DNA of 64,000 bases from Spirochaetia bacterium (GTDB lineage Bacteria; Spirochaetota; Spirochaetia; UBA9216): NCBI GenBank assembly GCA_965140585.1, contig OZ223269.1, positions 416,001 to 480,000 of the forward strand, read 5' to 3'. Positions 1 to 64,000 of this stretch are shown piece by piece (the stretch's first letter is position 1; every line of letters starts with the position of its first letter). Below the pieces are notes generated by a model. It was not told the origin of the DNA, did not search any database, and worked only from the letters and a program-made list of their open reading frames with translations. The translations under genes were made by a program, and so were the position numbers.

Positions 1-534
1 GAGGATCATTTTATAGCCGAAATAATTAATCCCGAAACACTGGAAGTTCTTCAAGACGGTGAGAAGGGGGAACTGGTTTTTACAACACTTACCAAACAAG
101 CTTTTCCTCTGATTAGATACCGCACAGGTGATATTTCAACGATCACCCGGGAAACATGTGTCTGCGGAAGAACTACGGCCAGAATTGAGCGAATAGGCGG
201 AAGAATTGATGATATGATCATCGTTGAAGGCAATAATCTTTTTCCCTCACAGATTGAGGCCATCCTTATAGACATTGAAGGTGTTGAACCGCATTTTCAG
301 ATCGTGCTTGATCGGGAAGAGGGCAGAGACAGTATTGAACTGAAGATAGAAGTAAGCCCTGACTTTCCTTCGCTTGATGAAGTTAAACATATAGAGAGCT
401 TCAAGGAGCGTGTAAGAGAGGACTTGCGGGTATCAGCTGGAATGCATGCCCGCATTACGCTGACTGAACCGGGAAGTCTTGGAAGGTCCTCCGGCGGCAA
501 GATCAGGCGTGTTATTGATAAACGGGAACTGTAA
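1..534 (+). CDS. paaK: phenylacetate-CoA ligase family protein, C-terminal part (5' end outside window)
   Basis: Frame 1 is open from base 1: EDHFIAEIINPETLE..GELVFTTLTKQAFPLIRYRTGD..GRIDDMIIVEGNNLFPSQIE..GKIRRVIDKR, a typical PaaK C-terminus. Confidence 0.85.
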   Translation, partial: EDHFIAEIINPETLEVLQDGEKGELVFTTLTKQAFPLIRYRTGDISTITRETCVCGRTTARIERIGGRIDDMIIVEGNNLFPSQIEAILIDIEGVEPHFQIVLDREEGRDSIELKIEVSPDFPSLDEVKHIESFKERVREDLRVSAGMHARITLTEPGSLGRSSGGKIRRVIDKREL

Positions 535-550
535 ACTTCAGGTTTGAGTT

Positions 551-593
551 TGATGCTTAAGCTGAGGGCTTAAAATTGAGCACTAAAGCATCA
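551..593. terminator. hairpin between convergent genes, possible terminator
   Basis: Outer inverted repeat TGATGCTT...AAGCATCA with an inner TTAAGC-tgagg-GCTTAA; no clean U tract. Confidence 0.35.
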
Positions 594-812
594 GGCTGAT
601 TTCGTCAGAATCTCCATCGCCTTATCTTTCATGTTCGGATACAGTGTATTGGGAACCGCATCCCTTCCCAATTTTTCAAATACCATATGACGCGCACAGG
701 TTGACCAGTTTCCCTGACAGTAGGTTTTTTTCATCAGGTTTGCTGTAGAAGGCATATCACCCATTTTATCATTGAAAAACGGACATCCTGGAAGGCATTC
801 ACAATCGGCCAT
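591..812 (-). CDS. small Cys-rich hypothetical protein (possible metal/Fe-S binding)
   Basis: 73 aa with CxCxxxCPFF and C-x6-C; GGAGG RBS upstream; TTGCAA-16-TATACT promoter (872..845). Confidence 0.75.
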   Translation of the reverse strand: MADCECLPGCPFFNDKMGDMPSTANLMKKTYCQGNWSTCARHMVFEKLGRDAVPNTLYPNMKDKAMEILTKSA

Positions 813-929
813 ATTTTTCCTCCAATAATTTCATTACTGATTTAAGTATAGTTAACAAAATATCCATTGCAAGTTAATAGTAAATTTTATGGTATTTTAT
901 TTCGATAATGAGAGGGGAGAGCAGATAAA

Positions 930-1844
930 TTGAATTTAGCGGCATTTATCGCACTGATATTGTCAATAATTATCCAGTTTGCTGCTGTAGTCCTTGCAAT
1001 CCGTTTTATCAGGCTAACCGATTACAGAGTATTCTGGCTTCTCATTTCAGCAGGTCTTGTCCTTATGATTGTTCGAAGGATAGCCCCTCTTTATTACCTG
1101 GTTTCAGATCCTGAGTACAAGATTGCTCTCTCAAATGAAATACTTGGAATTATAATATCGACACTTATGTTTTTCGGTCTTCGAGGTATAGGTGTCCTTT
1201 TTATGGAGCATCTTAAGATCGAGAAGGATATTAAGAAACTGCTTGAAGAGAAGCAGCTTTTATTGAAAGAAGTACATCACAGAATAAAAAATAACATGAG
1301 TACAATCAGCAGTCTTTTGTCGCTGCAGGCGGCACCACTTGAAGACCCTGTGGCTGTTGAAGCGCTTGATGATGCACGGACTCGTGTTGAAAGTATGACG
1401 CTTCTTTACGATAAGCTTTACCGGTCTGAAAACTTCTATGACGCTGATATCAGCGAATATATAGAATTGCTTGCAGATGAAATTATTGCCGGGTTTCCAG
1501 GGTCAGAGGCTGTGACTGTCAAAAAGGAACTGGAGAGTATCAATCTCGATGCCCGAAGGATACAGACTCTTGCTATTCTGATAAATGAGATACTTACCAA
1601 TACAATGAAGTATGCTTTTGGAAAAACAAAAGAACCTGAGATTGTAATAAAATCCTGTATCTCCGGTGATAAGGCAGTACTTTCTATTCATGACAACGGC
1701 AAGGGGATTCAGAAAGAACTTAATAAAAATAATTCTTCAGGATTCGGTATGACGCTGATATATGGTCTTGTTCAGCAGCTGGAAGGCACTTACAGCATCG
1801 TCCGCAACGGTGGTACCGAGGTAACAATCGAATTTAAACTTTAA
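930..1844 (+). CDS. membrane sensor histidine kinase, HisKA_2 type
   Basis: About 3 TM helices, H-box EVHHRIKNN, NEILTNTMKYAF, DNGKG, GFGM. Confidence 0.9.
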   Translation: MNLAAFIALILSIIIQFAAVVLAIRFIRLTDYRVFWLLISAGLVLMIVRRIAPLYYLVSDPEYKIALSNEILGIIISTLMFFGLRGIGVLFMEHLKIEKDIKKLLEEKQLLLKEVHHRIKNNMSTISSLLSLQAAPLEDPVAVEALDDARTRVESMTLLYDKLYRSENFYDADISEYIELLADEIIAGFPGSEAVTVKKELESINLDARRIQTLAILINEILTNTMKYAFGKTKEPEIVIKSCISGDKAVLSIHDNGKGIQKELNKNNSSGFGMTLIYGLVQQLEGTYSIVRNGGTEVTIEFKL

Positions 1845-1898
1845 TTCCCGAACTTCATCAGGGTTGTTTTTTTGCCCTTTTTCCGGTATGGTCAAGCC

Positions 1899-3530
1899 AT
1901 GTTAACTGTTAGCGATGTCTCCCTTTCTTTCGGCGAAAGGGCTCTTTTTAAAGACGTAAATATCAAATTTCTGCCGGGAAACTGTTATGGTGTTATCGGG
2001 GCAAACGGCGCCGGTAAATCGACTTTTCTTAAAATCCTCTCAGGTGAGCTTGAAGCTGACAAGGGAGATATTATTATAGGTCCAGGAGAACGAATGGCCG
2101 TTCTTAAGCAGGACCAGTTCGCCTTTGATGAATATTCACTGCTTCATACCGTTATAATGGGTCATCAGAAACTCTATGAAGTTATGACTGAAAAAGATGC
2201 CATCTATGAAAAGGCTGATTTTACTGAAGCAGACGGACTTCGAGCTGCTGAGCTTGAAGGTGAATTTGCTGAAATGAACGGCTGGGAGGCAGAAAGTGAA
2301 GCCGCTATTCTTCTAAGCCAGCTTGGAATATCCGAGGATCTTCACTACAAGGACATGAAAGACCTGGAGAGTAACCAGAAGGTACGAGTTCTTCTGGCTC
2401 AGGCCCTTTTCGGAAATCCTGACATCCTTCTTCTCGATGAGCCCACCAACAACCTGGATCTTGAATCAATTGCATGGCTTGAAGAGTTCCTTTATAAGTT
2501 TGACAACACCGTTATTGTAGTCTCACACGACAGACACTTTCTTAACAGGGTATGCACTCATATAGCAGATGTTGATTTCGGAAAGATTAAACTATTTGTT
2601 GGAAACTATGACTTCTGGTACTTGGCAAGCCAGCTTGCCCTGAAGCAGATGAAAGACGACAAGAGAAGACGTGAAGACAAGGTTGCGGAACTCAAGGAGT
2701 TTATTCAGCGCTTCAGTTCAAATGCGTCAAAGGCCAAGCAGGCAACCAGCCGTAAAAAGCTTATTGATAAACTTACTATAGATGATATCGAACCTTCCTC
2801 AAGGAAGTTTCCCTATGTTGAGTTTAAGCCTGACAGGGAGCCTGGAAATAATATACTCACTATTGATGGCCTGAATAAAACCGTTGACGGTGAGCATGTA
2901 CTTAAAGATTTCAGCCTGACAATGAACCGTGATGACAAGATCGCCTTTGTTGGCCCCATGCACAGCACTAAGACCGCGCTGTTCGACATCCTTTCAGGCA
3001 ATATCGAAGCTGATTCAGGTGAATTCAACTGGGGCGTTACCATAACTACCTCATACTTTCCGAAAGACAATTCAGAATTTTTTGATGTCGATATGTCGAT
3101 TGTAGACTGGCTGACCCAGTACAAGATTGATGATGAAACCGATGTCAGAAGCTTTCTGGGACGGATGCTTTTCAGCGGTGAAGAATCACTTAAAAAGGTC
3201 AAGGTTCTTTCCGGAGGCGAGAAGGTCCGCTGTATGCTCTCAATGATGATGCTCAAGGGCGCCAACGGCCTTATTATGGATGAACCGACAAACCATCTGG
3301 ACCTTGAATCTATAACAGCACTAAACAATGCGCTTATCAAGTTCCCGGGAGTTTTAATGTTCAACTCTCATGACCACCAGTTTGTTCACTCAATAGCCAA
3401 CAGGATTATAGAGTTCACTCCCGAGGGTATAATTGACCGGATGATGCCGTTTGACGAGTACCTTGCAAGCGAGGATGTCAGAAACCTCCGAGACTCAATG
3501 TGGCATGGTCATCACGGCCTTGATATCTGA
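1899..3530 (+). CDS. ABC-F family ATPase (YbiT/YkpA-like)
   Basis: Two NBDs (GANGAGKST, LLLDEPTNNLD; LSGGE, DEPTNHLD), no TM. ATG 1899 preferred over TTG 1872. Confidence 0.92.
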   Translation: MLTVSDVSLSFGERALFKDVNIKFLPGNCYGVIGANGAGKSTFLKILSGELEADKGDIIIGPGERMAVLKQDQFAFDEYSLLHTVIMGHQKLYEVMTEKDAIYEKADFTEADGLRAAELEGEFAEMNGWEAESEAAILLSQLGISEDLHYKDMKDLESNQKVRVLLAQALFGNPDILLLDEPTNNLDLESIAWLEEFLYKFDNTVIVVSHDRHFLNRVCTHIADVDFGKIKLFVGNYDFWYLASQLALKQMKDDKRRREDKVAELKEFIQRFSSNASKAKQATSRKKLIDKLTIDDIEPSSRKFPYVEFKPDREPGNNILTIDGLNKTVDGEHVLKDFSLTMNRDDKIAFVGPMHSTKTALFDILSGNIEADSGEFNWGVTITTSYFPKDNSEFFDVDMSIVDWLTQYKIDDETDVRSFLGRMLFSGEESLKKVKVLSGGEKVRCMLSMMMLKGANGLIMDEPTNHLDLESITALNNALIKFPGVLMFNSHDHQFVHSIANRIIEFTPEGIIDRMMPFDEYLASEDVRNLRDSMWHGHHGLDI

Positions 3531-3548
3531 TTAAACAGAGGTGCCGCC

Positions 3549-4196
3549 ATGGTAGTTCTCTACTATCTTGATATTTTCGGTACTGTAATTTTTGCAATAA
3601 CTGGCGCCTTTAAGGCTATCCGGCATGAGCTTGATATCCTGGGCGTCTGTGTACTTTCACTTATCACCGGAGTAGGAGGGGGAATCTTTCGCGACCTGCT
3701 TCTGGGTGATACCCCGCCGGCAGCCTTCCGTAATGAAACATATTTTATCGCCTGTATTGCCACAGGTATTCTTACAGCCCTTCTTGCCCCGCGAATAGCA
3801 AAAATATGGAAACTCGTAAAAGTGCTCGATGCTGTAGGGCTTGGTGTATTCACGGCTATAGGCGCAGCGAAGGGCGCCGCCTTTGATCTCGGCATAGTAG
3901 GAATACTTCTTACCGGAGCACTCACTGCTACCGGCGGCGGAATGCTGCGTGATGTCCTTGTCCGTGAAATCCCCGGCATTATCAGCCGTGATTTTTATGC
4001 AACAGCCTCGTTTGCAGGCGCCGGGGTATATATCCTCTCGGCACATATTGGAATGTCTCCGGACCTCTCCATTTTTACTGCTTTTGCCTTAACCACAGTG
4101 TTCAGGCTGCTTGCTATGAAGACCGGCCTTTCTCTTCCGAAGGTAAAACGAATTCCCGGTTTTAAAGGAAGTTCGAAAGACTTCGAAGAGGGGTAA
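3549..4196 (+). CDS. TRIC/UPF0126 family membrane protein (YadS/YicG-like)
   Basis: Duplicated GGGxxRDxL motif, multiple TM helices. Confidence 0.9.
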   Translation: MVVLYYLDIFGTVIFAITGAFKAIRHELDILGVCVLSLITGVGGGIFRDLLLGDTPPAAFRNETYFIACIATGILTALLAPRIAKIWKLVKVLDAVGLGVFTAIGAAKGAAFDLGIVGILLTGALTATGGGMLRDVLVREIPGIISRDFYATASFAGAGVYILSAHIGMSPDLSIFTAFALTTVFRLLAMKTGLSLPKVKRIPGFKGSSKDFEEG

Positions 4197-4237
4197 AATA
4201 GTTGTCTTTATCAATTTTTATAGCTATATTTCTATAG

Positions 4238-5419
<1,182 letters not shown>

Positions 5420-5433
5420 TCCGGAGACTATCA

Positions 5434-6399
5434 ATGGGAAAGAAAGATTTAATTGGAGGTTCCCTCTGGGAACAGTATTCAGATAAAGTAAGCAGCAGAA
5501 TGAATGAGCCTAAATACATGGGTGAAATTACCGAGGCAGAGGCTGCTGCAAAAAATGCTAAGCTGATAGTTGCGGATTACGGAGCTGATGCCTGCGGCGA
5601 CGCTGTTCGTCTGTACTGGATGGTTGACACAGCTACCGATAAAATCCTTGACGCAAGATTTAAGAGTTTCGGCTGCGGAACTGCTATTGCTTCAAGTGAT
5701 GTAATGGCAGAAATGTGTATAGGGCTTACCGTTGATGAAGCAGTAAAAATAACAAACCTTGATGTTGAAAAGAATCTGCGTGATTCACCCGATACTCCTG
5801 CGGTTCCCCCCCAGAAGATGCATTGTTCGGTTATGGCCTACGATGTAATCAAGAAAGCCGCATCATTATACAAGAATGTTGATATGTCTGTTTTCGAAGA
5901 GGAAGAGATTGTCTGTGAATGTGCAAGGGTATCACTCAGTACTATCAAAGAGGTTATTAAACTCAATGATCTCAAGACTGTAGAAGAGATAACCCAGTAT
6001 ACAAAGGCCGGTGCTTTCTGCAAGTCCTGTGTGAAACCGGGCGGCCATGAAGAGAGAAAATTTCATCTTGAAGATATACTGCGCGATACAAGGGCGGAAA
6101 TGGAAAAAGACAGACTCAACGCCGGTCCTGAAGACAAGGCTTTTTCAGAGCTTACTCTGATACAGAAGCATAAGGCTGTAGAAAAGGCAATAGAAGAGTC
6201 AATTCTGCCAATCCTTAATGCTGACGGCGGAAGCGTTGAAGTCGTTGATATGAAAGACGAAGATGATTTTACTAATATTTTCATAAGGTACAAGGGTGCA
6301 TGCGCAGGCTGTGCAGCCAGCAGAACCGGTACTTTTGAGGCAATTAGCGATACTCTTAAAAACAAGGTAGATAAATCAATCAAGGTCCATATATTATGA
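5434..6399 (+). CDS. nifU: Fe-S scaffold NifU (IscU + Fer2_BFD + Nfu domains)
   Basis: ACGD, FGCG, KMHCS; CEC..CKSC; DGGSVE..YKGACAGC. Confidence 0.93.
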   Translation: MGKKDLIGGSLWEQYSDKVSSRMNEPKYMGEITEAEAAAKNAKLIVADYGADACGDAVRLYWMVDTATDKILDARFKSFGCGTAIASSDVMAEMCIGLTVDEAVKITNLDVEKNLRDSPDTPAVPPQKMHCSVMAYDVIKKAASLYKNVDMSVFEEEEIVCECARVSLSTIKEVIKLNDLKTVEEITQYTKAGAFCKSCVKPGGHEERKFHLEDILRDTRAEMEKDRLNAGPEDKAFSELTLIQKHKAVEKAIEESILPILNADGGSVEVVDMKDEDDFTNIFIRYKGACAGCAASRTGTFEAISDTLKNKVDKSIKVHIL

Positions 6400-7331
6400 G
6401 GGCTGATAATGTCGCCGGACTAATCGGTAATACACCACTTGTTCGTATAAACCGTGTCTGCGGCAGCAATGCCGAGGTTCTTGCTAAACTCGAATATTTT
6501 AATCCGGGCAGTTCTGTAAAAGACAGAATTGCCCTGGCTCTTATAGAGGACGCTGAAAAGCGCGGACTTTTAAAAGAAAACACGGTTATAGTTGAGCCGA
6601 CAAGCGGCAACACGGGAATAGGCCTTGCAATGGTCTGTGCTGTCAGGGGCTACCGGCTTGTTCTAACCATGCCTGATACAATGAGTATTGAACGAAGACA
6701 GGTTCTTGCCGGCTTCGGTGCAGAACTTGTGCTTACGCCCGGAACAGAAGGCATGAAGGGTGCTATCAATAGAGCTGAGCAGATTGCTTCTGAAAGTGAA
6801 TCCTCCTTTATCCCGGGTCAGTTTATTAATCCTTCCAATCCTGATATGCATTACCGGACTACTGCAGCTGAAATCTGGAAAGACAGCAATGGTCTTGTTG
6901 ATATTCTTATTGCCTGTGTAGGAACCGGAGGAACCCTCAGCGGTACTGCAAAGGGTATTAAGGAGCTTAATCCAGATCTTGAAGTTATTGCTGTAGAGCC
7001 GGAAACCTCTCCGGTAATTACTCAGAAGCTGGAAGGTAAAGTGCTGAAGCCCGGAAGTCATAAGATTCAGGGAATAGGCGCCGGCTTTATTCCTGATAAC
7101 CTTGATCTCTCCATTGTAGACAGTGTTATAAAAGTAAAAGACAATGATGCCATGGATTTCTCAAGAAGACTGATGAAAGAAGAGGGCATCTTCTGCGGGA
7201 TATCAGCAGGTGCTGCTGCATACGCAGCCTTTCAAACTGCATCGCTTCCTGAAAATAAAGATAAAACAATTGTATTCATAGTCCCTGATACCGGTGAAAG
7301 ATATCTTTCTTCCGGACTTTTTACAGAATAA
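6396..7331 (+). CDS. cysK: cysteine synthase A
   Basis: IGNTPLV, NPGSSVKDR, EPTSGNTG, GTGGT, HKIQGIG. Confidence 0.95.
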   Translation: MRADNVAGLIGNTPLVRINRVCGSNAEVLAKLEYFNPGSSVKDRIALALIEDAEKRGLLKENTVIVEPTSGNTGIGLAMVCAVRGYRLVLTMPDTMSIERRQVLAGFGAELVLTPGTEGMKGAINRAEQIASESESSFIPGQFINPSNPDMHYRTTAAEIWKDSNGLVDILIACVGTGGTLSGTAKGIKELNPDLEVIAVEPETSPVITQKLEGKVLKPGSHKIQGIGAGFIPDNLDLSIVDSVIKVKDNDAMDFSRRLMKEEGIFCGISAGAAAYAAFQTASLPENKDKTIVFIVPDTGERYLSSGLFTE

Positions 7332-7352
7332 ACTCACACCACAGGAGTCAGA

Positions 7353-8249
7353 ATGTCAGAATCGCAAGACATAAAACTTGATTTACAGAAAGTTGTTTCA
7401 GAACTGTGTCAGCCTGAATCATATAAAAGAGTATTCTTTAAATCACATCATCACGACATGCATATGCCTGATGTTGAAGAACTTAAGAAGGCTGTTGAGC
7501 TGCTGCGTTCTGTTCTTTTTCCCGGATATTACATACATACCGAACTGCGGGAAGATACAATGGATTTCTACATCGGTGCAACTCTTGATAAGTGTTACTC
7601 TATTCTTGCTGAACAGCTTCGCCGCGGATTCTGTTTTTCCTGTATAAGTGATTCTGTATGCTCAGTCTGTGAATCAAGTTCACAGAAAGCTGTAAAAGGC
7701 CTTTTTGAAAAATTGCCGTATATCCGACATATGCTGGTCACCGATGCCGAAGCGGCCTACGAAGGCGACCCGGCAGCACGAAGTATCGGCGAGGCTATAT
7801 TCTGCTACCCGAGCATCCGGGCACTTACAAATCATCGTATCGCCCATGAGCTGTATAAACTGGGCGTACCTATTATTCCGCGGCTGATTAGTGAAATGGC
7901 CCACTCCGAAGCGGGAATAGACATTCATCCCGGTGCAACAATAGGCGAGCGGTTCTTTATTGACCATGGAACAGGAACCGTAATAGGAGAAACCTCAATA
8001 ATCGGACGGAACGTAAGGATCTACCAGGGGGTAACTCTAGGAGCAAAGAGCTTTCCAAAAGATGAAGACGGTAACCCCATTAAAAACATTCCCCGCCATC
8101 CGATAGTTGAAGATGATGTGATAGTTTATGCAGGTGCCACAGTTCTGGGCCGTGTAACCATCGGGAAGGGTGTAGAAATCGGTGGTAATGTATGGATTAC
8201 AAGGGATATCCCTGCCGGAGAAAGAGTTCTGCAGCGACGGGGAGATTAA
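7353..8249 (+). CDS. cysE: serine O-acetyltransferase (long EpsC-type)
   Basis: GDPAA, GIDIHPGA, FFIDHGTG, YQGVTLG, RHP hexapeptide region. Confidence 0.92.
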   Translation: MSESQDIKLDLQKVVSELCQPESYKRVFFKSHHHDMHMPDVEELKKAVELLRSVLFPGYYIHTELREDTMDFYIGATLDKCYSILAEQLRRGFCFSCISDSVCSVCESSSQKAVKGLFEKLPYIRHMLVTDAEAAYEGDPAARSIGEAIFCYPSIRALTNHRIAHELYKLGVPIIPRLISEMAHSEAGIDIHPGATIGERFFIDHGTGTVIGETSIIGRNVRIYQGVTLGAKSFPKDEDGNPIKNIPRHPIVEDDVIVYAGATVLGRVTIGKGVEIGGNVWITRDIPAGERVLQRRGD

Positions 8250-8500
8250 AAGAACCCGTCGAGAGTCTCTGCCGGGATGGTAATCACTTCAAGCCTGTCC
8301 AGATAAAGCCGGCATTCAGAAATCTTTTCTTCGGGCATAGTCCGGACAACAAATTTGCTTATATACAGAGGGAACCGGTTTGATACTGCAACGTCTCGCT
8401 GAATTATATAATCCGGTATTTCAGCTGAGAACTCTTCCCCTCCTGTATATTTTAGGCTTGATTCAATATGTTTCCCGTTTGCAGGATCGACCCTGAATGG
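8246..8500 (-). pseudogene. C-terminal remnant of FlaA-like flagellar sheath protein, 5' truncated
   Basis: SLKYTG(G)EEFSAEIPDYIIQ..LYISKFVVRTMPEE..LYLDRLEVIT..ETLDG follows the spirochaete FlaA C-terminal pattern LxF/YxGW..IP..I.Q..KF...T.P.E..YxD as I recall it. The conserved W codon reads GGG. No credible start. Confidence 0.55.
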
Positions 8501-11500
8501 TTTGAAAGAATTTGAGCTTTTTTTTAAAAATATGCCGAGTACCAATAAAGCCGCTTTTGTTATTATTCAACACCTGTCTACAAATCACAAAAGTATCCTC
8601 GCGGATATTTTAAGCCGTTATTCAAATATGGAAACACATCAGATTGAGGACGGTATGAAAGTCGAACCGGGGAAAGTATACATTATTCCGCCTAATAATC
8701 TGGTTTTTCTGGAAAATGATAAACTAATTCTGAAAAAACGCTATGATAAGCCTATCGTAAACCAGCCGATTGATGTTTTTTTTAATTCTTTAAAAGAAAA
8801 TAATGCCAGACGTTCAATAGCTGTAATTCTTTCAGGAACAGGTTCTGACGGCTCAGTTGGAATTAAAGCAGTGAAACAAGCAGGAGGGCTTACGTTAGTA
8901 CAGCAGCCGGACACTGCTGATTATGATGGTATGCCAATAATTGCAATAAGGACCGGTCTGATTGATTATGTAATTGCTGTTTCTGACATGCCTGAGGTTA
9001 TCCTTGAATATATAAAAAATGATTTTAAACAGGCTAAATTAATATCGGACGATGAGAATACGGAAAAGGAAATAAATCAGATTTTTGAAATTATTAAAAA
9101 TCATACAGGTCACGATTTTTCAAATTATAAACGTAATACAATAATCAGGATAATTGAAAGGCGCCTCACCGCCAATATAATGGGTAATCTGTCATCATAC
9201 ATTGATTTTTTAAAAAAAGAAGAGCCTGAAATTAAATTGCTTACAAAAGACCTTTTGATAAGTGTAACAAGTTCTTTTAGAGATACAGATACTTTCACTT
9301 ATATTGAAAGAAGTGTCATTCCCGAAATCTTCACGGATAAACAAGGTTGTACTGTTAGAGTCTGGGTTCCCGCCTGTGCAACAGGCGAGGAGGCGTATAC
9401 ATGGGCTTTGATGCTCAAAAATTACATAGATGAGAATGATTTGGAAAATGAGATTCAGGTTTTTGCTTCTGACATTGATACAGAGGCTTTAGATAAAGCC
9501 CGGGAAGGTTTGTATTCCGAGAATATTGTTTCAGATGTACCTGTAAAAATTCTGGAAAGATATTTTATAAAAGAAAGCCGTGGATTCAGAATAAAAAAAG
9601 CAATTCGTGAAACTGTAATATTTGCTGAACAGAATCTTGTGCAGGATCCCCCGTATTCAAGACTGGACATAATCAGCTGCAGGAATCTGCTTATTTACCT
9701 TGATAACTATCTTCAGTATAAGGCAATATCAATATTCCATTATGCTTTAAATAGCAACGGATGTCTGGTTCTTGGAAATTCTGAAAGTCTGGGAAATTCG
9801 GCTAGATTTTATAAGGTGGTAGATAGAAAAAATAAAATTTTTCGAAAAATTGACAGCAGTGAAATGGTGGCTAAGGTATGGAATATGAAAGGCAGAACAG
9901 TTAACTGGATGATAAAAAGACTTTTAAGGAACCTATTTCAGAAATTGTAAAGGATTTTGTTCTTGAAAAATTTGCACCCCCGGGAGTTGTGATAGATGAG
10001 CAGGGTACCATGGTGTTCGCCCTGGGGAAAACCGGGAATTATCTTGAAATTACAACCGGTAATGTAACCAATAATATAACTAAAATGGCAAGAGAGGGGA
10101 TTAAGTTTCCTCTTTCTAATGCTATTCGTAATGCAAGAAAATCAAATTCAGAAGTAATTGTTCACAATGTTAAATTGGATATCAACGGGATATTGATATT
10201 ATAGTCTCTCCATTAAGCTATCAGCAGAAAGATACGAAACTTTTTTTTGTAGTTTTTAAGACTGTGGAACCCTTCAGCAAACAATTGCTGGAAAATAATA
10301 TTAATATACCTGATACATCCGCCATTTTTGAGCTTGAAAAAGAGCTGGCTGAGAAAGAGCAGTATCTTCAGCATACTATCGAAGAACTGGAAACTACTAA
10401 TGAGGAATTAAAATCCTCTAATGAGGAAGCCCAGTCAACTAATGAAGAGTTGCAGAGCACTAATGAAGAACTGGAAACATCCAAGGAAGAGCTTCAGTCG
10501 GTTAATGAAGAACTGACTACAACAAATAATGAGCTTTCGCTGAAACTGGATGAACTTAACAGATTAAATAGTCAGCTTAATAACCTTCTCTCTGCTACAG
10601 AAATTGCAACAATTTTTATAGATAAGGAGCTGAAGATCTTTAATTTTACTCCTGCTATTTCTATCATCACTGAACTACTCATTTCCGATATCGGGCGCTC
10701 AATTAAACAGTTTACCAACAATCTGAAATATAAAAATCTTATACTGGATATTAACTCAGTGCTGAATACTTTAATACCAAAAGAATCGGAAGTTGAAAGT
10801 GTTGACGGCAGATGTTTCTGGATGCGCATTATTCCATACCGTACTATCGATGATAAAATAGAAGGAGTTGTGCTTACTTTTACCGAAATTACCAGGCGTA
10901 TTGAAATTGAAAAGGCCCTGAAAGAAAGCGAAGAAAAATACCGAGAGACCTATGAAAATTCTCCAGACTCGATAATCATCCATGATCTTGATATGAATAT
11001 AGGTGATTTGCAAATATTAAATGGATTTAACGCAACTTTAAAATATCAGAATTATATAAAAAAGGACAGAACAGCGGCGAATTTGAATTTATCAGTAAGC
11101 AGGGTGACAGGAAAACAGCATTGTACAGAGCAATTCGTGTTCATAAGGATTTTAATGTAAGCATGCTTTTTGATATCACAGAAAGAAAGAACGCAATGCA
11201 TGAGCTTAAGGTAAACCAGCTGTTCCTCCAGAAAGCGCAGGAGATTGGAATAATAGGGACCTGGCATCTAAATCTCGAAACTAATGTACTCTTATGGACA
11301 AAGGAGAATTATAAAATATTCGGTATTAAAGAAAATACACCAATCAATTATGAACTTTTTATAAATTGCGTGCATCCTGAAGATCGGGTTTATGTTGATG
11401 CTGAATGGAAAAAAGGCATTGATAAAAAATATTATGATATTGAGCATCGGGTTGTAAGCAATGGTGAAATCAAATGGGTCAGGGAAAAAGCCGATTTTGT

Positions 11501-12302
11501 TTTTGATGATTCGGGAGCCCCTGTCGAGGCCTTCGGCGTTACTCAGGATATTTCCAAAAGTAAAGAATATGAACTTAAATTGAAAGAATATACAGAGCAG
11601 TTAAGTATAATGAATCAGGACAAGGATGATTTTATTTCAATACTTGCACATGATCTTAAAAATCATCTCCATGGTCTTGTAGGCATTTCAAATACAATTT
11701 TAAAGAATTTTGACAACTTTGAAAAATCGAGTATTAAAGAGTATATGAATATGATTCATGAGTCAGCAACAAAGACCAAAAATCTGCTGCTTCAGACACT
11801 TCAATGGGTGAACCCTGAAACAAATGTACTTAAAGAGCAGAAAACTGAATTTTCAGTTTTGGAAGCAGTAAACGCTGAATTGAATCTTTTAATGCCGGTT
11901 GCTGAAACTAAAAATATCAGTATTTCAACGAAGGTTGAACCCGATTTGTTTCTGTATATGAACAAGGGAATTTTTGATGTGGTTACACGTAATATTATTG
12001 GCAACGCAATAAAATTTACACCCAGAGACGGACGAATTGAAATCAGAGCCATAGCAAAGAAAGAGAAGACTAAAATCAGTATTTCCGATACGGGTGTCGG
12101 GATGACAGAGGAAAATATTGGAGATCTTTTCAAATCCACTTTACGTAATTTCAGGCATGGGACTGATGATGAAGAGGGTACCGGACTTGGATTGAGGATA
12201 TGCAACAAACTTTTAAAAACAATAAACAGCAGGATTGAAGTTCAAAGTTCTCCCGGAAAAGGTTCTACTTTCTCATTTTCAATTTCGAATCAATATGAAT
12301 AA
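8499..12302 (+). pseudogene. fragmented CheB-CheR-PAS-coiled coil-PAS-histidine kinase fusion
   Basis: Four ORF pieces: 8502-9950 (CheB QHL/GTGSDG; CheR ACATGEEAY/CRNLLIY), 9989-10204 (PAS), 10264-11160 (NEEL heptads + PAS), 11121-12302 (PAS + AHDLKN HisKA + HATPase). Frame breaks near 9900, 10200 and 11010. The N-terminal GxSxGG of CheB is missing. Confidence 0.85.
10399..10536 (+). repeat. 21-nt period coding repeat (NEEL heptads)
   Basis: AATGA(A/G)GA at 10399, 10420, 10441, 10462 and 10504; coiled coil typical of CheB/CheR fusions. Confidence 0.8.
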
Positions 12303-12593
12303 AAATTATAAAAATGTGAGATCAAAATCCAGGATCTGGGAAATAAACACTGCATTGCTCTGGCCTGAACCAAGCCTGACAGTTTTTGCTTCAGTCATTA
12401 ATGCAAAAAATCAGGGTATACAGATCTTCTTGACTATGGTTGCGGATCAGGCAGGCATACATTACAGATACGCCATATTGATGATTGTCTTATTGAAGGC
12501 CGTATCCAAGCAGGCAAACACTACTTAGTTCTATCAACAAAAAAGCTGCCAGTCAAAGGCAGCTTTTTATATTTTAAAAGTTATCAGTTCTAA
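12295..12593 (+). pseudogene. remnant of class I SAM-dependent methyltransferase
   Basis: Motif I TDLLDYGCGSGRHT at 12420-12461, out of frame with the upstream ATG 12295 (MNKNY..LLWPEP); far too short for a full domain. Confidence 0.6.
12540..12568. terminator. bidirectional intrinsic terminator
   Basis: AAAAAGCTGCC-agtcaaa-GGCAGCTTTTT. Confidence 0.85.
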
Positions 12594-12959
12594 TTACTTC
12601 ACTTCAGAAACTGTCAGTACATTCTTGTCAGGATCATAAAACTTAAGCATCCGCATATCCTGCTCGGGGAAATCCACTATATCACCGTAAAGTGTAACTT
12701 CTTCGGCAACAAGGTGAGCCTTGAATGCATCTATGTCTTCTATACCGAGTGTCAGAAACTCGTTGACCGGGTAGGTTCCTTCCTTGCTCCACTTGTTAAC
12801 TGCAAGGTAGGTGTTGGTTGTTCCCGGAACCGCAAGTTCAGTCCATCCGTCAGATTCAAATGCTTTTTTGAAGCCTAAAATTGCAGTATAAAAATTAATA
12901 GTTTTTTCAGGATCTCTTGCCCATACATAAGAGATGATGTTTTTATAGCTAAGATTCAT
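12594..12959 (-). CDS. VOC (glyoxalase/bleomycin resistance) family protein
   Basis: RDPEKTINFYTAILGF...FYDPDKNVL pattern, 121 aa, AGGAG RBS. Confidence 0.85.
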   Translation of the reverse strand: MNLSYKNIISYVWARDPEKTINFYTAILGFKKAFESDGWTELAVPGTTNTYLAVNKWSKEGTYPVNEFLTLGIEDIDAFKAHLVAEEVTLYGDIVDFPEQDMRMLKFYDPDKNVLTVSEVK

Positions 12960-12993
12960 TCTAACTCCTTTACTTCATTCATATTCCTGTATA

Positions 12994-14229
12994 TCAGGTA
13001 GGGTAGATTACATTGATGACATTGTCAATTTTTTTCAGTTCAGATTCAAGGCTTTTTAACTGATTTTCGGATAAAGCCTCTGCCTTTGATATTTTCTCAA
13101 GCTTCTTAATTATTGTGTGTACAGCATCAAAACCCTTGCCCAGTGAAAGATCTTTATCAAGCTGCTCTGAAAAGGCGGGATTGATACTATCAATCAGTTC
13201 TCCGGCTGCGATGCTGTCTTCTTTTCCGCCGCCTTTTACCGAATCAATAGCGTTTCTAAAATCATGCAGGATTTTAACCGTCTTATTAAAATGCTCTTCG
13301 GTATAATTCAGCTTCTTCCGGTAATGCCGGTAGGTGAGGAAAAAACGGATTTCTTTCCAGGAGTGACCCTTTTTTACAAGGTCTTCAGGGTAAACGATAT
13401 TGCCCCGGCTCTTGGACATGGAAATTCCGTCAACTACCAGGTGTTCGCCGTGCATGTAGTAGTTTGCATAGTCTTTACCGGAATATCCCTCCATTACTGC
13501 TATATTGTAATCATGGTGGCGGTAAATATTATCAATACCTCCACAGTTTATATCAACCTGATCTCCAAGGGTCATTATTACAATGGCTGGATCCTGAATA
13601 TTCCAGGAAGGACGCCCTTTTCCTATTTCTGTGTCCCAGACAGGCCCGTATTCTTCTCCGTCTGCATGCCACAGTATGAAATCACCTAGGTTCCACCTGT
13701 TACCGTTATAAGTGTCACGACGGAAACGCCTTTTCTCTTTAGGCCAGCGCTTCATATCAAGCTGAAAAAGTTTTCCGAAATTATCAATTTTCAATGGATC
13801 GAAAAAATAATCACCGTCAAGTTCATAGGCAATTCCCTTCTCAACAAGGGTTTTAATAATTTTTACTGTGGAGTCAATGCTTTCTGTAGCTGGAATGAGG
13901 TGTTCCGGCATAACAAAATCAAAGCCGTCCAGACTGTCTCTGAATATAGCAAGCACGTCGCCCGTAAGCTCGTGAACTGCAACTCCCTTCTTTTTAGCTT
14001 CCGAGATGGTTTTATCTTCAATGTCGGTAAGGTTCATCGCCCGTTCAACATGGTAACCGCTGAACTTGAGATACCTTACCAGCAGATCTTCATAAAGAAA
14101 GGTTCTGTAGTTGCCAAGATGAGCTTTCTGATAAATTGATGGTCCGCATGTAAATATTTTTACGTTTTTCCCATTCCTCGGCCTGAATTCCTCAAGCTCC
14201 CTGGCCATGGTGTTATATATTTTAAGCAA
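12994..14229 (-). CDS. cysteinyl-tRNA synthetase paralog lacking the anticodon-binding domain
   Basis: CGPSIY..HLGN (HIGH), NLTDIEDK, DFILW, GRPSWNIQD, GGIDNIYRHH, SMSKS, HYR; ends at 411 aa. GAGGT lies 8 nt before the TTG. Confidence 0.85.
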   Translation of the reverse strand: MLKIYNTMARELEEFRPRNGKNVKIFTCGPSIYQKAHLGNYRTFLYEDLLVRYLKFSGYHVERAMNLTDIEDKTISEAKKKGVAVHELTGDVLAIFRDSLDGFDFVMPEHLIPATESIDSTVKIIKTLVEKGIAYELDGDYFFDPLKIDNFGKLFQLDMKRWPKEKRRFRRDTYNGNRWNLGDFILWHADGEEYGPVWDTEIGKGRPSWNIQDPAIVIMTLGDQVDINCGGIDNIYRHHDYNIAVMEGYSGKDYANYYMHGEHLVVDGISMSKSRGNIVYPEDLVKKGHSWKEIRFFLTYRHYRKKLNYTEEHFNKTVKILHDFRNAIDSVKGGGKEDSIAAGELIDSINPAFSEQLDKDLSLGKGFDAVHTIIKKLEKISKAEALSENQLKSLESELKKIDNVINVIYPT

Positions 14230-14251
14230 TGTTCATAACCTCGTTTCTATG

Positions 14252-14280
14252 AATATATACAAAAAAAACTCCAAAGTCGA
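14252..14280 (-). promoter_or_regulatory. putative sigma70 promoter of the CysRS-like gene
   Basis: TCGACT-17-TATATT on the minus strand. Confidence 0.5.
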
Positions 14281-14363
14281 TATAAAAAGAAAGATTAAGA
14301 GCTTTGGATAATTACGTACTGTATTACTCGAAAAAAAAATATATAAGCGTTATACTAATCGTC

Positions 14364-14978
14364 ATGGGAAGAATTGAGATACTTAAAAAACATTACGAAC
14401 CCAGAATTGAGAAATTCAGTGAAAACTCAAAAATCCTTGACTGGGAGAGCCCCGAGGCTCAGAAAACAAGGTTCAGTATTCTTACTGATAATATAGATTT
14501 GAACGGGAAATCGATACTTGATGTAGGCTGCGGCTGCGGAGACCTTCTGGACTGGCTGAAATCCATTGATGTGAATGCTGATTATTTCGGTGTTGATATA
14601 CTGAAGAAAATGACTGACAGGGCATCAGAACTGCATCCGGAAACTGTATTTGCGGCGGCGGATATTTTTGACGGGGGCTTTAAGTCAGAGGATGTATTTG
14701 GAAAGCCCTCTTTTGATGTTACCTTTGTGTCCGGCATTTTTAATCTGAATGCAGGAAATAATGAAGCCTTTCTAAGGGCTGCAGTACCCGTTCTTGCGGC
14801 ACTGGCAGATAAATACTTTGTTTTCAACCTTCTTGATCCGGCATCTCCTGACAGGGATGAAAATTATTTCTACTTTGAACCTTCCGAGGCAGAAAAGCTT
14901 GCATCGGCTTTTGCAGGTTCTGTAAAAATAATAAGCGGATATCTGTCAAACGATTATACCGTCATAACTGCCAAATAA
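14364..14978 (+). CDS. class I SAM-dependent methyltransferase
   Basis: ILDVGCGCG, YFGVDI, FDVTFVSGIFN; ATG 14364 preferred. Confidence 0.88.
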   Translation: MGRIEILKKHYEPRIEKFSENSKILDWESPEAQKTRFSILTDNIDLNGKSILDVGCGCGDLLDWLKSIDVNADYFGVDILKKMTDRASELHPETVFAAADIFDGGFKSEDVFGKPSFDVTFVSGIFNLNAGNNEAFLRAAVPVLAALADKYFVFNLLDPASPDRDENYFYFEPSEAEKLASAFAGSVKIISGYLSNDYTVITAK

Positions 14979-14987
14979 GGAGTAAAT

Positions 14988-15812
14988 ATGTCTGTATTCA
15001 ACCTTGCACTAATCCAGATGCTTGTAGAAACTTCAAAGGAAAAGAATCTTGAGCATGCAGAGAAGATGATAGACTCAGCCGTGGAATCCGGTGCCGATGT
15101 GGTAGTCCTTCCAGAAATGTTTAATTGCCCCTACGATAACTGCTGTTTTTCCGATTATGCGGAAACTGATAACGGAAAAACAGTAAAAAGATTATCACGG
15201 CTTGCAAGTGACTATAAAATAGTTCTTATCGGCGGTTCCATTCCTGAAAAAGCTTCTGACGGTAAAATCTTCAACACCTGCTTTTGTTTCAACAAGGACG
15301 GTGATCTTATCGAAAGACACCGGAAACTTCACCTTTTTGATGTTGATATTGAGGGCGGAATCAGTTTTCATGAGTCTGAAACGCTCAGTCCCGGAAACAG
15401 GGTAACGGTTATTGATACTGAGTTCGGTAAAATCGGGGTTGCTATCTGTTTTGACATCAGGTTTGCCGAAATGTTCCGCGAAATGGCGATCCAGGGTGTT
15501 CACACCATTATCGTTCCCGGTGCATTTAATATGACAACCGGGCCTGCACACTGGGAGCTTTCATTCCGTATGCGGGCGGTGGATAATCAGGTCTTTATGG
15601 CTGGATGTGCACCAGCCCGAAATCACGATGCCGGATACCTATCCTGGGGCAATTCACTGATAACCGATCCCTGGGGTGATGTTATGGATTCGCTGGATGA
15701 GGAAGAGGGAATTTTAATCAGGGAAATAAACACTAAAAAGGTCTACAGCTACAGAGAACAGCTTCCTATCCTGAAGGGATTCAGAAAAGACTACAGCGGA
15801 ATTCTGATGTAG
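14988..15812 (+). CDS. carbon-nitrogen hydrolase (Nit2/omega-amidase-like)
   Basis: E-K-C triad: LPEMF, HRKLHLFD, ICFDIRF; TGPAHW, RAVDNQ. Confidence 0.92.
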   Translation: MSVFNLALIQMLVETSKEKNLEHAEKMIDSAVESGADVVVLPEMFNCPYDNCCFSDYAETDNGKTVKRLSRLASDYKIVLIGGSIPEKASDGKIFNTCFCFNKDGDLIERHRKLHLFDVDIEGGISFHESETLSPGNRVTVIDTEFGKIGVAICFDIRFAEMFREMAIQGVHTIIVPGAFNMTTGPAHWELSFRMRAVDNQVFMAGCAPARNHDAGYLSWGNSLITDPWGDVMDSLDEEEGILIREINTKKVYSYREQLPILKGFRKDYSGILM

Positions 15813-15835
15813 AATCTTCTGCCGTTAAAGTCGTT

Positions 15836-16114
15836 TTATTTCTCTGTTCCGGTCAACCGTTCGAATTCCGGAGATTTTTTCTGATAAGCATTCCTGTAAA
15901 CATGCATCAGCCTTTCCTTTTCATTCGGACCGATTTTACGGTATTCGCCGTCAAGAGAATTTACAGGAACCAGTGTGAGTATTCTGACTTCTTTCAGCGC
16001 GTTTTCCGGATCCCTTGTATAATGTCCAACCAGATCATGAAGATCGTCAAAATTTTCAAGGAATTCTACATATTCATTAGTACCGAGATCGAAAATATCA
16101 CCCTTTTCAGGCAT
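15836..16114 (-). CDS. hypothetical protein
   Basis: 92-aa ORF with GGAG RBS that fills the gap between neighbours; no motif recognised. Confidence 0.65.
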   Translation of the reverse strand: MPEKGDIFDLGTNEYVEFLENFDDLHDLVGHYTRDPENALKEVRILTLVPVNSLDGEYRKIGPNEKERLMHVYRNAYQKKSPEFERLTGTEK

Positions 16115-16184
16115 AAGGTCTCCTCTGAAGGATTTATAATAACAGCATAAACAGAATATCTGCTTTGCGCAATAAAAAGGTGCT

Positions 16185-16212
16185 TTGAACTGTGGGGTTT
16201 TTAATTTATAAT
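16185..16212 (+). promoter_or_regulatory. sigma70 promoter, leaderless arrangement
   Basis: TTGAAC-16-TATAAT, 7 nt before ATG 16220, no SD. Confidence 0.65.
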
Positions 16213-16219
16213 CTGACCC

Positions 16220-16681
16220 ATGATTCCAGCTGATATAAAAGAATTCCTTACGGCAAACGGACTCAAGGCTATTGAGTTCGAGGAAGGAAGTACACCAACA
16301 GCAGAAACTGCTGCATCGATGCTGAAAGTAACAGTAGGGCAGATAGCAAAATCGATATTATTCAAAGGCAAGGATGGTAACTTTTACTTGGTTGTCTGTG
16401 CCGGAGATAAGAAGATTTCTACAGCAAAACTGAAGGCTTTAACAGGAACAAAGACAAGGATGGCAAATGCCCAGGAGCTCTATGACGTTCTTGGTTTCAG
16501 ACCGGGTGAGGTCTGTCCGTTTCGTAAAACAGATATCCCTGTCTATATTGATGTAAGTCTGGCGGAATATGAAACAGTATATCCTGCCGCAGGCAGCGAT
16601 TCGTCAGGTGTTCCTGTATCCTTCGCAGGACTGCTGGATATTACGGGTGCTCTGGAATGCGATGTTACTTCAGAAAGCTGA
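16220..16681 (+). CDS. YbaK/ProX-family aminoacyl-tRNA deacylase
   Basis: TPTAETAA, QIAKSILF, GxxxGxVCPF, VYPAAG. Confidence 0.88.
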   Translation: MIPADIKEFLTANGLKAIEFEEGSTPTAETAASMLKVTVGQIAKSILFKGKDGNFYLVVCAGDKKISTAKLKALTGTKTRMANAQELYDVLGFRPGEVCPFRKTDIPVYIDVSLAEYETVYPAAGSDSSGVPVSFAGLLDITGALECDVTSES

Positions 16682-17976
16682 CACTGCTTCTTATTCTCAC
16701 GCTGTTTGTCTTTTCATGTAACGGCAGCCCGGGAATAATTTTTCCTGATTATTCTTTTTTATCTGAATCATCACCTTCAACAGATGCAGTAAGAGTTCTG
16801 CATAATCTTTATTCCAGCGAACTGGATGCTTTAGATGAGCTGGTCGGAAGGTTTAACAATGAGAATGAATACGGGATTCGGGTTGTTCTTGAAAAAAGAT
16901 CGGTAAATTTTGTCCCGGAAGATTCAAATATTATTCTGACTTCAGCCTCTGAATCTGAAGAATTACTTAAGGCCGGAAAAACTTCTGAGCTTTCTCCCTT
17001 TTTTTATCATCCTCTCTGGGGAGAACAGTTCGGTAGAATGGGTTTTTATGCTGTCGCCAGGGGACAGACCGATTACTGGGAATGGAGCCGAAAGATAAGT
17101 TCTGTACCACTGCTAATGGATGCAGGTGTAATGATTATCAATGAAGATCTTCTGGCAGATTCCGGATATGGAAAATTCCCGGGAACATGGTTTTTCTTCA
17201 ACAGGCTTGTTAAAAAAGTCAGCCGATTGACAGGTTTCCCGGCTTTCGGAATAGATCTAAATTCACAGTCATATGTATCTTTAATAAACGGAAGGGGCGG
17301 TTCCATCCTTCGCCCAAATCGCTCAGCATACAGTTTTAACAATCCAACCGTTATTGGTGCCGTCAGTCTGATTAAAAGTCTCATCAAAAAAAATGCAGTA
17401 CTCTATCCTGCTGCCTCTTATGAGAATCAAACTTCCTTTATTTCAGGAAATATGCTCTGTTCACTGACAGGAATAGAAGGGTTAAAATACTACAATACTG
17501 TGCTGAAATCAGTTAATCCTGAACTTGACTGGTCGGCGGTTCCTGTTCCATCAAGACGTCTGGGAAACAGTTTTGTGCTTGATGCCGACTTGACCGCAGC
17601 TATTATGAAAGGTGAGGCCGGAGAACAGCTTTCTTCATGGATTTTTATACACTGGCTTACGGAAGAGTCGCAGCAGATCTATCTTTCTTCTCAAACCGGA
17701 AAATTGCCTGTAAAAGCTGATGCATTAAAAGCTGTACTGTCAACAGACCCGGCTGATTCCGGGCTTCCAAAGCAGTGGTATGAGATTGCCGGAATAATTC
17801 TGAACTCACATAAAGAGCCTGCTCCTGTTTTTGCAGATTATCCTGCTGTAGCCGGAAAATTTGAGAATATGATTAAGAGAAGTTTTGACGGCGGATTTGT
17901 AATTATTGAGTCCGTACGGCTGAACCGTGAGGTTGCAAAATACCGCAAGTCTTTGGAGGGGGATGCTGCAGAATGA
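16657..17976 (+). CDS. extracellular solute-binding lipoprotein (family 1, UgpB/sugar-like)
   Basis: Lipobox LFVFSC; LVGRFNNEN..GIRV, INEDLL..G, SWIFIHWL, TGKLPV; divergent. Confidence 0.7.
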   Translation: MRCYFRKLTLLLILTLFVFSCNGSPGIIFPDYSFLSESSPSTDAVRVLHNLYSSELDALDELVGRFNNENEYGIRVVLEKRSVNFVPEDSNIILTSASESEELLKAGKTSELSPFFYHPLWGEQFGRMGFYAVARGQTDYWEWSRKISSVPLLMDAGVMIINEDLLADSGYGKFPGTWFFFNRLVKKVSRLTGFPAFGIDLNSQSYVSLINGRGGSILRPNRSAYSFNNPTVIGAVSLIKSLIKKNAVLYPAASYENQTSFISGNMLCSLTGIEGLKYYNTVLKSVNPELDWSAVPVPSRRLGNSFVLDADLTAAIMKGEAGEQLSSWIFIHWLTEESQQIYLSSQTGKLPVKADALKAVLSTDPADSGLPKQWYEIAGIILNSHKEPAPVFADYPAVAGKFENMIKRSFDGGFVIIESVRLNREVAKYRKSLEGDAAE

Positions 17977-18290
17977 AAAAAACTCTTGTATTGTCAAATA
18001 CCTGGCGGCCCGAAAAAAATGAAGAACACTGTATTAAGTGCGGTGAAAAAATTGAATACAAATGGGGCGAGTACTCCTTCCGCTACTATGAGAAGAAGGA
18101 TAAATCGGATATCGCTCCAATGTGTAAGGCCTGTGCTTCAGATCTTAAAAATACCGATCCTCAGGTAAGAGTAATCAGCAGGTCCATGATTATGGAATTA
18201 ATCAGTTTGAAAAATTCCGCCTGGAAAACTCAAAAGTATAAATGGTCAGCTGGATCTAAAGTCAGTACGGATGATAAAGAGAAGACTTAG
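17973..18290 (+). CDS. hypothetical protein with two CxxC pairs
   Basis: CIKC...CKAC; ATGA overlap with the upstream gene. Confidence 0.65.
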   Translation: MKKTLVLSNTWRPEKNEEHCIKCGEKIEYKWGEYSFRYYEKKDKSDIAPMCKACASDLKNTDPQVRVISRSMIMELISLKNSAWKTQKYKWSAGSKVSTDDKEKT

Positions 18291-19517
18291 AGCTGCCAAT
18301 CCTGCAAGAACGCCGAATAATATCCTGTATGAATCAGCTCCGGTATATGAAAGGACATCAAGCATTTTACCGCTGAGTACTGATATTCCAAGGCTCAACG
18401 GAAGCATGAGTACTGGTGCTGCAGCAAAATGACTTGTCGCATCAGGCTTTCCTGAAATAATTTTGATTGCCGGAGCATAGATCAGGCTTCTGATCGATCT
18501 TGCTAAACCCAGAAGAAGACTGGCAGCCAGAAATCCCGCAATATTCGTGCAGAAAATCAATATAATGATCCCGGGCACACTGAAAAAACGTGAAAGTATA
18601 CATTTATTTTTCAAGCTGAGCAGATTAAAACTTCCCAGTAATACATTTGAGATAATCTGTCCAAGGAAATAGACTCCGACAAATATACCTGCTGCAGCAG
18701 CGGCCGAGATGCCGTGGTACTGAACAGCATAATTAGCATAGAATGAAAGCACGGTGATAATAGCATAGAGCTCAAGATCTCCGAAAAGGAATTTCAGAAG
18801 GTTTCTGTCTTTAATAATAATCTCGATGGAATTAAGAATATATTTAAAAAAACCGGTTCCCATTGCGTCCCTGGTTTCGGCAGAGTCCTCTGTTTCAGGT
18901 TCTTTTGTGAGCAGAAATCCGAATGAACCGAAAAAGAATAAAGCGCCGCAGAGCAAAAACAGTATCGTAGATGATTCAGGTGTAACCTCTTTGTCTGTAA
19001 AATATCCGGCAAGCAGGAAACTGCTTATAAGTCTTCCGGCTGTCTGAGCAATAAACATCACTGAAAGTGCCGGAAGGACCGTTTTCTCTGAAAAAAGTTT
19101 AACCAGATAATTCTGCCAGACCGGAAGAACCATTCCAATTCCGAAATTGAAGACTCCGTAACTTATAAAAAATACAGGCAGAGTGTATTTTGAAAATCCG
19201 GATGTTGCTAATAGAAAAAATCCAAAACCTGAAATAAAGATAGCAGGGTAAAGATGATAAAGCAGTACCGAGCGTCTTTTTTTGGTCAGTGCTCTGGTTC
19301 TGTAGGCAGACACCAGACCGAAAAAGGCCTGACCAATGAAAAAGAATCCGGGAACAAAGGAGATAAGAAAACTGCTTGCACCAAGTTCTTTTAAAAACAG
19401 CTGGAGGAATGTAGATTCAAGAACAAGAGGCAATCCGAGTCCCCAGAAAAATTCAACTGTAGAGATCCCGGCTGTATTGAGTGTAAAATTCCCGACTTCA
19501 TGTTTGTGGTCTTTCAT
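18246..19517 (-). CDS. MFS transporter
   Basis: About 12 hydrophobic segments, FLKELGASSFLI. Start reassigned to ATG 19517 because the longer ORF overlaps the HAD gene. Confidence 0.8.
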   Translation of the reverse strand: MKDHKHEVGNFTLNTAGISTVEFFWGLGLPLVLESTFLQLFLKELGASSFLISFVPGFFFIGQAFFGLVSAYRTRALTKKRRSVLLYHLYPAIFISGFGFFLLATSGFSKYTLPVFFISYGVFNFGIGMVLPVWQNYLVKLFSEKTVLPALSVMFIAQTAGRLISSFLLAGYFTDKEVTPESSTILFLLCGALFFFGSFGFLLTKEPETEDSAETRDAMGTGFFKYILNSIEIIIKDRNLLKFLFGDLELYAIITVLSFYANYAVQYHGISAAAAAGIFVGVYFLGQIISNVLLGSFNLLSLKNKCILSRFFSVPGIIILIFCTNIAGFLAASLLLGLARSIRSLIYAPAIKIISGKPDATSHFAAAPVLMLPLSLGISVLSGKMLDVLSYTGADSYRILFGVLAGLAALSLLFIIRTDFRSS

Positions 19518-19568
19518 TAAGCGCGATATTATACTAAAGTAAGTCTGTAAATCAACGGGGAGCTGGGA

Positions 19569-20252
19569 ATGAAATTCAAACTCCTGATCTTTGATCTGGA
19601 TAATACTGTTTTTGACTACAATATGGCAGAAAATTTTGCACTTGATGAAACATTTCGTCATTTCGAATTGGAAACCTCTGAAGCGTTGAAGGAATCGTAC
19701 CGCGTTGTAAATGAGGCAACATGGCAGCGGTATGAAAAAGGTGAGATTACTTCCGAGCAGCTGCGTATAAAAAGATTTGAGACATTCGGAAGCCTGCACG
19801 ATTTTAACTGGGATGCCGCGGTAGTAAGCCGTGTATACCTGGAAAATCTCGGAAAGGGCGGTTTTATGATAGATGGGGCTGAAGAGATAGTCTTTGAAAC
19901 CGCTGAAAAATTCAGAATAGCTTCTGTTACAAACGGTATTTCTGATGTTCAGAGGTCAAGACTGACCAACTCACCTCTGAAGGATATATTTAATCCGCTT
20001 GTCATTTCCGATGAAGTAGGTGTTGCAAAACCCAATCCTGAAATATTCAGAATCCTCATGGAGAAATCCGGAATCAATGAGTCTGACAGTATTCTAATGA
20101 TTGGTGACGGACTTTCTTCAGATATTCAGGGTGCTATTAACGCAGGTATAAAAAGCTGCTGGTTCAATCCTGATGATGCTCCGTTACCTGATGGAATAAA
20201 ACCGGATTATATAATAAAAAAACTCAGCGAACTGAGAGACATTATTTACTGA
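19569..20252 (+). CDS. HAD hydrolase, YjjG-like nucleotidase
   Basis: FDLDNT, VTNG, KPNP, IGDGLSSDIQG. Confidence 0.9.
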   Translation: MKFKLLIFDLDNTVFDYNMAENFALDETFRHFELETSEALKESYRVVNEATWQRYEKGEITSEQLRIKRFETFGSLHDFNWDAAVVSRVYLENLGKGGFMIDGAEEIVFETAEKFRIASVTNGISDVQRSRLTNSPLKDIFNPLVISDEVGVAKPNPEIFRILMEKSGINESDSILMIGDGLSSDIQGAINAGIKSCWFNPDDAPLPDGIKPDYIIKKLSELRDIIY

Positions 20253-20269
20253 GAGGAATTAAAGCGCAA

Positions 20270-20650
20270 ATGGCATATTCAGATGATTTTATAAGACAGG
20301 CTGAAAGAGGAATTAAAAAAGAGGGCAGGCTTGATCCTGAAAAAATAAGAGCAATTCTGTTCAGCTTTCTCGATAATATTCCTGAAGACCTGTGCTGGGA
20401 TATTTTTAACCGTTTTAGTGAAGCTGTTAATGAGGCAGCTGAAGACCGTTCCAAAGCCGACAGTCTGTTAACCCTGCTTGCAGCAGTGGTGGATCTGTTT
20501 GAAGGTGAATATGATGAAAAATCGGGACTGATTGGCGATGAAAATCTTAAATACATCAGTGAAGGTGTAAATGACTATGCGCTTGACATGTCCGATGATA
20601 TTTTGATGAATGTAATGGGCGTTGCAGTCTCAAGAAAACTGCTTGATTAA
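20270..20650 (+). CDS. hypothetical protein
   Basis: 126-aa acidic helical ORF with GAGG RBS, in an operon. Confidence 0.75.
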   Translation: MAYSDDFIRQAERGIKKEGRLDPEKIRAILFSFLDNIPEDLCWDIFNRFSEAVNEAAEDRSKADSLLTLLAAVVDLFEGEYDEKSGLIGDENLKYISEGVNDYALDMSDDILMNVMGVAVSRKLLD

Positions 20651-20665
20651 AGGAGTACCTGAAAA

Positions 20666-21295
20666 ATGATCAAAGTTGAACAATTTACACTCGGCGCATG
20701 GATGGTTAATTCATACGTAGTTTATCCTGAAGGTCAGAAAAACTGCTGGATTATCGACGCTGGTTTTGAGCCTGAACCAATGATAGAGGCTTTAAAGGCT
20801 AAAGATTTGAAGCCTGAAATGCTTATATATACACACGCGCATCTTGATCATATTGCAGGCGGCGAGGCTGTAGCAAAAGCATTTCCTGGAATTAAATCGG
20901 CTATCCATACCGATGAAGCTGCATTTCTATCAGATTCTTCACTGAACATGTCCTCCCAGATGGGGATGAATATAACTGCACCTGCAGCCGAGCTTATCCT
21001 TGCCGACGGTCAGGAGCTTGAAATAGGCGGCAGTACCTTCAAAGTAATTCATACACCCGGTCACAGCCCCGGCGGTATCTGTCTTTACTGTGAAGATGCC
21101 AGACTGATGTTCTCGGGCGACACACTCTTTGAAGGTTCAGTAGGCCGTTACGACTTTCCGACCTCCGATGGTGAAAAACTGTTTAAATCGATTAGAGAGA
21201 AGCTTCTGTTTCTGCCGGAAGATACGAAGGTATACCCGGGGCATGGTAATTCCACACGAATAGGCCGTGAAAAGAGGTCCAACCCCTTTTTATAG
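20666..21295 (+). CDS. MBL-fold hydrolase (glyoxalase II/YcbL-like)
   Basis: THAHLDH, TPGHSPG, FSGDTLF, VYPGHG. Confidence 0.92.
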   Translation: MIKVEQFTLGAWMVNSYVVYPEGQKNCWIIDAGFEPEPMIEALKAKDLKPEMLIYTHAHLDHIAGGEAVAKAFPGIKSAIHTDEAAFLSDSSLNMSSQMGMNITAPAAELILADGQELEIGGSTFKVIHTPGHSPGGICLYCEDARLMFSGDTLFEGSVGRYDFPTSDGEKLFKSIREKLLFLPEDTKVYPGHGNSTRIGREKRSNPFL

Positions 21296-21377
21296 GTTCC
21301 AGAGCGGTTGAAAAATTGTAGAAAATCTCCGGTCCTGATGCTATATTACTGAATATAAAAAGTCTTTATGACCGGAG

Positions 21378-22556
21378 ATGTCATTGAAAAAAAGTTTGAT
21401 TCAGTTTCTGATTATTTTACTATCTGTCTTTATGTCTTTATCCTGTATTATTACAGGCCTTCCATGGCTGACCCCTGATAATGCTCCCGAGCTGCCTCTG
21501 GTTCAGCAATGGAAAATAGAAATTGACGCCGCATCTTACGGCAACCTGATTATTCATCAGGATGATTATTTCTATTTTTATAATAACCGTTATGAAAGTC
21601 TTTATGTTATCAACCTCATAGACCATGAAATTATTAACACGTTCAAGCTGGAAGACTGCAGAGCAATGGCCGTTTATGAGGGCAGTATTTACCTTTCAAT
21701 GCCGGTTTCTGATCTATGGTACATTGTAGTTGCTGATCTCTCCGGGAATTACATTGGCAGAATTGAAATTGATGAACAGTACAGTGACTGCAATTATATT
21801 TTTCGGGAGGTTGGCGGCTGCCTCTATTGGGAAAACGGCGGTTATGTGGAATCTCTTGTCCGGCTTGATCTGGATACCGTATCACTTCTTTCAGGTTCGT
21901 CATACACTGCAGAAATAACTGAAGTAGTTGATACGGCTTACGGCATGTCGGAGTATTCAAAGCCTTCGGTTATTGACAATACCGTATATGTCCTGGCTAA
22001 TGAATACGATGCTGAGCCATCCGCCGGCGCAAAAACCAGGCTGATATCTTTTCCGAATACCGAAGATTCATTACTGACTGCTAAATGGCTTGATTGCTAT
22101 ATACCCCTCTATTTTGATTCAGGAATAAAGTATTTTAATTATTCAGCTTTCTATGATAATTACGCACTGGACCTTGTAATGGCAAGCTCTGATGAGCTTT
22201 TTACACGCAGTGAGTACGGTATATGCTCAAATACATCAGATGACTACTGGCTGAATGCTGTAAGCGGAAATACATTATATAAAATTGATTCATACTATAA
22301 GGACGTTAAATGGAGTTTTGAATATTCTTCCAACGAATATGTTTTTGATATTAACCTTCCTCCGGTAGAAATACACGGCGTTGATTATCTGATTACATCG
22401 AATGAAATTCTATTTATTGAGGCTTATACAGGATATGTTATTGCAAAGGATTCTTCTTTTTATGATTCCGGTTATGAAGTAAATGCAATTGCATACGGAG
22501 ACCTGCTTGTTGTTCAGGATCAAACCGGAATTACGGCATTTCAGGCAAGGTGGTAA
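21378..22556 (+). CDS. putative lipoprotein, beta-propeller-like
   Basis: Signal peptide ending MSLSC; Tyr/Asp-rich beta-strand pattern with WKIE and KWSF blade-like motifs. Confidence 0.65.
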   Translation: MSLKKSLIQFLIILLSVFMSLSCIITGLPWLTPDNAPELPLVQQWKIEIDAASYGNLIIHQDDYFYFYNNRYESLYVINLIDHEIINTFKLEDCRAMAVYEGSIYLSMPVSDLWYIVVADLSGNYIGRIEIDEQYSDCNYIFREVGGCLYWENGGYVESLVRLDLDTVSLLSGSSYTAEITEVVDTAYGMSEYSKPSVIDNTVYVLANEYDAEPSAGAKTRLISFPNTEDSLLTAKWLDCYIPLYFDSGIKYFNYSAFYDNYALDLVMASSDELFTRSEYGICSNTSDDYWLNAVSGNTLYKIDSYYKDVKWSFEYSSNEYVFDINLPPVEIHGVDYLITSNEILFIEAYTGYVIAKDSSFYDSGYEVNAIAYGDLLVVQDQTGITAFQARW

Positions 22557-22566
22557 CGGAGATAGC

Positions 22567-23898
22567 ATGATGATAAAAAAAGTAAAAATTGCAGCAGTCA
22601 TTATTTCCCCTTTACTGATGTTCGCATGTTTTTTTGATACCTACTATGAGCAGACACCATTGATAAGCAGGGCCGAATTCGGAACAATTACCGCAGACGG
22701 CACTGATATTACTGCGGCAGTGGAAGCTGGTGAATACTTTCATATTACCGGGGCCGGTGCTGTAGAGTATCAGTTTACCGCCAATGATTCTGCAGGGGTA
22801 GAGTTTGTGAAATGGGCTCTTCACGACGGCTACGATTCAGCGGTTTTACCTGATGGGGAATCGATAGTTATTAACGATGAAAACGGCAGCTGCATCTATC
22901 CGTATATAAATATGCCGCACTTTGAGGAGATTTATGCTGATTCCCTAAATGATGAATTACTTGCGGTATGTGTCGATAATGACGGCAGCAGCAGTTTTAA
23001 AATAATTTCATTCAGTTCAGGCCTGCCCACTTTAATTAGTGATGTTGACGTTGAGCTTGATGAAATACAGGGGTTCGCAGACGGAATTATATACTATCTT
23101 TCAGACGGCACGCTCCGGGCTTTGTCTGTTTCCGATTTACAGGATAGTTCAGTAATCATTATTGAATCCATGAAAGCCGACACATCAGCGGACTTCGACT
23201 ACTGGCTATACTTAAGCAGCGGATATATCCTGTTTCGGAATATTTATTCTGATGATACAGCCGATTACACCGTTTATAATATAAGCACAAAAACTTCCGA
23301 TTCTTACACCGATTCAATTCAGACCGGACGGGAGGCTCCTGTTCTTTCTGAAGACGGGCTTGTTATTCTTTCTGCCGAATACAGCGGAAGTGTTTCAAAT
23401 ATAAGCAGTATTGACCTTGATACTGATACTAAATTAAGCCTTGTTGGTCCGGATGCTGAAGGCCGGCTTAGGCTGACCGATTTCCGGAAAGACCTGGGGG
23501 AGTTTTCCTATACCAGAAGTGTTTTAGAATATGACAGCGGTACAAACAGTCTTGCGGCCTCTACAGAGTATTATCTTTATACCGGCGGAAGTTCCACTCA
23601 GTTGGATACGAGGGCTCAGTACTCTCCGGCGGCTGGATGGATGCAGGTAGATAGCCGAGACAATCAGACGGTCTTTCTCAGTATCAATACAGCTGATATG
23701 AGTACCTCTGAAATCTTTTCAGTTGATATTCCCCAGAATGATATTGAAGAAATTCTTCCAGGGGTTTTTACCGGCACAGATATTATGCTTAAGGATCTTG
23801 ATACTTATGCTCAGAATGGTGGATTTAATAAAATTATGATCTATAGCAGGGCCGATAACAAGTTGCAGGATTATTTCGCAGTTTCAGTATTTGAATAA
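22567..23898 (+). CDS. putative acidic lipoprotein
   Basis: MMIKKVK..LLMFAC lipobox; GGAG RBS before ATG 22567. Confidence 0.7.
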   Translation: MMIKKVKIAAVIISPLLMFACFFDTYYEQTPLISRAEFGTITADGTDITAAVEAGEYFHITGAGAVEYQFTANDSAGVEFVKWALHDGYDSAVLPDGESIVINDENGSCIYPYINMPHFEEIYADSLNDELLAVCVDNDGSSSFKIISFSSGLPTLISDVDVELDEIQGFADGIIYYLSDGTLRALSVSDLQDSSVIIIESMKADTSADFDYWLYLSSGYILFRNIYSDDTADYTVYNISTKTSDSYTDSIQTGREAPVLSEDGLVILSAEYSGSVSNISSIDLDTDTKLSLVGPDAEGRLRLTDFRKDLGEFSYTRSVLEYDSGTNSLAASTEYYLYTGGSSTQLDTRAQYSPAAGWMQVDSRDNQTVFLSINTADMSTSEIFSVDIPQNDIEEILPGVFTGTDIMLKDLDTYAQNGGFNKIMIYSRADNKLQDYFAVSVFE

Positions 23899-23981
23899 AA
23901 ATATCCTTCGGGAAATAATTTTTAAAACCTCTTATAAATGATATACTATGTTGTTCAAATTGATTTAAAGAGAGGTGTTGT

Positions 23982-25688
23982 ATGGCCAGAACCAAAGATA
24001 ACCCCAGACCCTGGGAGAATCTTCTACCGTGGAAAGGTAAACTTTATACAGGTGAGTTTCCGACCCTGCCGGAACTGTTTGCTGTTTCCGTAGACCGTTA
24101 CCCTGATCGCAGGTGTTTCACCTGCTATGATCCTACAGAGATGGTTTTTACCTACAGCCAGGCCGCTGAAAAAGTGGATACCATCTGTAACTATCTGCTT
24201 AGTCTGGGTGTTAAAAAAGGCGACAGAGTCGGATTGACCGGTAAAAATTCGCCCGAGTGGGCAATCTCCTATCTGGCGATCTTAAATACAGGCGCCGTTG
24301 TAGTTCCGGTTGATTACGCATTAAAGACCGATGAAGTTTCAGGTTTGCTTGAATTTGCAGACGTGAATGTAATTTTTGTCGATGAAGAAAAATATGACAG
24401 TTTGACGCCTGAAACGCCATCAGGAAAACTTGTCAAAATTTCACTTTCACCTAAAAAAGACAATTATGTGCTCGATATTGATTTTTCTGAAGAAATTGAG
24501 CATGAAAAAGCAGGTGAAGATGATCTTGCCGCTATCCTATTTACCTCGGGAACAACCGGGGATCCCAAGGGTGCAATGCTGACCCATAAAAATTTCGTCT
24601 CCGACTGTTTTATGTTTCAGGGCAATATGAATATCTACCATACTGACGTTTTTTATGCCCTTCTGCCTATTCATCACTCATATACCATGCTCGCGGTATT
24701 TATTGAGGCAATCTCTGTAGGCGCAGAACTTGTTTTTGCCAAAAAAATCGTTGTACAGCAGATATTCAAGGATCTTAAAAAAGCCCGCGTGACTATGTTT
24801 CTCGGCATCCCGATGCTGTATAACAAGATTATTAAGGGTCTGATGAACGGAATAAGGGAGAAGGGTATTGTTGTATATGCGGTGATCAGAGCTCTGATGG
24901 GATTCAGCGGACTTATAAAAAAACTTTTTAATGTAAATATAGGCAAGAAACTTTTTAAGGGGATACTTTCAAAAGTTTCACTTGATACTAACCGTATCTG
25001 TATATGCGGAGGAAGCCCTCTCCCTGCTTCCACATTTAAATATTTTAATCAGTTCGGAATTGACTTTGTTGTCGGCTATGGGCTGACCGAAGCAGCGCCT
25101 GGGCTGACCCTCAATCCGATTTATGCCTATCGTGAAAGTTCAATAGGAAAAATCATTCCCCTCGTCGAGATGAAAGTAATTGACCCCGATGAAGACGGCA
25201 ACGGTGAACTTATTGCTTCCGGACCTAATATTATGAAGGGATACTTTAAAAATGTGGAAGCAACAAAGGCTGCCTTTACTGAAGACGGCTGGCTGCTCAC
25301 AGGTGATGTCGGTTATATAGATGATGAACGATATGTTTATCTTACAGGCCGAAAAAAGAATATGATTGTTACCGAGGGCGGAAAAAATGTATACCCTGAA
25401 GAGATAGAGGACGAGTTCCAGCTCTATGATGAAATTGAACAGATAATGGTAAAGGGATACATTCTTGATGAGAAGATGAAGACTGAAGGAATTGAAGCCT
25501 ATATTTATCCATCCGAAGCCTACTCAAAAGACAACACTGCTGAAGAGATGAAAGTCCGCTTTGATGAAATCATTGCCGAAGTAAACCGGGCACTTCTTCC
25601 TTATAAAAGAATAACGCGAATTTCCGTTCTTGATGAGGCCATGGAGATGTCTTCAACAAAAAAAATTAAAAGGTTTACAGTAAAATAA
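23982..25688 (+). CDS. long-chain fatty acid-CoA ligase (AMP-binding)
   Basis: FTSGTTGDPKG, GYGLTE, LTGD, GRKK..GGKNVYPEEIE. Confidence 0.9.
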   Translation: MARTKDNPRPWENLLPWKGKLYTGEFPTLPELFAVSVDRYPDRRCFTCYDPTEMVFTYSQAAEKVDTICNYLLSLGVKKGDRVGLTGKNSPEWAISYLAILNTGAVVVPVDYALKTDEVSGLLEFADVNVIFVDEEKYDSLTPETPSGKLVKISLSPKKDNYVLDIDFSEEIEHEKAGEDDLAAILFTSGTTGDPKGAMLTHKNFVSDCFMFQGNMNIYHTDVFYALLPIHHSYTMLAVFIEAISVGAELVFAKKIVVQQIFKDLKKARVTMFLGIPMLYNKIIKGLMNGIREKGIVVYAVIRALMGFSGLIKKLFNVNIGKKLFKGILSKVSLDTNRICICGGSPLPASTFKYFNQFGIDFVVGYGLTEAAPGLTLNPIYAYRESSIGKIIPLVEMKVIDPDEDGNGELIASGPNIMKGYFKNVEATKAAFTEDGWLLTGDVGYIDDERYVYLTGRKKNMIVTEGGKNVYPEEIEDEFQLYDEIEQIMVKGYILDEKMKTEGIEAYIYPSEAYSKDNTAEEMKVRFDEIIAEVNRALLPYKRITRISVLDEAMEMSSTKKIKRFTVK

Positions 25689-26848
25689 TGACAGGGATAT
25701 CTAAAAAAGTAATTTTTACGGCATTAGCTGCAATACTTTTCTTTGTTTCATTTCATTTTATTTCTGCAGAAGAAATATACATGGAAGATCTTGGTTTTGT
25801 TGTGGATCTTCCAATTGGCTGGGACGTCATGGATGTATCTGAAACAAGGTATACTTTCAATGATTTTACCGGAGATGCCTTTCTTCAGATAAAGGTTTAT
25901 CCCGGAGATACCTACGAAAGTGCCGAGACCATGTTTGATGAAGTTGGGAAAAAGCTTCAGGCCTCCGGAGAGGGGGAGCTGTTTGACTACTACGGGCGCC
26001 AAGCAATATTTGCAATTATCAATTTTGCATCCGGTAATTTTCAGTACAGTGGTTACGGAATTTTTGCGGACGGTCTGGATTATGATCTGGCGGTTATTTC
26101 ATTCTGCTCGCCTGAACAGAGTACAAAACTAAATGACTATATAGTTTCTGCGCTTGATTCATTCTCACTGAATACAGGAGGACGTCAGCTGCCGGGGCCG
26201 GTCAGCACTTATTACCACTCTTCATACACGGAGAAAGAGCGTAAAACAGCCGCAACCGTTTTCGAGGGCGAGCCTTTAACATGGCAGGTTGATATGCATG
26301 CTGTTGAAACTTCACAGACTCTGATTGAACGTGAAGCGAGGATATTGGCAGACTACCGTCCGCAGGATTCCGCAGGAGTTGAAGCATGGAAGCGCTTTTA
26401 CAGGATGATCTACCGCGACTGCTATTCAAAACTTGATTATCCTGCAGCGCTGATCGAGGAGCGGCTTGCGGACAGTAATGATTCTTATAACACAGCAGTC
26501 CGTCTTCTTGACTGGCTGCAGGGCTTTAATTATTCAAGAACCGGCGGATCAGACCTGCTCAGTCCATTGTATGCCGCCGCTTTTGAAGACGGTGACTGCG
26601 ACAGCCGTGCACTGCTTTACACAATCCTGTTAAATCATTATGGTATTGATTCCGTCGTCATGGTTTCGGCAGTACACAGCCACGCAATGGGTACTGCTGA
26701 TGTACCGGGGCCCGGAGCCAGGATGAGATATAAGGATAAGGCATATCTGGTTGCTGAGACTACAGCTGATGTTGCACTGGGACAGATTGCTTCCGACATG
26801 TCAGATCCGGCAAACTGGGTAGTGATTCCATTTTTGGAGGGATATTAA
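25688..26848 (+). CDS. exported protein with C-terminal transglutaminase-like domain
   Basis: Signal peptide; GDCDSRA..HAM..AETT putative C-H-E triad. Confidence 0.7.
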   Translation: MTGISKKVIFTALAAILFFVSFHFISAEEIYMEDLGFVVDLPIGWDVMDVSETRYTFNDFTGDAFLQIKVYPGDTYESAETMFDEVGKKLQASGEGELFDYYGRQAIFAIINFASGNFQYSGYGIFADGLDYDLAVISFCSPEQSTKLNDYIVSALDSFSLNTGGRQLPGPVSTYYHSSYTEKERKTAATVFEGEPLTWQVDMHAVETSQTLIEREARILADYRPQDSAGVEAWKRFYRMIYRDCYSKLDYPAALIEERLADSNDSYNTAVRLLDWLQGFNYSRTGGSDLLSPLYAAAFEDGDCDSRALLYTILLNHYGIDSVVMVSAVHSHAMGTADVPGPGARMRYKDKAYLVAETTADVALGQIASDMSDPANWVVIPFLEGY

Positions 26849-27157
26849 TTGGAACTTAAAGGTTATCAGAGAAGTTATCTGACAAAACTTGCACACGATA
26901 TTAAACCGCTTGTCATGATAGGAGCGAAGGGGCTGACAGATGCTGTTGTTAAACAGGCCGAGCAGGTTCTTGAATTAAACGAGCTTGTAAAGATTAAGTT
27001 TGTTGATTTTAAAAGCGGCCGGAAAGAAATTTCTGTAAAGCTAGCAGCGCTTACACACGCAGAATTGATTCGGGTAATTGGAAACACAGCAATACTCTAT
27101 AAAAAAGCTGTGAATCCGGAAAATCGCCAGATTTCAGTCCCCGTAAAAAAGAAATAA
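26849..27157 (+). CDS. yhbY: YhbY/CRM RNA-binding protein
   Basis: QRSYL..LAH..KPLV.IG..G, ELVKIK, IGN.AILYK. Confidence 0.9.
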   Translation: MELKGYQRSYLTKLAHDIKPLVMIGAKGLTDAVVKQAEQVLELNELVKIKFVDFKSGRKEISVKLAALTHAELIRVIGNTAILYKKAVNPENRQISVPVKKK

Positions 27158-27161
27158 CAGC

Positions 27162-27653
27162 CTACTGATTATCGTACTGGAGTACTTCATCTTCAACATA
27201 CTCCAGTGAAACACCGGCTTCCAGGAACATCTGCTCCGATTCCCCGCCGGCGTGATATTTTTTTTCACAGACAACGCGTGATATTCCGCAATTAATAATA
27301 AGCATCGCACAGGTCCGGCAGGGAGTCATTCTGCAGTAAAGGGTGGCTCCGTCTATCGCTATCCCGCGTCTTGCCGCCTGACAAATGGCATTCTGTTCAG
27401 CGTGTACTGTTCTCACACAGTGCTGGGTAACGCTTCCGTCCTCATGCATCATTTTTTTCATCTGGTGGCCGACCTCATCGCAGTGCGGAAGTCCTGTCGG
27501 GGAGCCCACATAGCCTGTAACAAGAAGCTGTTTTTCTTTGGCTATAACACAGCCGCTGCGCCCGCGATCACAGGTAGCCCTTTTTGATATGGCGTTTGCG
27601 ACTTCCATGAAGTATTCATCCCAGCTCGGTCTTTTGTATTCAGTTTCAGACAT
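27162..27653 (-). CDS. dCMP deaminase (ComEB-like)
   Basis: RPSWDEYFM, HAEQNA, PCRTC. Confidence 0.92.
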   Translation of the reverse strand: MSETEYKRPSWDEYFMEVANAISKRATCDRGRSGCVIAKEKQLLVTGYVGSPTGLPHCDEVGHQMKKMMHEDGSVTQHCVRTVHAEQNAICQAARRGIAIDGATLYCRMTPCRTCAMLIINCGISRVVCEKKYHAGGESEQMFLEAGVSLEYVEDEVLQYDNQ

Positions 27654-27798
27654 CTATGACTCCTGCAGACAGTATATGTCGAAATAGACAGGTCTTACAA
27701 GAAATTTTACATATAACCATAAAGTGGTATTTTCCCAACTAAGTAAAAACCGATATAAATCAATGTAAATAAACTAATTCATAACAGGAGCCTTTTTA

Positions 27799-28272
27799 AT
27801 GTTCAGAAAAAACAGAACCTTGCTTATTCTTTTCTTCCTGCTGATGATATTTTCTTCATGCAGCATTGTCGGAAATTTTATTTTCCCGCAGATTGGAACA
27901 TGGCTGATGGAAGAAGAAGAGGAAGCTTACGGCATGACTTTTGTTTTTCGCTATTATATGACTCTCGATATGAACCAGTATAAATTGGTTATCCAGATGG
28001 GCGATGGTGACGAGTTTATGGATATGTATGCTTTTCTTGGTACCTACGAAGTTGAGGACGGAAGCATGTATGTAACTATCCGTTATACTAAAGATGCTGA
28101 ATATAATGAGTCAACCGGCGAGTACGTTCTTCCTGATGACTGGACTGAACTTCCCTCAGAATCTATTACAATCGATACATCCACTTATATGATAGATGGC
28201 GACACTTTAACACTTTCATATTCTGTTGATTCTGAAACTGTAACAGAAACTTATATCAAAGTTACTGAATAA
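27799..28272 (+). CDS. putative lipoprotein (lipocalin-like)
   Basis: Lipobox IFSSC; IGTW, GTYEV.DG, Y.IDGDTLTL. Confidence 0.7.
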   Translation: MFRKNRTLLILFFLLMIFSSCSIVGNFIFPQIGTWLMEEEEEAYGMTFVFRYYMTLDMNQYKLVIQMGDGDEFMDMYAFLGTYEVEDGSMYVTIRYTKDAEYNESTGEYVLPDDWTELPSESITIDTSTYMIDGDTLTLSYSVDSETVTETYIKVTE

Positions 28273-28283
28273 TCCCGCCAAAA

Positions 28284-28313
28284 AAAAGCCGTCCGGATGT
28301 CCGGACGGCTTTT
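28284..28313. terminator. bidirectional intrinsic terminator
   Basis: AAAAGCCGTCCGGA-tg-TCCGGACGGCTTTT between convergent genes. Confidence 0.9.
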
Positions 28314-28335
28314 ATATGAATGAAATTAAAATACA

Positions 28336-29991
28336 TTATTTATGTTCAAGTGTAAGTGTCAAAGTAGGGGCATTGCATACTTCATCGGGTCCGTAGTACT
28401 GAATAGCACCGGGGAATCTGAATGATGTTTTCACTGCCCACTCGTCTCTTTTGGATGCGAATTCCTTAAAAGGAGCACCGTCGAGCTCCACAAGAGCCTT
28501 TTTAATTACGGGCTTATCCTTTCCATGTCTTCGCTCAAGATTCATCATCATAGTTACAGGAATACCTCCGGCAATCCATTCAGCCGCAGGTTTTGAAAGA
28601 TTCTTGACAGACGACATATAACCTGTGAGACCGTTTGCAATGAGAGCAAAGGCTGTGTATCCGAGTACGTAGCAGTAATCGGAATCGAAGTTTGACGGAA
28701 ATGCACAGCGGCCTTCATAACCGAAGAAGTGGTGCTGGTGGCTGAAAGCTCCCTTGAACTTGCCTTCACTTTTTAATTCTTTAAGTCTTGATTCTACCAT
28801 TTCGATAAGAAGCTGTTCAGTCTCAATTCTTGAAACCTGGACATTCCCGTGAGGATCTCTGTCCATAAGAAGCTGTCTCTGAATGTTTGATGGCAGTGAA
28901 GAAAAAGCATAGGAAGAATCTTTTGAAAGATTTTTATTTATCCATTCGGCCTGATCCTCGAAGGTATGAAGCGTATCATAGTAATCAGCCTTCTCTGCAA
29001 GCAGGTTGTTAAGTTCACTGATGAGTGCACCTATTTCAGGAATAAACTCGATCAGCCCCTCAGGAATAAGACCGACACCGAAGTTTTCTCCGTTCTCCGC
29101 ACGCCTGACGACAATGGCGGCGATGTCTTCTACGATCTGGTTGAGGCTCATTTTCTTTTCCTCTACCTCTTCAGAGATGAGGGTGAATGAAGGCTGAGTC
29201 TGAAGTGCACATTCAAGAGCTATATGTGAAGCGGAACGGCCCATCAGTTTGATAAAGTGCCAGTACTTCTTTGCGGAGTTTGCATCTCTTTCGATGTTTC
29301 CGATGAGTTCAGCATAAGTTTTTGTAGCGGTATCAAAGCCGAAAGATGTTTCAATGTGTTCATTTTTAAGATCACCGTCGATAGTCTTTGGACAGCCGAT
29401 AACTTGAACACCTGCATCCTTTGATGCAAAGTACTCTGCGAGCATTGCCGCATTAGTGTTTGAATCGTCTCCGCCGATAATTACAATTGCAGTTATATTA
29501 TTTTTTTTGCATACTTCAAGGCTAATATCGAACTGCTCTGTAGTTTCAAGCTTGGTTCGTCCTGAGCCGATAATATCGAATCCGCCCGTATTACGGTATT
29601 CATCAATAACAGCCGGTGTAAGTTCTATTTTTTTATCTTCAACAAGACCGGAAGGGCCTCCGAGAAATCCGAAAAGTTTTGATTCACTGTTTCCGGCTTT
29701 GATTCCGTCAAACAGACCGGCGATAACATTGTGACCACCGGGCGCCTGGCCTCCGGAGAGGATAACACCAACGTTTATCTTTTTGGATGCATCAGCATTC
29801 GCAGCTTCCACAAGTTTAGCTACCGGCATTCCATAGGTAGATTTAAAAAGCTTCTGTAATTCATCCTGATCGGAAACTGACTGTGTAGGTGCTCCCTTTT
29901 CGATGTTTATAGATCCGACACTCTTTTTTAAAATCTCGGGAAGGTGCGGTTTATAGTTATAACGCTCCTTCTGAAGAGGTGAATAACTCAT
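28336..29991 (-). CDS. pfp: PPi-dependent phosphofructokinase (long type)
   Basis: [16 protein letters not shown] (Asp of PPi type), [15 protein letters not shown]; ATG 29991 with AGGAG RBS. Confidence 0.95.
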
Positions 29992-30117
29992 AAAATAACT
30001 CCTTTTATAGTTTACAGTGCAATATACAAAAAATATCAGAAAGGAACAAGATTCCGCTTTTGAAAGAAAAAGCATTAAATAGTGGAAAAATGTGCTGTTT
30101 TATTATAGCCTAGTCAC

Positions 30118-31371
30118 ATGGCCGTATATAAAACGAAAAATTCAATTCAGCCCTATGCATGGGGGTCTTCAACAGCCATTCCCGAGCTTTTAGGCTATGA
30201 AAATCCCGGAAACGAACCGATGGCTGAGCTCTGGATGGGGGCGCATCCCAAAGCTCCGTCAGTTATTTTAAAAGATGATAATACACAGCAGCAACTGAAT
30301 GATTACATAAGCGCTGCTTCAGATAGAGTGCTCGGCAAACGGATCTCGGAGCAATTCGGCAGGCGGCTTCCTTTTCTTTTCAAGGTTCTTGCTGCCGGAA
30401 GCCCTCTTTCAATACAGTCCCATCCGAATCTCAAGCAGGCAGCTGACGGTTTCCGGCGGGAAAATGAAGCTGGAATTCCGCTTGATGCATTCAACCGGAA
30501 CTATAAGGATGATAATCATAAACCTGAGATAATCTGTGCGCTTACAGAGTATTCCGCCATGCGCGGGTTCAGACCTGCCGGCGAAATAGCCTCCGCTTTC
30601 AGAAAGATAATGATACCGGAGCTTGAAGCTTCAGTTTCAGCGCTTGAGACAGTCGCTGCAGCGCCCGCAGTTTCAGGGGCTGCATCAGTTGATAGTGCAG
30701 CTGCCTCAGCAGTTAGAATTTTTTTCTCTGAACTTATGAGCCTGAAAGATGAAGCAAGAGAGAGGCTTCTTTCACTTGCGATGAAAGCTGCAGAGGCAGG
30801 TTTACTTCCTGAATCAAAATGGATCCTTGATTTTGCCGGCCTCTATCCCGGCGATACAGGCATAGTGAGTCCGCTGTACCTTAATGTTGTTGTTCTGCAG
30901 CCCGGCGAGGCAATGTATCTGCCAGCGGGTGAACTGCATGCATATCTTCATGGACTTGGAATGGAGCTGATGGCAAATTCCGACAACGTTCTTAGAGGAG
31001 GCCTTACACCTAAATATATTGATGTTCAGGAGCTGATCTCAACCCTCACTTTCAGCACCGGACGTCCGGAAATACTGCATCCTGTTAAACTGAATGAGTA
31101 TGAATCTGCCTATATAACTGAAGCCCCGGAGTTTATTCTGACAAGAATAGATCTTGACGGCTTATATGAAATTCCCGGGCAGATATATGGACCTGAAATG
31201 CCCTCTGTATTTATATGCCTGAAAGGGAAGGCGGAAATAAAAGATGGAGCCGGCAGATCTATTACATTATCCCGCGGTGAAACCGCTTTCTCAGAGCATG
31301 GAACAAGTCTTAGTTTAAACGGGAATGGGTTGTTTTATCGGGCATCAGTTCCGGCAAAGGAAACTGAGTGA
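30118..31371 (+). CDS. manA: mannose-6-phosphate isomerase class I
   Basis: YAWG, AELWMGAHP, LSIQSHP, NHKPE, HAYL, MANSDNVLRGGLT. Confidence 0.95.
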   Translation: MAVYKTKNSIQPYAWGSSTAIPELLGYENPGNEPMAELWMGAHPKAPSVILKDDNTQQQLNDYISAASDRVLGKRISEQFGRRLPFLFKVLAAGSPLSIQSHPNLKQAADGFRRENEAGIPLDAFNRNYKDDNHKPEIICALTEYSAMRGFRPAGEIASAFRKIMIPELEASVSALETVAAAPAVSGAASVDSAAASAVRIFFSELMSLKDEARERLLSLAMKAAEAGLLPESKWILDFAGLYPGDTGIVSPLYLNVVVLQPGEAMYLPAGELHAYLHGLGMELMANSDNVLRGGLTPKYIDVQELISTLTFSTGRPEILHPVKLNEYESAYITEAPEFILTRIDLDGLYEIPGQIYGPEMPSVFICLKGKAEIKDGAGRSITLSRGETAFSEHGTSLSLNGNGLFYRASVPAKETE

Positions 31372-31826
31372 AAATATTTGTAGACGCCGATTCCTGTCCT
31401 CCGCAGATTCGGGACATCATATGCCGTGCCGCTGTCCGGAAGGAAATTCAAACTGTCTTTGCAGCCAATGTAAAACTCAAGCTTCCTGAAAATGAGTTTA
31501 TTGAAATGGTTGTTGTGGAAAAGGGGGAGGGTGTAGCCGATGATTACATTGTTGAAAACTGTATTCCCGGGGATCTTGCAGTCACCCGAGATATTCCTCT
31601 TGCTTCAAGACTTATAGACCATGGCATTGTTGTAATTAATGACAGGGGGAACCTTTTTACAACTGAAAATATCCGTGAACGGCTGTCTGTCAGGGATCTG
31701 ATGAAAGATTTTCGTGAAGCAGGCATTATGCCTCAGAGAGAAAGCAGTTTCAGTAATAAGGAAGTAGGGAAGTTTGCAAACTGTTTTGACAGGGAGCTGA
31801 CAAAGCTGATAAAAGCCGGGACATAA
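31368..31826 (+). CDS. YaiI/YqxD (UPF0178) family protein
   Basis: IFVDADSCP, ADDYI, VTRDIPLA. Confidence 0.92.
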   Translation: MKIFVDADSCPPQIRDIICRAAVRKEIQTVFAANVKLKLPENEFIEMVVVEKGEGVADDYIVENCIPGDLAVTRDIPLASRLIDHGIVVINDRGNLFTTENIRERLSVRDLMKDFREAGIMPQRESSFSNKEVGKFANCFDRELTKLIKAGT

Positions 31827-31834
31827 ATCCCGGC
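31815..31834. terminator. hairpin between convergent genes
   Basis: GCCGGGA-cataaa-TCCCGGC with AAAA on the left (U tract for asnS). Confidence 0.55.
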
Positions 31835-31847
31835 ATAATTTGAATAG

Positions 31848-33245
31848 CTAAAAATCAGCGTTGTTGACAGTTCGCGGAAATGGAATTACATCTCTGATAT
31901 TCTGAATTCCGGTCATGTATTGAATTAGTCTTTCAAATCCGAGTCCGAATCCGGAATGCGGTACTGAGCCGAATCTTCTCAGATCCAGATACCACCAGTA
32001 ATCATCCTTAACAAGTCCAAGCTCATCTATTCTTTTTTCAAGCTTATCAAGGTTGTCCTCACGCTGGCTGCCTCCGATAATCTCACCAAGTCTTGGAACA
32101 AGAACATCCATTGCCCGGACGGTCTTATCATCATCATTCATCTTCATGTAGAAGGCTTTAATTTCCTTGGGATAGTCAGTTACGATCACCGGACCGTTAA
32201 AGACCTTCTCGGTAAGGTATTTTTCATGTTCCGATTGAAGGTCGGCTCCCCAGTGCGGCTGAAATTCAAATTTTGCATCAGCCTTCTCAAGCTGCTTCAT
32301 GGCTTCGGTATATGTAATCCTGGTGAATGAGAACTCAGCAACCTTACGCAGTGATTCAGCCACGCCTTTTTCTACCCATTTATTAAAGAACTCCATATCT
32401 TCGGAACATTCCGAGAGTATGTAATTGAGCACGTATTTGATGAATGCTTCGGCTGTGTCCATATCGCAGTTTAAATCGCAGAAGGCCATTTCGGGTTCTA
32501 TCATCCAGAACTCTGCAAGGTGCCGTGATGTATTGGAATTTTCTGCACGGAATGTCGGTCCGAATGTGTAGACATTTGAATGCGATAATGCGAATATTTC
32601 AGCTTCAAGCTGTCCGCTTACGGTTAACGCAGAACGTTTTCCGAAAAAGTCTTTGCTGTAGTCAACGGGCTGCTCCGGCTTGCCGTCAATGTGCGGAATG
32701 TTCTCAAGGTCCAGAGTTGTCACCTGAAACATCTCGCCGGCCCCCTCTGCATCGCTTGCAGAAATAATAGGGGTGTGTATATAAAAGAAGCCGCGTTCCT
32801 GGAAGAATCTGTGTACAGCAAAACTTGCCGCGCTTCTCACCCTGGTGACTGCTCCGATTGTATTGGTTCTGGGTCTTAAGTGGGCAATTTCACGTAGAAA
32901 TTCAAAACTGTGCCGTTTCTTCTGCAGCGGATAAGTGTCGGCCGGAGCATCCCCGAGTAGGATAATCTCTGAAGCTTGAAACTCCACACTCTGATTCTGT
33001 CCCGGCGACTGAACCAGTTCGCCATGCACTTCAACGCCTGCTCCGGTTGTCAGGTGTGACAGAATTTCTTTAGGATTGTATTTTTCAAGATCAATTATCA
33101 CCTGAAGATTTTTCAGGCAGGAACCGTCGGATAATTCAAGAAAGCATACATTCTTGGAATCACGCCTGGTTCGTACCCATCCGGAAACACTGGTAAGATC
33201 TCCGCCGGGTTCCATCTGAAGTATTTCTTTTATTGATGGTCTCAT
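31848..33245 (-). CDS. asnS: asparagine--tRNA ligase
   Basis: [48 protein letters not shown]; ATG 33245 with GAGGAG RBS. Confidence 0.97.
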
Positions 33246-33331
33246 GCTATACTCCTCTCTATTAGAATTAACATAGTTGTGCTTCCAAGTCAAACTGATT
33301 TGTAAGTCATATAGGATAAGGAATATAAATA

Positions 33332-33664
33332 ATGGCAGTTCAGATAATCGGAACTAAGAAATGCAGGGAAACTCAGAAGACCGAGAGGTATTTTAAGGAA
33401 CGCAACATAGCATATCATTTTGTAGATCTGAACCAGAGGACATTAAGCAGCGGAGAGCTCCAGAGTGTTGCAAGAGCCTGCGGAAAGGAGGCTTTGCTCG
33501 ATACTGAGTCACAACTGTACAAGAAGAAGGGGATGGCTTATATGGATTTTGATATTCTTGAAGAGATTGAAGAAAATCCCCAGCTGATGAAAACCCCTGT
33601 TGTGAGAAACGGCAGCAAGGCTGTTGTCGGTTTTGATCCTGAAGCTTGGACCGATATAATTTAG
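33332..33664 (+). CDS. ArsC/Spx-family protein
   Basis: [24 protein letters not shown]. Confidence 0.85.
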
Positions 33665-33667
33665 AGC

Positions 33668-34939
33668 ATGGGCAGGATAAATGTTTCATCTGAAATTGGA
33701 AGACTCCGGAAGGTAATCATCCATTCGCCCGGCCGGGAGATACAGGATATGACTCCTGAAATGGCCGAGAAGCTGCTTTATAATGATATAATCCCGCTTT
33801 CAGTCGTAAGCGAGGAACATAACCGCTTTAAAAAGATTCTGCAGAAAATATGCACGGTATATGAGTTTACGGATCTTCTGAAAGATGCTCTTTGTAATCC
33901 TGATGTTAAAACAGAATATGTTAAATCAATGGTGCCATGCTGCGGATGCCATGACAGTGAATCCGGAAGAAGGTTTGACGAACTTCTTGATATGAGTGCC
34001 GAAGAGCTTGTCAGGGTTTCTGTTACAGGACTTAAACAGAAAAAGAATATAATAAGCAAGTTTTTTGATGATAATGTATATGATATAAATCCGCTTCCCA
34101 ATCTGTATTTTACCCGTGATTCTGCGATGGTCTTCAATGACAGGGTAATAACCGGTGCAATGGCTAACTCTGTGCGTGAACCCGAATCTCTTGCTGCCTA
34201 CACATTTTTTTCAATCCATCATGAACTGCAGAATAACGGATTTATTTACAAGGGGCATGCAGAGAAAACTTCAGGTAGAACTATAGAAGGCGGGGATTTT
34301 CTGGTTTTATCGGATAACTGCATTATGATAGGCATCTCCGAGCGTACGAGTTCTGCAGCTGCCGATGAGATTATACAGCGTATCTCCTCAGAACGGCCGC
34401 TGACTGTTTTTGCAGTTCAGCTTCCGCGGGAACGGGCTACTATTCATCTTGATATGGTATTTACTCAGCTGGATTATGACCAGGTAATGGTTTATGAACC
34501 TTATATATGCGGAAGCCGGCGGCTTCGAACTGTGAAGATAAAGATTGAGTCGGGTAAATCAGCAGTAATCGAGGAAAATGAAGATCTACTGAAGGCTCTT
34601 AAATCTGAGGGCTTTGACTTTAAGACGGTTTTCTGCGGCAATGCGGATCCTGTTCAGCAGCAGCGTGAGCAGTGGCTGAGCGGTAATAATTTTTTTGCGG
34701 CAGCCCCGGGCAAAATTATCGGATATTCCTGCAACAATTATACCCTTGATGCGTTGAATGCAGCCGGGTATGAAATCCTGACTGACAAAGACTTCCTTCA
34801 AAATAGCGAACCTGACGATATAAACGGTTTTTTAAACCGTAACAATAAACTTGTAATAGGCATTACAGGCGTTGAACTTGCCCGCGGAGGCGGCGGAGCG
34901 CGATGTATGACAATGCCGGTGGAAAGAGACAGAATTTAA
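33668..34939 (+). CDS. arcA: arginine deiminase
   Basis: SEIGRLRKV, PNLYFTRD, IEGGD, HLDMVF, ELARGGGGARCM. Confidence 0.9.
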   Translation: MGRINVSSEIGRLRKVIIHSPGREIQDMTPEMAEKLLYNDIIPLSVVSEEHNRFKKILQKICTVYEFTDLLKDALCNPDVKTEYVKSMVPCCGCHDSESGRRFDELLDMSAEELVRVSVTGLKQKKNIISKFFDDNVYDINPLPNLYFTRDSAMVFNDRVITGAMANSVREPESLAAYTFFSIHHELQNNGFIYKGHAEKTSGRTIEGGDFLVLSDNCIMIGISERTSSAAADEIIQRISSERPLTVFAVQLPRERATIHLDMVFTQLDYDQVMVYEPYICGSRRLRTVKIKIESGKSAVIEENEDLLKALKSEGFDFKTVFCGNADPVQQQREQWLSGNNFFAAAPGKIIGYSCNNYTLDALNAAGYEILTDKDFLQNSEPDDINGFLNRNNKLVIGITGVELARGGGGARCMTMPVERDRI

Positions 34940-35715
34940 TGCAGCATGACGGACTAAAATACGCAGTACTCGGAAGCGGCTCTTCAGCTAATTCCTATAT
35001 TTTTGAATTCAATGATTTTGCATTCATCATCGATAATGGTTTTTCCTGTAAGCAGGCAATGGAAAGAGCCTCGGCACTGGGCTTTGATACATCAAAGGTG
35101 AAGTACATTTTCCTTACCCATGATCATGGAGATCACTTCAGGGGAATAGAAATCCTCTCAAGAAAACTCCGGGCTCCTGTAGTTGTGCATAAAGAGCTTG
35201 ATTTGAGGCGTAAGGTTAAAACCCATCTGTATAAAAGGATTGACATAGAGCCCGGGAATGAATACACCGAGGGAGATTTTACCTACCGGGCATTCAGGAC
35301 GTCTCACGACGCAGAGCACTCTGTGAGCTATCACTTCAGACTGGGGCCTGCAGTATTTACTATAATTACCGATACCGGAGCCTTCAGCCGTGAGATGTTT
35401 GATTACGCATGTGCTTCGGATGTCCTCTTTCTGGAAGCCAATTACAATGAGCAGATGCTTATAGACGGACCCTATCATCATGCCCTGAAGAAGCGTATAT
35501 TATCTGAATTCGGACACCTTTCAAATGAAGACGCGCTGAATTTTCTTAACAGCATCGAAAAAAATCCGGAATCAAGACTCAGGGAAGTCTATTTCTGTCA
35601 TCTTTCTTCCACCAACAACCATCCTGATGTTCTGGCGCAGGATATCGCTGCAGGTCTGAACTGGTCAGGGCAATGGGTTATATGCAGGAAAGGCGAGATA
35701 CAGCGGGCTCTATAG
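34939..35715 (+). CDS. MBL-fold hydrolase (YycJ/WalJ-like)
   Basis: LGSGSSAN, THDHGDH, SHDA, TDTG, EANY, GHLSN, HLS. Confidence 0.88.
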   Translation: MQHDGLKYAVLGSGSSANSYIFEFNDFAFIIDNGFSCKQAMERASALGFDTSKVKYIFLTHDHGDHFRGIEILSRKLRAPVVVHKELDLRRKVKTHLYKRIDIEPGNEYTEGDFTYRAFRTSHDAEHSVSYHFRLGPAVFTIITDTGAFSREMFDYACASDVLFLEANYNEQMLIDGPYHHALKKRILSEFGHLSNEDALNFLNSIEKNPESRLREVYFCHLSSTNNHPDVLAQDIAAGLNWSGQWVICRKGEIQRAL

Positions 35716-35781
35716 TATAACCAGATTATAAACTCCATATTCCTTGTTTCAAAACTGATTTTAAGGTAACCTGAACTCATT

Positions 35782-36846
35782 ATGAGACAAACAAATAACC
35801 TGAGAATCATCAGTGAAGAAACAGCTATTACCCCAAACGAACTCAAGAATGAATTTCCTGTAACAGATAAATGTACAGAAACCGTTTTTGAAAGCCGCAA
35901 CATTATCAATGATATACTGCACGGAAACGACCAGAGGATGCTTGCAATTGCGGGTCCCTGTTCGATTCATGATGAAGCAGCAGCCTATGAATACGCAGAG
36001 AAGCTCAATAAACTGAGAATTAAATATCAGGACAGATTATATATTGCAATGAGGGTTTATTTTGAAAAGCCCCGTACCACAATCGGATGGCGAGGTCTCA
36101 TTATTGACCCTGATCTTGACGGTTCCTATAACATAAACCAGGGAATACGAAGGGCCAGAAAAATACTGCTCAAACTGACAGATATGGGAATGCCTACCGC
36201 TACCGAGATGCTCGATCCTATCATCCCTCAGTATATGTCGGAACTGCTCAGCTGGGCGGCCGTAGGTGCAAGAACTACAGAAAGTCAGACTCACAGGAAC
36301 ATGGTCAGCGGACTTTCAATGCCTGTCGGATTCAAGAATGGAACCGACGGAAGCCTTGATACGGCAATGAATGCTATCCAGTCTTCAAGGCATCCGCATA
36401 GTTTTCTGGGTATAGATGATGAGGGCAGAACATGTATCCTGAGCACCGCCGGTAACGACTCGGTTCATCTTATCCTCCGGGGAGGAAAGGTAGGTCCAAA
36501 TTACTACGAAGAAACAGTTGAAGATGCTGAGGCCCTTTTTGCTGATGCAGGCTTGCAGCCGTCTATCCTTGTTGACTGCAGTCATGCTAATTCCGGAAAG
36601 ACTCACCAGAAGCAGTTTCGTGTTCTCAGGGCTCTGCTTGAACAGCGGACAAGACATCCCGGTATTAAGGGCTTCATGATAGAAAGCAACCTTTATGAAG
36701 GCTGTCAGAAGATTCCCGAGGATAAAAGCAAGCTTGCATACGGTGTTTCAATAACTGATGAATGCGTCAGCTGGGAAACAACTGAAGAAATGATGGAATA
36801 TGCATATGCACAGGTCGGTAAAATAATGGAAGGAGTTTCTGTATGA
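35782..36846 (+). CDS. DAHP synthase, class I alpha (AroF/G/H type)
   Basis: GPCSIHD, RVYFEKPRTT, GARTTESQTHR, DCSHANS, SITDEC. Confidence 0.95.
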   Translation: MRQTNNLRIISEETAITPNELKNEFPVTDKCTETVFESRNIINDILHGNDQRMLAIAGPCSIHDEAAAYEYAEKLNKLRIKYQDRLYIAMRVYFEKPRTTIGWRGLIIDPDLDGSYNINQGIRRARKILLKLTDMGMPTATEMLDPIIPQYMSELLSWAAVGARTTESQTHRNMVSGLSMPVGFKNGTDGSLDTAMNAIQSSRHPHSFLGIDDEGRTCILSTAGNDSVHLILRGGKVGPNYYEETVEDAEALFADAGLQPSILVDCSHANSGKTHQKQFRVLRALLEQRTRHPGIKGFMIESNLYEGCQKIPEDKSKLAYGVSITDECVSWETTEEMMEYAYAQVGKIMEGVSV

Positions 36847-37397
36847 AGAGGGTAATTCTGTTTCTGGCTGAAGGCTTTGAAGAGGTTGAGGCTGTTACTC
36901 CAATTGATTTTCTGCGGAGAGCCGGTATTGAGGTTCTTACTGCCGGTATAGGCGGTAATATAATAACCGGGGCGCAAAATATAAAGATTACTGCAGATAC
37001 TGTACTTGATGCTTCACTATCTTCTGAAAATTTTGATGGAGTAGTGGTTCCAGGCGGAATGCCCGGAGCCTCAAATATAGCAGCAGATGCCGATGCGAAC
37101 AGAATTATCTCTGAAATGGCGAAGGCCAAAAAGCTTGTAGCGGCAATCTGTGCTGCTCCTGCTGTGGTTCTTAACTCTGCCGGAGTCCTTTCCGGCAAGA
37201 CGGCAACATGCTATCCCGGTTTTGAACAGAAATTTGCTTCTGATGTAAAATTCAGTGACAGCCGTGTTGTTGTTGACGGTAATCTTATCACAGCAAGAGG
37301 TGCCGGTACCGCAGCCGAGTTTGCTTTTGAAATCATCAGCATTCTTGTAGACAGGGAAACTGCTGAAAAAATTCATAACGGTACTATTCAAAAATAG
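36843..37397 (+). CDS. DJ-1/YajL family protein
   Basis: GFEEVEA, PGGMPG, AAICAAP, ATCYP. Confidence 0.93.
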   Translation: MKRVILFLAEGFEEVEAVTPIDFLRRAGIEVLTAGIGGNIITGAQNIKITADTVLDASLSSENFDGVVVPGGMPGASNIAADADANRIISEMAKAKKLVAAICAAPAVVLNSAGVLSGKTATCYPGFEQKFASDVKFSDSRVVVDGNLITARGAGTAAEFAFEIISILVDRETAEKIHNGTIQK

Positions 37398-37416
37398 CAA
37401 AGTTTTCTTTTCAGAC

Positions 37417-37445
37417 TTGAAATATTGTTCACTTTGAGGTAAGAT
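37417..37445 (+). promoter_or_regulatory. sigma70 promoter of small ORF
   Basis: TTGAAA-17-TAAGAT. Confidence 0.65.
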
Positions 37446-37465
37446 CTATACAAATGAGGAAACGA

Positions 37466-37600
37466 ATGTTTAAAAGAGTTATTACTGCCGCACTGATTGT
37501 ACTTGCTGCCGGCTTTATAGTTACCTTTTCTGCCGAAAAACTTCCTGAAATTGCTGATCGTTCAAACGATACTCCTACCACTGTTCATCTGGCCAGATAG
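37466..37600 (+). CDS. 44-aa small protein with signal peptide/TM (absent from ORF track)
   Basis: MFKRVITAALIVLAAGFIVTFSAEKLPEIADRSNDTPTTVHLAR*; GAGGA 5 nt before the ATG; own promoter; T9 tract after the stop. Confidence 0.7.
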   Translation: MFKRVITAALIVLAAGFIVTFSAEKLPEIADRSNDTPTTVHLAR

Positions 37601-37740
37601 ACTTTTTTTTTGTAAAAAACACCCTTTGTTTTTATTTTTTCTTAAATATTACCAAATTACTCATATTAGTAGACTTGACTTTCTGTTTGAATAACGAATA
37701 ATAAAAGCATGATTATTCCACTGGAAAACAGGAGATATAT

Positions 37741-39021
37741 ATGAGTTACAGATTTGAAACAATAAGCATACACGGCGGACAGAAAGTAGATGAAACAGGC
37801 GCAAGGGCAGTTCCTCTGCATCGTACTGCTGCTTACCTTTTTAAGAACACAGAGCATGCCGCAAATCTTTTCGGCCTTCAGGAAGACGGCAATATCTATA
37901 CCAGACTTGGAAACCCCACTCAGGACGTACTTGAGCAGCGTGTTGCAGCTCTTGAAGGAGGTGCTGCTGCGCTTGCACTCTCATCCGGTACATCTGCAAT
38001 TTTTTATACGGCAATTAATATCTGCGGAAACGGGGATGAAATTGTAAGCTCCGGTAATCTTTACGGAGGAACTTTCACAATGTTCAGCAGTATTCTGCCT
38101 GAACTTGGGATTAAGGTGAAATTTACGGAAGGGCAGGAAGCTGCTGATTTTGAGAATGCTATTACCCCTGCAACCAGGATGATATATGTCGAAGCGATTG
38201 GGAATCCGTCTCTCGATGTTGTAAATCTGAAAGCAGTCTCAGAGGTAGCAAAAAAACATAACCTTCCGCTGGTTGTTGATGCAACATTTACCACTCCCTA
38301 CGTTTTCAGACCCATTGAGCACGGCGCAGATATAGTTATTCATTCGCTTACAAAATGGCTTGGCGGTCATGGTGCTGCTATCGGAGGTATTGTCGTTGAC
38401 GCAGGAAGTTTTGACTGGAGCGATAAAAAGTTCCGTCTTTATAACGAGCCCGATCCCGGTTATCACGGTCTGAGATTCGCCACTGATTTGGGAGATCGTA
38501 ATTTCCTTGCATTTATACTCAGGATGAGGCTGATTCCGCTTAGAAATCTCGGTGCCTGTATCAGTCCTGATAATGCCTGGCTATTTCTACAGGGACTGGA
38601 GACTCTTCCTCTCAGGATGGAGCGGCACTGCAGTAATGCTTTGAAGGTTGCTGAATTTCTAAAAAATCATCCCCAGGTTGACTGGGTCAGATACCCGGGA
38701 CTTCCCGGTGATCCCGCACATGAAAATGCAAAGGAACAGTTTGAAAACGGTTTCGGCGGAATGGTTGTATTCGGTGTTAAGGGCGGCTTAAAGGCGGGGG
38801 CTTCATTCATTAACAGTCTGAAACTATTCTCTCATCTTGCAAATGTCGGTGATGCCAAGAGTCTTGCCATACACCCTGCAAGTACAACACACGGTCAGCT
38901 GTCAGAAGATGACCAGAAGCTTGCAGGTATCCCCGTTGATCTGATTAGACTCTCAATTGGAATTGAGCATCCGGATGATATAATTGCTGATCTCGATCAG
39001 GCATTGAAGGCAGGAAAATAG
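37741..39021 (+). CDS. metY: O-acetylhomoserine sulfhydrylase
   Basis: GNIYTRLGNPT, HSLTKWLGGHG, HLANVGDAKSL.IHPASTTH. Confidence 0.93.
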   Translation: MSYRFETISIHGGQKVDETGARAVPLHRTAAYLFKNTEHAANLFGLQEDGNIYTRLGNPTQDVLEQRVAALEGGAAALALSSGTSAIFYTAINICGNGDEIVSSGNLYGGTFTMFSSILPELGIKVKFTEGQEAADFENAITPATRMIYVEAIGNPSLDVVNLKAVSEVAKKHNLPLVVDATFTTPYVFRPIEHGADIVIHSLTKWLGGHGAAIGGIVVDAGSFDWSDKKFRLYNEPDPGYHGLRFATDLGDRNFLAFILRMRLIPLRNLGACISPDNAWLFLQGLETLPLRMERHCSNALKVAEFLKNHPQVDWVRYPGLPGDPAHENAKEQFENGFGGMVVFGVKGGLKAGASFINSLKLFSHLANVGDAKSLAIHPASTTHGQLSEDDQKLAGIPVDLIRLSIGIEHPDDIIADLDQALKAGK

Positions 39022-39921
39022 ATGTCAATAATTCTGCCGGAAGATTATCATGCCAGAAAGGCTCTTGAAGATCGAAAAATTCACTGTATAACAAGGGCGG
39101 CTTCTGAGTGCCAGGATATACGCCCCCTACGCATCGGAATACTGAATATTATGCCCAAGGCAGAGGCATACGAATATAATATTCTGTTTCCGCTTGGCAG
39201 GTCGATCATTCAGATCGAGCCTGTATGGCTTAAACTTCATACTCATTCATATTCCAGTTCCAATCAGAGCCACCTTGCCAAACTATACATCAATTTTGAT
39301 GATGCAATAAAGTACAGAGGCTTTGACGGTATTATAGTTACAGGAGCGCCTGTTGAAGAGTATGAGTTTGAGGACGTTACCTACTGGAATGAGCTTACTG
39401 AGATTCTAAAATATGCAAATGAGCATTTTGCCGGAATCTTAGGCATATGCTGGGGCGGGCTGGCTCTTTCAAAGTTTCTGGGCATCGATAAAATCAATTA
39501 TAACCGGAAGCTATTCGGAGTTTATCCCATCAGGAACCTCGAGCGCGGAAACCGGATTACCGGCGAGATGGATGATGTTTTCTATTGTCCACAGAGCCGA
39601 AATGCCGGAATCCCGGACGAGGCTCTGGAGAAAGCCGCTGGAGAAGGCATAATAAATCTTCTCGGGTATTCCGAAAAAGCAGGGTACACCATATTTGAGA
39701 GCAGCGACTCAAAGTTTATGATGCACCTTGGCCACCCTGAATATCCGACGAACAGGCTCTGGGAGGAATACGACCGGGATATTGCCGCCGGAGTAGAAGG
39801 CATGGTTCCGCCTGAGAATATCAGCCGTGAAAACATGGTGAACAACTGGCGGGCTCACGGACTGGAGTTTTTTACCCAGTGGGTAAAGAAGATATACCTG
39901 GATACTCCTTTCGATATATAA
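39022..39921 (+). CDS. metA: homoserine O-acyltransferase MetA, predicted acetyl-CoA specific
   Basis: TGAPVE (Glu at the specificity position indicates acetyl), ICWG, GHPEY. Confidence 0.9.
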   Translation: MSIILPEDYHARKALEDRKIHCITRAASECQDIRPLRIGILNIMPKAEAYEYNILFPLGRSIIQIEPVWLKLHTHSYSSSNQSHLAKLYINFDDAIKYRGFDGIIVTGAPVEEYEFEDVTYWNELTEILKYANEHFAGILGICWGGLALSKFLGIDKINYNRKLFGVYPIRNLERGNRITGEMDDVFYCPQSRNAGIPDEALEKAAGEGIINLLGYSEKAGYTIFESSDSKFMMHLGHPEYPTNRLWEEYDRDIAAGVEGMVPPENISRENMVNNWRAHGLEFFTQWVKKIYLDTPFDI

Positions 39922-39922
39922 A

Positions 39923-39957
39923 AAAAGGCTGAGACGGATTAGTCCTCTCAGCCTTTT
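39923..39957. terminator. bidirectional intrinsic terminator
   Basis: AAAAGGCTGAGAcGGA-ttag-TCCTCTCAGCCTTTT between metA and ackA. Confidence 0.88.
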
Positions 39958-39977
39958 GATTTAATAAACAGTGTGAC

Positions 39978-41348
39978 TTAACAGTCGCCGCAGCAGCATC
40001 CGCCCTTTTTTTTGGGTGATGTTACTATAGCCTTATCAAGACCGTTCCATTTTTTAAGATCTTTCGGAAGTCCTGCTTCTCTTTCCTTGTTAACATAGTC
40101 AGCATGCTCAAAATGGTAGGTATACTTTGTGTGTACATCGTAAGTTCCTTCAAGAAGGGCGTATGTATCTTCGGTCATTACAAGCTCTTCGTTGGTAGGA
40201 ATAACGAATACCTTTACTTTTGAATCGTCTGCACTGATGCAGGTTTCAGCATTTCTGGTCATTGAAGCCTTATTCTTTGCGGGATCAATTTTGATGCCCA
40301 TGTACTCAAGACCCTCACATGCAAGAGCTCTTGTGATAGGACCTCTTTCTCCAACACCTGCGGTGAAAACCACCGCATCAGCTCCGCCGATAGCTGCAGC
40401 ATAAGCGCCGATGTATTTCTTGATTCTGTAAGCTTCAATTGCCTGGCAGAGAATTGCTCTCTTGTTGCCTTCTTCAGCGGCAATTTCAATGTCTCGTCTG
40501 TCGACCCACTTTTCAGTGATTCCAAGTACTCCGCTTTCCTTGTTGAGTGCCTTTTCAACTTCTTCGGCGCTCATGCCGGTTTTTTCCATTACGAAGAAGG
40601 GAATAGCGGGGTCGATGTCACCGCTTCTGGTTCCCATTACAAGGCCCTCCAGCGGAGTGAGTCCCATTGAAGTATCGAATGAACAGCCGTTTTTAACAGC
40701 ATTACAGCTTGCACCGTTTCCAATGTGAGCAATAACAAGATTAGTTTCAAATGGATCCTTGCCAAGAAGAGCCGCGGCTCTTTTAGTAGTGTAAAGGAAT
40801 GATGTTCCGTGAAAGCCGTATCTACGTACACCGTATTTTTCATACCAGCTGTGCGGAAGAGCATAGATGAAGCTGCTTTCAGGCATAGTCTGATGCCAGG
40901 CTGTATCCATGATTGCACAGTGTTTAACATTCGGAAGAACCTCCATAGCACATTCAATACCGGTAAGGTTTGCAGGAATGTGAAGTGGGGCAAGCTTTTC
41001 AAGCTGCTTGAATGTATCAATAGTTTCCTGATCGATGATTACAGATTTAGCAAATTTTTCTCCGCCGTGTACAACTCTGTGTCCAACAGCCTTGATTTCA
41101 TCAATAGATTTTACAGCTCCGTGTTCGGGATGCAGGATAGATTCGATGAGCAGATCCATTGCCTCTTTGTGGGTAGGGCAGTCTCTTTCGATCTTTACTT
41201 CATCATGGCCCTTTGCTTCATGTTTAATGAAAGAACCTTCGATTCCAACTCTCTCAATATTTCCTGAAGCCAGGGTTTCAGTGTTGTCCCAGTCATAGAG
41301 CTGATATTTCAACGAAGAACTACCACAATTAAGGGTTAATATTACCAA
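39978..41348 (-). CDS. ackA: acetate kinase with C-terminal extension and Cys-rich tail
   Basis: NCGSSSLK, GHRVVHGG, RRYGFHGTS, TPLEGL.MGTRSGD, TNEEL; TTG start with AGGAGG. Confidence 0.95.
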   Translation of the reverse strand: MVILTLNCGSSSLKYQLYDWDNTETLASGNIERVGIEGSFIKHEAKGHDEVKIERDCPTHKEAMDLLIESILHPEHGAVKSIDEIKAVGHRVVHGGEKFAKSVIIDQETIDTFKQLEKLAPLHIPANLTGIECAMEVLPNVKHCAIMDTAWHQTMPESSFIYALPHSWYEKYGVRRYGFHGTSFLYTTKRAAALLGKDPFETNLVIAHIGNGASCNAVKNGCSFDTSMGLTPLEGLVMGTRSGDIDPAIPFFVMEKTGMSAEEVEKALNKESGVLGITEKWVDRRDIEIAAEEGNKRAILCQAIEAYRIKKYIGAYAAAIGGADAVVFTAGVGERGPITRALACEGLEYMGIKIDPAKNKASMTRNAETCISADDSKVKVFVIPTNEELVMTEDTYALLEGTYDVHTKYTYHFEHADYVNKEREAGLPKDLKKWNGLDKAIVTSPKKKGGCCCGDC

Positions 41349-41471
41349 TGATTTCCTCCTAAGGATTTTCTGTTAATTTATGTATAATTAAATCATACAT
41401 AAAACCCGGAGATTTTCAAGCTGTTGTGATGTAAAGAATGAATCAGCAATGACTTATCATGGTTTTTATTA

Positions 41472-42896
41472 TTGATGATTCAGCTTTACCTGTTTAAAAA
41501 GCTTATCTTCTGCAGTCTTGTATTTTGTATATTTCAGCAGAGTGTTTATGCAGATTCTGAAAGTATATATGCCGGGCTTGACAGCAGCGGACTGTTTAGG
41601 GCCCGGTATAAGGCTGACACCGGAGCCGGAGTTTTTTTTATTCTTTCCTCTTTTGAAAACGGCAATTTTGATTTTGCTGAAGCCGGGTATTCAGGCTCTT
41701 GCTTTACCGCCGGCCGGCTGAAGTATACCGGGCTTCTTTCCCGATTTTTTAATCCCGGCGGCGTTACGCTTTCCGGAACAAAAGAGTTTACCCGAAGCGG
41801 CTGGACTGCTACATCGTCCTTTAGCCGTTCTTCAATATTCGGACTTGCATTTGAAACCGACAGCTGTAATGCCTGGCTGCTCCGATTTAACAATAAAGCG
41901 CTTAATGCGGGGTTTATGACACATCCATTGAAGGCTGAAATTGATTCTGCAGCCGTATTCGACAGCACACTAACAGCTGCTGCAGGATTGACCCATACAG
42001 CAGAACTTAATGACTCATGGTTCGCAGATCATGCACAGCTGCCTCAGCAGCATATATTCTTTATTCGGACAGGTGCTTCCATGTCGTTTCCTCCGGGCCG
42101 TAATGCATCACTTATGAATCCTGCCGAGAGTGATAAACCTGCTTTAATGTTTGATTTAACAGCCGGAGGCTCCTTTCCGGAAAAGACAGAGAAGGGATAC
42201 AGCTGTTCAGGCTTTCTTTCTGCAGGCGGCAAGCTTCTGAATGCAAGATTTAATGCAGTATGGACGGGAAAGAACTTCATCAGAGCAGACGGAGAATATG
42301 CTGCTGACAGTCTGGCTGCCGGAGCGGGTATTTACAGTTCTATCAACCTTCCAGGACTTGTTCTCGATTCATCAGCCTCATATACAATTCAGAACTCAGC
42401 AGAACCGATTATTCCATCTATCAATATTCCAGGTGATAGAAAGGTTTCAGCTAAAATAAAACTTAGTGCCGGAGCATTATCGATGAGTACAGAAGGTTAT
42501 AAAAAAACAAATTATTACAGTAACGGTACTCAAATGGATTCTTACATTGTAAAAAGCTCTATATATTACAGCATGGCCTGCTGCACATTGGGTACAGGCG
42601 GAAAATATTTTTCTGAACTTGAATCAGACGGCGGTTTCTGCGGCGAAATAACAGCATATTTTCTATTCACTTTTTTTACTGACAGAATTGAAACGGAATT
42701 AACCGCTGAAACTGTTCTGGATTATGATGGAGAGCGGGCAGAGCCTGAAAATTATAAATTAAGTATAAAAAATGAGTTCTGCAGCGAAAGATATAGTATT
42801 GAAGCCGATATCGGCCTTGACATCATTCCTGAATCATCAGAACATTCAAACTCGACATGCTTTAATCCTTTTTTCAAATTGAGTTTCAGGAGTTGA
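41472..42896 (+). CDS. hypothetical exported protein, possibly beta-rich outer-membrane protein
   Basis: Signal peptide (VYA|D), Gly/Ser/aromatic-rich alternating strands; start uncertain (41472 or 41475). Confidence 0.6.
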   Translation: MMIQLYLFKKLIFCSLVFCIFQQSVYADSESIYAGLDSSGLFRARYKADTGAGVFFILSSFENGNFDFAEAGYSGSCFTAGRLKYTGLLSRFFNPGGVTLSGTKEFTRSGWTATSSFSRSSIFGLAFETDSCNAWLLRFNNKALNAGFMTHPLKAEIDSAAVFDSTLTAAAGLTHTAELNDSWFADHAQLPQQHIFFIRTGASMSFPPGRNASLMNPAESDKPALMFDLTAGGSFPEKTEKGYSCSGFLSAGGKLLNARFNAVWTGKNFIRADGEYAADSLAAGAGIYSSINLPGLVLDSSASYTIQNSAEPIIPSINIPGDRKVSAKIKLSAGALSMSTEGYKKTNYYSNGTQMDSYIVKSSIYYSMACCTLGTGGKYFSELESDGGFCGEITAYFLFTFFTDRIETELTAETVLDYDGERAEPENYKLSIKNEFCSERYSIEADIGLDIIPESSEHSNSTCFNPFFKLSFRS

Positions 42897-42944
42897 TGAA
42901 AAGTTGACAAATATTCAATTGGTGAAAAAAAGTACAATAATTCA

Positions 42945-42973
42945 TTGAACAAATAAAACATTGGGTTTACAAT
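42945..42973 (+). promoter_or_regulatory. sigma70 promoter of second ackA
   Basis: TTGAAC-17-TACAAT, flanked by a 12-nt direct repeat AAAAAAAGTACA. Confidence 0.65.
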
Positions 42974-43022
42974 CCTTTAAAGTAAAAAAAGTACAGAAAG
43001 TTAACGCAAACAGGAGCATGAG

Positions 43023-44246
43023 ATGGAAAAACTACTTGTTATCAATTGCGGCAGCTCGTCGCTTAAGTATGAAGTATATGCGATGCCTGAGAAAAAAAGT
43101 CTTGGTAAGGGCTTAGTCGAGCGAATCGGGTCGGATGAAGGAATCATAACCCAGAAATCTGATAATGGCGTCATTGAGATTAAGCAGCCGCTTCCTGATC
43201 ATTCAGCAGCCATGGCTCTGGTCAAAGATGCACTTACTGATCCGGAGAAGGGTATTCTCAAAAATATTTCTGAAATTACCGGTGTCGGACACCGAACTGT
43301 ACATGGCGGAGAAGATTATGCCTCATCTGTAATAATTGATGATGATGTAATTAAAGCAATTGAAAAGAATATTGAACTTGCTCCTCTGCATAATCCTGCG
43401 AACCTTACCGGTATAAAAGAGGCAATGGAGATGCTTCCGGGAGTAAAGCAGGTTGCAGTATTTGATACCGCTTTCCACCAGACACTTGCTCCCTCCTCAT
43501 ACCTTTATGGATTACCGCGGGAGCTCTACGATAAATATAGAATCAGACGCTACGGTTTTCATGGAACCAGCCATCGCTACGTTTCAAATGAAGCTGTGAA
43601 ACTTATGAAAAGATCAGTTGAAAATACGAATGTAATTTCAGCTCATCTTGGAAACGGTGCATCAATAACCGCAATCAAATCAGGAAAGTCTGTTGAAACT
43701 TCAATGGGTTTTACACCTCTCGAAGGTCTTGTTATGGGAACCCGAAGCGGTGATATAGATCCTCAGATTCTGATGTTTCTGATGGATAAGGGATATACAC
43801 CCGCACAGCTGAATAAAATGCTAAACAAGGAAAGCGGCCTTCTGGGACTTTCGGGAGTTTCAAATGATATGCGTGATCTTCATAAGGCTGCCGAAAGCGG
43901 TAATCAGAATGCTCAGGAAGCTCTTGAAGTATTTGCGCACAAGATTAGACAGTACATCGGCGCCTACGCAGCAAACCTTATCAAGCTTGACGCACTTATA
44001 TTTACAGGCGGAATAGGTGAGAATGACGTTAAAACCAGAGAGATGATCTGTCATCAGCTTGAAAATATCGGAATCTTCATGGATTACGAAAAAAACAAGC
44101 AGAACGGTTCGGCTCCCGGAATTGTCTCAATGGATTATTCGCCTGTCTCAATTATTATCATGCCTACCAACGAGGAACTTCAGATAGCAATTGACACCTA
44201 TGAGCTGATATTCGGGGATAAGGTGTGGATGCTCCTTAAATCCTGA
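43023..44246 (+). CDS. ackA: acetate kinase, second paralog
   Basis: NCGSSSLK, APLHNPAN, RRYGFHGTSH, HLGNGAS, TNEEL. Confidence 0.95.
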   Translation: MEKLLVINCGSSSLKYEVYAMPEKKSLGKGLVERIGSDEGIITQKSDNGVIEIKQPLPDHSAAMALVKDALTDPEKGILKNISEITGVGHRTVHGGEDYASSVIIDDDVIKAIEKNIELAPLHNPANLTGIKEAMEMLPGVKQVAVFDTAFHQTLAPSSYLYGLPRELYDKYRIRRYGFHGTSHRYVSNEAVKLMKRSVENTNVISAHLGNGASITAIKSGKSVETSMGFTPLEGLVMGTRSGDIDPQILMFLMDKGYTPAQLNKMLNKESGLLGLSGVSNDMRDLHKAAESGNQNAQEALEVFAHKIRQYIGAYAANLIKLDALIFTGGIGENDVKTREMICHQLENIGIFMDYEKNKQNGSAPGIVSMDYSPVSIIIMPTNEELQIAIDTYELIFGDKVWMLLKS

Positions 44247-44255
44247 TATCAGAAA

Positions 44256-45593
44256 TTATAGATTAAGCATGTGCCTTGCAATCTCAAAATAGATTGTGAG
44301 GCCGGCTACGTCGATTACTGTTGCCATCAGCGGGGCTGACATCACTGTCGGGTCAAACCCAAGCCTGCTGATGAGCAGCGGTGCAATTATTCCTACAATA
44401 GACGAAAACAGCACCACAAAGCCGAGGGAGGCTCCGATTGTTACAGCCTGATAAAAGCCTATACCTGGCGGAAGGAAGTAGCTACGAAGCAGAATGACGC
44501 AGCCAGTAATAACTCCCATAAGCAGGCCGACAAGCAGTTCCTTTAACAGGACTCTTCCCGCGTCTCTGGGGTAAATTTCACCGGTAGCAAGACCGCGGAT
44601 CATCAGAGTGGACGACTGGCTCCCCGAATTACCTCCTGTCTGTGTTATGACAGGCATAAATACGAACAGAAATGCTGCGGATGTAATCAGATGGTTGTAA
44701 TGATCAACAACATTTGTAGAAATAGTTCCAAGAATCAGCAGGATGATAAGCCAGGGCACTCTCTTTTTAACAAGCCCCCATACCGAAGTATCAAGGTAAG
44801 GATCAATGTTACCGTCCATGGCTCCCATCTTATATGTATCCTCGGTATGCTCCTCACGGATAACGTCGATAATATCGTCGAATGTTACAATACCCAGCAT
44901 CTGATTACGGCTGTCGACTACCGGGAGGGCTATGAGGTCATAGGCTTCAAGAGTTTTTGCAACCTCTTCCTGGTCGGTTTCTTCACGTACGGAAACATAG
45001 TTTGTTTCCATTATCTCGCTGATCTTTTTATTATCATTTGCTGTCAGAAGCTCCCGCAGAGATACTACACCTGACAGCCTCTGCAGATCATCAAGCACAT
45101 AGATATAGTAAACGGTTTCAACTTCCACAGCCGCGCGGCGTACAAAACTTATTGCCTGAGCTATGCTGGTTCCGGCACGAACTGCCAGATAGCGCGGAGT
45201 CATCAGACCTGCAGCATCATCTTCATCAAACCTTAAGAGGAATAATGTTTCCTTCTTTGCCTCTTCACTAAGGCTGTTCCATGCGGATTTTCTTACCTCC
45301 GGAGAAACAGACTGTATAAAGTCGGTAAGGTCGTCCGGATCCATCTCGGAGAGAATCTGCCCGAGACTCTGTTCAGAAAGTGATTCAATCAGTTTCTCCT
45401 GTTCGGAGTAGGACAGGGCGTTCATAAGGTCGACTTTGCTGTCCAGTGAAAGAAACATAATTACCCGAAGGGCTTCATCGTCTGACAGGCTGTGCCAGCC
45501 TTCAACCAGATCTGCAAGGGGGATTTCATTTAAAACCGCTCTGAGTTCCTCCGGAGGCATTTCTTCTAAATTAAGTTTTTCTTTAAGATCCAT
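44256..45593 (-). CDS. mgtE: magnesium transporter MgtE
   Basis: N-domain, CBS pair, GGNSGSQ, DPTVMSAPL.AT..D. Confidence 0.95.
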   Translation of the reverse strand: MDLKEKLNLEEMPPEELRAVLNEIPLADLVEGWHSLSDDEALRVIMFLSLDSKVDLMNALSYSEQEKLIESLSEQSLGQILSEMDPDDLTDFIQSVSPEVRKSAWNSLSEEAKKETLFLLRFDEDDAAGLMTPRYLAVRAGTSIAQAISFVRRAAVEVETVYYIYVLDDLQRLSGVVSLRELLTANDNKKISEIMETNYVSVREETDQEEVAKTLEAYDLIALPVVDSRNQMLGIVTFDDIIDVIREEHTEDTYKMGAMDGNIDPYLDTSVWGLVKKRVPWLIILLILGTISTNVVDHYNHLITSAAFLFVFMPVITQTGGNSGSQSSTLMIRGLATGEIYPRDAGRVLLKELLVGLLMGVITGCVILLRSYFLPPGIGFYQAVTIGASLGFVVLFSSIVGIIAPLLISRLGFDPTVMSAPLMATVIDVAGLTIYFEIARHMLNL

Positions 45594-45691
45594 AATTCTA
45601 CCTCCGGATTAATTGATATGTATTTACAGGATAACCTTATTAGGCTTTTAAGGGAAGCGGGAGCTTCATCGGATATTGCCACGGGCTTATA

Positions 45692-46615
45692 TTACAGTCC
45701 GGTGAAATCACCGACAAATCTTACCTCAGGTTCAAGACTGAAGCCGTAGGCCTCAAAAACTTTTTCAGCGGTCAGCTTTATGAGGCGGTAGATGTCGGAT
45801 GAGCTGGCTGTCCCGGGATTAATAATGATATTGGCGTGCTTCTCTGATATCATGGCTCCACCTTCCTTCAGTCCCCGCAGACCGAGTGAATCAATTATCT
45901 GTCCGCTGGGCTTACCGAACTCCCGATTATTTTTAAAAATGGAACCTGCACAAGGGGCGGCATAATGTCCCTTACTTTCACGATCTGATCTGTTAGCCTT
46001 CATCACTGCTTCAATTTCCGGAATATTTCCCTTTTCAAGACTGAACGAGGCTGAAAGGATTATACTCTTATTGCTTTGAAAGGGAGAGTGCTTGTATTTA
46101 AAATCTTCAGGTTTAAAAGCGTAGTCGACAGGTTCAAGATTCAGGTCAAGGTATCTTACCGACCTGAGTATGTCGGAAATTGATCTTCCGTAGCACCGGG
46201 CATTCATCCAGACTGCTCCGCCGATAGTTCCGGGCATCCCGTAAAATGAATCAAAACCCTGCAGTCCTGCTTCACAGGCTTTTTCTGCAATACGGTCAAC
46301 TACTGCTCCGCAGCCGGCGTTGAGTATCCCGCCGATTTCAACATCAATACTGCTAAGTGATCCTGTATCTACAACGGCGCCCCTTATTCCGCTGTCTGCT
46401 ACAAGCAGATTAGAACCTCCGCCTATAATGAAACAGGGAACTGTTTCAGAAGCAAGTGTCTGCAGAAGGTTTATAAGGCTGTTCTCATCGGAAGGCTTAA
46501 TATAAACATCTGCATTCCCGCCTGTTTTAAACGTAGTGTGCTCAGCCATTGGTTCATTAAACCGGATTTCGCCGCCGATGTTGATTTTTTTGAGTATATT
46601 CCGTAAATTAGTCAC
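45692..46615 (-). CDS. murB: UDP-N-acetylmuramate dehydrogenase
   Basis: HTTFKTGG, GGGSNLL, PGTIGGAV.MNA, GSIFKN, KHAN, LEPEV. Confidence 0.96.
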   Translation of the reverse strand: MTNLRNILKKINIGGEIRFNEPMAEHTTFKTGGNADVYIKPSDENSLINLLQTLASETVPCFIIGGGSNLLVADSGIRGAVVDTGSLSSIDVEIGGILNAGCGAVVDRIAEKACEAGLQGFDSFYGMPGTIGGAVWMNARCYGRSISDILRSVRYLDLNLEPVDYAFKPEDFKYKHSPFQSNKSIILSASFSLEKGNIPEIEAVMKANRSDRESKGHYAAPCAGSIFKNNREFGKPSGQIIDSLGLRGLKEGGAMISEKHANIIINPGTASSSDIYRLIKLTAEKVFEAYGFSLEPEVRFVGDFTGL

Positions 46616-46666
46616 AGCGGTATTCTATCTGAAATTCCGTGATATTACCATATGCCGGAGGCAATT

Positions 46667-48076
46667 GTGCAGATTCGACTTTATAACACACTGGGCCGTG
46701 AGCTTCAGGAACTTAAACCTGTAAAAGAGGGTAAAGTCGGACTATACTGCTGCGGCCCTACTGTTTACAACTTCGCTCACATAGGAAACCTTAGAACCTA
46801 TATCTTTGAAGATATCCTTAGAAGAGCTCTTGAATATGCAGGGTTTAAGGTTAATCATATCATGAACATTACCGATGTCGGCCATCTGACCGGTGATACT
46901 GATGACGGCGAAGACAAGATGGAGAAAAGTGCCAGGGAAACAGGAAAAACTCCTGAAGATATTGCCGCTTTCTATACCGAGGCTTTTTTTAACGATACTC
47001 AGCGGCTTAATATTCTGAAACCCTCAACATCATGTGCGGCGACAGACCATATCGGCAACATGATAGGCCTCATCAAGCGGCTAGAAAAAAATGGATTTAC
47101 CTACGTTTCCGGCGGAAATGTATACTTTGATACCTCAAAGTTCCCGTCCTATGGCGAGCTTGCACTGCTTGACAGACAGCAGCTTCGCGACGGCGCAAGA
47201 ATTGAGGTTGATACAAACAAGAAAAACCCCAGAGACTTCGTTCTCTGGTTTACCAACTCAAAATTTGAGAATCATCTCATGCAGTGGGATTCCCCCTGGG
47301 GAAGCGGCTATCCGGGATGGCATATTGAATGTTCGGCTATGAGTATGAAATACCTCGGAGAGACCTTTGATATCCACTGCGGAGGAATTGACCACATTCC
47401 GGTTCACCATACCAATGAAATAGCCCAGTCAGAGGCTGCCACCGGCAAGAAGTGGGTCAACTACTGGGTACATGGCGAGTTTCTGCTGATGGATAAGCAG
47501 AAGATGGCTAAATCTGCCGGTAATTTTATTACACTCCAGACTCTTGTTGACAGCGGTTATGACCCGCTGGATTATAGATATTTCTGTCTCGGCGGGCACT
47601 ACAGATCACAGCTTGTATTCAACTATGAATCACTTGATGCTTCAAGGAACGCCAGAGTTAATCTGAATGACAGGGTAATTGCTCTTAAATCGGCCGTAGA
47701 GCCTGCAGAGGTCAATGCAATTTCCGAATCTGCTGCAAAATATCTTACCGATTTTGACGGACATCTTGCCAACGACCTGAATGCTCCGCGTGCTCTTTCT
47801 GAGATGTGGCAGCTTCTCAAGGACAGCAGTATAAGTGAGCAGGACAAGCTTACAGCAGTACTGCAGATGGACAGAGTGCTCGGTCTCAGGCTGGATGAGC
47901 TGGAAGCTGCACTCCCGGAGCTGACAGAAGAGGAGGCTGCGCTTGTACAGCAGAGAGAGGATGCCCGAAAGTCAAAAGACTGGCAGAAAGCCGATGAAGC
48001 AAGAGATAAGCTGCTTTCCATGGGTATAATCATAAAAGATACCCCCCAGGGGCCGAGATGGACAAAAAGAGTGTAA
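46667..48076 (+). CDS. cysS: cysteine--tRNA ligase (canonical)
   Basis: CGPTVY, HIGN, PGWHIEC, HHTNE, KMAKS, anticodon domain ([15 protein letters not shown]); GTG start after GGAGG. Confidence 0.97.
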
Positions 48077-48098
48077 CCTCAGCGCAGGAAAGTTGTTT
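48072..48098 (+). promoter_or_regulatory. putative ECF-sigma autoregulatory promoter
   Basis: TGTAAC-16-TGTTT directly before ATG 48102; resembles the general AAC/(C)GT ECF promoter pattern. Confidence 0.5.
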
Positions 48099-48101
48099 AT
48101 T

Positions 48102-48629
48102 ATGGTAGACGATGAAAGGGCCGTGGATTCCTTCGAACAGGTCTACTCTGAAGTTTTTCCTGTTCTTATAAAAATAGCCTATCATATCACCGGAAATCCG
48201 GATGTCGGAGAGGAACTCTGTCAGGAAGCTTTTCTTAAATATATATCACGTCCTGTCGGAATCCCAACTATCGAACAGTCCAGATACTGGCTGATAAGGG
48301 TGGTCAAAAACCTTTGTTTTAATTATGTTAAAAGAAAGGGAAGGGAATCACGGGCTGTTGATCGTATTAAGCTGCTTCCCCAGACAGATAATGGGACCGG
48401 GGAAACTGACCTTTTGAACAAGGAACGGATTGAAACAGTCAGGAAGGCTTTAATGGAACTTCCTCTTAATCTGAGAACCGTTTTGATTTTTAAGGAATAC
48501 GGTCAGCTGAATTACAAAGAAATTGCTTCCATTCTTAGAATTACAGAAGGGAATGTGAAGGTCAGAGTATACAGAGCCAGGTCGATATTGGAAGAGATTC
48601 TTTCAAGGGAGGATTTTGATGTGTCCTGA
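48102..48629 (+). CDS. ECF RNA polymerase sigma factor
   Basis: EELCQEAF, WLIRVVKN, LNYKEIA.IL...EGNVKVR.YRAR. Confidence 0.93.
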   Translation: MVDDERAVDSFEQVYSEVFPVLIKIAYHITGNPDVGEELCQEAFLKYISRPVGIPTIEQSRYWLIRVVKNLCFNYVKRKGRESRAVDRIKLLPQTDNGTGETDLLNKERIETVRKALMELPLNLRTVLIFKEYGQLNYKEIASILRITEGNVKVRVYRARSILEEILSREDFDVS

Positions 48630-49155
48630 CAGACAATTACTGTCTGCTTTTTATGACGGTGAGCTTGATTCAAAATGGCATGATGAGGCCGAATCCCATA
48701 TTAAAAATTGTACAGACTGCAAAGATACTGTAAACAGTTATACCGCTATCGGCGGTTTACTTTCGGAATCAATCGTTCCGGAGCAGCAGCTGCGAATGGC
48801 AAGAGTTGCCGCAACTCTGGAGCGCAAAAGGCAGATGATGCCCGAACGCAATATTTCCAGGGTTATAAGTATGCCTCTGCCTGTATTTGCCGGTGCTGCC
48901 GCCGCTATGCTTATAGTTTTGTTCCTGGGGCTTTTCCTTCTTTTTACTACGGGCAGAACAACTGAATATGTTGCTGAAGAAATCAAGGATGATGTCCAGG
49001 ATTTTGAGGTTATAAGCCTTGAAGATGCTGCCGCCTACATCTTTGCCAGTGATGAAGGCTTTGATCTTCTTATCACAATACCTGCCGGTGATACCCCTGC
49101 TATGACCGGAGAACCCCAACTTATCCGAAAAGCTGATTATCATCGGGGGCAATAG
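48619..49155 (+). CDS. zinc-finger (zf-HC2) anti-sigma factor
   Basis: C..LLSAFYDGEL..HIKNCTDC, one TM, acidic periplasmic tail; GGGAGG RBS. Confidence 0.88.
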   Translation: MCPDRQLLSAFYDGELDSKWHDEAESHIKNCTDCKDTVNSYTAIGGLLSESIVPEQQLRMARVAATLERKRQMMPERNISRVISMPLPVFAGAAAAMLIVLFLGLFLLFTTGRTTEYVAEEIKDDVQDFEVISLEDAAAYIFASDEGFDLLITIPAGDTPAMTGEPQLIRKADYHRGQ

Positions 49156-49649
49156 TGCGAAGGAGTATAAGCAGAATTGTACTCCTGCTGGTTTCTGTGC
49201 TCGGGGTAAATGCACAGAATGCAGGTTTCGATTTTGATTTTATAAAAGGCAAAAAACTTGAGATTAACCTCGTTACCAGGGGGCTTGGTACTGACAATGA
49301 AACCCTCTGGCATATGGAAAGCAACAGGATCGCTGTATCGGGTGAAGCTGTAAAAGTAAAGCTTTCAGGTGATAATCTCGTTGTTATAGCAAATATCACC
49401 CCTTATCTCAACGAAGACAACACTGTCTTTCTTGTGGCTAAAGGCGAAATTTTTCTATCCAACAATACTGACAGTAAGGAAGTTAAATACTATACTACTC
49501 TGAAAAGTCTTCCGGTTAAATTCGGTGAGACTGCTGTATTTTTTCCGCTGGGGATGGCATATGATTCCGACAGCAATGTATACAGCATCGAAATGGATAT
49601 TCAGGTTCTATCAGTAGAAGATGACTCTGACTCAGTAAGGACGGAATGA
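49155..49649 (+). CDS. hypothetical exported protein
   Basis: Signal peptide VNA|Q; coupled to the anti-sigma gene. Confidence 0.75.
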   Translation: MRRSISRIVLLLVSVLGVNAQNAGFDFDFIKGKKLEINLVTRGLGTDNETLWHMESNRIAVSGEAVKVKLSGDNLVVIANITPYLNEDNTVFLVAKGEIFLSNNTDSKEVKYYTTLKSLPVKFGETAVFFPLGMAYDSDSNVYSIEMDIQVLSVEDDSDSVRTE

Positions 49650-51301
49650 TAAAAACTCTTTTTAAAAACCGGTTATTTCTCCCAATTGTTATTCTCGCAG
49701 CGGTTATTGCAGGATTTGTAGTCAATGCTTCGGGTATTTACCGTTTTCCTGTAATCAGTTCCATTGAACCCGATGTAGCATATCCCGGAGAAAATATCAG
49801 AATTATCGGAAGCAATTTCGGAAGTGTACGAAGCGGAGTTGAGGTCCGAATAGCCGGTGTACGGGCTATGTCTAATGATTATGAGAAATGGTCTGATAAT
49901 GAGATAATTGTAAGAATTCCCGAAGATGCTGATTCCGGTCTGGTTACAGTAAAAACCAGGCGTAAGGTAAGCAATGGTGTTCTTTTTACCAACCGGGAAC
50001 ATATTCCGGTTATTCTTTCCGGCCCGCAGAAACCCGGTTACCCTTATATGGAGTCCCTATCGCCTGAAAGCGGATCGGTAGGAAGTCTCCTAACTATAAA
50101 AGGTCTGAATTTTGGTCATGAAAGAGGTACTGCGGAAGTTTTTTTTGCGGCTGCCGGGCTTGATGAAGAAGCTCCCGGAGGTGATGATTCACTTGCAGGG
50201 ATGATAGTCTGTTCCGAAATTGATTATGATTATGACAGCTGGGATGATCAGCAGATAAATGTATTCATACCCGACGGTGCTTCATCAGGAAACATCAGAA
50301 TACAGACTGACAGAGGCATCAGCAACGCACTCTATTTTGAAGTTGAAGATAATTCCGGTATTAAAAATTATACTGATAAGAAAGGCTACCAGATAGAATA
50401 TGGTGTTGATATTAACAGGGTAGACGGCAATGTTTCCAACAGCCTTGATCTCTGGATACCTGTAGTTCGGCCGGGCCTTGAACAGAGAAACGTCGAGACT
50501 ACTACAGAACCTGCTCCGCTATGGGAGAATTATCTGGGACTGATGCGTTATTCATTTTCAGATATTACAGATAACGAAACAAAACAGATAAATATTCAGA
50601 CCTGGTTTGAATGTTATGCTATAGAAACAAGGGTAAATACCGCAAAAGTTCAGACGCGGTATAACGAGGATCGAAGGCTGTTCAAGGTTTATACACAGGC
50701 TGAAACATTAATACCCTCCGGGGATGATACAGTCAAACGGTGGTCGTCATCTGCTGTTGGCCGTGAACGCAACCCCTACCGCAAGGCTGAAAATATTTAT
50801 AACTATCTTCTCAAGAACCTCGAATATAGTTTAAAACCTGCAAGCACGCTGATTACAGAAAATATAAACAGCGGCGAGGGTGATTCATATACATATTCAG
50901 TGCTTTTTGCTGCAATGTGCAGGGCGGCAGGCATTCCCGCCCGTCCAGTTGCCGGTGTGCTTATCTACAATAATAAACAGTCAATAAATCATTACTGGGC
51001 TGAGTTTTACCTTGAAGGCTACGGCTGGATACCTGTCGATCCGGCCCTTGGTGACGGCGCCAGGTTCGGTAATTTTCCTCTTGCGGATGAGACTCAGCCG
51101 GCATCGTATTATTTCGGCAGCCTTGATAACCAGCATCTCACTTTTACCAGGGGTGTAATACCGGTCCGGCAGATTGCTCCTGAAGGAAAAATTGTTACAA
51201 GGAAGGGGCTTTTCTCCTTACAGACTATTTATGAAGAATCTGCGGGATTATTTTCATATTCTTCATTATGGCGCTCTGTAAGGGTAGTTAATTGGTGGTA
51301 A
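49646..51301 (+). CDS. IPT/TIG-domain protein with transglutaminase-like domain
   Basis: Two IPT repeats (I.G.NFG..W.D..I.V.IP.A.SG); GDSYTYS..RAAGIPAR..HYWAEFY..GWIPVDP. Confidence 0.85.
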   Translation: MIKTLFKNRLFLPIVILAAVIAGFVVNASGIYRFPVISSIEPDVAYPGENIRIIGSNFGSVRSGVEVRIAGVRAMSNDYEKWSDNEIIVRIPEDADSGLVTVKTRRKVSNGVLFTNREHIPVILSGPQKPGYPYMESLSPESGSVGSLLTIKGLNFGHERGTAEVFFAAAGLDEEAPGGDDSLAGMIVCSEIDYDYDSWDDQQINVFIPDGASSGNIRIQTDRGISNALYFEVEDNSGIKNYTDKKGYQIEYGVDINRVDGNVSNSLDLWIPVVRPGLEQRNVETTTEPAPLWENYLGLMRYSFSDITDNETKQINIQTWFECYAIETRVNTAKVQTRYNEDRRLFKVYTQAETLIPSGDDTVKRWSSSAVGRERNPYRKAENIYNYLLKNLEYSLKPASTLITENINSGEGDSYTYSVLFAAMCRAAGIPARPVAGVLIYNNKQSINHYWAEFYLEGYGWIPVDPALGDGARFGNFPLADETQPASYYFGSLDNQHLTFTRGVIPVRQIAPEGKIVTRKGLFSLQTIYEESAGLFSYSSLWRSVRVVNWW

Positions 51302-51372
51302 ATATGTTTATGATTAAGAGTATGGACGCCGATATTATAAAAAGAATAAAACTCTTTCTGGTTAGGTGAGGT

Positions 51373-52605
51373 ATGGATAATCCATTACAGCTATCTTTGC
51401 AGACATTCCGAAAAGGCTCTTACATCATAGTAGAAGGTAAGCAGAAGGCTGACTATTTCTACATTATCCGCAGCGGAAAGGTGCGTGTAAGCAAGGAAGT
51501 TGAAATAGTAGAGGAAGTCGGCGGAAATATCCTCAATCCCGGTGACTTCTTCGGGGTTGTTTCCACTATGTCTTCACACAGCCATATTGAAACGGCGCAG
51601 GCTTTAACTGATGCTGCCCTTATCACGGTTCACCGTGAACAGTATGGACTTCTTATTGAACGTAATGCCCCTGTGGCTATGAAAATAATACAACAGTTTT
51701 CGCAGAAGATGCGCTATCTTGATGAGGCTCTTACACGCATTACTTTTAAAAGTATAGCTGTCGATGATTTATCCCATCTTTTTAAAGTCGCCGAATATTA
51801 TGCCAGACAGAGTCAGTACAATCAGGCTTACTATGCTTATCATCAGTATATAAAATATTGTCCCGACGGTGCTAATCTTAATGTAGCCAAGGAAAGAATG
51901 GCAAAAATACAGCCTTATTCCAAAGTTGTATATCTTGATGGTGATGACAAGAATTTTACAAGGACATATCCGAAAGATACAATGATTTTCAGTGAATCAC
52001 AGCCTGGCCAGGAGCTTTATATAATTCAGAAGGGCAGTGTCAAGATTACTAAAATCGTAAATGATAATGAGCAGCTTCTGGCGCTTCTGAAACCGGGGGA
52101 TATATTCGGTGAGATGTCACTTCTTGAAAACAAGCCCAGATCAGCTTCAGCCATTGCGCATGAAGAAACCGTTCTGATGGCGGTTAACAATGCCAACTTT
52201 AACCGGATGGTTGCAAGCCAGCCTCAGATTATATCGAAACTTACGCAGCTGCTTTCCGAAAGAATATGGTTTATCTACAAGCAGCTTGCCAATACCCAGC
52301 TTACAGATCCTCTTGGAAGGCTGTACGATGCACTTCTTATTCAGCTTGAAAAAATGAGGACACCGATAACTTCCGAACCCTTTACCTTTGATTTCGGTCC
52401 GCAGGAACTGATAAACCTTGTAGGTCTGCCTAAGGATGAAGGAAACGTTCATATCAGGAAGCTGTTTGAGAACTCAAAAATCAAGGTTGTTAACAACAAG
52501 ATACATCTGACAAGTACTGAAGAAGTTGAAAAGCAGGCAAAGTACTACCGGAAAATGGAGAGGATTGATAAGGCCAGAAAGAAAGGCTCAATTAACAACC
52601 TTTAA
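51373..52605 (+). CDS. Crp/Fnr-like protein with two cNMP-binding domains
   Basis: FYIIRSGKV..GDFFG; LYIIQKGSV..FGEMSLL..PRSASA; C-terminal HTH-like region. Confidence 0.85.
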   Translation: MDNPLQLSLQTFRKGSYIIVEGKQKADYFYIIRSGKVRVSKEVEIVEEVGGNILNPGDFFGVVSTMSSHSHIETAQALTDAALITVHREQYGLLIERNAPVAMKIIQQFSQKMRYLDEALTRITFKSIAVDDLSHLFKVAEYYARQSQYNQAYYAYHQYIKYCPDGANLNVAKERMAKIQPYSKVVYLDGDDKNFTRTYPKDTMIFSESQPGQELYIIQKGSVKITKIVNDNEQLLALLKPGDIFGEMSLLENKPRSASAIAHEETVLMAVNNANFNRMVASQPQIISKLTQLLSERIWFIYKQLANTQLTDPLGRLYDALLIQLEKMRTPITSEPFTFDFGPQELINLVGLPKDEGNVHIRKLFENSKIKVVNNKIHLTSTEEVEKQAKYYRKMERIDKARKKGSINNL

Positions 52606-53307
52606 TTTTGAAATTACCGGAAAAAAACATTCTTTTCCGCTGATAATGCTGTCACCAAGCAGAGAACGTCTGAAAGACATTATAAGCTGCAGGCTATCCG
52701 GCTGGGCTGCTATGAATACAATGTTACCCTGAAGTGCAAGTTTCTCTGTGATCTTTTCTGAAACTCCGCTCACCGCGCCGTGAATGAAAATCTTATCGAA
52801 GGCAAGAATCTCATCGAATGCAGAAACATCCTGAGTTTCTGCAAGTCTGATATTGTCATAACCGTTTAAGGCGAATATCTCTGCATAGCTTGCAGCAGCA
52901 GATGACTCCTCAATAAGGAAGACTTCTCTACAGGTCCGCGATAAAAGCGCCGCTGCGTACCCGGCATTATTTCCGATGATTAGAATCCTGTCTGATGCCG
53001 AAGGCGAGAGAAGGTCAATGCATTCTGCAGTATCTGAGGCGGAAGGAAGAATGCTGCTGTCTGCCGCGGGGACAGGAATATCCTGATAAACAAGACGTCT
53101 GTATTTTTGTGATACAAAGCTGTGCCTCGGAACCTCAAGAAAGGCATTATAAACTGATGTCTGTATCAGTTTCCCCTGGCTGCGCAGTTCCGATGCCAGA
53201 TTAGCCCTGTCTTCCTGATAGTCAGTATCAGTATTGTTCTGAGCAAGGGAGGAAAAAGTAATTATTGTAAGAAGAATTGCTGCTGCAGCCGGTTTTCTGA
53301 ATCCCAT
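52588..53307 (-). CDS. protein-L-isoaspartate O-methyltransferase-like protein, degenerate, with signal peptide
   Basis: AFLEVPRHSFV..Y.D.P, ILIIGNNAGYAAALLS, FDKIFI.GA; N-terminal SLA|Q; ATG 53307 preferred. Confidence 0.75.
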   Translation of the reverse strand: MGFRKPAAAAILLTIITFSSLAQNNTDTDYQEDRANLASELRSQGKLIQTSVYNAFLEVPRHSFVSQKYRRLVYQDIPVPAADSSILPSASDTAECIDLLSPSASDRILIIGNNAGYAAALLSRTCREVFLIEESSAAASYAEIFALNGYDNIRLAETQDVSAFDEILAFDKIFIHGAVSGVSEKITEKLALQGNIVFIAAQPDSLQLIMSFRRSLLGDSIISGKECFFPVISKLKVVN

Positions 53308-53365
53308 AGATTTAGAATCTAACACAGATCAGCACTCAGGACAATATTGAATAAATCGATGCTGA

Positions 53366-53394
53366 TTGAAGCTTTATTCGTATTCTGGTAATAT
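53366..53394 (+). promoter_or_regulatory. putative sigma70 promoter of valS
   Basis: TTGAAG-17-TAATAT with extended TG. Confidence 0.55.
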
Positions 53395-53431
53395 CTTTTT
53401 TCTGAATGATATATTTTTACCGGAGTAATTT

Positions 53432-56077
53432 ATGAGCACTGAAGAGATGGCAAAAGCCTTTAACCCTGAAGAATTTGAGGACAGAATTTATAAGTACTGG
53501 ATGGATAACGGTTATTTTAAACCGTCAGATTCAGATAAAGATCCCTTTGTTATTGTGATCCCTCCTCCAAATGTTACAGGTGTTCTGCATATGGGACACG
53601 GCCTGAACAACATTCTTCAGGATGTGCTTATTAGATATCACCGTATGTGCGGCCGCCCGGCTTTGTGGGTGCCGGGAACTGACCATGCAGGTATTGCAAC
53701 CCAGAATATTGTTGAGAAAAAACTCAGGGCTAAAGGGATTGAAAGAAGAGACCTCGGCCGGGAAAAATTTGTTGAAGAAACATGGAAGGTGAAGGAAGAA
53801 CATCACAGCATCATCAAAAAACAGCTGATGAAAATCGGTTCTTCCTGTGACTGGAGCCGTGAACGTTTTACTCTAGATGAAGGCTGTTCAAAGGCTGTAC
53901 GTGAAGTTTTTGTAGGGCTTCATGAAAGAGGCCTGGTGTATCAGGGGAATTACCTTGTTAACTGGTGCCCTTCCTGCGGAACCGCTCTTGCAGATGACGA
54001 AGTTGATCACAGTGAAGTAAACGGTAAGATGTACCATTACTTTTATCCGCTTGCTGATGGAAGCGGTCAGCTTGAAATCGCTACAACAAGACCCGAAACA
54101 ATGCTTGGAGATACTGCTGTCGCAGTAAATCCGGAGGATGACCGTTATAAACATCTTATAGGAAAACAGTTGAAGCTCCCGCTTTCAGACCGTATTATTC
54201 CTGTTATTGGTGATTCCTATGTTTCTATGGAATTCGGAACCGGAGCGGTTAAAATTACTCCGGCACATGATCCGAATGACTGGGAAATTGGAAACCGGCA
54301 TAACCTTGAAAAGATTAACATCCTCAATGATGACGGGACTCTGAATGACAGAGTTCCTGAAAAATACAGGGGCATGGATGCAAAGACTGCCAGAAAGGCT
54401 GTTGTCGAAGATATAAAGGCTCTTGGACTGTATTTAAAGGATGAGGAACATAAACACCAGGTAGGTCACTGCTACCGATGTGATACAGTTGTTGAACCCT
54501 ACGTTTCAAGGCAGTGGTTTGTTTCCATGAATAAAATGGCAGATATGGCACTTAAGGTCTGGGAAGACAGCGAAGTAATCTTCTACCCGAAGAAATGGGA
54601 GAATACATATAAGCACTGGCTATCCAATATCCGGGACTGGTGTATTTCAAGACAGCTATGGTGGGGACACCGGATACCGGTATGGTATTGTGATGACTGC
54701 GGCGAAATGATGGTTGAACGTGATGATCCGGAAACATGTAAGAAATGCGGCAGCACTAACATCAGGCAGGATGAAGATGTTCTTGATACCTGGTTCTCTT
54801 CATGGCTCTGGCCTTTCTCAACTCTCGGCTGGCCTGAAAAGACAGCAGATCTTGACCGGTTCTTTCCTACAAGCACACTGGTTACTGGATACGACATCAT
54901 TTTCTTCTGGGTTGCCCGAATGATTATGTCCTCGCTTGAGTTTATGGATAAGGCCCCATTCAGAGATATTTATATCACCGGGCTTGTACGTGACAGACAG
55001 GGGCGTAAAATGTCCAAATCGCTCGGTAACGGTCTTGATCCGCTTGAGATTGTTTCTGAATATGGTGCTGATGCCCTGAAGTTTACCATGGCATTTCTTT
55101 CAGCTCAGGGACAGGATATCCTGATAGACAAGGAATCGTTCAAGCTTGGCTCAAAATTCGCCAATAAGGTATGGAATGCCTCACGCTATATTCTTATGAA
55201 TGTTGAAGGCAGAAAGATTATTGATATCGATAATATTGAGCTGAAAGAAGTTGATAAGTGGATACTTCACCGTCTGAATGAAAGAACTGCCGCTGCACAC
55301 GAAGCACTTGCAGTTTACAGATTCAATGATTTTGCCCAGGCAGGCTATGAGTTTTTCTGGAATGATTTCTGTGACTGGTACATTGAAGCTTCAAAGATGT
55401 CTCTGTATTCAAAGGATGAAGCCGAGAAGGACAGGGCAATTTCAATGCTGGTATATGTTCTTGGTCAGGCTTTGAAGCTTCTTCATCCCTACCTGTCATT
55501 TATAACAGAGGAAATCTATCAGAAGCTGCCTTTTGAGAAAAAGGCACTGATTATTGAAGATTACCCGGTGCATGAAGAGAAGTTCAATTTTCCTGAATCT
55601 GCTGCTTCTTTCGCCCTGCTTCAGGATCTTATAAGGGGTATTCGAACCCTCAGGTCTGAATTTACCATTCCGCCGGAGAAGAAGATTCCGGTAACTGTAG
55701 TGATGGATGAGGGCTTTGCCTCAGAGGAGTTCTTCAGGACTCACGAACCTCTTATTGCTCAGTTTGTGAATACCGACAAGCTTATTCTTGCCAGCGGCAA
55801 AGCTGATATCAGCGGAAGTGTAGCATCAGCCGGACAGGGATTTGAAGCCTATGCCTTTATACGTGAGGCAGTTGATATGGAAAAAGAGCTCGATAAACTT
55901 AAGAAAGAAAAAGACAAGCTTGCCAAGCTAATCAAGCAGACTGAGGGCAAGTTAGGAAATTCAAAATTTCTTGATAATGCACCTGATGATGTTATAGACA
56001 AGGAAAAAGGGAAACTTGCCGAGTTTACCGAACGCAATGACCGGATTAACTTTTTCATCAAAGAACTCGAAAGATAA
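53432..56077 (+). CDS. valS: valine--tRNA ligase
   Basis: PPPNVTG.LHMGH, ATTRPET, DWCISRQLWWGH, KMSKS, C-terminal coiled coil. Confidence 0.98.
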   Translation: MSTEEMAKAFNPEEFEDRIYKYWMDNGYFKPSDSDKDPFVIVIPPPNVTGVLHMGHGLNNILQDVLIRYHRMCGRPALWVPGTDHAGIATQNIVEKKLRAKGIERRDLGREKFVEETWKVKEEHHSIIKKQLMKIGSSCDWSRERFTLDEGCSKAVREVFVGLHERGLVYQGNYLVNWCPSCGTALADDEVDHSEVNGKMYHYFYPLADGSGQLEIATTRPETMLGDTAVAVNPEDDRYKHLIGKQLKLPLSDRIIPVIGDSYVSMEFGTGAVKITPAHDPNDWEIGNRHNLEKINILNDDGTLNDRVPEKYRGMDAKTARKAVVEDIKALGLYLKDEEHKHQVGHCYRCDTVVEPYVSRQWFVSMNKMADMALKVWEDSEVIFYPKKWENTYKHWLSNIRDWCISRQLWWGHRIPVWYCDDCGEMMVERDDPETCKKCGSTNIRQDEDVLDTWFSSWLWPFSTLGWPEKTADLDRFFPTSTLVTGYDIIFFWVARMIMSSLEFMDKAPFRDIYITGLVRDRQGRKMSKSLGNGLDPLEIVSEYGADALKFTMAFLSAQGQDILIDKESFKLGSKFANKVWNASRYILMNVEGRKIIDIDNIELKEVDKWILHRLNERTAAAHEALAVYRFNDFAQAGYEFFWNDFCDWYIEASKMSLYSKDEAEKDRAISMLVYVLGQALKLLHPYLSFITEEIYQKLPFEKKALIIEDYPVHEEKFNFPESAASFALLQDLIRGIRTLRSEFTIPPEKKIPVTVVMDEGFASEEFFRTHEPLIAQFVNTDKLILASGKADISGSVASAGQGFEAYAFIREAVDMEKELDKLKKEKDKLAKLIKQTEGKLGNSKFLDNAPDDVIDKEKGKLAEFTERNDRINFFIKELER

Positions 56078-56087
56078 AGCCTTCTAC

Positions 56088-56813
56088 ATGGGAAAGAAAG
56101 TTCTTTTTATTAGAAATATAGAGCGTGAGACCCCTGGTCTCGCGCTTGATGTTCTTAATGAGATGAAAATACCATTTGTAATGATAGATGCGGGTGAAGC
56201 AGCGATTGCCGGATATCCGGATTTATCAGATCTTCTGGCTGTTGTGATCCTGGGCGGTCCTGACAGTGCTAATGACAAAAATCAAAAAATAATAGCTGAA
56301 CTCGATTTTATAAAAAAATCCATAGACGCCGGTATTCCTTACCTCGGCATTTGTCTTGGAATGCAGATGCTGGTTAAGGTTTGCGGAGGGCAGGTAGTTA
56401 AAGCCCCGGAAAAAGAAACTGCTTTTAAGCACGATAACGGGAACCTTTACTTTGTAGCCCGGGCTGCCGGTTTTGTCGATGAGCCTCTTTTCCAAAACCT
56501 TGGTGATCGTTTCAGAGTTTTCCAGCTTCATGGCGAAACTGTCGAACTTCCTGAATCGGTTGAGCTGATCGGTGAAGGTCATGGCGTCAGCTGCAGAAAC
56601 CAGATTGTAAAATACAAAGAATCAGCCTATGGAATACAATGTCATTTTGAGATGAATGATTCTCTGTTCGAACGTCTGCTTGATGAAGATGAAGATCTAA
56701 GCAGGATGAACAGAGCGACGCTTGTAAGTGACTTTACCGAAATCAGTGAAGAATACACTCTAACTGGTAAGACTATTTTTAAAAACTTCTTCAGTCTCTG
56801 CCTCTGTAAATAA
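56088..56813 (+). CDS. type 1 glutamine amidotransferase (standalone)
   Basis: LGGP, LGICLGMQ, QCHFE (C-H-E triad); ATG 56088. Confidence 0.88.
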   Translation: MGKKVLFIRNIERETPGLALDVLNEMKIPFVMIDAGEAAIAGYPDLSDLLAVVILGGPDSANDKNQKIIAELDFIKKSIDAGIPYLGICLGMQMLVKVCGGQVVKAPEKETAFKHDNGNLYFVARAAGFVDEPLFQNLGDRFRVFQLHGETVELPESVELIGEGHGVSCRNQIVKYKESAYGIQCHFEMNDSLFERLLDEDEDLSRMNRATLVSDFTEISEEYTLTGKTIFKNFFSLCLCK

Positions 56814-56916
56814 TCCGCTGATTTGTAAACTGTGTAAATTCTCAAAGAATCTCCATTGTGTTATTCAGAAAACGATTTTAAAATGAATTGTTATAAAAAT
56901 TGATCGAGGATATTCT

Positions 56917-57852
56917 ATGAAATACGGATTATGCAGTTCTGTGATGGATAATATATCAAAGGCTGTGGTAGGTAAAAAGGAAGCCATTGAACTTGTTATA
57001 GTTGCATTACTTGCAGAGGGGCATGTTCTTCTTGAAGATGTGCCCGGACAGGGGAAAACCCTTTTATCAAAAGCTCTTGCAAAAAGCATCGACGGTGTAT
57101 ATAAACGCATCCAGTTCACTCCGGATCTCCTTCCGTCTGATATAACCGGTTTTAATATCTATAACCAGAAAAGCGGCGCTTTTACCTATCAGCCCGGACC
57201 TGTGATGTCTAATATTCTTCTTGCTGATGAAATCAACAGGACAATCCCACGTACACAGTCCAGCCTGCTTGAAAGTATGGAGGAGAGGCAAATTACCGTG
57301 GACGGACAGACTATGGAGCTTCCGAGTCCTTTTTTTGTAATAGCCACTCAGAACCCGATTGAGCAGGAAGGAACTTTTCCGTTGCCGGAAGCACAGCTGG
57401 ATCGCTTTCTTTTGAAGATAAATCTTGGTTATCCGGATAAAGAGGAAGAAATTGAAATAATGAACCGATTTCAGCAGGATGACCCCCTTCAGCATATATC
57501 TGCTGTTATTTCGCCGCGGGAGCTGGTGCTGCTTCAGCAGGAAAGACAGAGCATAAGGGTGTCTGAACCTGTGAAGGAATATATAGCAGATATAACCGGA
57601 GCTACACGAAACAGTTCCTATCTGAAATACGGAGCCAGCCCCAGAGGCGCACTGGGCCTTTTGCGTGCCGGCCAGGCTCTGGCAGCATTACGAGGCCGGG
57701 ATTTTGTTCTGCCTGATGATATTAAGGCACTCGCAGCCCCTGTAATATGCCATCGTCTTATACTTAAAGATGAACAAAGAATTAAAGGTATGACAGCCAT
57801 GGATGTGCTCGGCGGCATACTCGATGAAGTCCCTGTATCAGTAAATATTTAA
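56917..57852 (+). CDS. MoxR-family AAA+ ATPase
   Basis: HVLLEDVPGQGKT, RIQFTPDLLPSD, LADEINR, TQNP, LPEAQLDRF. Confidence 0.95.
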   Translation: MKYGLCSSVMDNISKAVVGKKEAIELVIVALLAEGHVLLEDVPGQGKTLLSKALAKSIDGVYKRIQFTPDLLPSDITGFNIYNQKSGAFTYQPGPVMSNILLADEINRTIPRTQSSLLESMEERQITVDGQTMELPSPFFVIATQNPIEQEGTFPLPEAQLDRFLLKINLGYPDKEEEIEIMNRFQQDDPLQHISAVISPRELVLLQQERQSIRVSEPVKEYIADITGATRNSSYLKYGASPRGALGLLRAGQALAALRGRDFVLPDDIKALAAPVICHRLILKDEQRIKGMTAMDVLGGILDEVPVSVNI

Positions 57853-57853
57853 G

Positions 57854-59038
57854 ATGTCCGAAAAGCCAAATGATACTATTTCTGTTATCGCTCTTCCATT
57901 AATTCTTCTGGCGGCAGCTGTTTTTCTCTTTTCCGGTCTGCTTCGAATGGACCGGGATATGGTTCTGTTTACAGCCGGTATTCTTTGCCTTGTAATAATA
58001 ATAAAAATATGGAGTATACTCAGTTTAAAAAATCTTGAATGCAGACTGCTTACCGGAACAGGCAGGTATTTCCGGGGTGATTTTCTTAAGATAGAGGCTG
58101 AGGTGTTTAACCGTAAAATACTCCCTGTCGCAGTAAAAATAAGTCTGCCGGCTGAATCAGCCGGTGTAAGTTTCTGTGACGGTAAGAATGTATCTTCTAC
58201 TGCAGGCCTGCTCTGGTATCAGAGGGTCAAGTTTGAATGGAATATGATTGCCGAAAAACGCGGAATATTTAAGATTGGTCCGGTTAAAATCTCAGGAGGA
58301 GATTTTTTCGGATTTTACATTAAAGAACACACGGCATCTTCCTTTGATGTCACAATTTATCCAAGAATCCTTCCTGTTAAGCTCCCTCTTATACAGGCGG
58401 GCGATTTGTTCGGAAAAGCCGGTAAAAAAAATCCGGTTCAGGACCCAGTTTATATACTCGGCACAAGGGAGTATCAGCACTGGCAGCCGGCCAGAAATAT
58501 ACACTGGAAGGCCAGCGCGAGGTACAGTCATTTGATGGAAAAGATATTTGATCCTTCCGAGCAGGAGAAGGTAGTTCTTCTACTGGATTCACAGGGATTT
58601 TCAGAAGCTGAAGATGACTTATTATTTGAAAAAGCTGTTGAAACTGCAGCTTCTGTTTTATATGAGATGGACAGGATGGGGTTTATTACAGGCTTCATAA
58701 CAAATTCTGTCATAAGGGGCAGCCGGAGCCGTATTGTAAGGCCGGGAAGAAATATAAGTCATATAATCTCAATACTGGAAACTATGGCTGCAATGGAACA
58801 GGAGACAGAGTGCAGCATAATGGAACTGCTGGATAGCGGTTACAGGTTTAATTCATCGGTAAGTCTCGTCGCAGTTGGCTTCAGCTTGCTTAATCTGCAG
58901 CCTTTAAAAGAAAACTGCTTAAGCCGGGGTATACCATTCACCGGTATAACCGCCTGCAGTGAAGCTGAAAACAATGAGAAGTTTAATGATTTATTTACCC
59001 TGAGCGACGTTCTTGATGTCGAGGTACAGCAGCTGTGA
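57854..59038 (+). CDS. DUF58 domain protein
   Basis: 2 TM, REYQ....RNIHWKASAR, VVLLLD; follows moxR. Confidence 0.88.
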   Translation: MSEKPNDTISVIALPLILLAAAVFLFSGLLRMDRDMVLFTAGILCLVIIIKIWSILSLKNLECRLLTGTGRYFRGDFLKIEAEVFNRKILPVAVKISLPAESAGVSFCDGKNVSSTAGLLWYQRVKFEWNMIAEKRGIFKIGPVKISGGDFFGFYIKEHTASSFDVTIYPRILPVKLPLIQAGDLFGKAGKKNPVQDPVYILGTREYQHWQPARNIHWKASARYSHLMEKIFDPSEQEKVVLLLDSQGFSEAEDDLLFEKAVETAASVLYEMDRMGFITGFITNSVIRGSRSRIVRPGRNISHIISILETMAAMEQETECSIMELLDSGYRFNSSVSLVAVGFSLLNLQPLKENCLSRGIPFTGITACSEAENNEKFNDLFTLSDVLDVEVQQL

Positions 59039-60441
59039 GCTATAATCGGAAACTCTACGCAGCCGGCTTCAGCGGAGTAAGCGGATTCCTCTGGCGTTAT
59101 GCTGCGGTTTATTTCACAATGCTTGCTTCAGCGGGTGAGCATTTCCCCTTTTTCTATGCACTGCTGTTTTATACATCTGCTTTTTCAGTGTCTGTGTTAA
59201 GCCGGGGCAGGGGGTACAGGCTGATATCCTTGTTTCTTGTACAGCTTGTTCTCTTTCTGTTTCTTAATACAGTTTATATTCATGATTATTATCATATTTC
59301 CCCGCCCTTATTCAGCTTGAACTGGTATGGGATATTCTTCAGCATTCAGCGAAGTATTTCAGAGTGGTTCTTTTTACTTTTGAACATATTTGCTGTCGTA
59401 TTTTTGTGGATTTCAGGAATATCAGTATCTTCAAAAAAGACGGATTATGCCCGTAGCTGTGGTATTCTTGATGCCGGGGCTGCTGTTTTTTTTATTATTT
59501 TCCTTTTGAAGATGGTATTGCGTACTAGAGCAGATGTTGTAATTACCGATACAAAATTAATACGACTGTTTTTCGCTTTTTTTATTTTCAGCCTTTCTTC
59601 AATTATTTTAACAAGAGAGTTTTCAGATGCCGGAAAAACTTTTATAAACAGTCATCGCGGAACGGGAGCTGTTCTGCTGGCAGCAGTAGTCATGCTTGTT
59701 TTAGTCTCTATAATTTTTCTTATCCTAATGCCGGAATTAAATTCAGCAGCTCAGTCGGGATTCAGGGTTCTTAAACAGGCTTCAGTACCTGCCGGTGATA
59801 TACTTGCCCGTTTACTTCGGTTTCTTTTTTTCAGGAAAACCGCCCGTACCGACAGCGCCGCATCCGGAGCAGGTGATGGTTCCGGAAATGCCGGGCCTAT
59901 AGCTGACGGCTCCGGAGACGAGTCAATTTTTGTTACGGTCATTATCTGGATACTCGGGATTCTTGTCGCCGCCGCAGTTTTAATTGCAGCTGCCGTCTTT
60001 CTTTGGGTGGCGCTTAAAAAACTTTTCGCCCGTTCCGCCGTAAAAGAAAAATCAGATTCAGGTTCCCTACTGTCAAAACTTGTTCGATTAATTATTCAGG
60101 CAGCAACAAGGCTGGTTTACAGAATTAAACACTTGCTAATGAAAAAAGCTGAATCTGATAAAACAGTTGAATCTGTTTATGCTCAGTTTTTGACATGGGG
60201 CAGGCGAGGCGGTGTTCCCCGTGCAGTTAATGAAACCCCTCTGGAGTATAATGCAAGGCTGACTGAAGTATATGATTTTGCAGGCAGAGACATAGATTAT
60301 ATCACTGAGAACTATATTAATAGGGTTTATGCAGAATTATCTCCTGACCAGTCTCAGGTTGATGCAGTTGTCAGTGCATTGAAGAAATTACAAAAACCGG
60401 GGCATATACCTAAGCGGCTGAGAGTCTGGCTGAAAAGATAG
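59035..60441 (+). CDS. polytopic membrane protein with C-terminal DUF4129-like domain
   Basis: About 8 TM; Y..F..W..R.G.PR..NETPLEY..Y...Y. Confidence 0.8.
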   Translation: MSYNRKLYAAGFSGVSGFLWRYAAVYFTMLASAGEHFPFFYALLFYTSAFSVSVLSRGRGYRLISLFLVQLVLFLFLNTVYIHDYYHISPPLFSLNWYGIFFSIQRSISEWFFLLLNIFAVVFLWISGISVSSKKTDYARSCGILDAGAAVFFIIFLLKMVLRTRADVVITDTKLIRLFFAFFIFSLSSIILTREFSDAGKTFINSHRGTGAVLLAAVVMLVLVSIIFLILMPELNSAAQSGFRVLKQASVPAGDILARLLRFLFFRKTARTDSAASGAGDGSGNAGPIADGSGDESIFVTVIIWILGILVAAAVLIAAAVFLWVALKKLFARSAVKEKSDSGSLLSKLVRLIIQAATRLVYRIKHLLMKKAESDKTVESVYAQFLTWGRRGGVPRAVNETPLEYNARLTEVYDFAGRDIDYITENYINRVYAELSPDQSQVDAVVSALKKLQKPGHIPKRLRVWLKR

Positions 60442-60446
60442 AAAAA

Positions 60447-61685
60447 TCAGCGTTTTCGGCTCATCTCAACACGGTTGCGGCCGTTCTTTTTGGCTGTGTA
60501 CAGGGCTGTATCTGCGTTCTTGAGTACATCGAAAGAACTTATCGCTGATTTACCAGGTTCAGCAACTCCGGCGCTGATATTTATTTCAACCTTCTTCGCA
60601 GGTATGCCTGTTTTATTCCTTCCGGATTTTTTCCGGTTTTTTGAATCCTGTCTTATATAAAAACAATGGTCTGCGAGAGACTTTCTTGCTTCATCCATCA
60701 GAGTCGCAGCTTGTTTTAATTCAATTCTTCTGAATATTACACAAAACTCTTCGCCGCCGTACCTGTAGGCACTGCGTCCGAAATGACTGTAGAGAATTTT
60801 TGCGACAAGTCTGAGCACATTATCTCCGGAGTCATGGCCGTAGGTATCATTGAAGCTTTTAAAATGATCAATATCAGCCATCGAAAGAGTGTAGGCTCTG
60901 TTTAATTTATGCATTCGCTCATCCAGAGCCCTGCGGTTTAAAAGACCAGTAAGTTCATCTATATATGAGTTGTCCCAATATATTCTGTAAAGAGAGTGAA
61001 GCTGAATAATACCCGCAGTCAGGAAACTGAGATCGTAAAGAAAAGCATTGAAATCCAGTAATGCAGGAATGCTTATCATAATCATGGAAGCTGAAACCGC
61101 AGGGGCAAATGTGCAAGTACGTCGGCTGCCTGTAATAAGAGGCAGAGCTGCTGGAAATAATGAGAATAAAAGTGCTGCCGCCTCAAGGCTGTGAAGCGGC
61201 AGATTCACAAGAATATCGGTGTGTACAGAAGCCGCTCCGGGATAAAAACCGCTTAATAAAAAAACTCCGGCTGTAAGGGCAATTCTTGGAATTAACAACG
61301 AATATCTGCCAATACGGTCTGGGACTGAGAAAACTAAAGCGTACGCCAAAGGAAAAAGAAGGGAAATGCTGTAAAATCCATTAGGAGATGTTTTAAATGA
61401 TTCCGGCAAAACCTTACCTGTAAGGGGCAGTAGTACATTCACCAGCGGTCCTGCTGAAGAAATAAGAAGCATGGTCAGGCACAACAGAACTATTCTCGTC
61501 TCGGCTGTTCGATATGCAAGAAAGGCTGAAATGATAAACAATACAGGAATAAAGAGGCTGATCTTCTGGTAGACACTTAAAACTACTTCATTCTCCAGGA
61601 TAGCAGATGAGAAAAATGAAATAATTAGAGTTATTGAAATAAGTATGACGTAAATTGAGTACTGTCTGATATCATATTTCTGCAC
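60447..61685 (-). CDS. membrane diguanylate cyclase (GGDEF)
   Basis: DELTGLLNRR, DIDHFKSFNDTYGH..GD, RYGGEEF, ADTALY.AK..GRNR; about 8 TM. Confidence 0.93.
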   Translation of the reverse strand: MQKYDIRQYSIYVILISITLIISFFSSAILENEVVLSVYQKISLFIPVLFIISAFLAYRTAETRIVLLCLTMLLISSAGPLVNVLLPLTGKVLPESFKTSPNGFYSISLLFPLAYALVFSVPDRIGRYSLLIPRIALTAGVFLLSGFYPGAASVHTDILVNLPLHSLEAAALLFSLFPAALPLITGSRRTCTFAPAVSASMIMISIPALLDFNAFLYDLSFLTAGIIQLHSLYRIYWDNSYIDELTGLLNRRALDERMHKLNRAYTLSMADIDHFKSFNDTYGHDSGDNVLRLVAKILYSHFGRSAYRYGGEEFCVIFRRIELKQAATLMDEARKSLADHCFYIRQDSKNRKKSGRNKTGIPAKKVEINISAGVAEPGKSAISSFDVLKNADTALYTAKKNGRNRVEMSRKR

Positions 61686-61694
61686 AGGAGATGA

Positions 61695-62204
61695 TTATCC
61701 TTCAATTTCACTAAGAAGAGCATCAAATAAGGTCATCATATCTTCATTTGTTTTTCTGAGTCTTCCTGCAACAATCTTAGCAAGCGCCCTGGTAATTGGA
61801 AGGCCTATCTCAGGGTTGTTGTTTCCAAGATTGAGGAAGTCCGACTTGCCTATGACAAGGACTTCGCAGTTTTCAGTAGCGACTACAGAGGCCGATCGCT
61901 TATCATCATCGATCAGAGCCATTTCCCCGATGAAAATATTAAATTCGGCTCTAAGATTTACTACAACATAATCATCACCGGAACGGGTTCTTTTTAAAAT
62001 ATTTACTGCACCCTCAAGAAGAATAAAAAGCTCATCACCAGTTTCAGCTTCTGTAATTATATGATCGCCCTTATGGAATTTCTTTGTAGAACAGATCGAT
62101 GTGATCTTTTCCATGGCTTCATCGTTGTCTTTTATTGCTTCAAAAAGAGGTATGCTTTTCAGTTTTTCAAGATGCAGCGCACTTGCCTGGGAGCGAATTC
62201 CCAT
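61695..62204 (-). CDS. stand-alone cyclic nucleotide-binding protein
   Basis: LFILLEGAV, GEMALI...RSASV.A; no HTH. Confidence 0.9.
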   Translation of the reverse strand: MGIRSQASALHLEKLKSIPLFEAIKDNDEAMEKITSICSTKKFHKGDHIITEAETGDELFILLEGAVNILKRTRSGDDYVVVNLRAEFNIFIGEMALIDDDKRSASVVATENCEVLVIGKSDFLNLGNNNPEIGLPITRALAKIVAGRLRKTNEDMMTLFDALLSEIEG

Positions 62205-62216
62205 AAGTCAATCCTC

Positions 62217-63419
62217 CTAAACCACCGCTTCGGATTCTTCCGAAAGCATGAAGCTTGTTTTACCTATAATAATTCCTTTCGAATATTTCTGGATAATATA
62301 ATCATCACCCGGGATAAAAACTGGTTTATTCAGGGACAAATCCTTAACACCCTGCAGGTTTGTAACCAGTTTTGAAATATCCGGGGTTTTCTGAGCTTCC
62401 CGCAGAGCTCCCATCTTTACGTTATTGGGAGAACCTGTATTTTCCAGAATTCCTATAAGAATTTTATCATCTGACAGATGCATGTCTTCTTTGTATTCTT
62501 TGAAAGTTTTACCTACGAAATCAGTTATCATATCGGTTGTAGATATCTGAATGGGTGAAGATGTGTTTGAAATCAGGTCGGTCAGAATGTTTGAAAGACC
62601 GTTTGTAATGGTTGTTCCAGCCAGCATCTGTCTGTTCAGATCCCTTGGAAACAGAATCTCATCGCACATTGCGTTTCTCAGGTAGGGTTCATATTTCCGG
62701 TCAACAAGTTCTGCGCAGACATAGAGATCTTTCGACAGAGTTTTTATTGTGAGCACCGTCATTACAGTTTTTGAATCAGCCTCTGAAGCACCAACGCTTT
62801 CAACTGTATCGGCAAGCACGATAGCCTTTGCGGCTCCCATTATATTGGCCCGTTTCAGGGTATCTTCAGAAAAATAATCGCCTCTAATGTATTTAACCTT
62901 TTTGAGTTCGGGTGTTTCCTTTAATGCTTCAATCTTTTCTGTTTCAATATTTGATATGATAACGATCTTTTCCGGCTGTGTGGAATCTGATAGAAGCAGG
63001 ATGTCTTTGAGAATGTCGCTCATATTACTTTTCCATCCGCATATTACCAGATGGCCGCTGAGTTTTGGGAAGTCCATTAATCCTCTCCTGGCTCTTGTAT
63101 TTCTTTCAACAAAAACTGACGCGAAGGTACCTGAAAGTAAACTCATAAGGGCCATACCGAAGAAAATGGAAATGAGTGTTATAAATCTTCCGGGCATGGT
63201 CACCGGAGACTTGTCTCCGTAACCGATTGTACTGAATGTAATTACAGCCCACCAGATACCATCGAAAAAGTTTTCAAACTGGTCGTTTCTGCCGAACTCG
63301 ATAATTGTAACTATTCCGCCGGTACCGACGAAAAGCATTGTGAACATTATACCGAGTCTGTAGAATGGAGACTCTGTCATTGTGTCGTAAAACTGTCTGA
63401 ATTTTTTTCTTAGATTCAT
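62217..63419 (-). CDS. 2-TM potassium channel with RCK (TrkA-N) domain
   Basis: Pore helix/filter WWAVITFSTIGYGD; GHLVICGW RCK motif. Confidence 0.92.
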   Translation of the reverse strand: MNLRKKFRQFYDTMTESPFYRLGIMFTMLFVGTGGIVTIIEFGRNDQFENFFDGIWWAVITFSTIGYGDKSPVTMPGRFITLISIFFGMALMSLLSGTFASVFVERNTRARRGLMDFPKLSGHLVICGWKSNMSDILKDILLLSDSTQPEKIVIISNIETEKIEALKETPELKKVKYIRGDYFSEDTLKRANIMGAAKAIVLADTVESVGASEADSKTVMTVLTIKTLSKDLYVCAELVDRKYEPYLRNAMCDEILFPRDLNRQMLAGTTITNGLSNILTDLISNTSSPIQISTTDMITDFVGKTFKEYKEDMHLSDDKILIGILENTGSPNNVKMGALREAQKTPDISKLVTNLQGVKDLSLNKPVFIPGDDYIIQKYSKGIIIGKTSFMLSEESEAVV

Positions 63420-63471
63420 TTTCTACATATGATTTTAAACAAAGCAGAGACTATTAGCAAGCGAAATATTT

Positions 63472-63663
63472 TTAAGATTTGGACCAGCGTTTATTTCTGA
63501 GTCTGCAAATATTATCAAGATCTTTCTCTGTAAAGCAGATATTTCTCGGTCCGATTTTAGTTCCGATATTATGATTCCGGTGGTACTGCTGCATCGTTGA
63601 TGAGCTTAAGCCGATCTTCCTGCCTCCGGTAACGGTACTGTATATTTTAATCTCTTTTTGCAT
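63472..63663 (-). CDS. small MerR/excisionase-type HTH protein (putative)
   Basis: IYST..GG.KIGLSSSTMQQY....IG.K...N..FTEKDLDNI fits the MerR-like YS..E.A...GVS..TLR.Y...F...D pattern; basic. Confidence 0.55.
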   Translation of the reverse strand: MQKEIKIYSTVTGGRKIGLSSSTMQQYHRNHNIGTKIGPRNICFTEKDLDNICRLRNKRWSKS

Positions 63664-63800
63664 ACAGGGTAAAGTATTATGCGAAATCGATTACATTACA
63701 AGGATATATATAAAAAAACAGCGTAGAAAAAAAATTGTTGCAGACAAATTATTATCACGTTAACATCATAACAGGTTGATTATTACTTGCGGAGGTAGCT

Positions 63801-63998
63801 GTGCTTGTTGAACTGTCTATTGAGGAGTTCTGTATTATCAGCAGCGGACTGAATGAATTTGAGGCGTCCTGGAAGTCTGTCTGTGATACACGTCCGAATG
63901 ATTTAAATTCAAGAGATGAGCTTCAGAAAATTGAATCTCTGAAGACCCGGATAAATAAACTTTATAATATTTCCAAGCTTCTGAACCTGTGTTCTTAA
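63801..63998 (+). CDS. small hypothetical protein
   Basis: GGAGG RBS before GTG; 65-aa helical ORF. Confidence 0.6.
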   Translation: MLVELSIEEFCIISSGLNEFEASWKSVCDTRPNDLNSRDELQKIESLKTRINKLYNISKLLNLCS

Positions 63999-64000
63999 TA

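Follow-up and report, generated by a model that had tools for sequence, protein, structure and literature searches.

Paralogs of aaRSs are known for unexpected chemistry, with MshC, GluQRS, cyclodipeptide synthases and amino-acid:carrier-protein ligases as examples, and the review naming them lists only two functions for paralogs of CysRS (PMC9437257). MshC, the Cys:GlcN-Ins ligase of mycothiol synthesis, derives from CysRS, measures about 410 aa, lacks the C-terminal domain and works without tRNA; such an architecture can serve a small molecule (PMC5370406). CysRS* is a truncated CysRS that was proposed by Mukai et al. (2016) to charge the selC* tRNA-Cys(UCA) in UGA-to-Cys recoding; in E. coli the native protein showed no activity, and it was a mimicking variant that functioned (PMC5389517). 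In beta- and gamma-proteobacteria, the Zur-regulated CysS2 accompanies the housekeeping gene as an additional CysRS-like copy; Zur-type paralogs conserve the zinc residues and lie in a COG0523/Zur gene cluster (PMC2770081), and second CysRS copies under zinc starvation have a precedent (PMC2770081, PMC10882993). Outside the CysRS lineage, GluQRS/YadB is a truncated class I synthetase paralog, derived from GluRS and without the whole anticodon domain, that activates an amino acid and then loads it onto a modified base in tRNA (PMC9437257); it offers a functional analogy to the gene described here and is not its relative.

We analyzed a CysRS-derived gene in a 64,000-nt stretch of the genome of a Spirochaetia bacterium (the window; Table 1). 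As judged from its homologues, the gene is a member of a separate clade, vertically conserved and as yet undescribed, which some Spirochaetota and Desulfobacterota carry in addition to a normal CysRS. The open-access literature that we searched, by terms other than the motif strings, contained no description of a WNIQD/RHHDYN clade.

Table 1. Positions of the paralog, its motifs and the genes discussed, numbered from the first letter of the window.
Feature	Position	Strand	Remark
CysRS-derived paralog (WNIQD/RHHDYN clade)	12994..14229	-	411 aa
Cys28, homologue of E. coli zinc ligand C28	14146..14148	-	present in 180/180 members
HLGN, HIGH-type ATP motif, residues 37-40	14110..14121	-	H37, G39, N40 in 180/180 covering members
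Remodelled CP-domain loop RWPKEKRRFRRDTYNGNRWNLGDF, residues 161-184	13678..13749	-	from translation
WNIQD, residues 209-213	13591..13605	-	canonical counterpart WHIEC
RHHDYN, residues 237-242	13504..13521	-	canonical counterpart PHHENE
SMSKS, KMSKS-type ATP loop, residues 270-274	13408..13422	-	from translation
VOC/glyoxalase-family gene	12594..12959	-	34 nt downstream of paralog, same strand
Class I SAM methyltransferase	14304..14978	+	divergent, 74 nt upstream of paralog
Canonical cysS of same genome, comparator outside the new family	46652..48076	+	474 aa

The ORF listing of the window gives the paralog as an open frame with a TTG start, and this start and the N-terminus LKxYNT are common to orthologues in four further loci (L001, L002, L003 and L019). 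The GC content is 41.7%, against 42.5% in the window. A first-pass annotation had described an intact CysRS-fold frame with HLGN and SMSKS; translation confirmed this, as did a match to Pfam tRNA-synt_1e over residues 16-317 (E 2.1e-70). In the AF2 model (mean pLDDT 86.7) the protein consists of a Rossmann catalytic domain, a CP domain, an SC-fold and a helical bundle. The structural comparison suggested at first pass was made with Foldseek and gave TM-scores of 0.87 to CysRS 8qhp and 0.85 to 1u0b (0.82-0.87 over the canonical CysRS chains), and 0.79-0.81 to MshC (3c8z, 8hfm and 8hfn). The same annotation had held that the anticodon domain is absent, which needs refining. Pfam and alignments found no CysS_C domain (PF23493), whereas the helical bundle, which is the CysRS anticodon-binding domain in the AARS Online classification (PMC11580382), is retained, and the missing part is thus the small C-terminal domain alone. 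The canonical cysS of the window, placed by the annotation at 46667-48076, is indeed present and carries CysS_C at residues 422-470, although the ORF caller sets its ATG 15 nt further upstream; it has WHIEC, HHTNE and KMAKS, and is 32% identical to the paralog.

Compared with canonical CysRSs in general (TIGR00435; 1li5, 1u0b and 8qhp), the paralog has a common fold at 31-38% identity, with HIGH/KMSKS-type motifs, the equivalents of C28, T68, W205 and H234/H235, the SC-fold and the helical bundle on both sides. It differs by the lack of CysS_C, by fixed substitutions in the pocket, by a rebuilt and basic CP loop and by a score of 300.7 bits on the cysS equivalog TIGR00435, below the cut-off of 340. 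On the MshC equivalog TIGR03447 it reached 210.3 bits, far from the cut-off of 485.1, and among PDB chains it matched CysRS with 205 bits and MshC with 130 bits. The same division was seen in all 22 genomes tested, where the paralog scored 238-317 bits on the cysS model and a second gene, the canonical cysS, 452-569 bits. Together with the monophyly and purifying selection described below, these scores uphold the earlier view that the protein can be counted neither as a redundant CysRS nor as an ordinary MshC, and by sequence comparison the clade is shown to be distinct from CysRS, MshC, CysRS* and Zur-type CysS2.

Motif positions were taken from translation of the exact coordinates, and the paralog was aligned to E. 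coli CysRS (1li5), with no gaps at pocket positions. C28, T68, W209, D213, H238 and N242 of the paralog correspond to E. coli C28, T68, W205, C209, H234 and E238. The zinc ligands of CysRS are reportedly C28, C209, H234 and E238 (E. coli numbering), as Newberry et al. are said to have found in 2002, and MshC retains both Cys ligands. In the paralog, Asp replaces the second Cys and Asn replaces the Glu, as had been noticed at first pass; the alignment bears this out as C209D (D213) and E238N (N242), and H238, the homologue of H234, is kept. In E. coli numbering the changes are H206N, E208Q, C209D, P233R, E236D, N237Y and E238N, all fixed in the clade (H206N, E208Q, C209D and E238N in 180-182 of 182 members). 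Within WNIQD, N210 and D213 are found in 182/182 and Q212 in 180/182 members, and within RHHDYN the counts are 181/182 for R237, 182/182 for H238 to Y241 and 180/182 for N242. Among 103 full-length CysRS representatives, H206, E208, H234, H235 and E238 are present in every one, P233 in 99 and C209 in 97, the remaining six having Asp at the C209 position. C209D alone is therefore not diagnostic; the diagnostic set in these alignments is H206N, E208Q, P233R, N237Y and E238N.

The catalytic core is kept. The ATP motifs HxGN, GGxD and MSKS are intact in the paralog, and across the family G29 (180/180, like C28), T68 (181/181), D233 (182/182), and M271 (181/182), S272 and K273 (both 182/182) and S274 (177/182) of SMSKS are conserved. 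G29, T68 and W209 are the residues that in CysRS hold the alpha-amino group and flank the side chain. Because the ATP motifs and these anchoring residues are intact, an adenylating activity of the protein is plausible.

The second region of change is the CP loop, the part of CysRS to which recognition of the acceptor's first base pair is ascribed (PMC5389517). The first-pass annotation had seen a basic insert here. The loop is remodelled and basic, as claimed; by alignment it exceeds its canonical counterpart by only 3-4 residues and is not a 12-residue insertion. W162, P163, D172, T173, Y174, G176, W179, N180, D183 and F184 are found in 182/182 members, and in the model residues 170-180 have a pLDDT below 50. 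The mean net charge of the loop is +4.8 in the family vs. -2.8 in canonical CysRS, and over the same region of both the net charge is +7.3 vs. -7.4, which we regard as weak evidence for RNA binding.

The first-pass annotation had also proposed to look for conservation of WNIQD/HHDYN as a clade of its own. This was found: 182 distinct homologues keep WN[IV]QD, RHHDY and a basic, aromatic CP loop that is itself invariant, and at 45-77% overall identity some 30 positions of the active site and CP loop do not vary. Of 18 divergent 50%-cluster representatives or fragments, two rows of which are garbled, 11 keep every sampled site that they cover; the others mostly have T or V at N242, and a few differ at single CP-loop sites or at C229. 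In a tree, 23/23 paralog rows fell on one side of a branch (SH-aLRT 100) with a stem of 0.73 substitutions per site, and in a second tree 15/15 rows again grouped together; the trees and the charge comparison took in the paralog, canonical CysRS and archaeal short CysRS, with CysRS* in the second tree, and left out MshC. The dN/dS against the L001 orthologue was 0.088 at a dS of 0.17. A drifting pseudogene, which had been considered at first pass, does not agree with conserved substitutions and such a ratio: as the motifs are conserved in 182 homologues, the dN/dS is low and the clade is monophyletic, the gene is under purifying selection and is not a decaying copy.

A species-level scan, with one genome for each of 185,579 species, gave 333 confirmed matching stretches, of which 80 loci were kept, all from Spirochaetota and Desulfobacterota except one record labelled archaeon. 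Among Spirochaetota, 19/301 genomes and 8/124 genera carry the paralog, a patchy spread that looks like an accessory rather than a translation function. Some titles of carrier records name a sulfidic cave, sediments and anaerobic reactors and, as titles only, suggest anoxic or sulfidic sources.

The branch nearest to the paralog holds archaeal short CysRSs (Micrarchaeota, Hadarchaeota and Methanobacteriota MAGs, about 407 aa), which form with it a joint clade of 28 rows (SH-aLRT 99). These proteins, which carry the NCBI name cysteine--tRNA ligase, end at the identical C-terminal position and have a D-x-Y element in the CP loop as the paralog does; unlike the paralog they keep WH/SIEC and HHENE, with the zinc ligands intact, and are far more basic than the paralog family (+33, n = 5). 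One of them, P0154, has N210, Q212 and the loss of E238 in common with the paralog clade but retains the Cys, and from its residues it looks like an intermediate form. The comparison also bears on the acceptor, which at first pass had been suggested as possibly something other than tRNA. This part of the annotation found no support: since CysRS* and the archaeal relatives are equally truncated, the helical-bundle anticodon domain is kept and the family is more basic than canonical CysRS, independence of tRNA is not supported.

For the gene neighbourhood, ORFs were called in 80 related loci, of which 70 passed the greedy ORF filter and 10 were dropped; a Pfam scan then covered 69 neighbours on the downstream side and 69 on the upstream side. 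No conserved operon partner was found among these 138 immediate neighbours in 70 loci; absence of such a partner may be typical of aaRS-like or tRNA-modifying genes. The commonest downstream neighbours were an ABC ATPase (9/69), a glyoxalase (6/69) and GFO/IDH/MocA (6/69), and the commonest upstream ones a DHO-dehydrogenase-like protein (8/69), a SAM methyltransferase (7/69), CNNM/CorC (5/69) and an aldo-keto reductase (4/69). The VOC/glyoxalase gene is a downstream neighbour in six loci, all of close relatives. Orthologues of the methyltransferase adjoin the paralog in seven loci of two subclades, but as a partner it was rejected, as 62/301 Spirochaetota genomes have it and yet only 1/19 paralog-positive ones. 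The paralog's own genome has 46 tRNAs, with one tRNA-Cys (GCA) and no UCA, SeC or otherwise unusual tRNA. Two ideas were rejected for this genome, a bacillithiol-type pathway, for which BshA, BshB1 and BshC were not above cut-off, and a class I stand-in for SepRS, as SepRS and SepCysS are both missing. Riboswitch and T-box searches gave nothing in 20 loci at the gathering threshold, nor in positions 9000-19000 of the window with E up to 0.1. PADLOC returned no match for the paralog among defence systems, and a weak search for fused forms among longer proteins gave only an ordinary PALP-CysRS fusion.

Taken together, the paralog probably joins some amino acid to a partner and, going by its rebuilt pocket, probably does not serve as a spare copy of the normal enzyme. 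The explanation that we consider best, and to which we give about an even chance, is a new adenylating ligase of CysRS descent, in which the amino-acid/metal pocket and the acceptor entrance are re-specified and which would perform a job the canonical CysRS does not. Since HxGN, GGxD, MSKS, G29, T68 and W209 are intact, the protein would still bind ATP and an L-alpha-amino acid and form an aminoacyl-adenylate. The side-chain and metal site would be re-specified, with Cys28, Asp213 and His238 as a possible three-ligand metal site, a geometry predicted from the alignment. As the pocket substitutions are fixed, the activated residue may be either Cys in a different binding mode or another small polar amino acid. 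It would then be handed to an acceptor docking at the rebuilt, invariant, basic and aromatic CP loop. An anionic acceptor seems most likely, with RNA preferred over a small molecule that is acidic or phosphorylated, and if RNA, possibly a tRNA acceptor end or, by analogy with GluQRS, a modified nucleoside. We count against this explanation that the invariant Trp, Tyr, Asp, Asn and Arg of the CP loop would suit a sugar too, and also the patchy spread, the lack of an unusual tRNA and an MshC architecture that serves a small molecule.

A small-molecule ligase of the MshC type we regard as rather unlikely, though the foremost of the alternatives. Such an enzyme would activate Cys on a Cys/Asp/His zinc site and amidate an amino sugar or other metabolite, yielding a low-molecular-weight thiol or similar product in Spirochaetota and Desulfobacterota of anoxic, partly sulfidic habitats. 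The paralog has the domain architecture of MshC and the TM-scores given above, C28, H238, W209 and T68 are retained, and the Asp at C209 in six full-length CysRSs suggests that Cys binding may survive; a sugar might be bound by the invariant aromatic, Asp and Asn residues of the CP loop, and the distribution is patchy and accessory. Among the neighbours there are hints of thiol metabolism or detoxification, namely a VOC protein (a weak FosA-like match of 21.6 bits), a Nit-family protein resembling deaminated-glutathione amidase (159 bits, cut-off 500) and an AhpC upstream of the paralog in L073, but all are under curated cut-offs and confined to one lineage. Against an MshC-type ligase, the MshC model score is less than half its cut-off, the PDB matches lie nearer to CysRS, and E238, H206 and E208 are all changed. 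MshC works in a thiol pathway together with a glycosyltransferase and a deacetylase (MshA and MshB, with BshA and BshB as their counterparts in the analogous pathway). The neighbour Pfam scan gave no conserved glycosyltransferase or deacetylase, the Bsh proteins stay below cut-off and the only PIG-L gene of the genome belongs to a nonulosonic-acid sugar cluster. MshC clusters, in the Atlas, are from Actinomycetota, unlike the paralog family.

An auxiliary CysRS isoenzyme, charging tRNA-Cys with Cys through a different metal site (zinc-sparing or sulfide-tolerant, for example) when the canonical zinc enzyme fails, is unlikely. It is favoured by the nearest relatives being annotated as CysRS, by the retained anticodon domain, by the zinc-starvation precedent (PMC2770081, PMC10882993), by the anoxic or sulfidic sources suggested in record titles and by the canonical copy always co-occurring (22/22). 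However, the paralog is never the sole CysRS, and the described Zur-type paralogs keep their zinc residues (PMC2770081), whereas the clade alters residues found in 103/103 CysRSs and has a long stem branch. The CP loop, to which CysRS is said to owe its recognition of the acceptor's first base pair (PMC5389517), is wholly rebuilt, and none of the 138 neighbours pointed to a Zur or COG0523 setting, so that the paralog differs from CysS2 in ligands and setting alike.

We consider it improbable that the protein is a non-catalytic relic or regulatory pseudo-enzyme binding ATP, an amino acid or RNA without ligation; two of the four zinc ligands are replaced and no partner or pathway was found, and native CysRS*, also inactive in E. 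coli (PMC5389517), shows that paralogs of this kind are hard to assay, but the dN/dS of 0.088 and the invariance of the catalytic motifs and some 30 positions fit an enzyme better than a binding protein.

CysRS* of Desulfobacterales resembles the paralog in its truncation point, in being a second cysS-like gene beside a normal one and in its occurrence in Desulfobacterota. Of the CysRS* loci that we recovered from Desulfococcaceae, L085 has a tRNA-SeC-like gene (tca) with a SelB homologue and then a cysS* of 415 aa behind it, and a tRNA of the same kind is present in L086. The L085 protein, P0272, keeps WHMKC and PHHENE, scores 421.7 bits on PF01406 vs. 237.9 for the paralog, and nests among 13 canonical rows (SH-aLRT 100) away from the paralog clade. 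Near the paralog, no SeC-like or Cys tRNA was seen in 60 loci (only one tRNA-Gly and one tRNA-Met), and no EF-Tu/SelB domain among the 138 neighbours. With CysRS* following selC* and selB*, keeping the zinc-ligand motifs and branching inside canonical CysRS, and the paralog doing none of this, identity of the two is hardly credible and, as far as sequence and context show, refuted.

A stronger form of the new-ligase explanation, which we put forward tentatively and at somewhat less than even confidence, is that MshC and CysRS* are joined by the WNIQD/RHHDYN clade as a third kind of CysRS paralog by function. Its enzyme would use a non-Cys amino acid, or Cys by non-canonical chemistry at the Cys28-His238-Asp213 site, and attach the residue to RNA or an anionic metabolite. 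This site could hold another metal or possibly even form a thioester-forming triad. If true, this would add a new aminoacyl modification of RNA or a new pathway to a thiol or cofactor, set in Spirochaetota and Desulfobacterota of anoxic and partly sulfidic habitats. With more than 180 distinct members, a sharp signature and strong selection, the clade is a clean candidate for a further CysRS paralog function, and the rewriting of a zinc-thiolate site for amino-acid selection can be followed in it residue by residue. The name cysteine--tRNA ligase should be avoided when members of the family are annotated. Carriers include at least one isolate, Desulfoferrobacter suflitae DRH4, and the family is also named by NCBI in Salinispira pacifica.

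Residues 16-317 of the paralog match Pfam tRNA-synt_1e (E 2.1e-70), and translation of the gene recovered HLGN and SMSKS, with WNIQD and RHHDYN replacing the canonical motifs. The first-pass annotation had described such an intact synthetase-like frame, shorter at its C-terminus than the canonical cysS of the window, and this description held, as CysS_C (PF23493) spans residues 422-470 of the canonical protein and is absent from the paralog. The two proteins are 32% identical, and GC content is 41.7% for the paralog gene vs. 42.5% for the window. The TTG start and an LKxYNT N-terminus are common to the orthologues at loci L001, L002, L003 and L019.

Features of the window, by position and strand
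Feature	Position	Strand	Remark
Paralog ORF	12994..14229	-	411 aa, open frame, TTG start
HLGN	14110-14121	-	translation of exact coordinates
CP loop RWPKEKRRFRRDTYNGNRWNLGDF	13678-13749	-	translation of exact coordinates
WNIQD	13591-13605	-	translation of exact coordinates
RHHDYN	13504-13521	-	translation of exact coordinates
SMSKS	13408-13422	-	translation of exact coordinates
Canonical cysS	46652..48076	+	474 aa
Four consecutive ORFs	8502-9950, 9989-10204, 10264-11160, 11121-12302	+	span 8502-12302
Nit-family carbon-nitrogen hydrolase	14988-15812	+	best NCBIfam: deaminated-glutathione amidase, 159 bits vs. cut-off 500
YbaK/ProX-type aminoacyl-tRNA editing domain protein	16220-16681	+	PF04073, 1.7e-28

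Since HMMER aligns the paralog with E. coli CysRS (1li5) gap-free at the pocket positions, C28/T68/W209/D213/H238/N242 of the paralog could be equated with C28/T68/W205/C209/H234/E238 of E. coli. The zinc ligands of the E. coli enzyme, which we take to be C28, C209, H234 and E238 (attributed to Newberry et al. 2002), are indirectly backed in this role by their near-universal presence, as C28, H206, E208, H234, H235 and E238 occur in all 103 full-length CysRS representatives and C209 in 97. The other six (P0220, P0227, P0229, P0247, P0259 and P0270) have Asp for this Cys (WHIED), with Cys (two) or Ala (four) at the N237 position; in these otherwise ordinary CysRSs the zinc ligands may have been moved or changed.

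A homologue search returned >120 proteins of about 400-440 aa with 49-77% identity to the paralog, and those that carry a name are annotated as 'class I tRNA ligase family protein' or 'cysteinyl-tRNA synthetase' and stem from Spirochaetes, Desulfobacteraceae, Desulforhabdus and Salinispira pacifica. An exhaustive search of 50%-identity representatives showed a score step below the family, from 336-411 bits (41-51% identity) to ordinary ~470-aa CysRSs, which begin at 292 bits (38%). Two family peptides were used to scan 185,579 species, each represented by one genome; of 348 matching stretches, 333 were confirmed. The 80 loci kept come from Spirochaetota, with Leptospirales MAGs among them, and from Desulfobacterota, where the isolate Desulfoferrobacter suflitae DRH4 is a carrier, plus one record labelled archaeon. 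Within Spirochaetota the family is patchy (19/301 sampled genomes, 8/124 genera).

When 182 distinct members were aligned to the family profile, N210, D213, C229, H238, H239, D240 and Y241 (paralog numbering) were present in every one, as were W162, P163, D172, T173, Y174, G176, W179, N180, D183 and F184 of the CP loop; R237 was found in 181 members, Q212 and N242 in 180 each, and C28, G29, H37, G39 and N40 in 180 of 180. Among 18 divergent cluster representatives and fragments, 11 retain every sampled site they cover and most keep the core; N242 is replaced by T or V in seven, single CP-loop sites or C229 differ in a few, and the rows of P0131 and P0198 are garbled. The substitutions are thus conserved in a clade of their own, which together with a dN/dS of 0.088 (against L001, dS 0.17) rules out a drifting pseudogene: the paralog is a family member and not a decaying copy.

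In maximum-likelihood trees, rooted at midpoint only, all 23 family rows fell on one side of a branch (SH-aLRT 100, stem 0.73), as did 15/15 in a second tree. A 28-row branch (SH-aLRT 99) unites the clade with a group of short proteins (405-413 aa) in which WH/SIEC and HHENE are intact; these share the D-x-Y element of the CP loop and end at exactly the same alignment column. Because these relatives combine canonical motifs with this C-terminal end, the truncation is older than the pocket change and occurs in what are probably working CysRSs. The name cysteine--tRNA ligase is given to P0148 and to the proteins closest to it, which belong to MAGs of Micrarchaeia, Hadarchaeum and Methanobacteriota; the next relatives of P0148 are full-length archaeal CysRSs. 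The short archaeal proteins may be the sole CysRS of their genomes. P0154 carries part of the pocket changes (N210, Q212 and T at 242, yet Cys at 213) and looks like an intermediate form. This ~407-aa archaeal clade without the C-terminal domain (P0138, P0139, P0148, P0154 and P0260; Micrarchaeota, Hadarchaeota and Methanobacteriota MAGs) is very basic, with a mean net charge of +33 (n=5).

The paralog keeps its ATP motifs and GGxD element, together with C28, W209, H238 and the two residues G29 and T68, which contact the alpha-amino group in CysRS; H206N, E208Q, C209D, P233R, E236D, N237Y and E238N (E. coli numbering) are fixed in the family. Given that Asp at C209 also occurs in full-length CysRSs (6/103), Cys, Asp and His could possibly form a metal site that holds a thiolate. 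Loss of three CysRS-universal residues and gain of Arg237 and Tyr241 argue for altered side-chain recognition. The CP loop at the active-site mouth is invariant and at the same time modelled with pLDDT <50 (residues 170-180, AF2), which would fit a loop that becomes ordered when a partner binds. Net charge is +4.8 in the CP loop vs. -2.8 in canonical CysRS, and +7.3 vs. -7.4 over the whole shared region. The helical bundle, the CysRS anticodon-binding domain in the AARS Online classification (PMC11580382), is present and confidently modelled. Pocket, CP-loop charge and helical bundle together favour a candidate adenylating ligase that would transfer its substrate to an anionic acceptor, RNA being first choice, and we filed the paralog as a putative aaRS-derived ligase. 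The functions that Table 1 of a 2022 review assigns to CysRS paralogs are limited to CysRS* and MshC (PMC9437257), and word searches of a library of open-access papers turned up nothing on this clade. With a sharp signature, a sizeable family, cultured carriers and simple decisive assays, its interest is moderately high.

A MshC-like route to a small molecule comes a close second. MshC itself is ruled out, as the paralog's 210.3 bits fall short of the MshC cut-off (485.1), and both sequence (130 bits to MshC chains vs. 202-205 for the two best CysRS chains) and predicted structure (TM 0.79-0.81 vs. 0.82-0.87) are closer to CysRS. A CysRS isoenzyme ranks third. The paralog is no CysRS equivalog, as it reached 300.7 bits in the TIGR00435 model (cut-off 340), and in 22/22 carrier genomes, where it is never the sole CysRS (238-317 bits), a separate gene scored 452-569. 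The earlier reading, neither spare CysRS nor standard MshC, is therefore upheld.

According to Mukai et al. (PMC5389517), truncated cysS* lies downstream of selC* tRNA-Cys(UCA) and selB* in some Desulfobacterales. Among 17 genomes of Desulfococcaceae, the family of carrier locus L052, we found this arrangement at L085 (G015:C6, 5415-8780), with a tRNA-SeC-like gene whose anticodon is tca, a SelB homologue (671 aa) and cysS* (415 aa); a tRNA of the same kind lies at L086 (G017:C147, 4339-4430). This CysS* (PF01406, 421.7 bits) keeps the canonical zinc-ligand motifs WHMKC and PHHENE and is nested in canonical CysRS, where it groups with 13 canonical rows (SH-aLRT 100). Sixty paralog loci hold no SeC-like or Cys tRNA (only one Gly and one Met), 138 genes neighbouring the paralog in related loci contain no EF-Tu/SelB domain, and the 46 tRNAs of the source genome include one tRNA-Cys(GCA) and none for UCA or SeC, so the paralog is not CysRS*. 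Zur-regulated proteobacterial CysS2 is excluded as well, since according to PMC2770081 and PMC10882993 it retains its zinc residues and lies in COG0523 clusters, in contrast to C209D and E238N here. Separately, a CysRS match lies inside a 741-843-aa open frame in 16/17 Desulfococcaceae genomes (G001, G006-G021). In P0271 (769 aa), the sole protein examined for domains (P0129 and P0186 are also named), Pfam shows a PALP (cysteine-synthase-type) domain fused with a complete CysRS, which suggests that such fusions are common among Desulfococcaceae.

Across related loci the paralog has no general gene neighbour, and no riboswitch near it, fused form or PADLOC defence match was found; Bsh genes, SepRS and SepCysS were not found in the source genome. 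The adjacent methyltransferase is dismissed as a partner by lack of co-occurrence (1/19 paralog-carrying vs. 62/301 Spirochaetota genomes). The Nit-family gene is the paralog's upstream neighbour at L003 and L004, and the YbaK/ProX-type gene, 2 kb away, is not conserved in related loci. By their translations, the four consecutive ORFs resemble pieces of one large CheB/CheR-PAS-histidine-kinase protein, which may reflect a frameshift in the gene or faulty assembly. At L087 (G000:C7:449000-465000), 16 genes lie on the same strand, 11 with Pfam assignments and five with none; the content includes NeuB, a PglD-like acetyltransferase, DegT aminotransferase, UDP-GlcNAc 2-epimerase, cytidylyltransferase, PIG-L deacetylase and a flippase. 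The cluster most likely encodes a pathway for a nonulosonic-acid sugar of the legionaminic/pseudaminic type.
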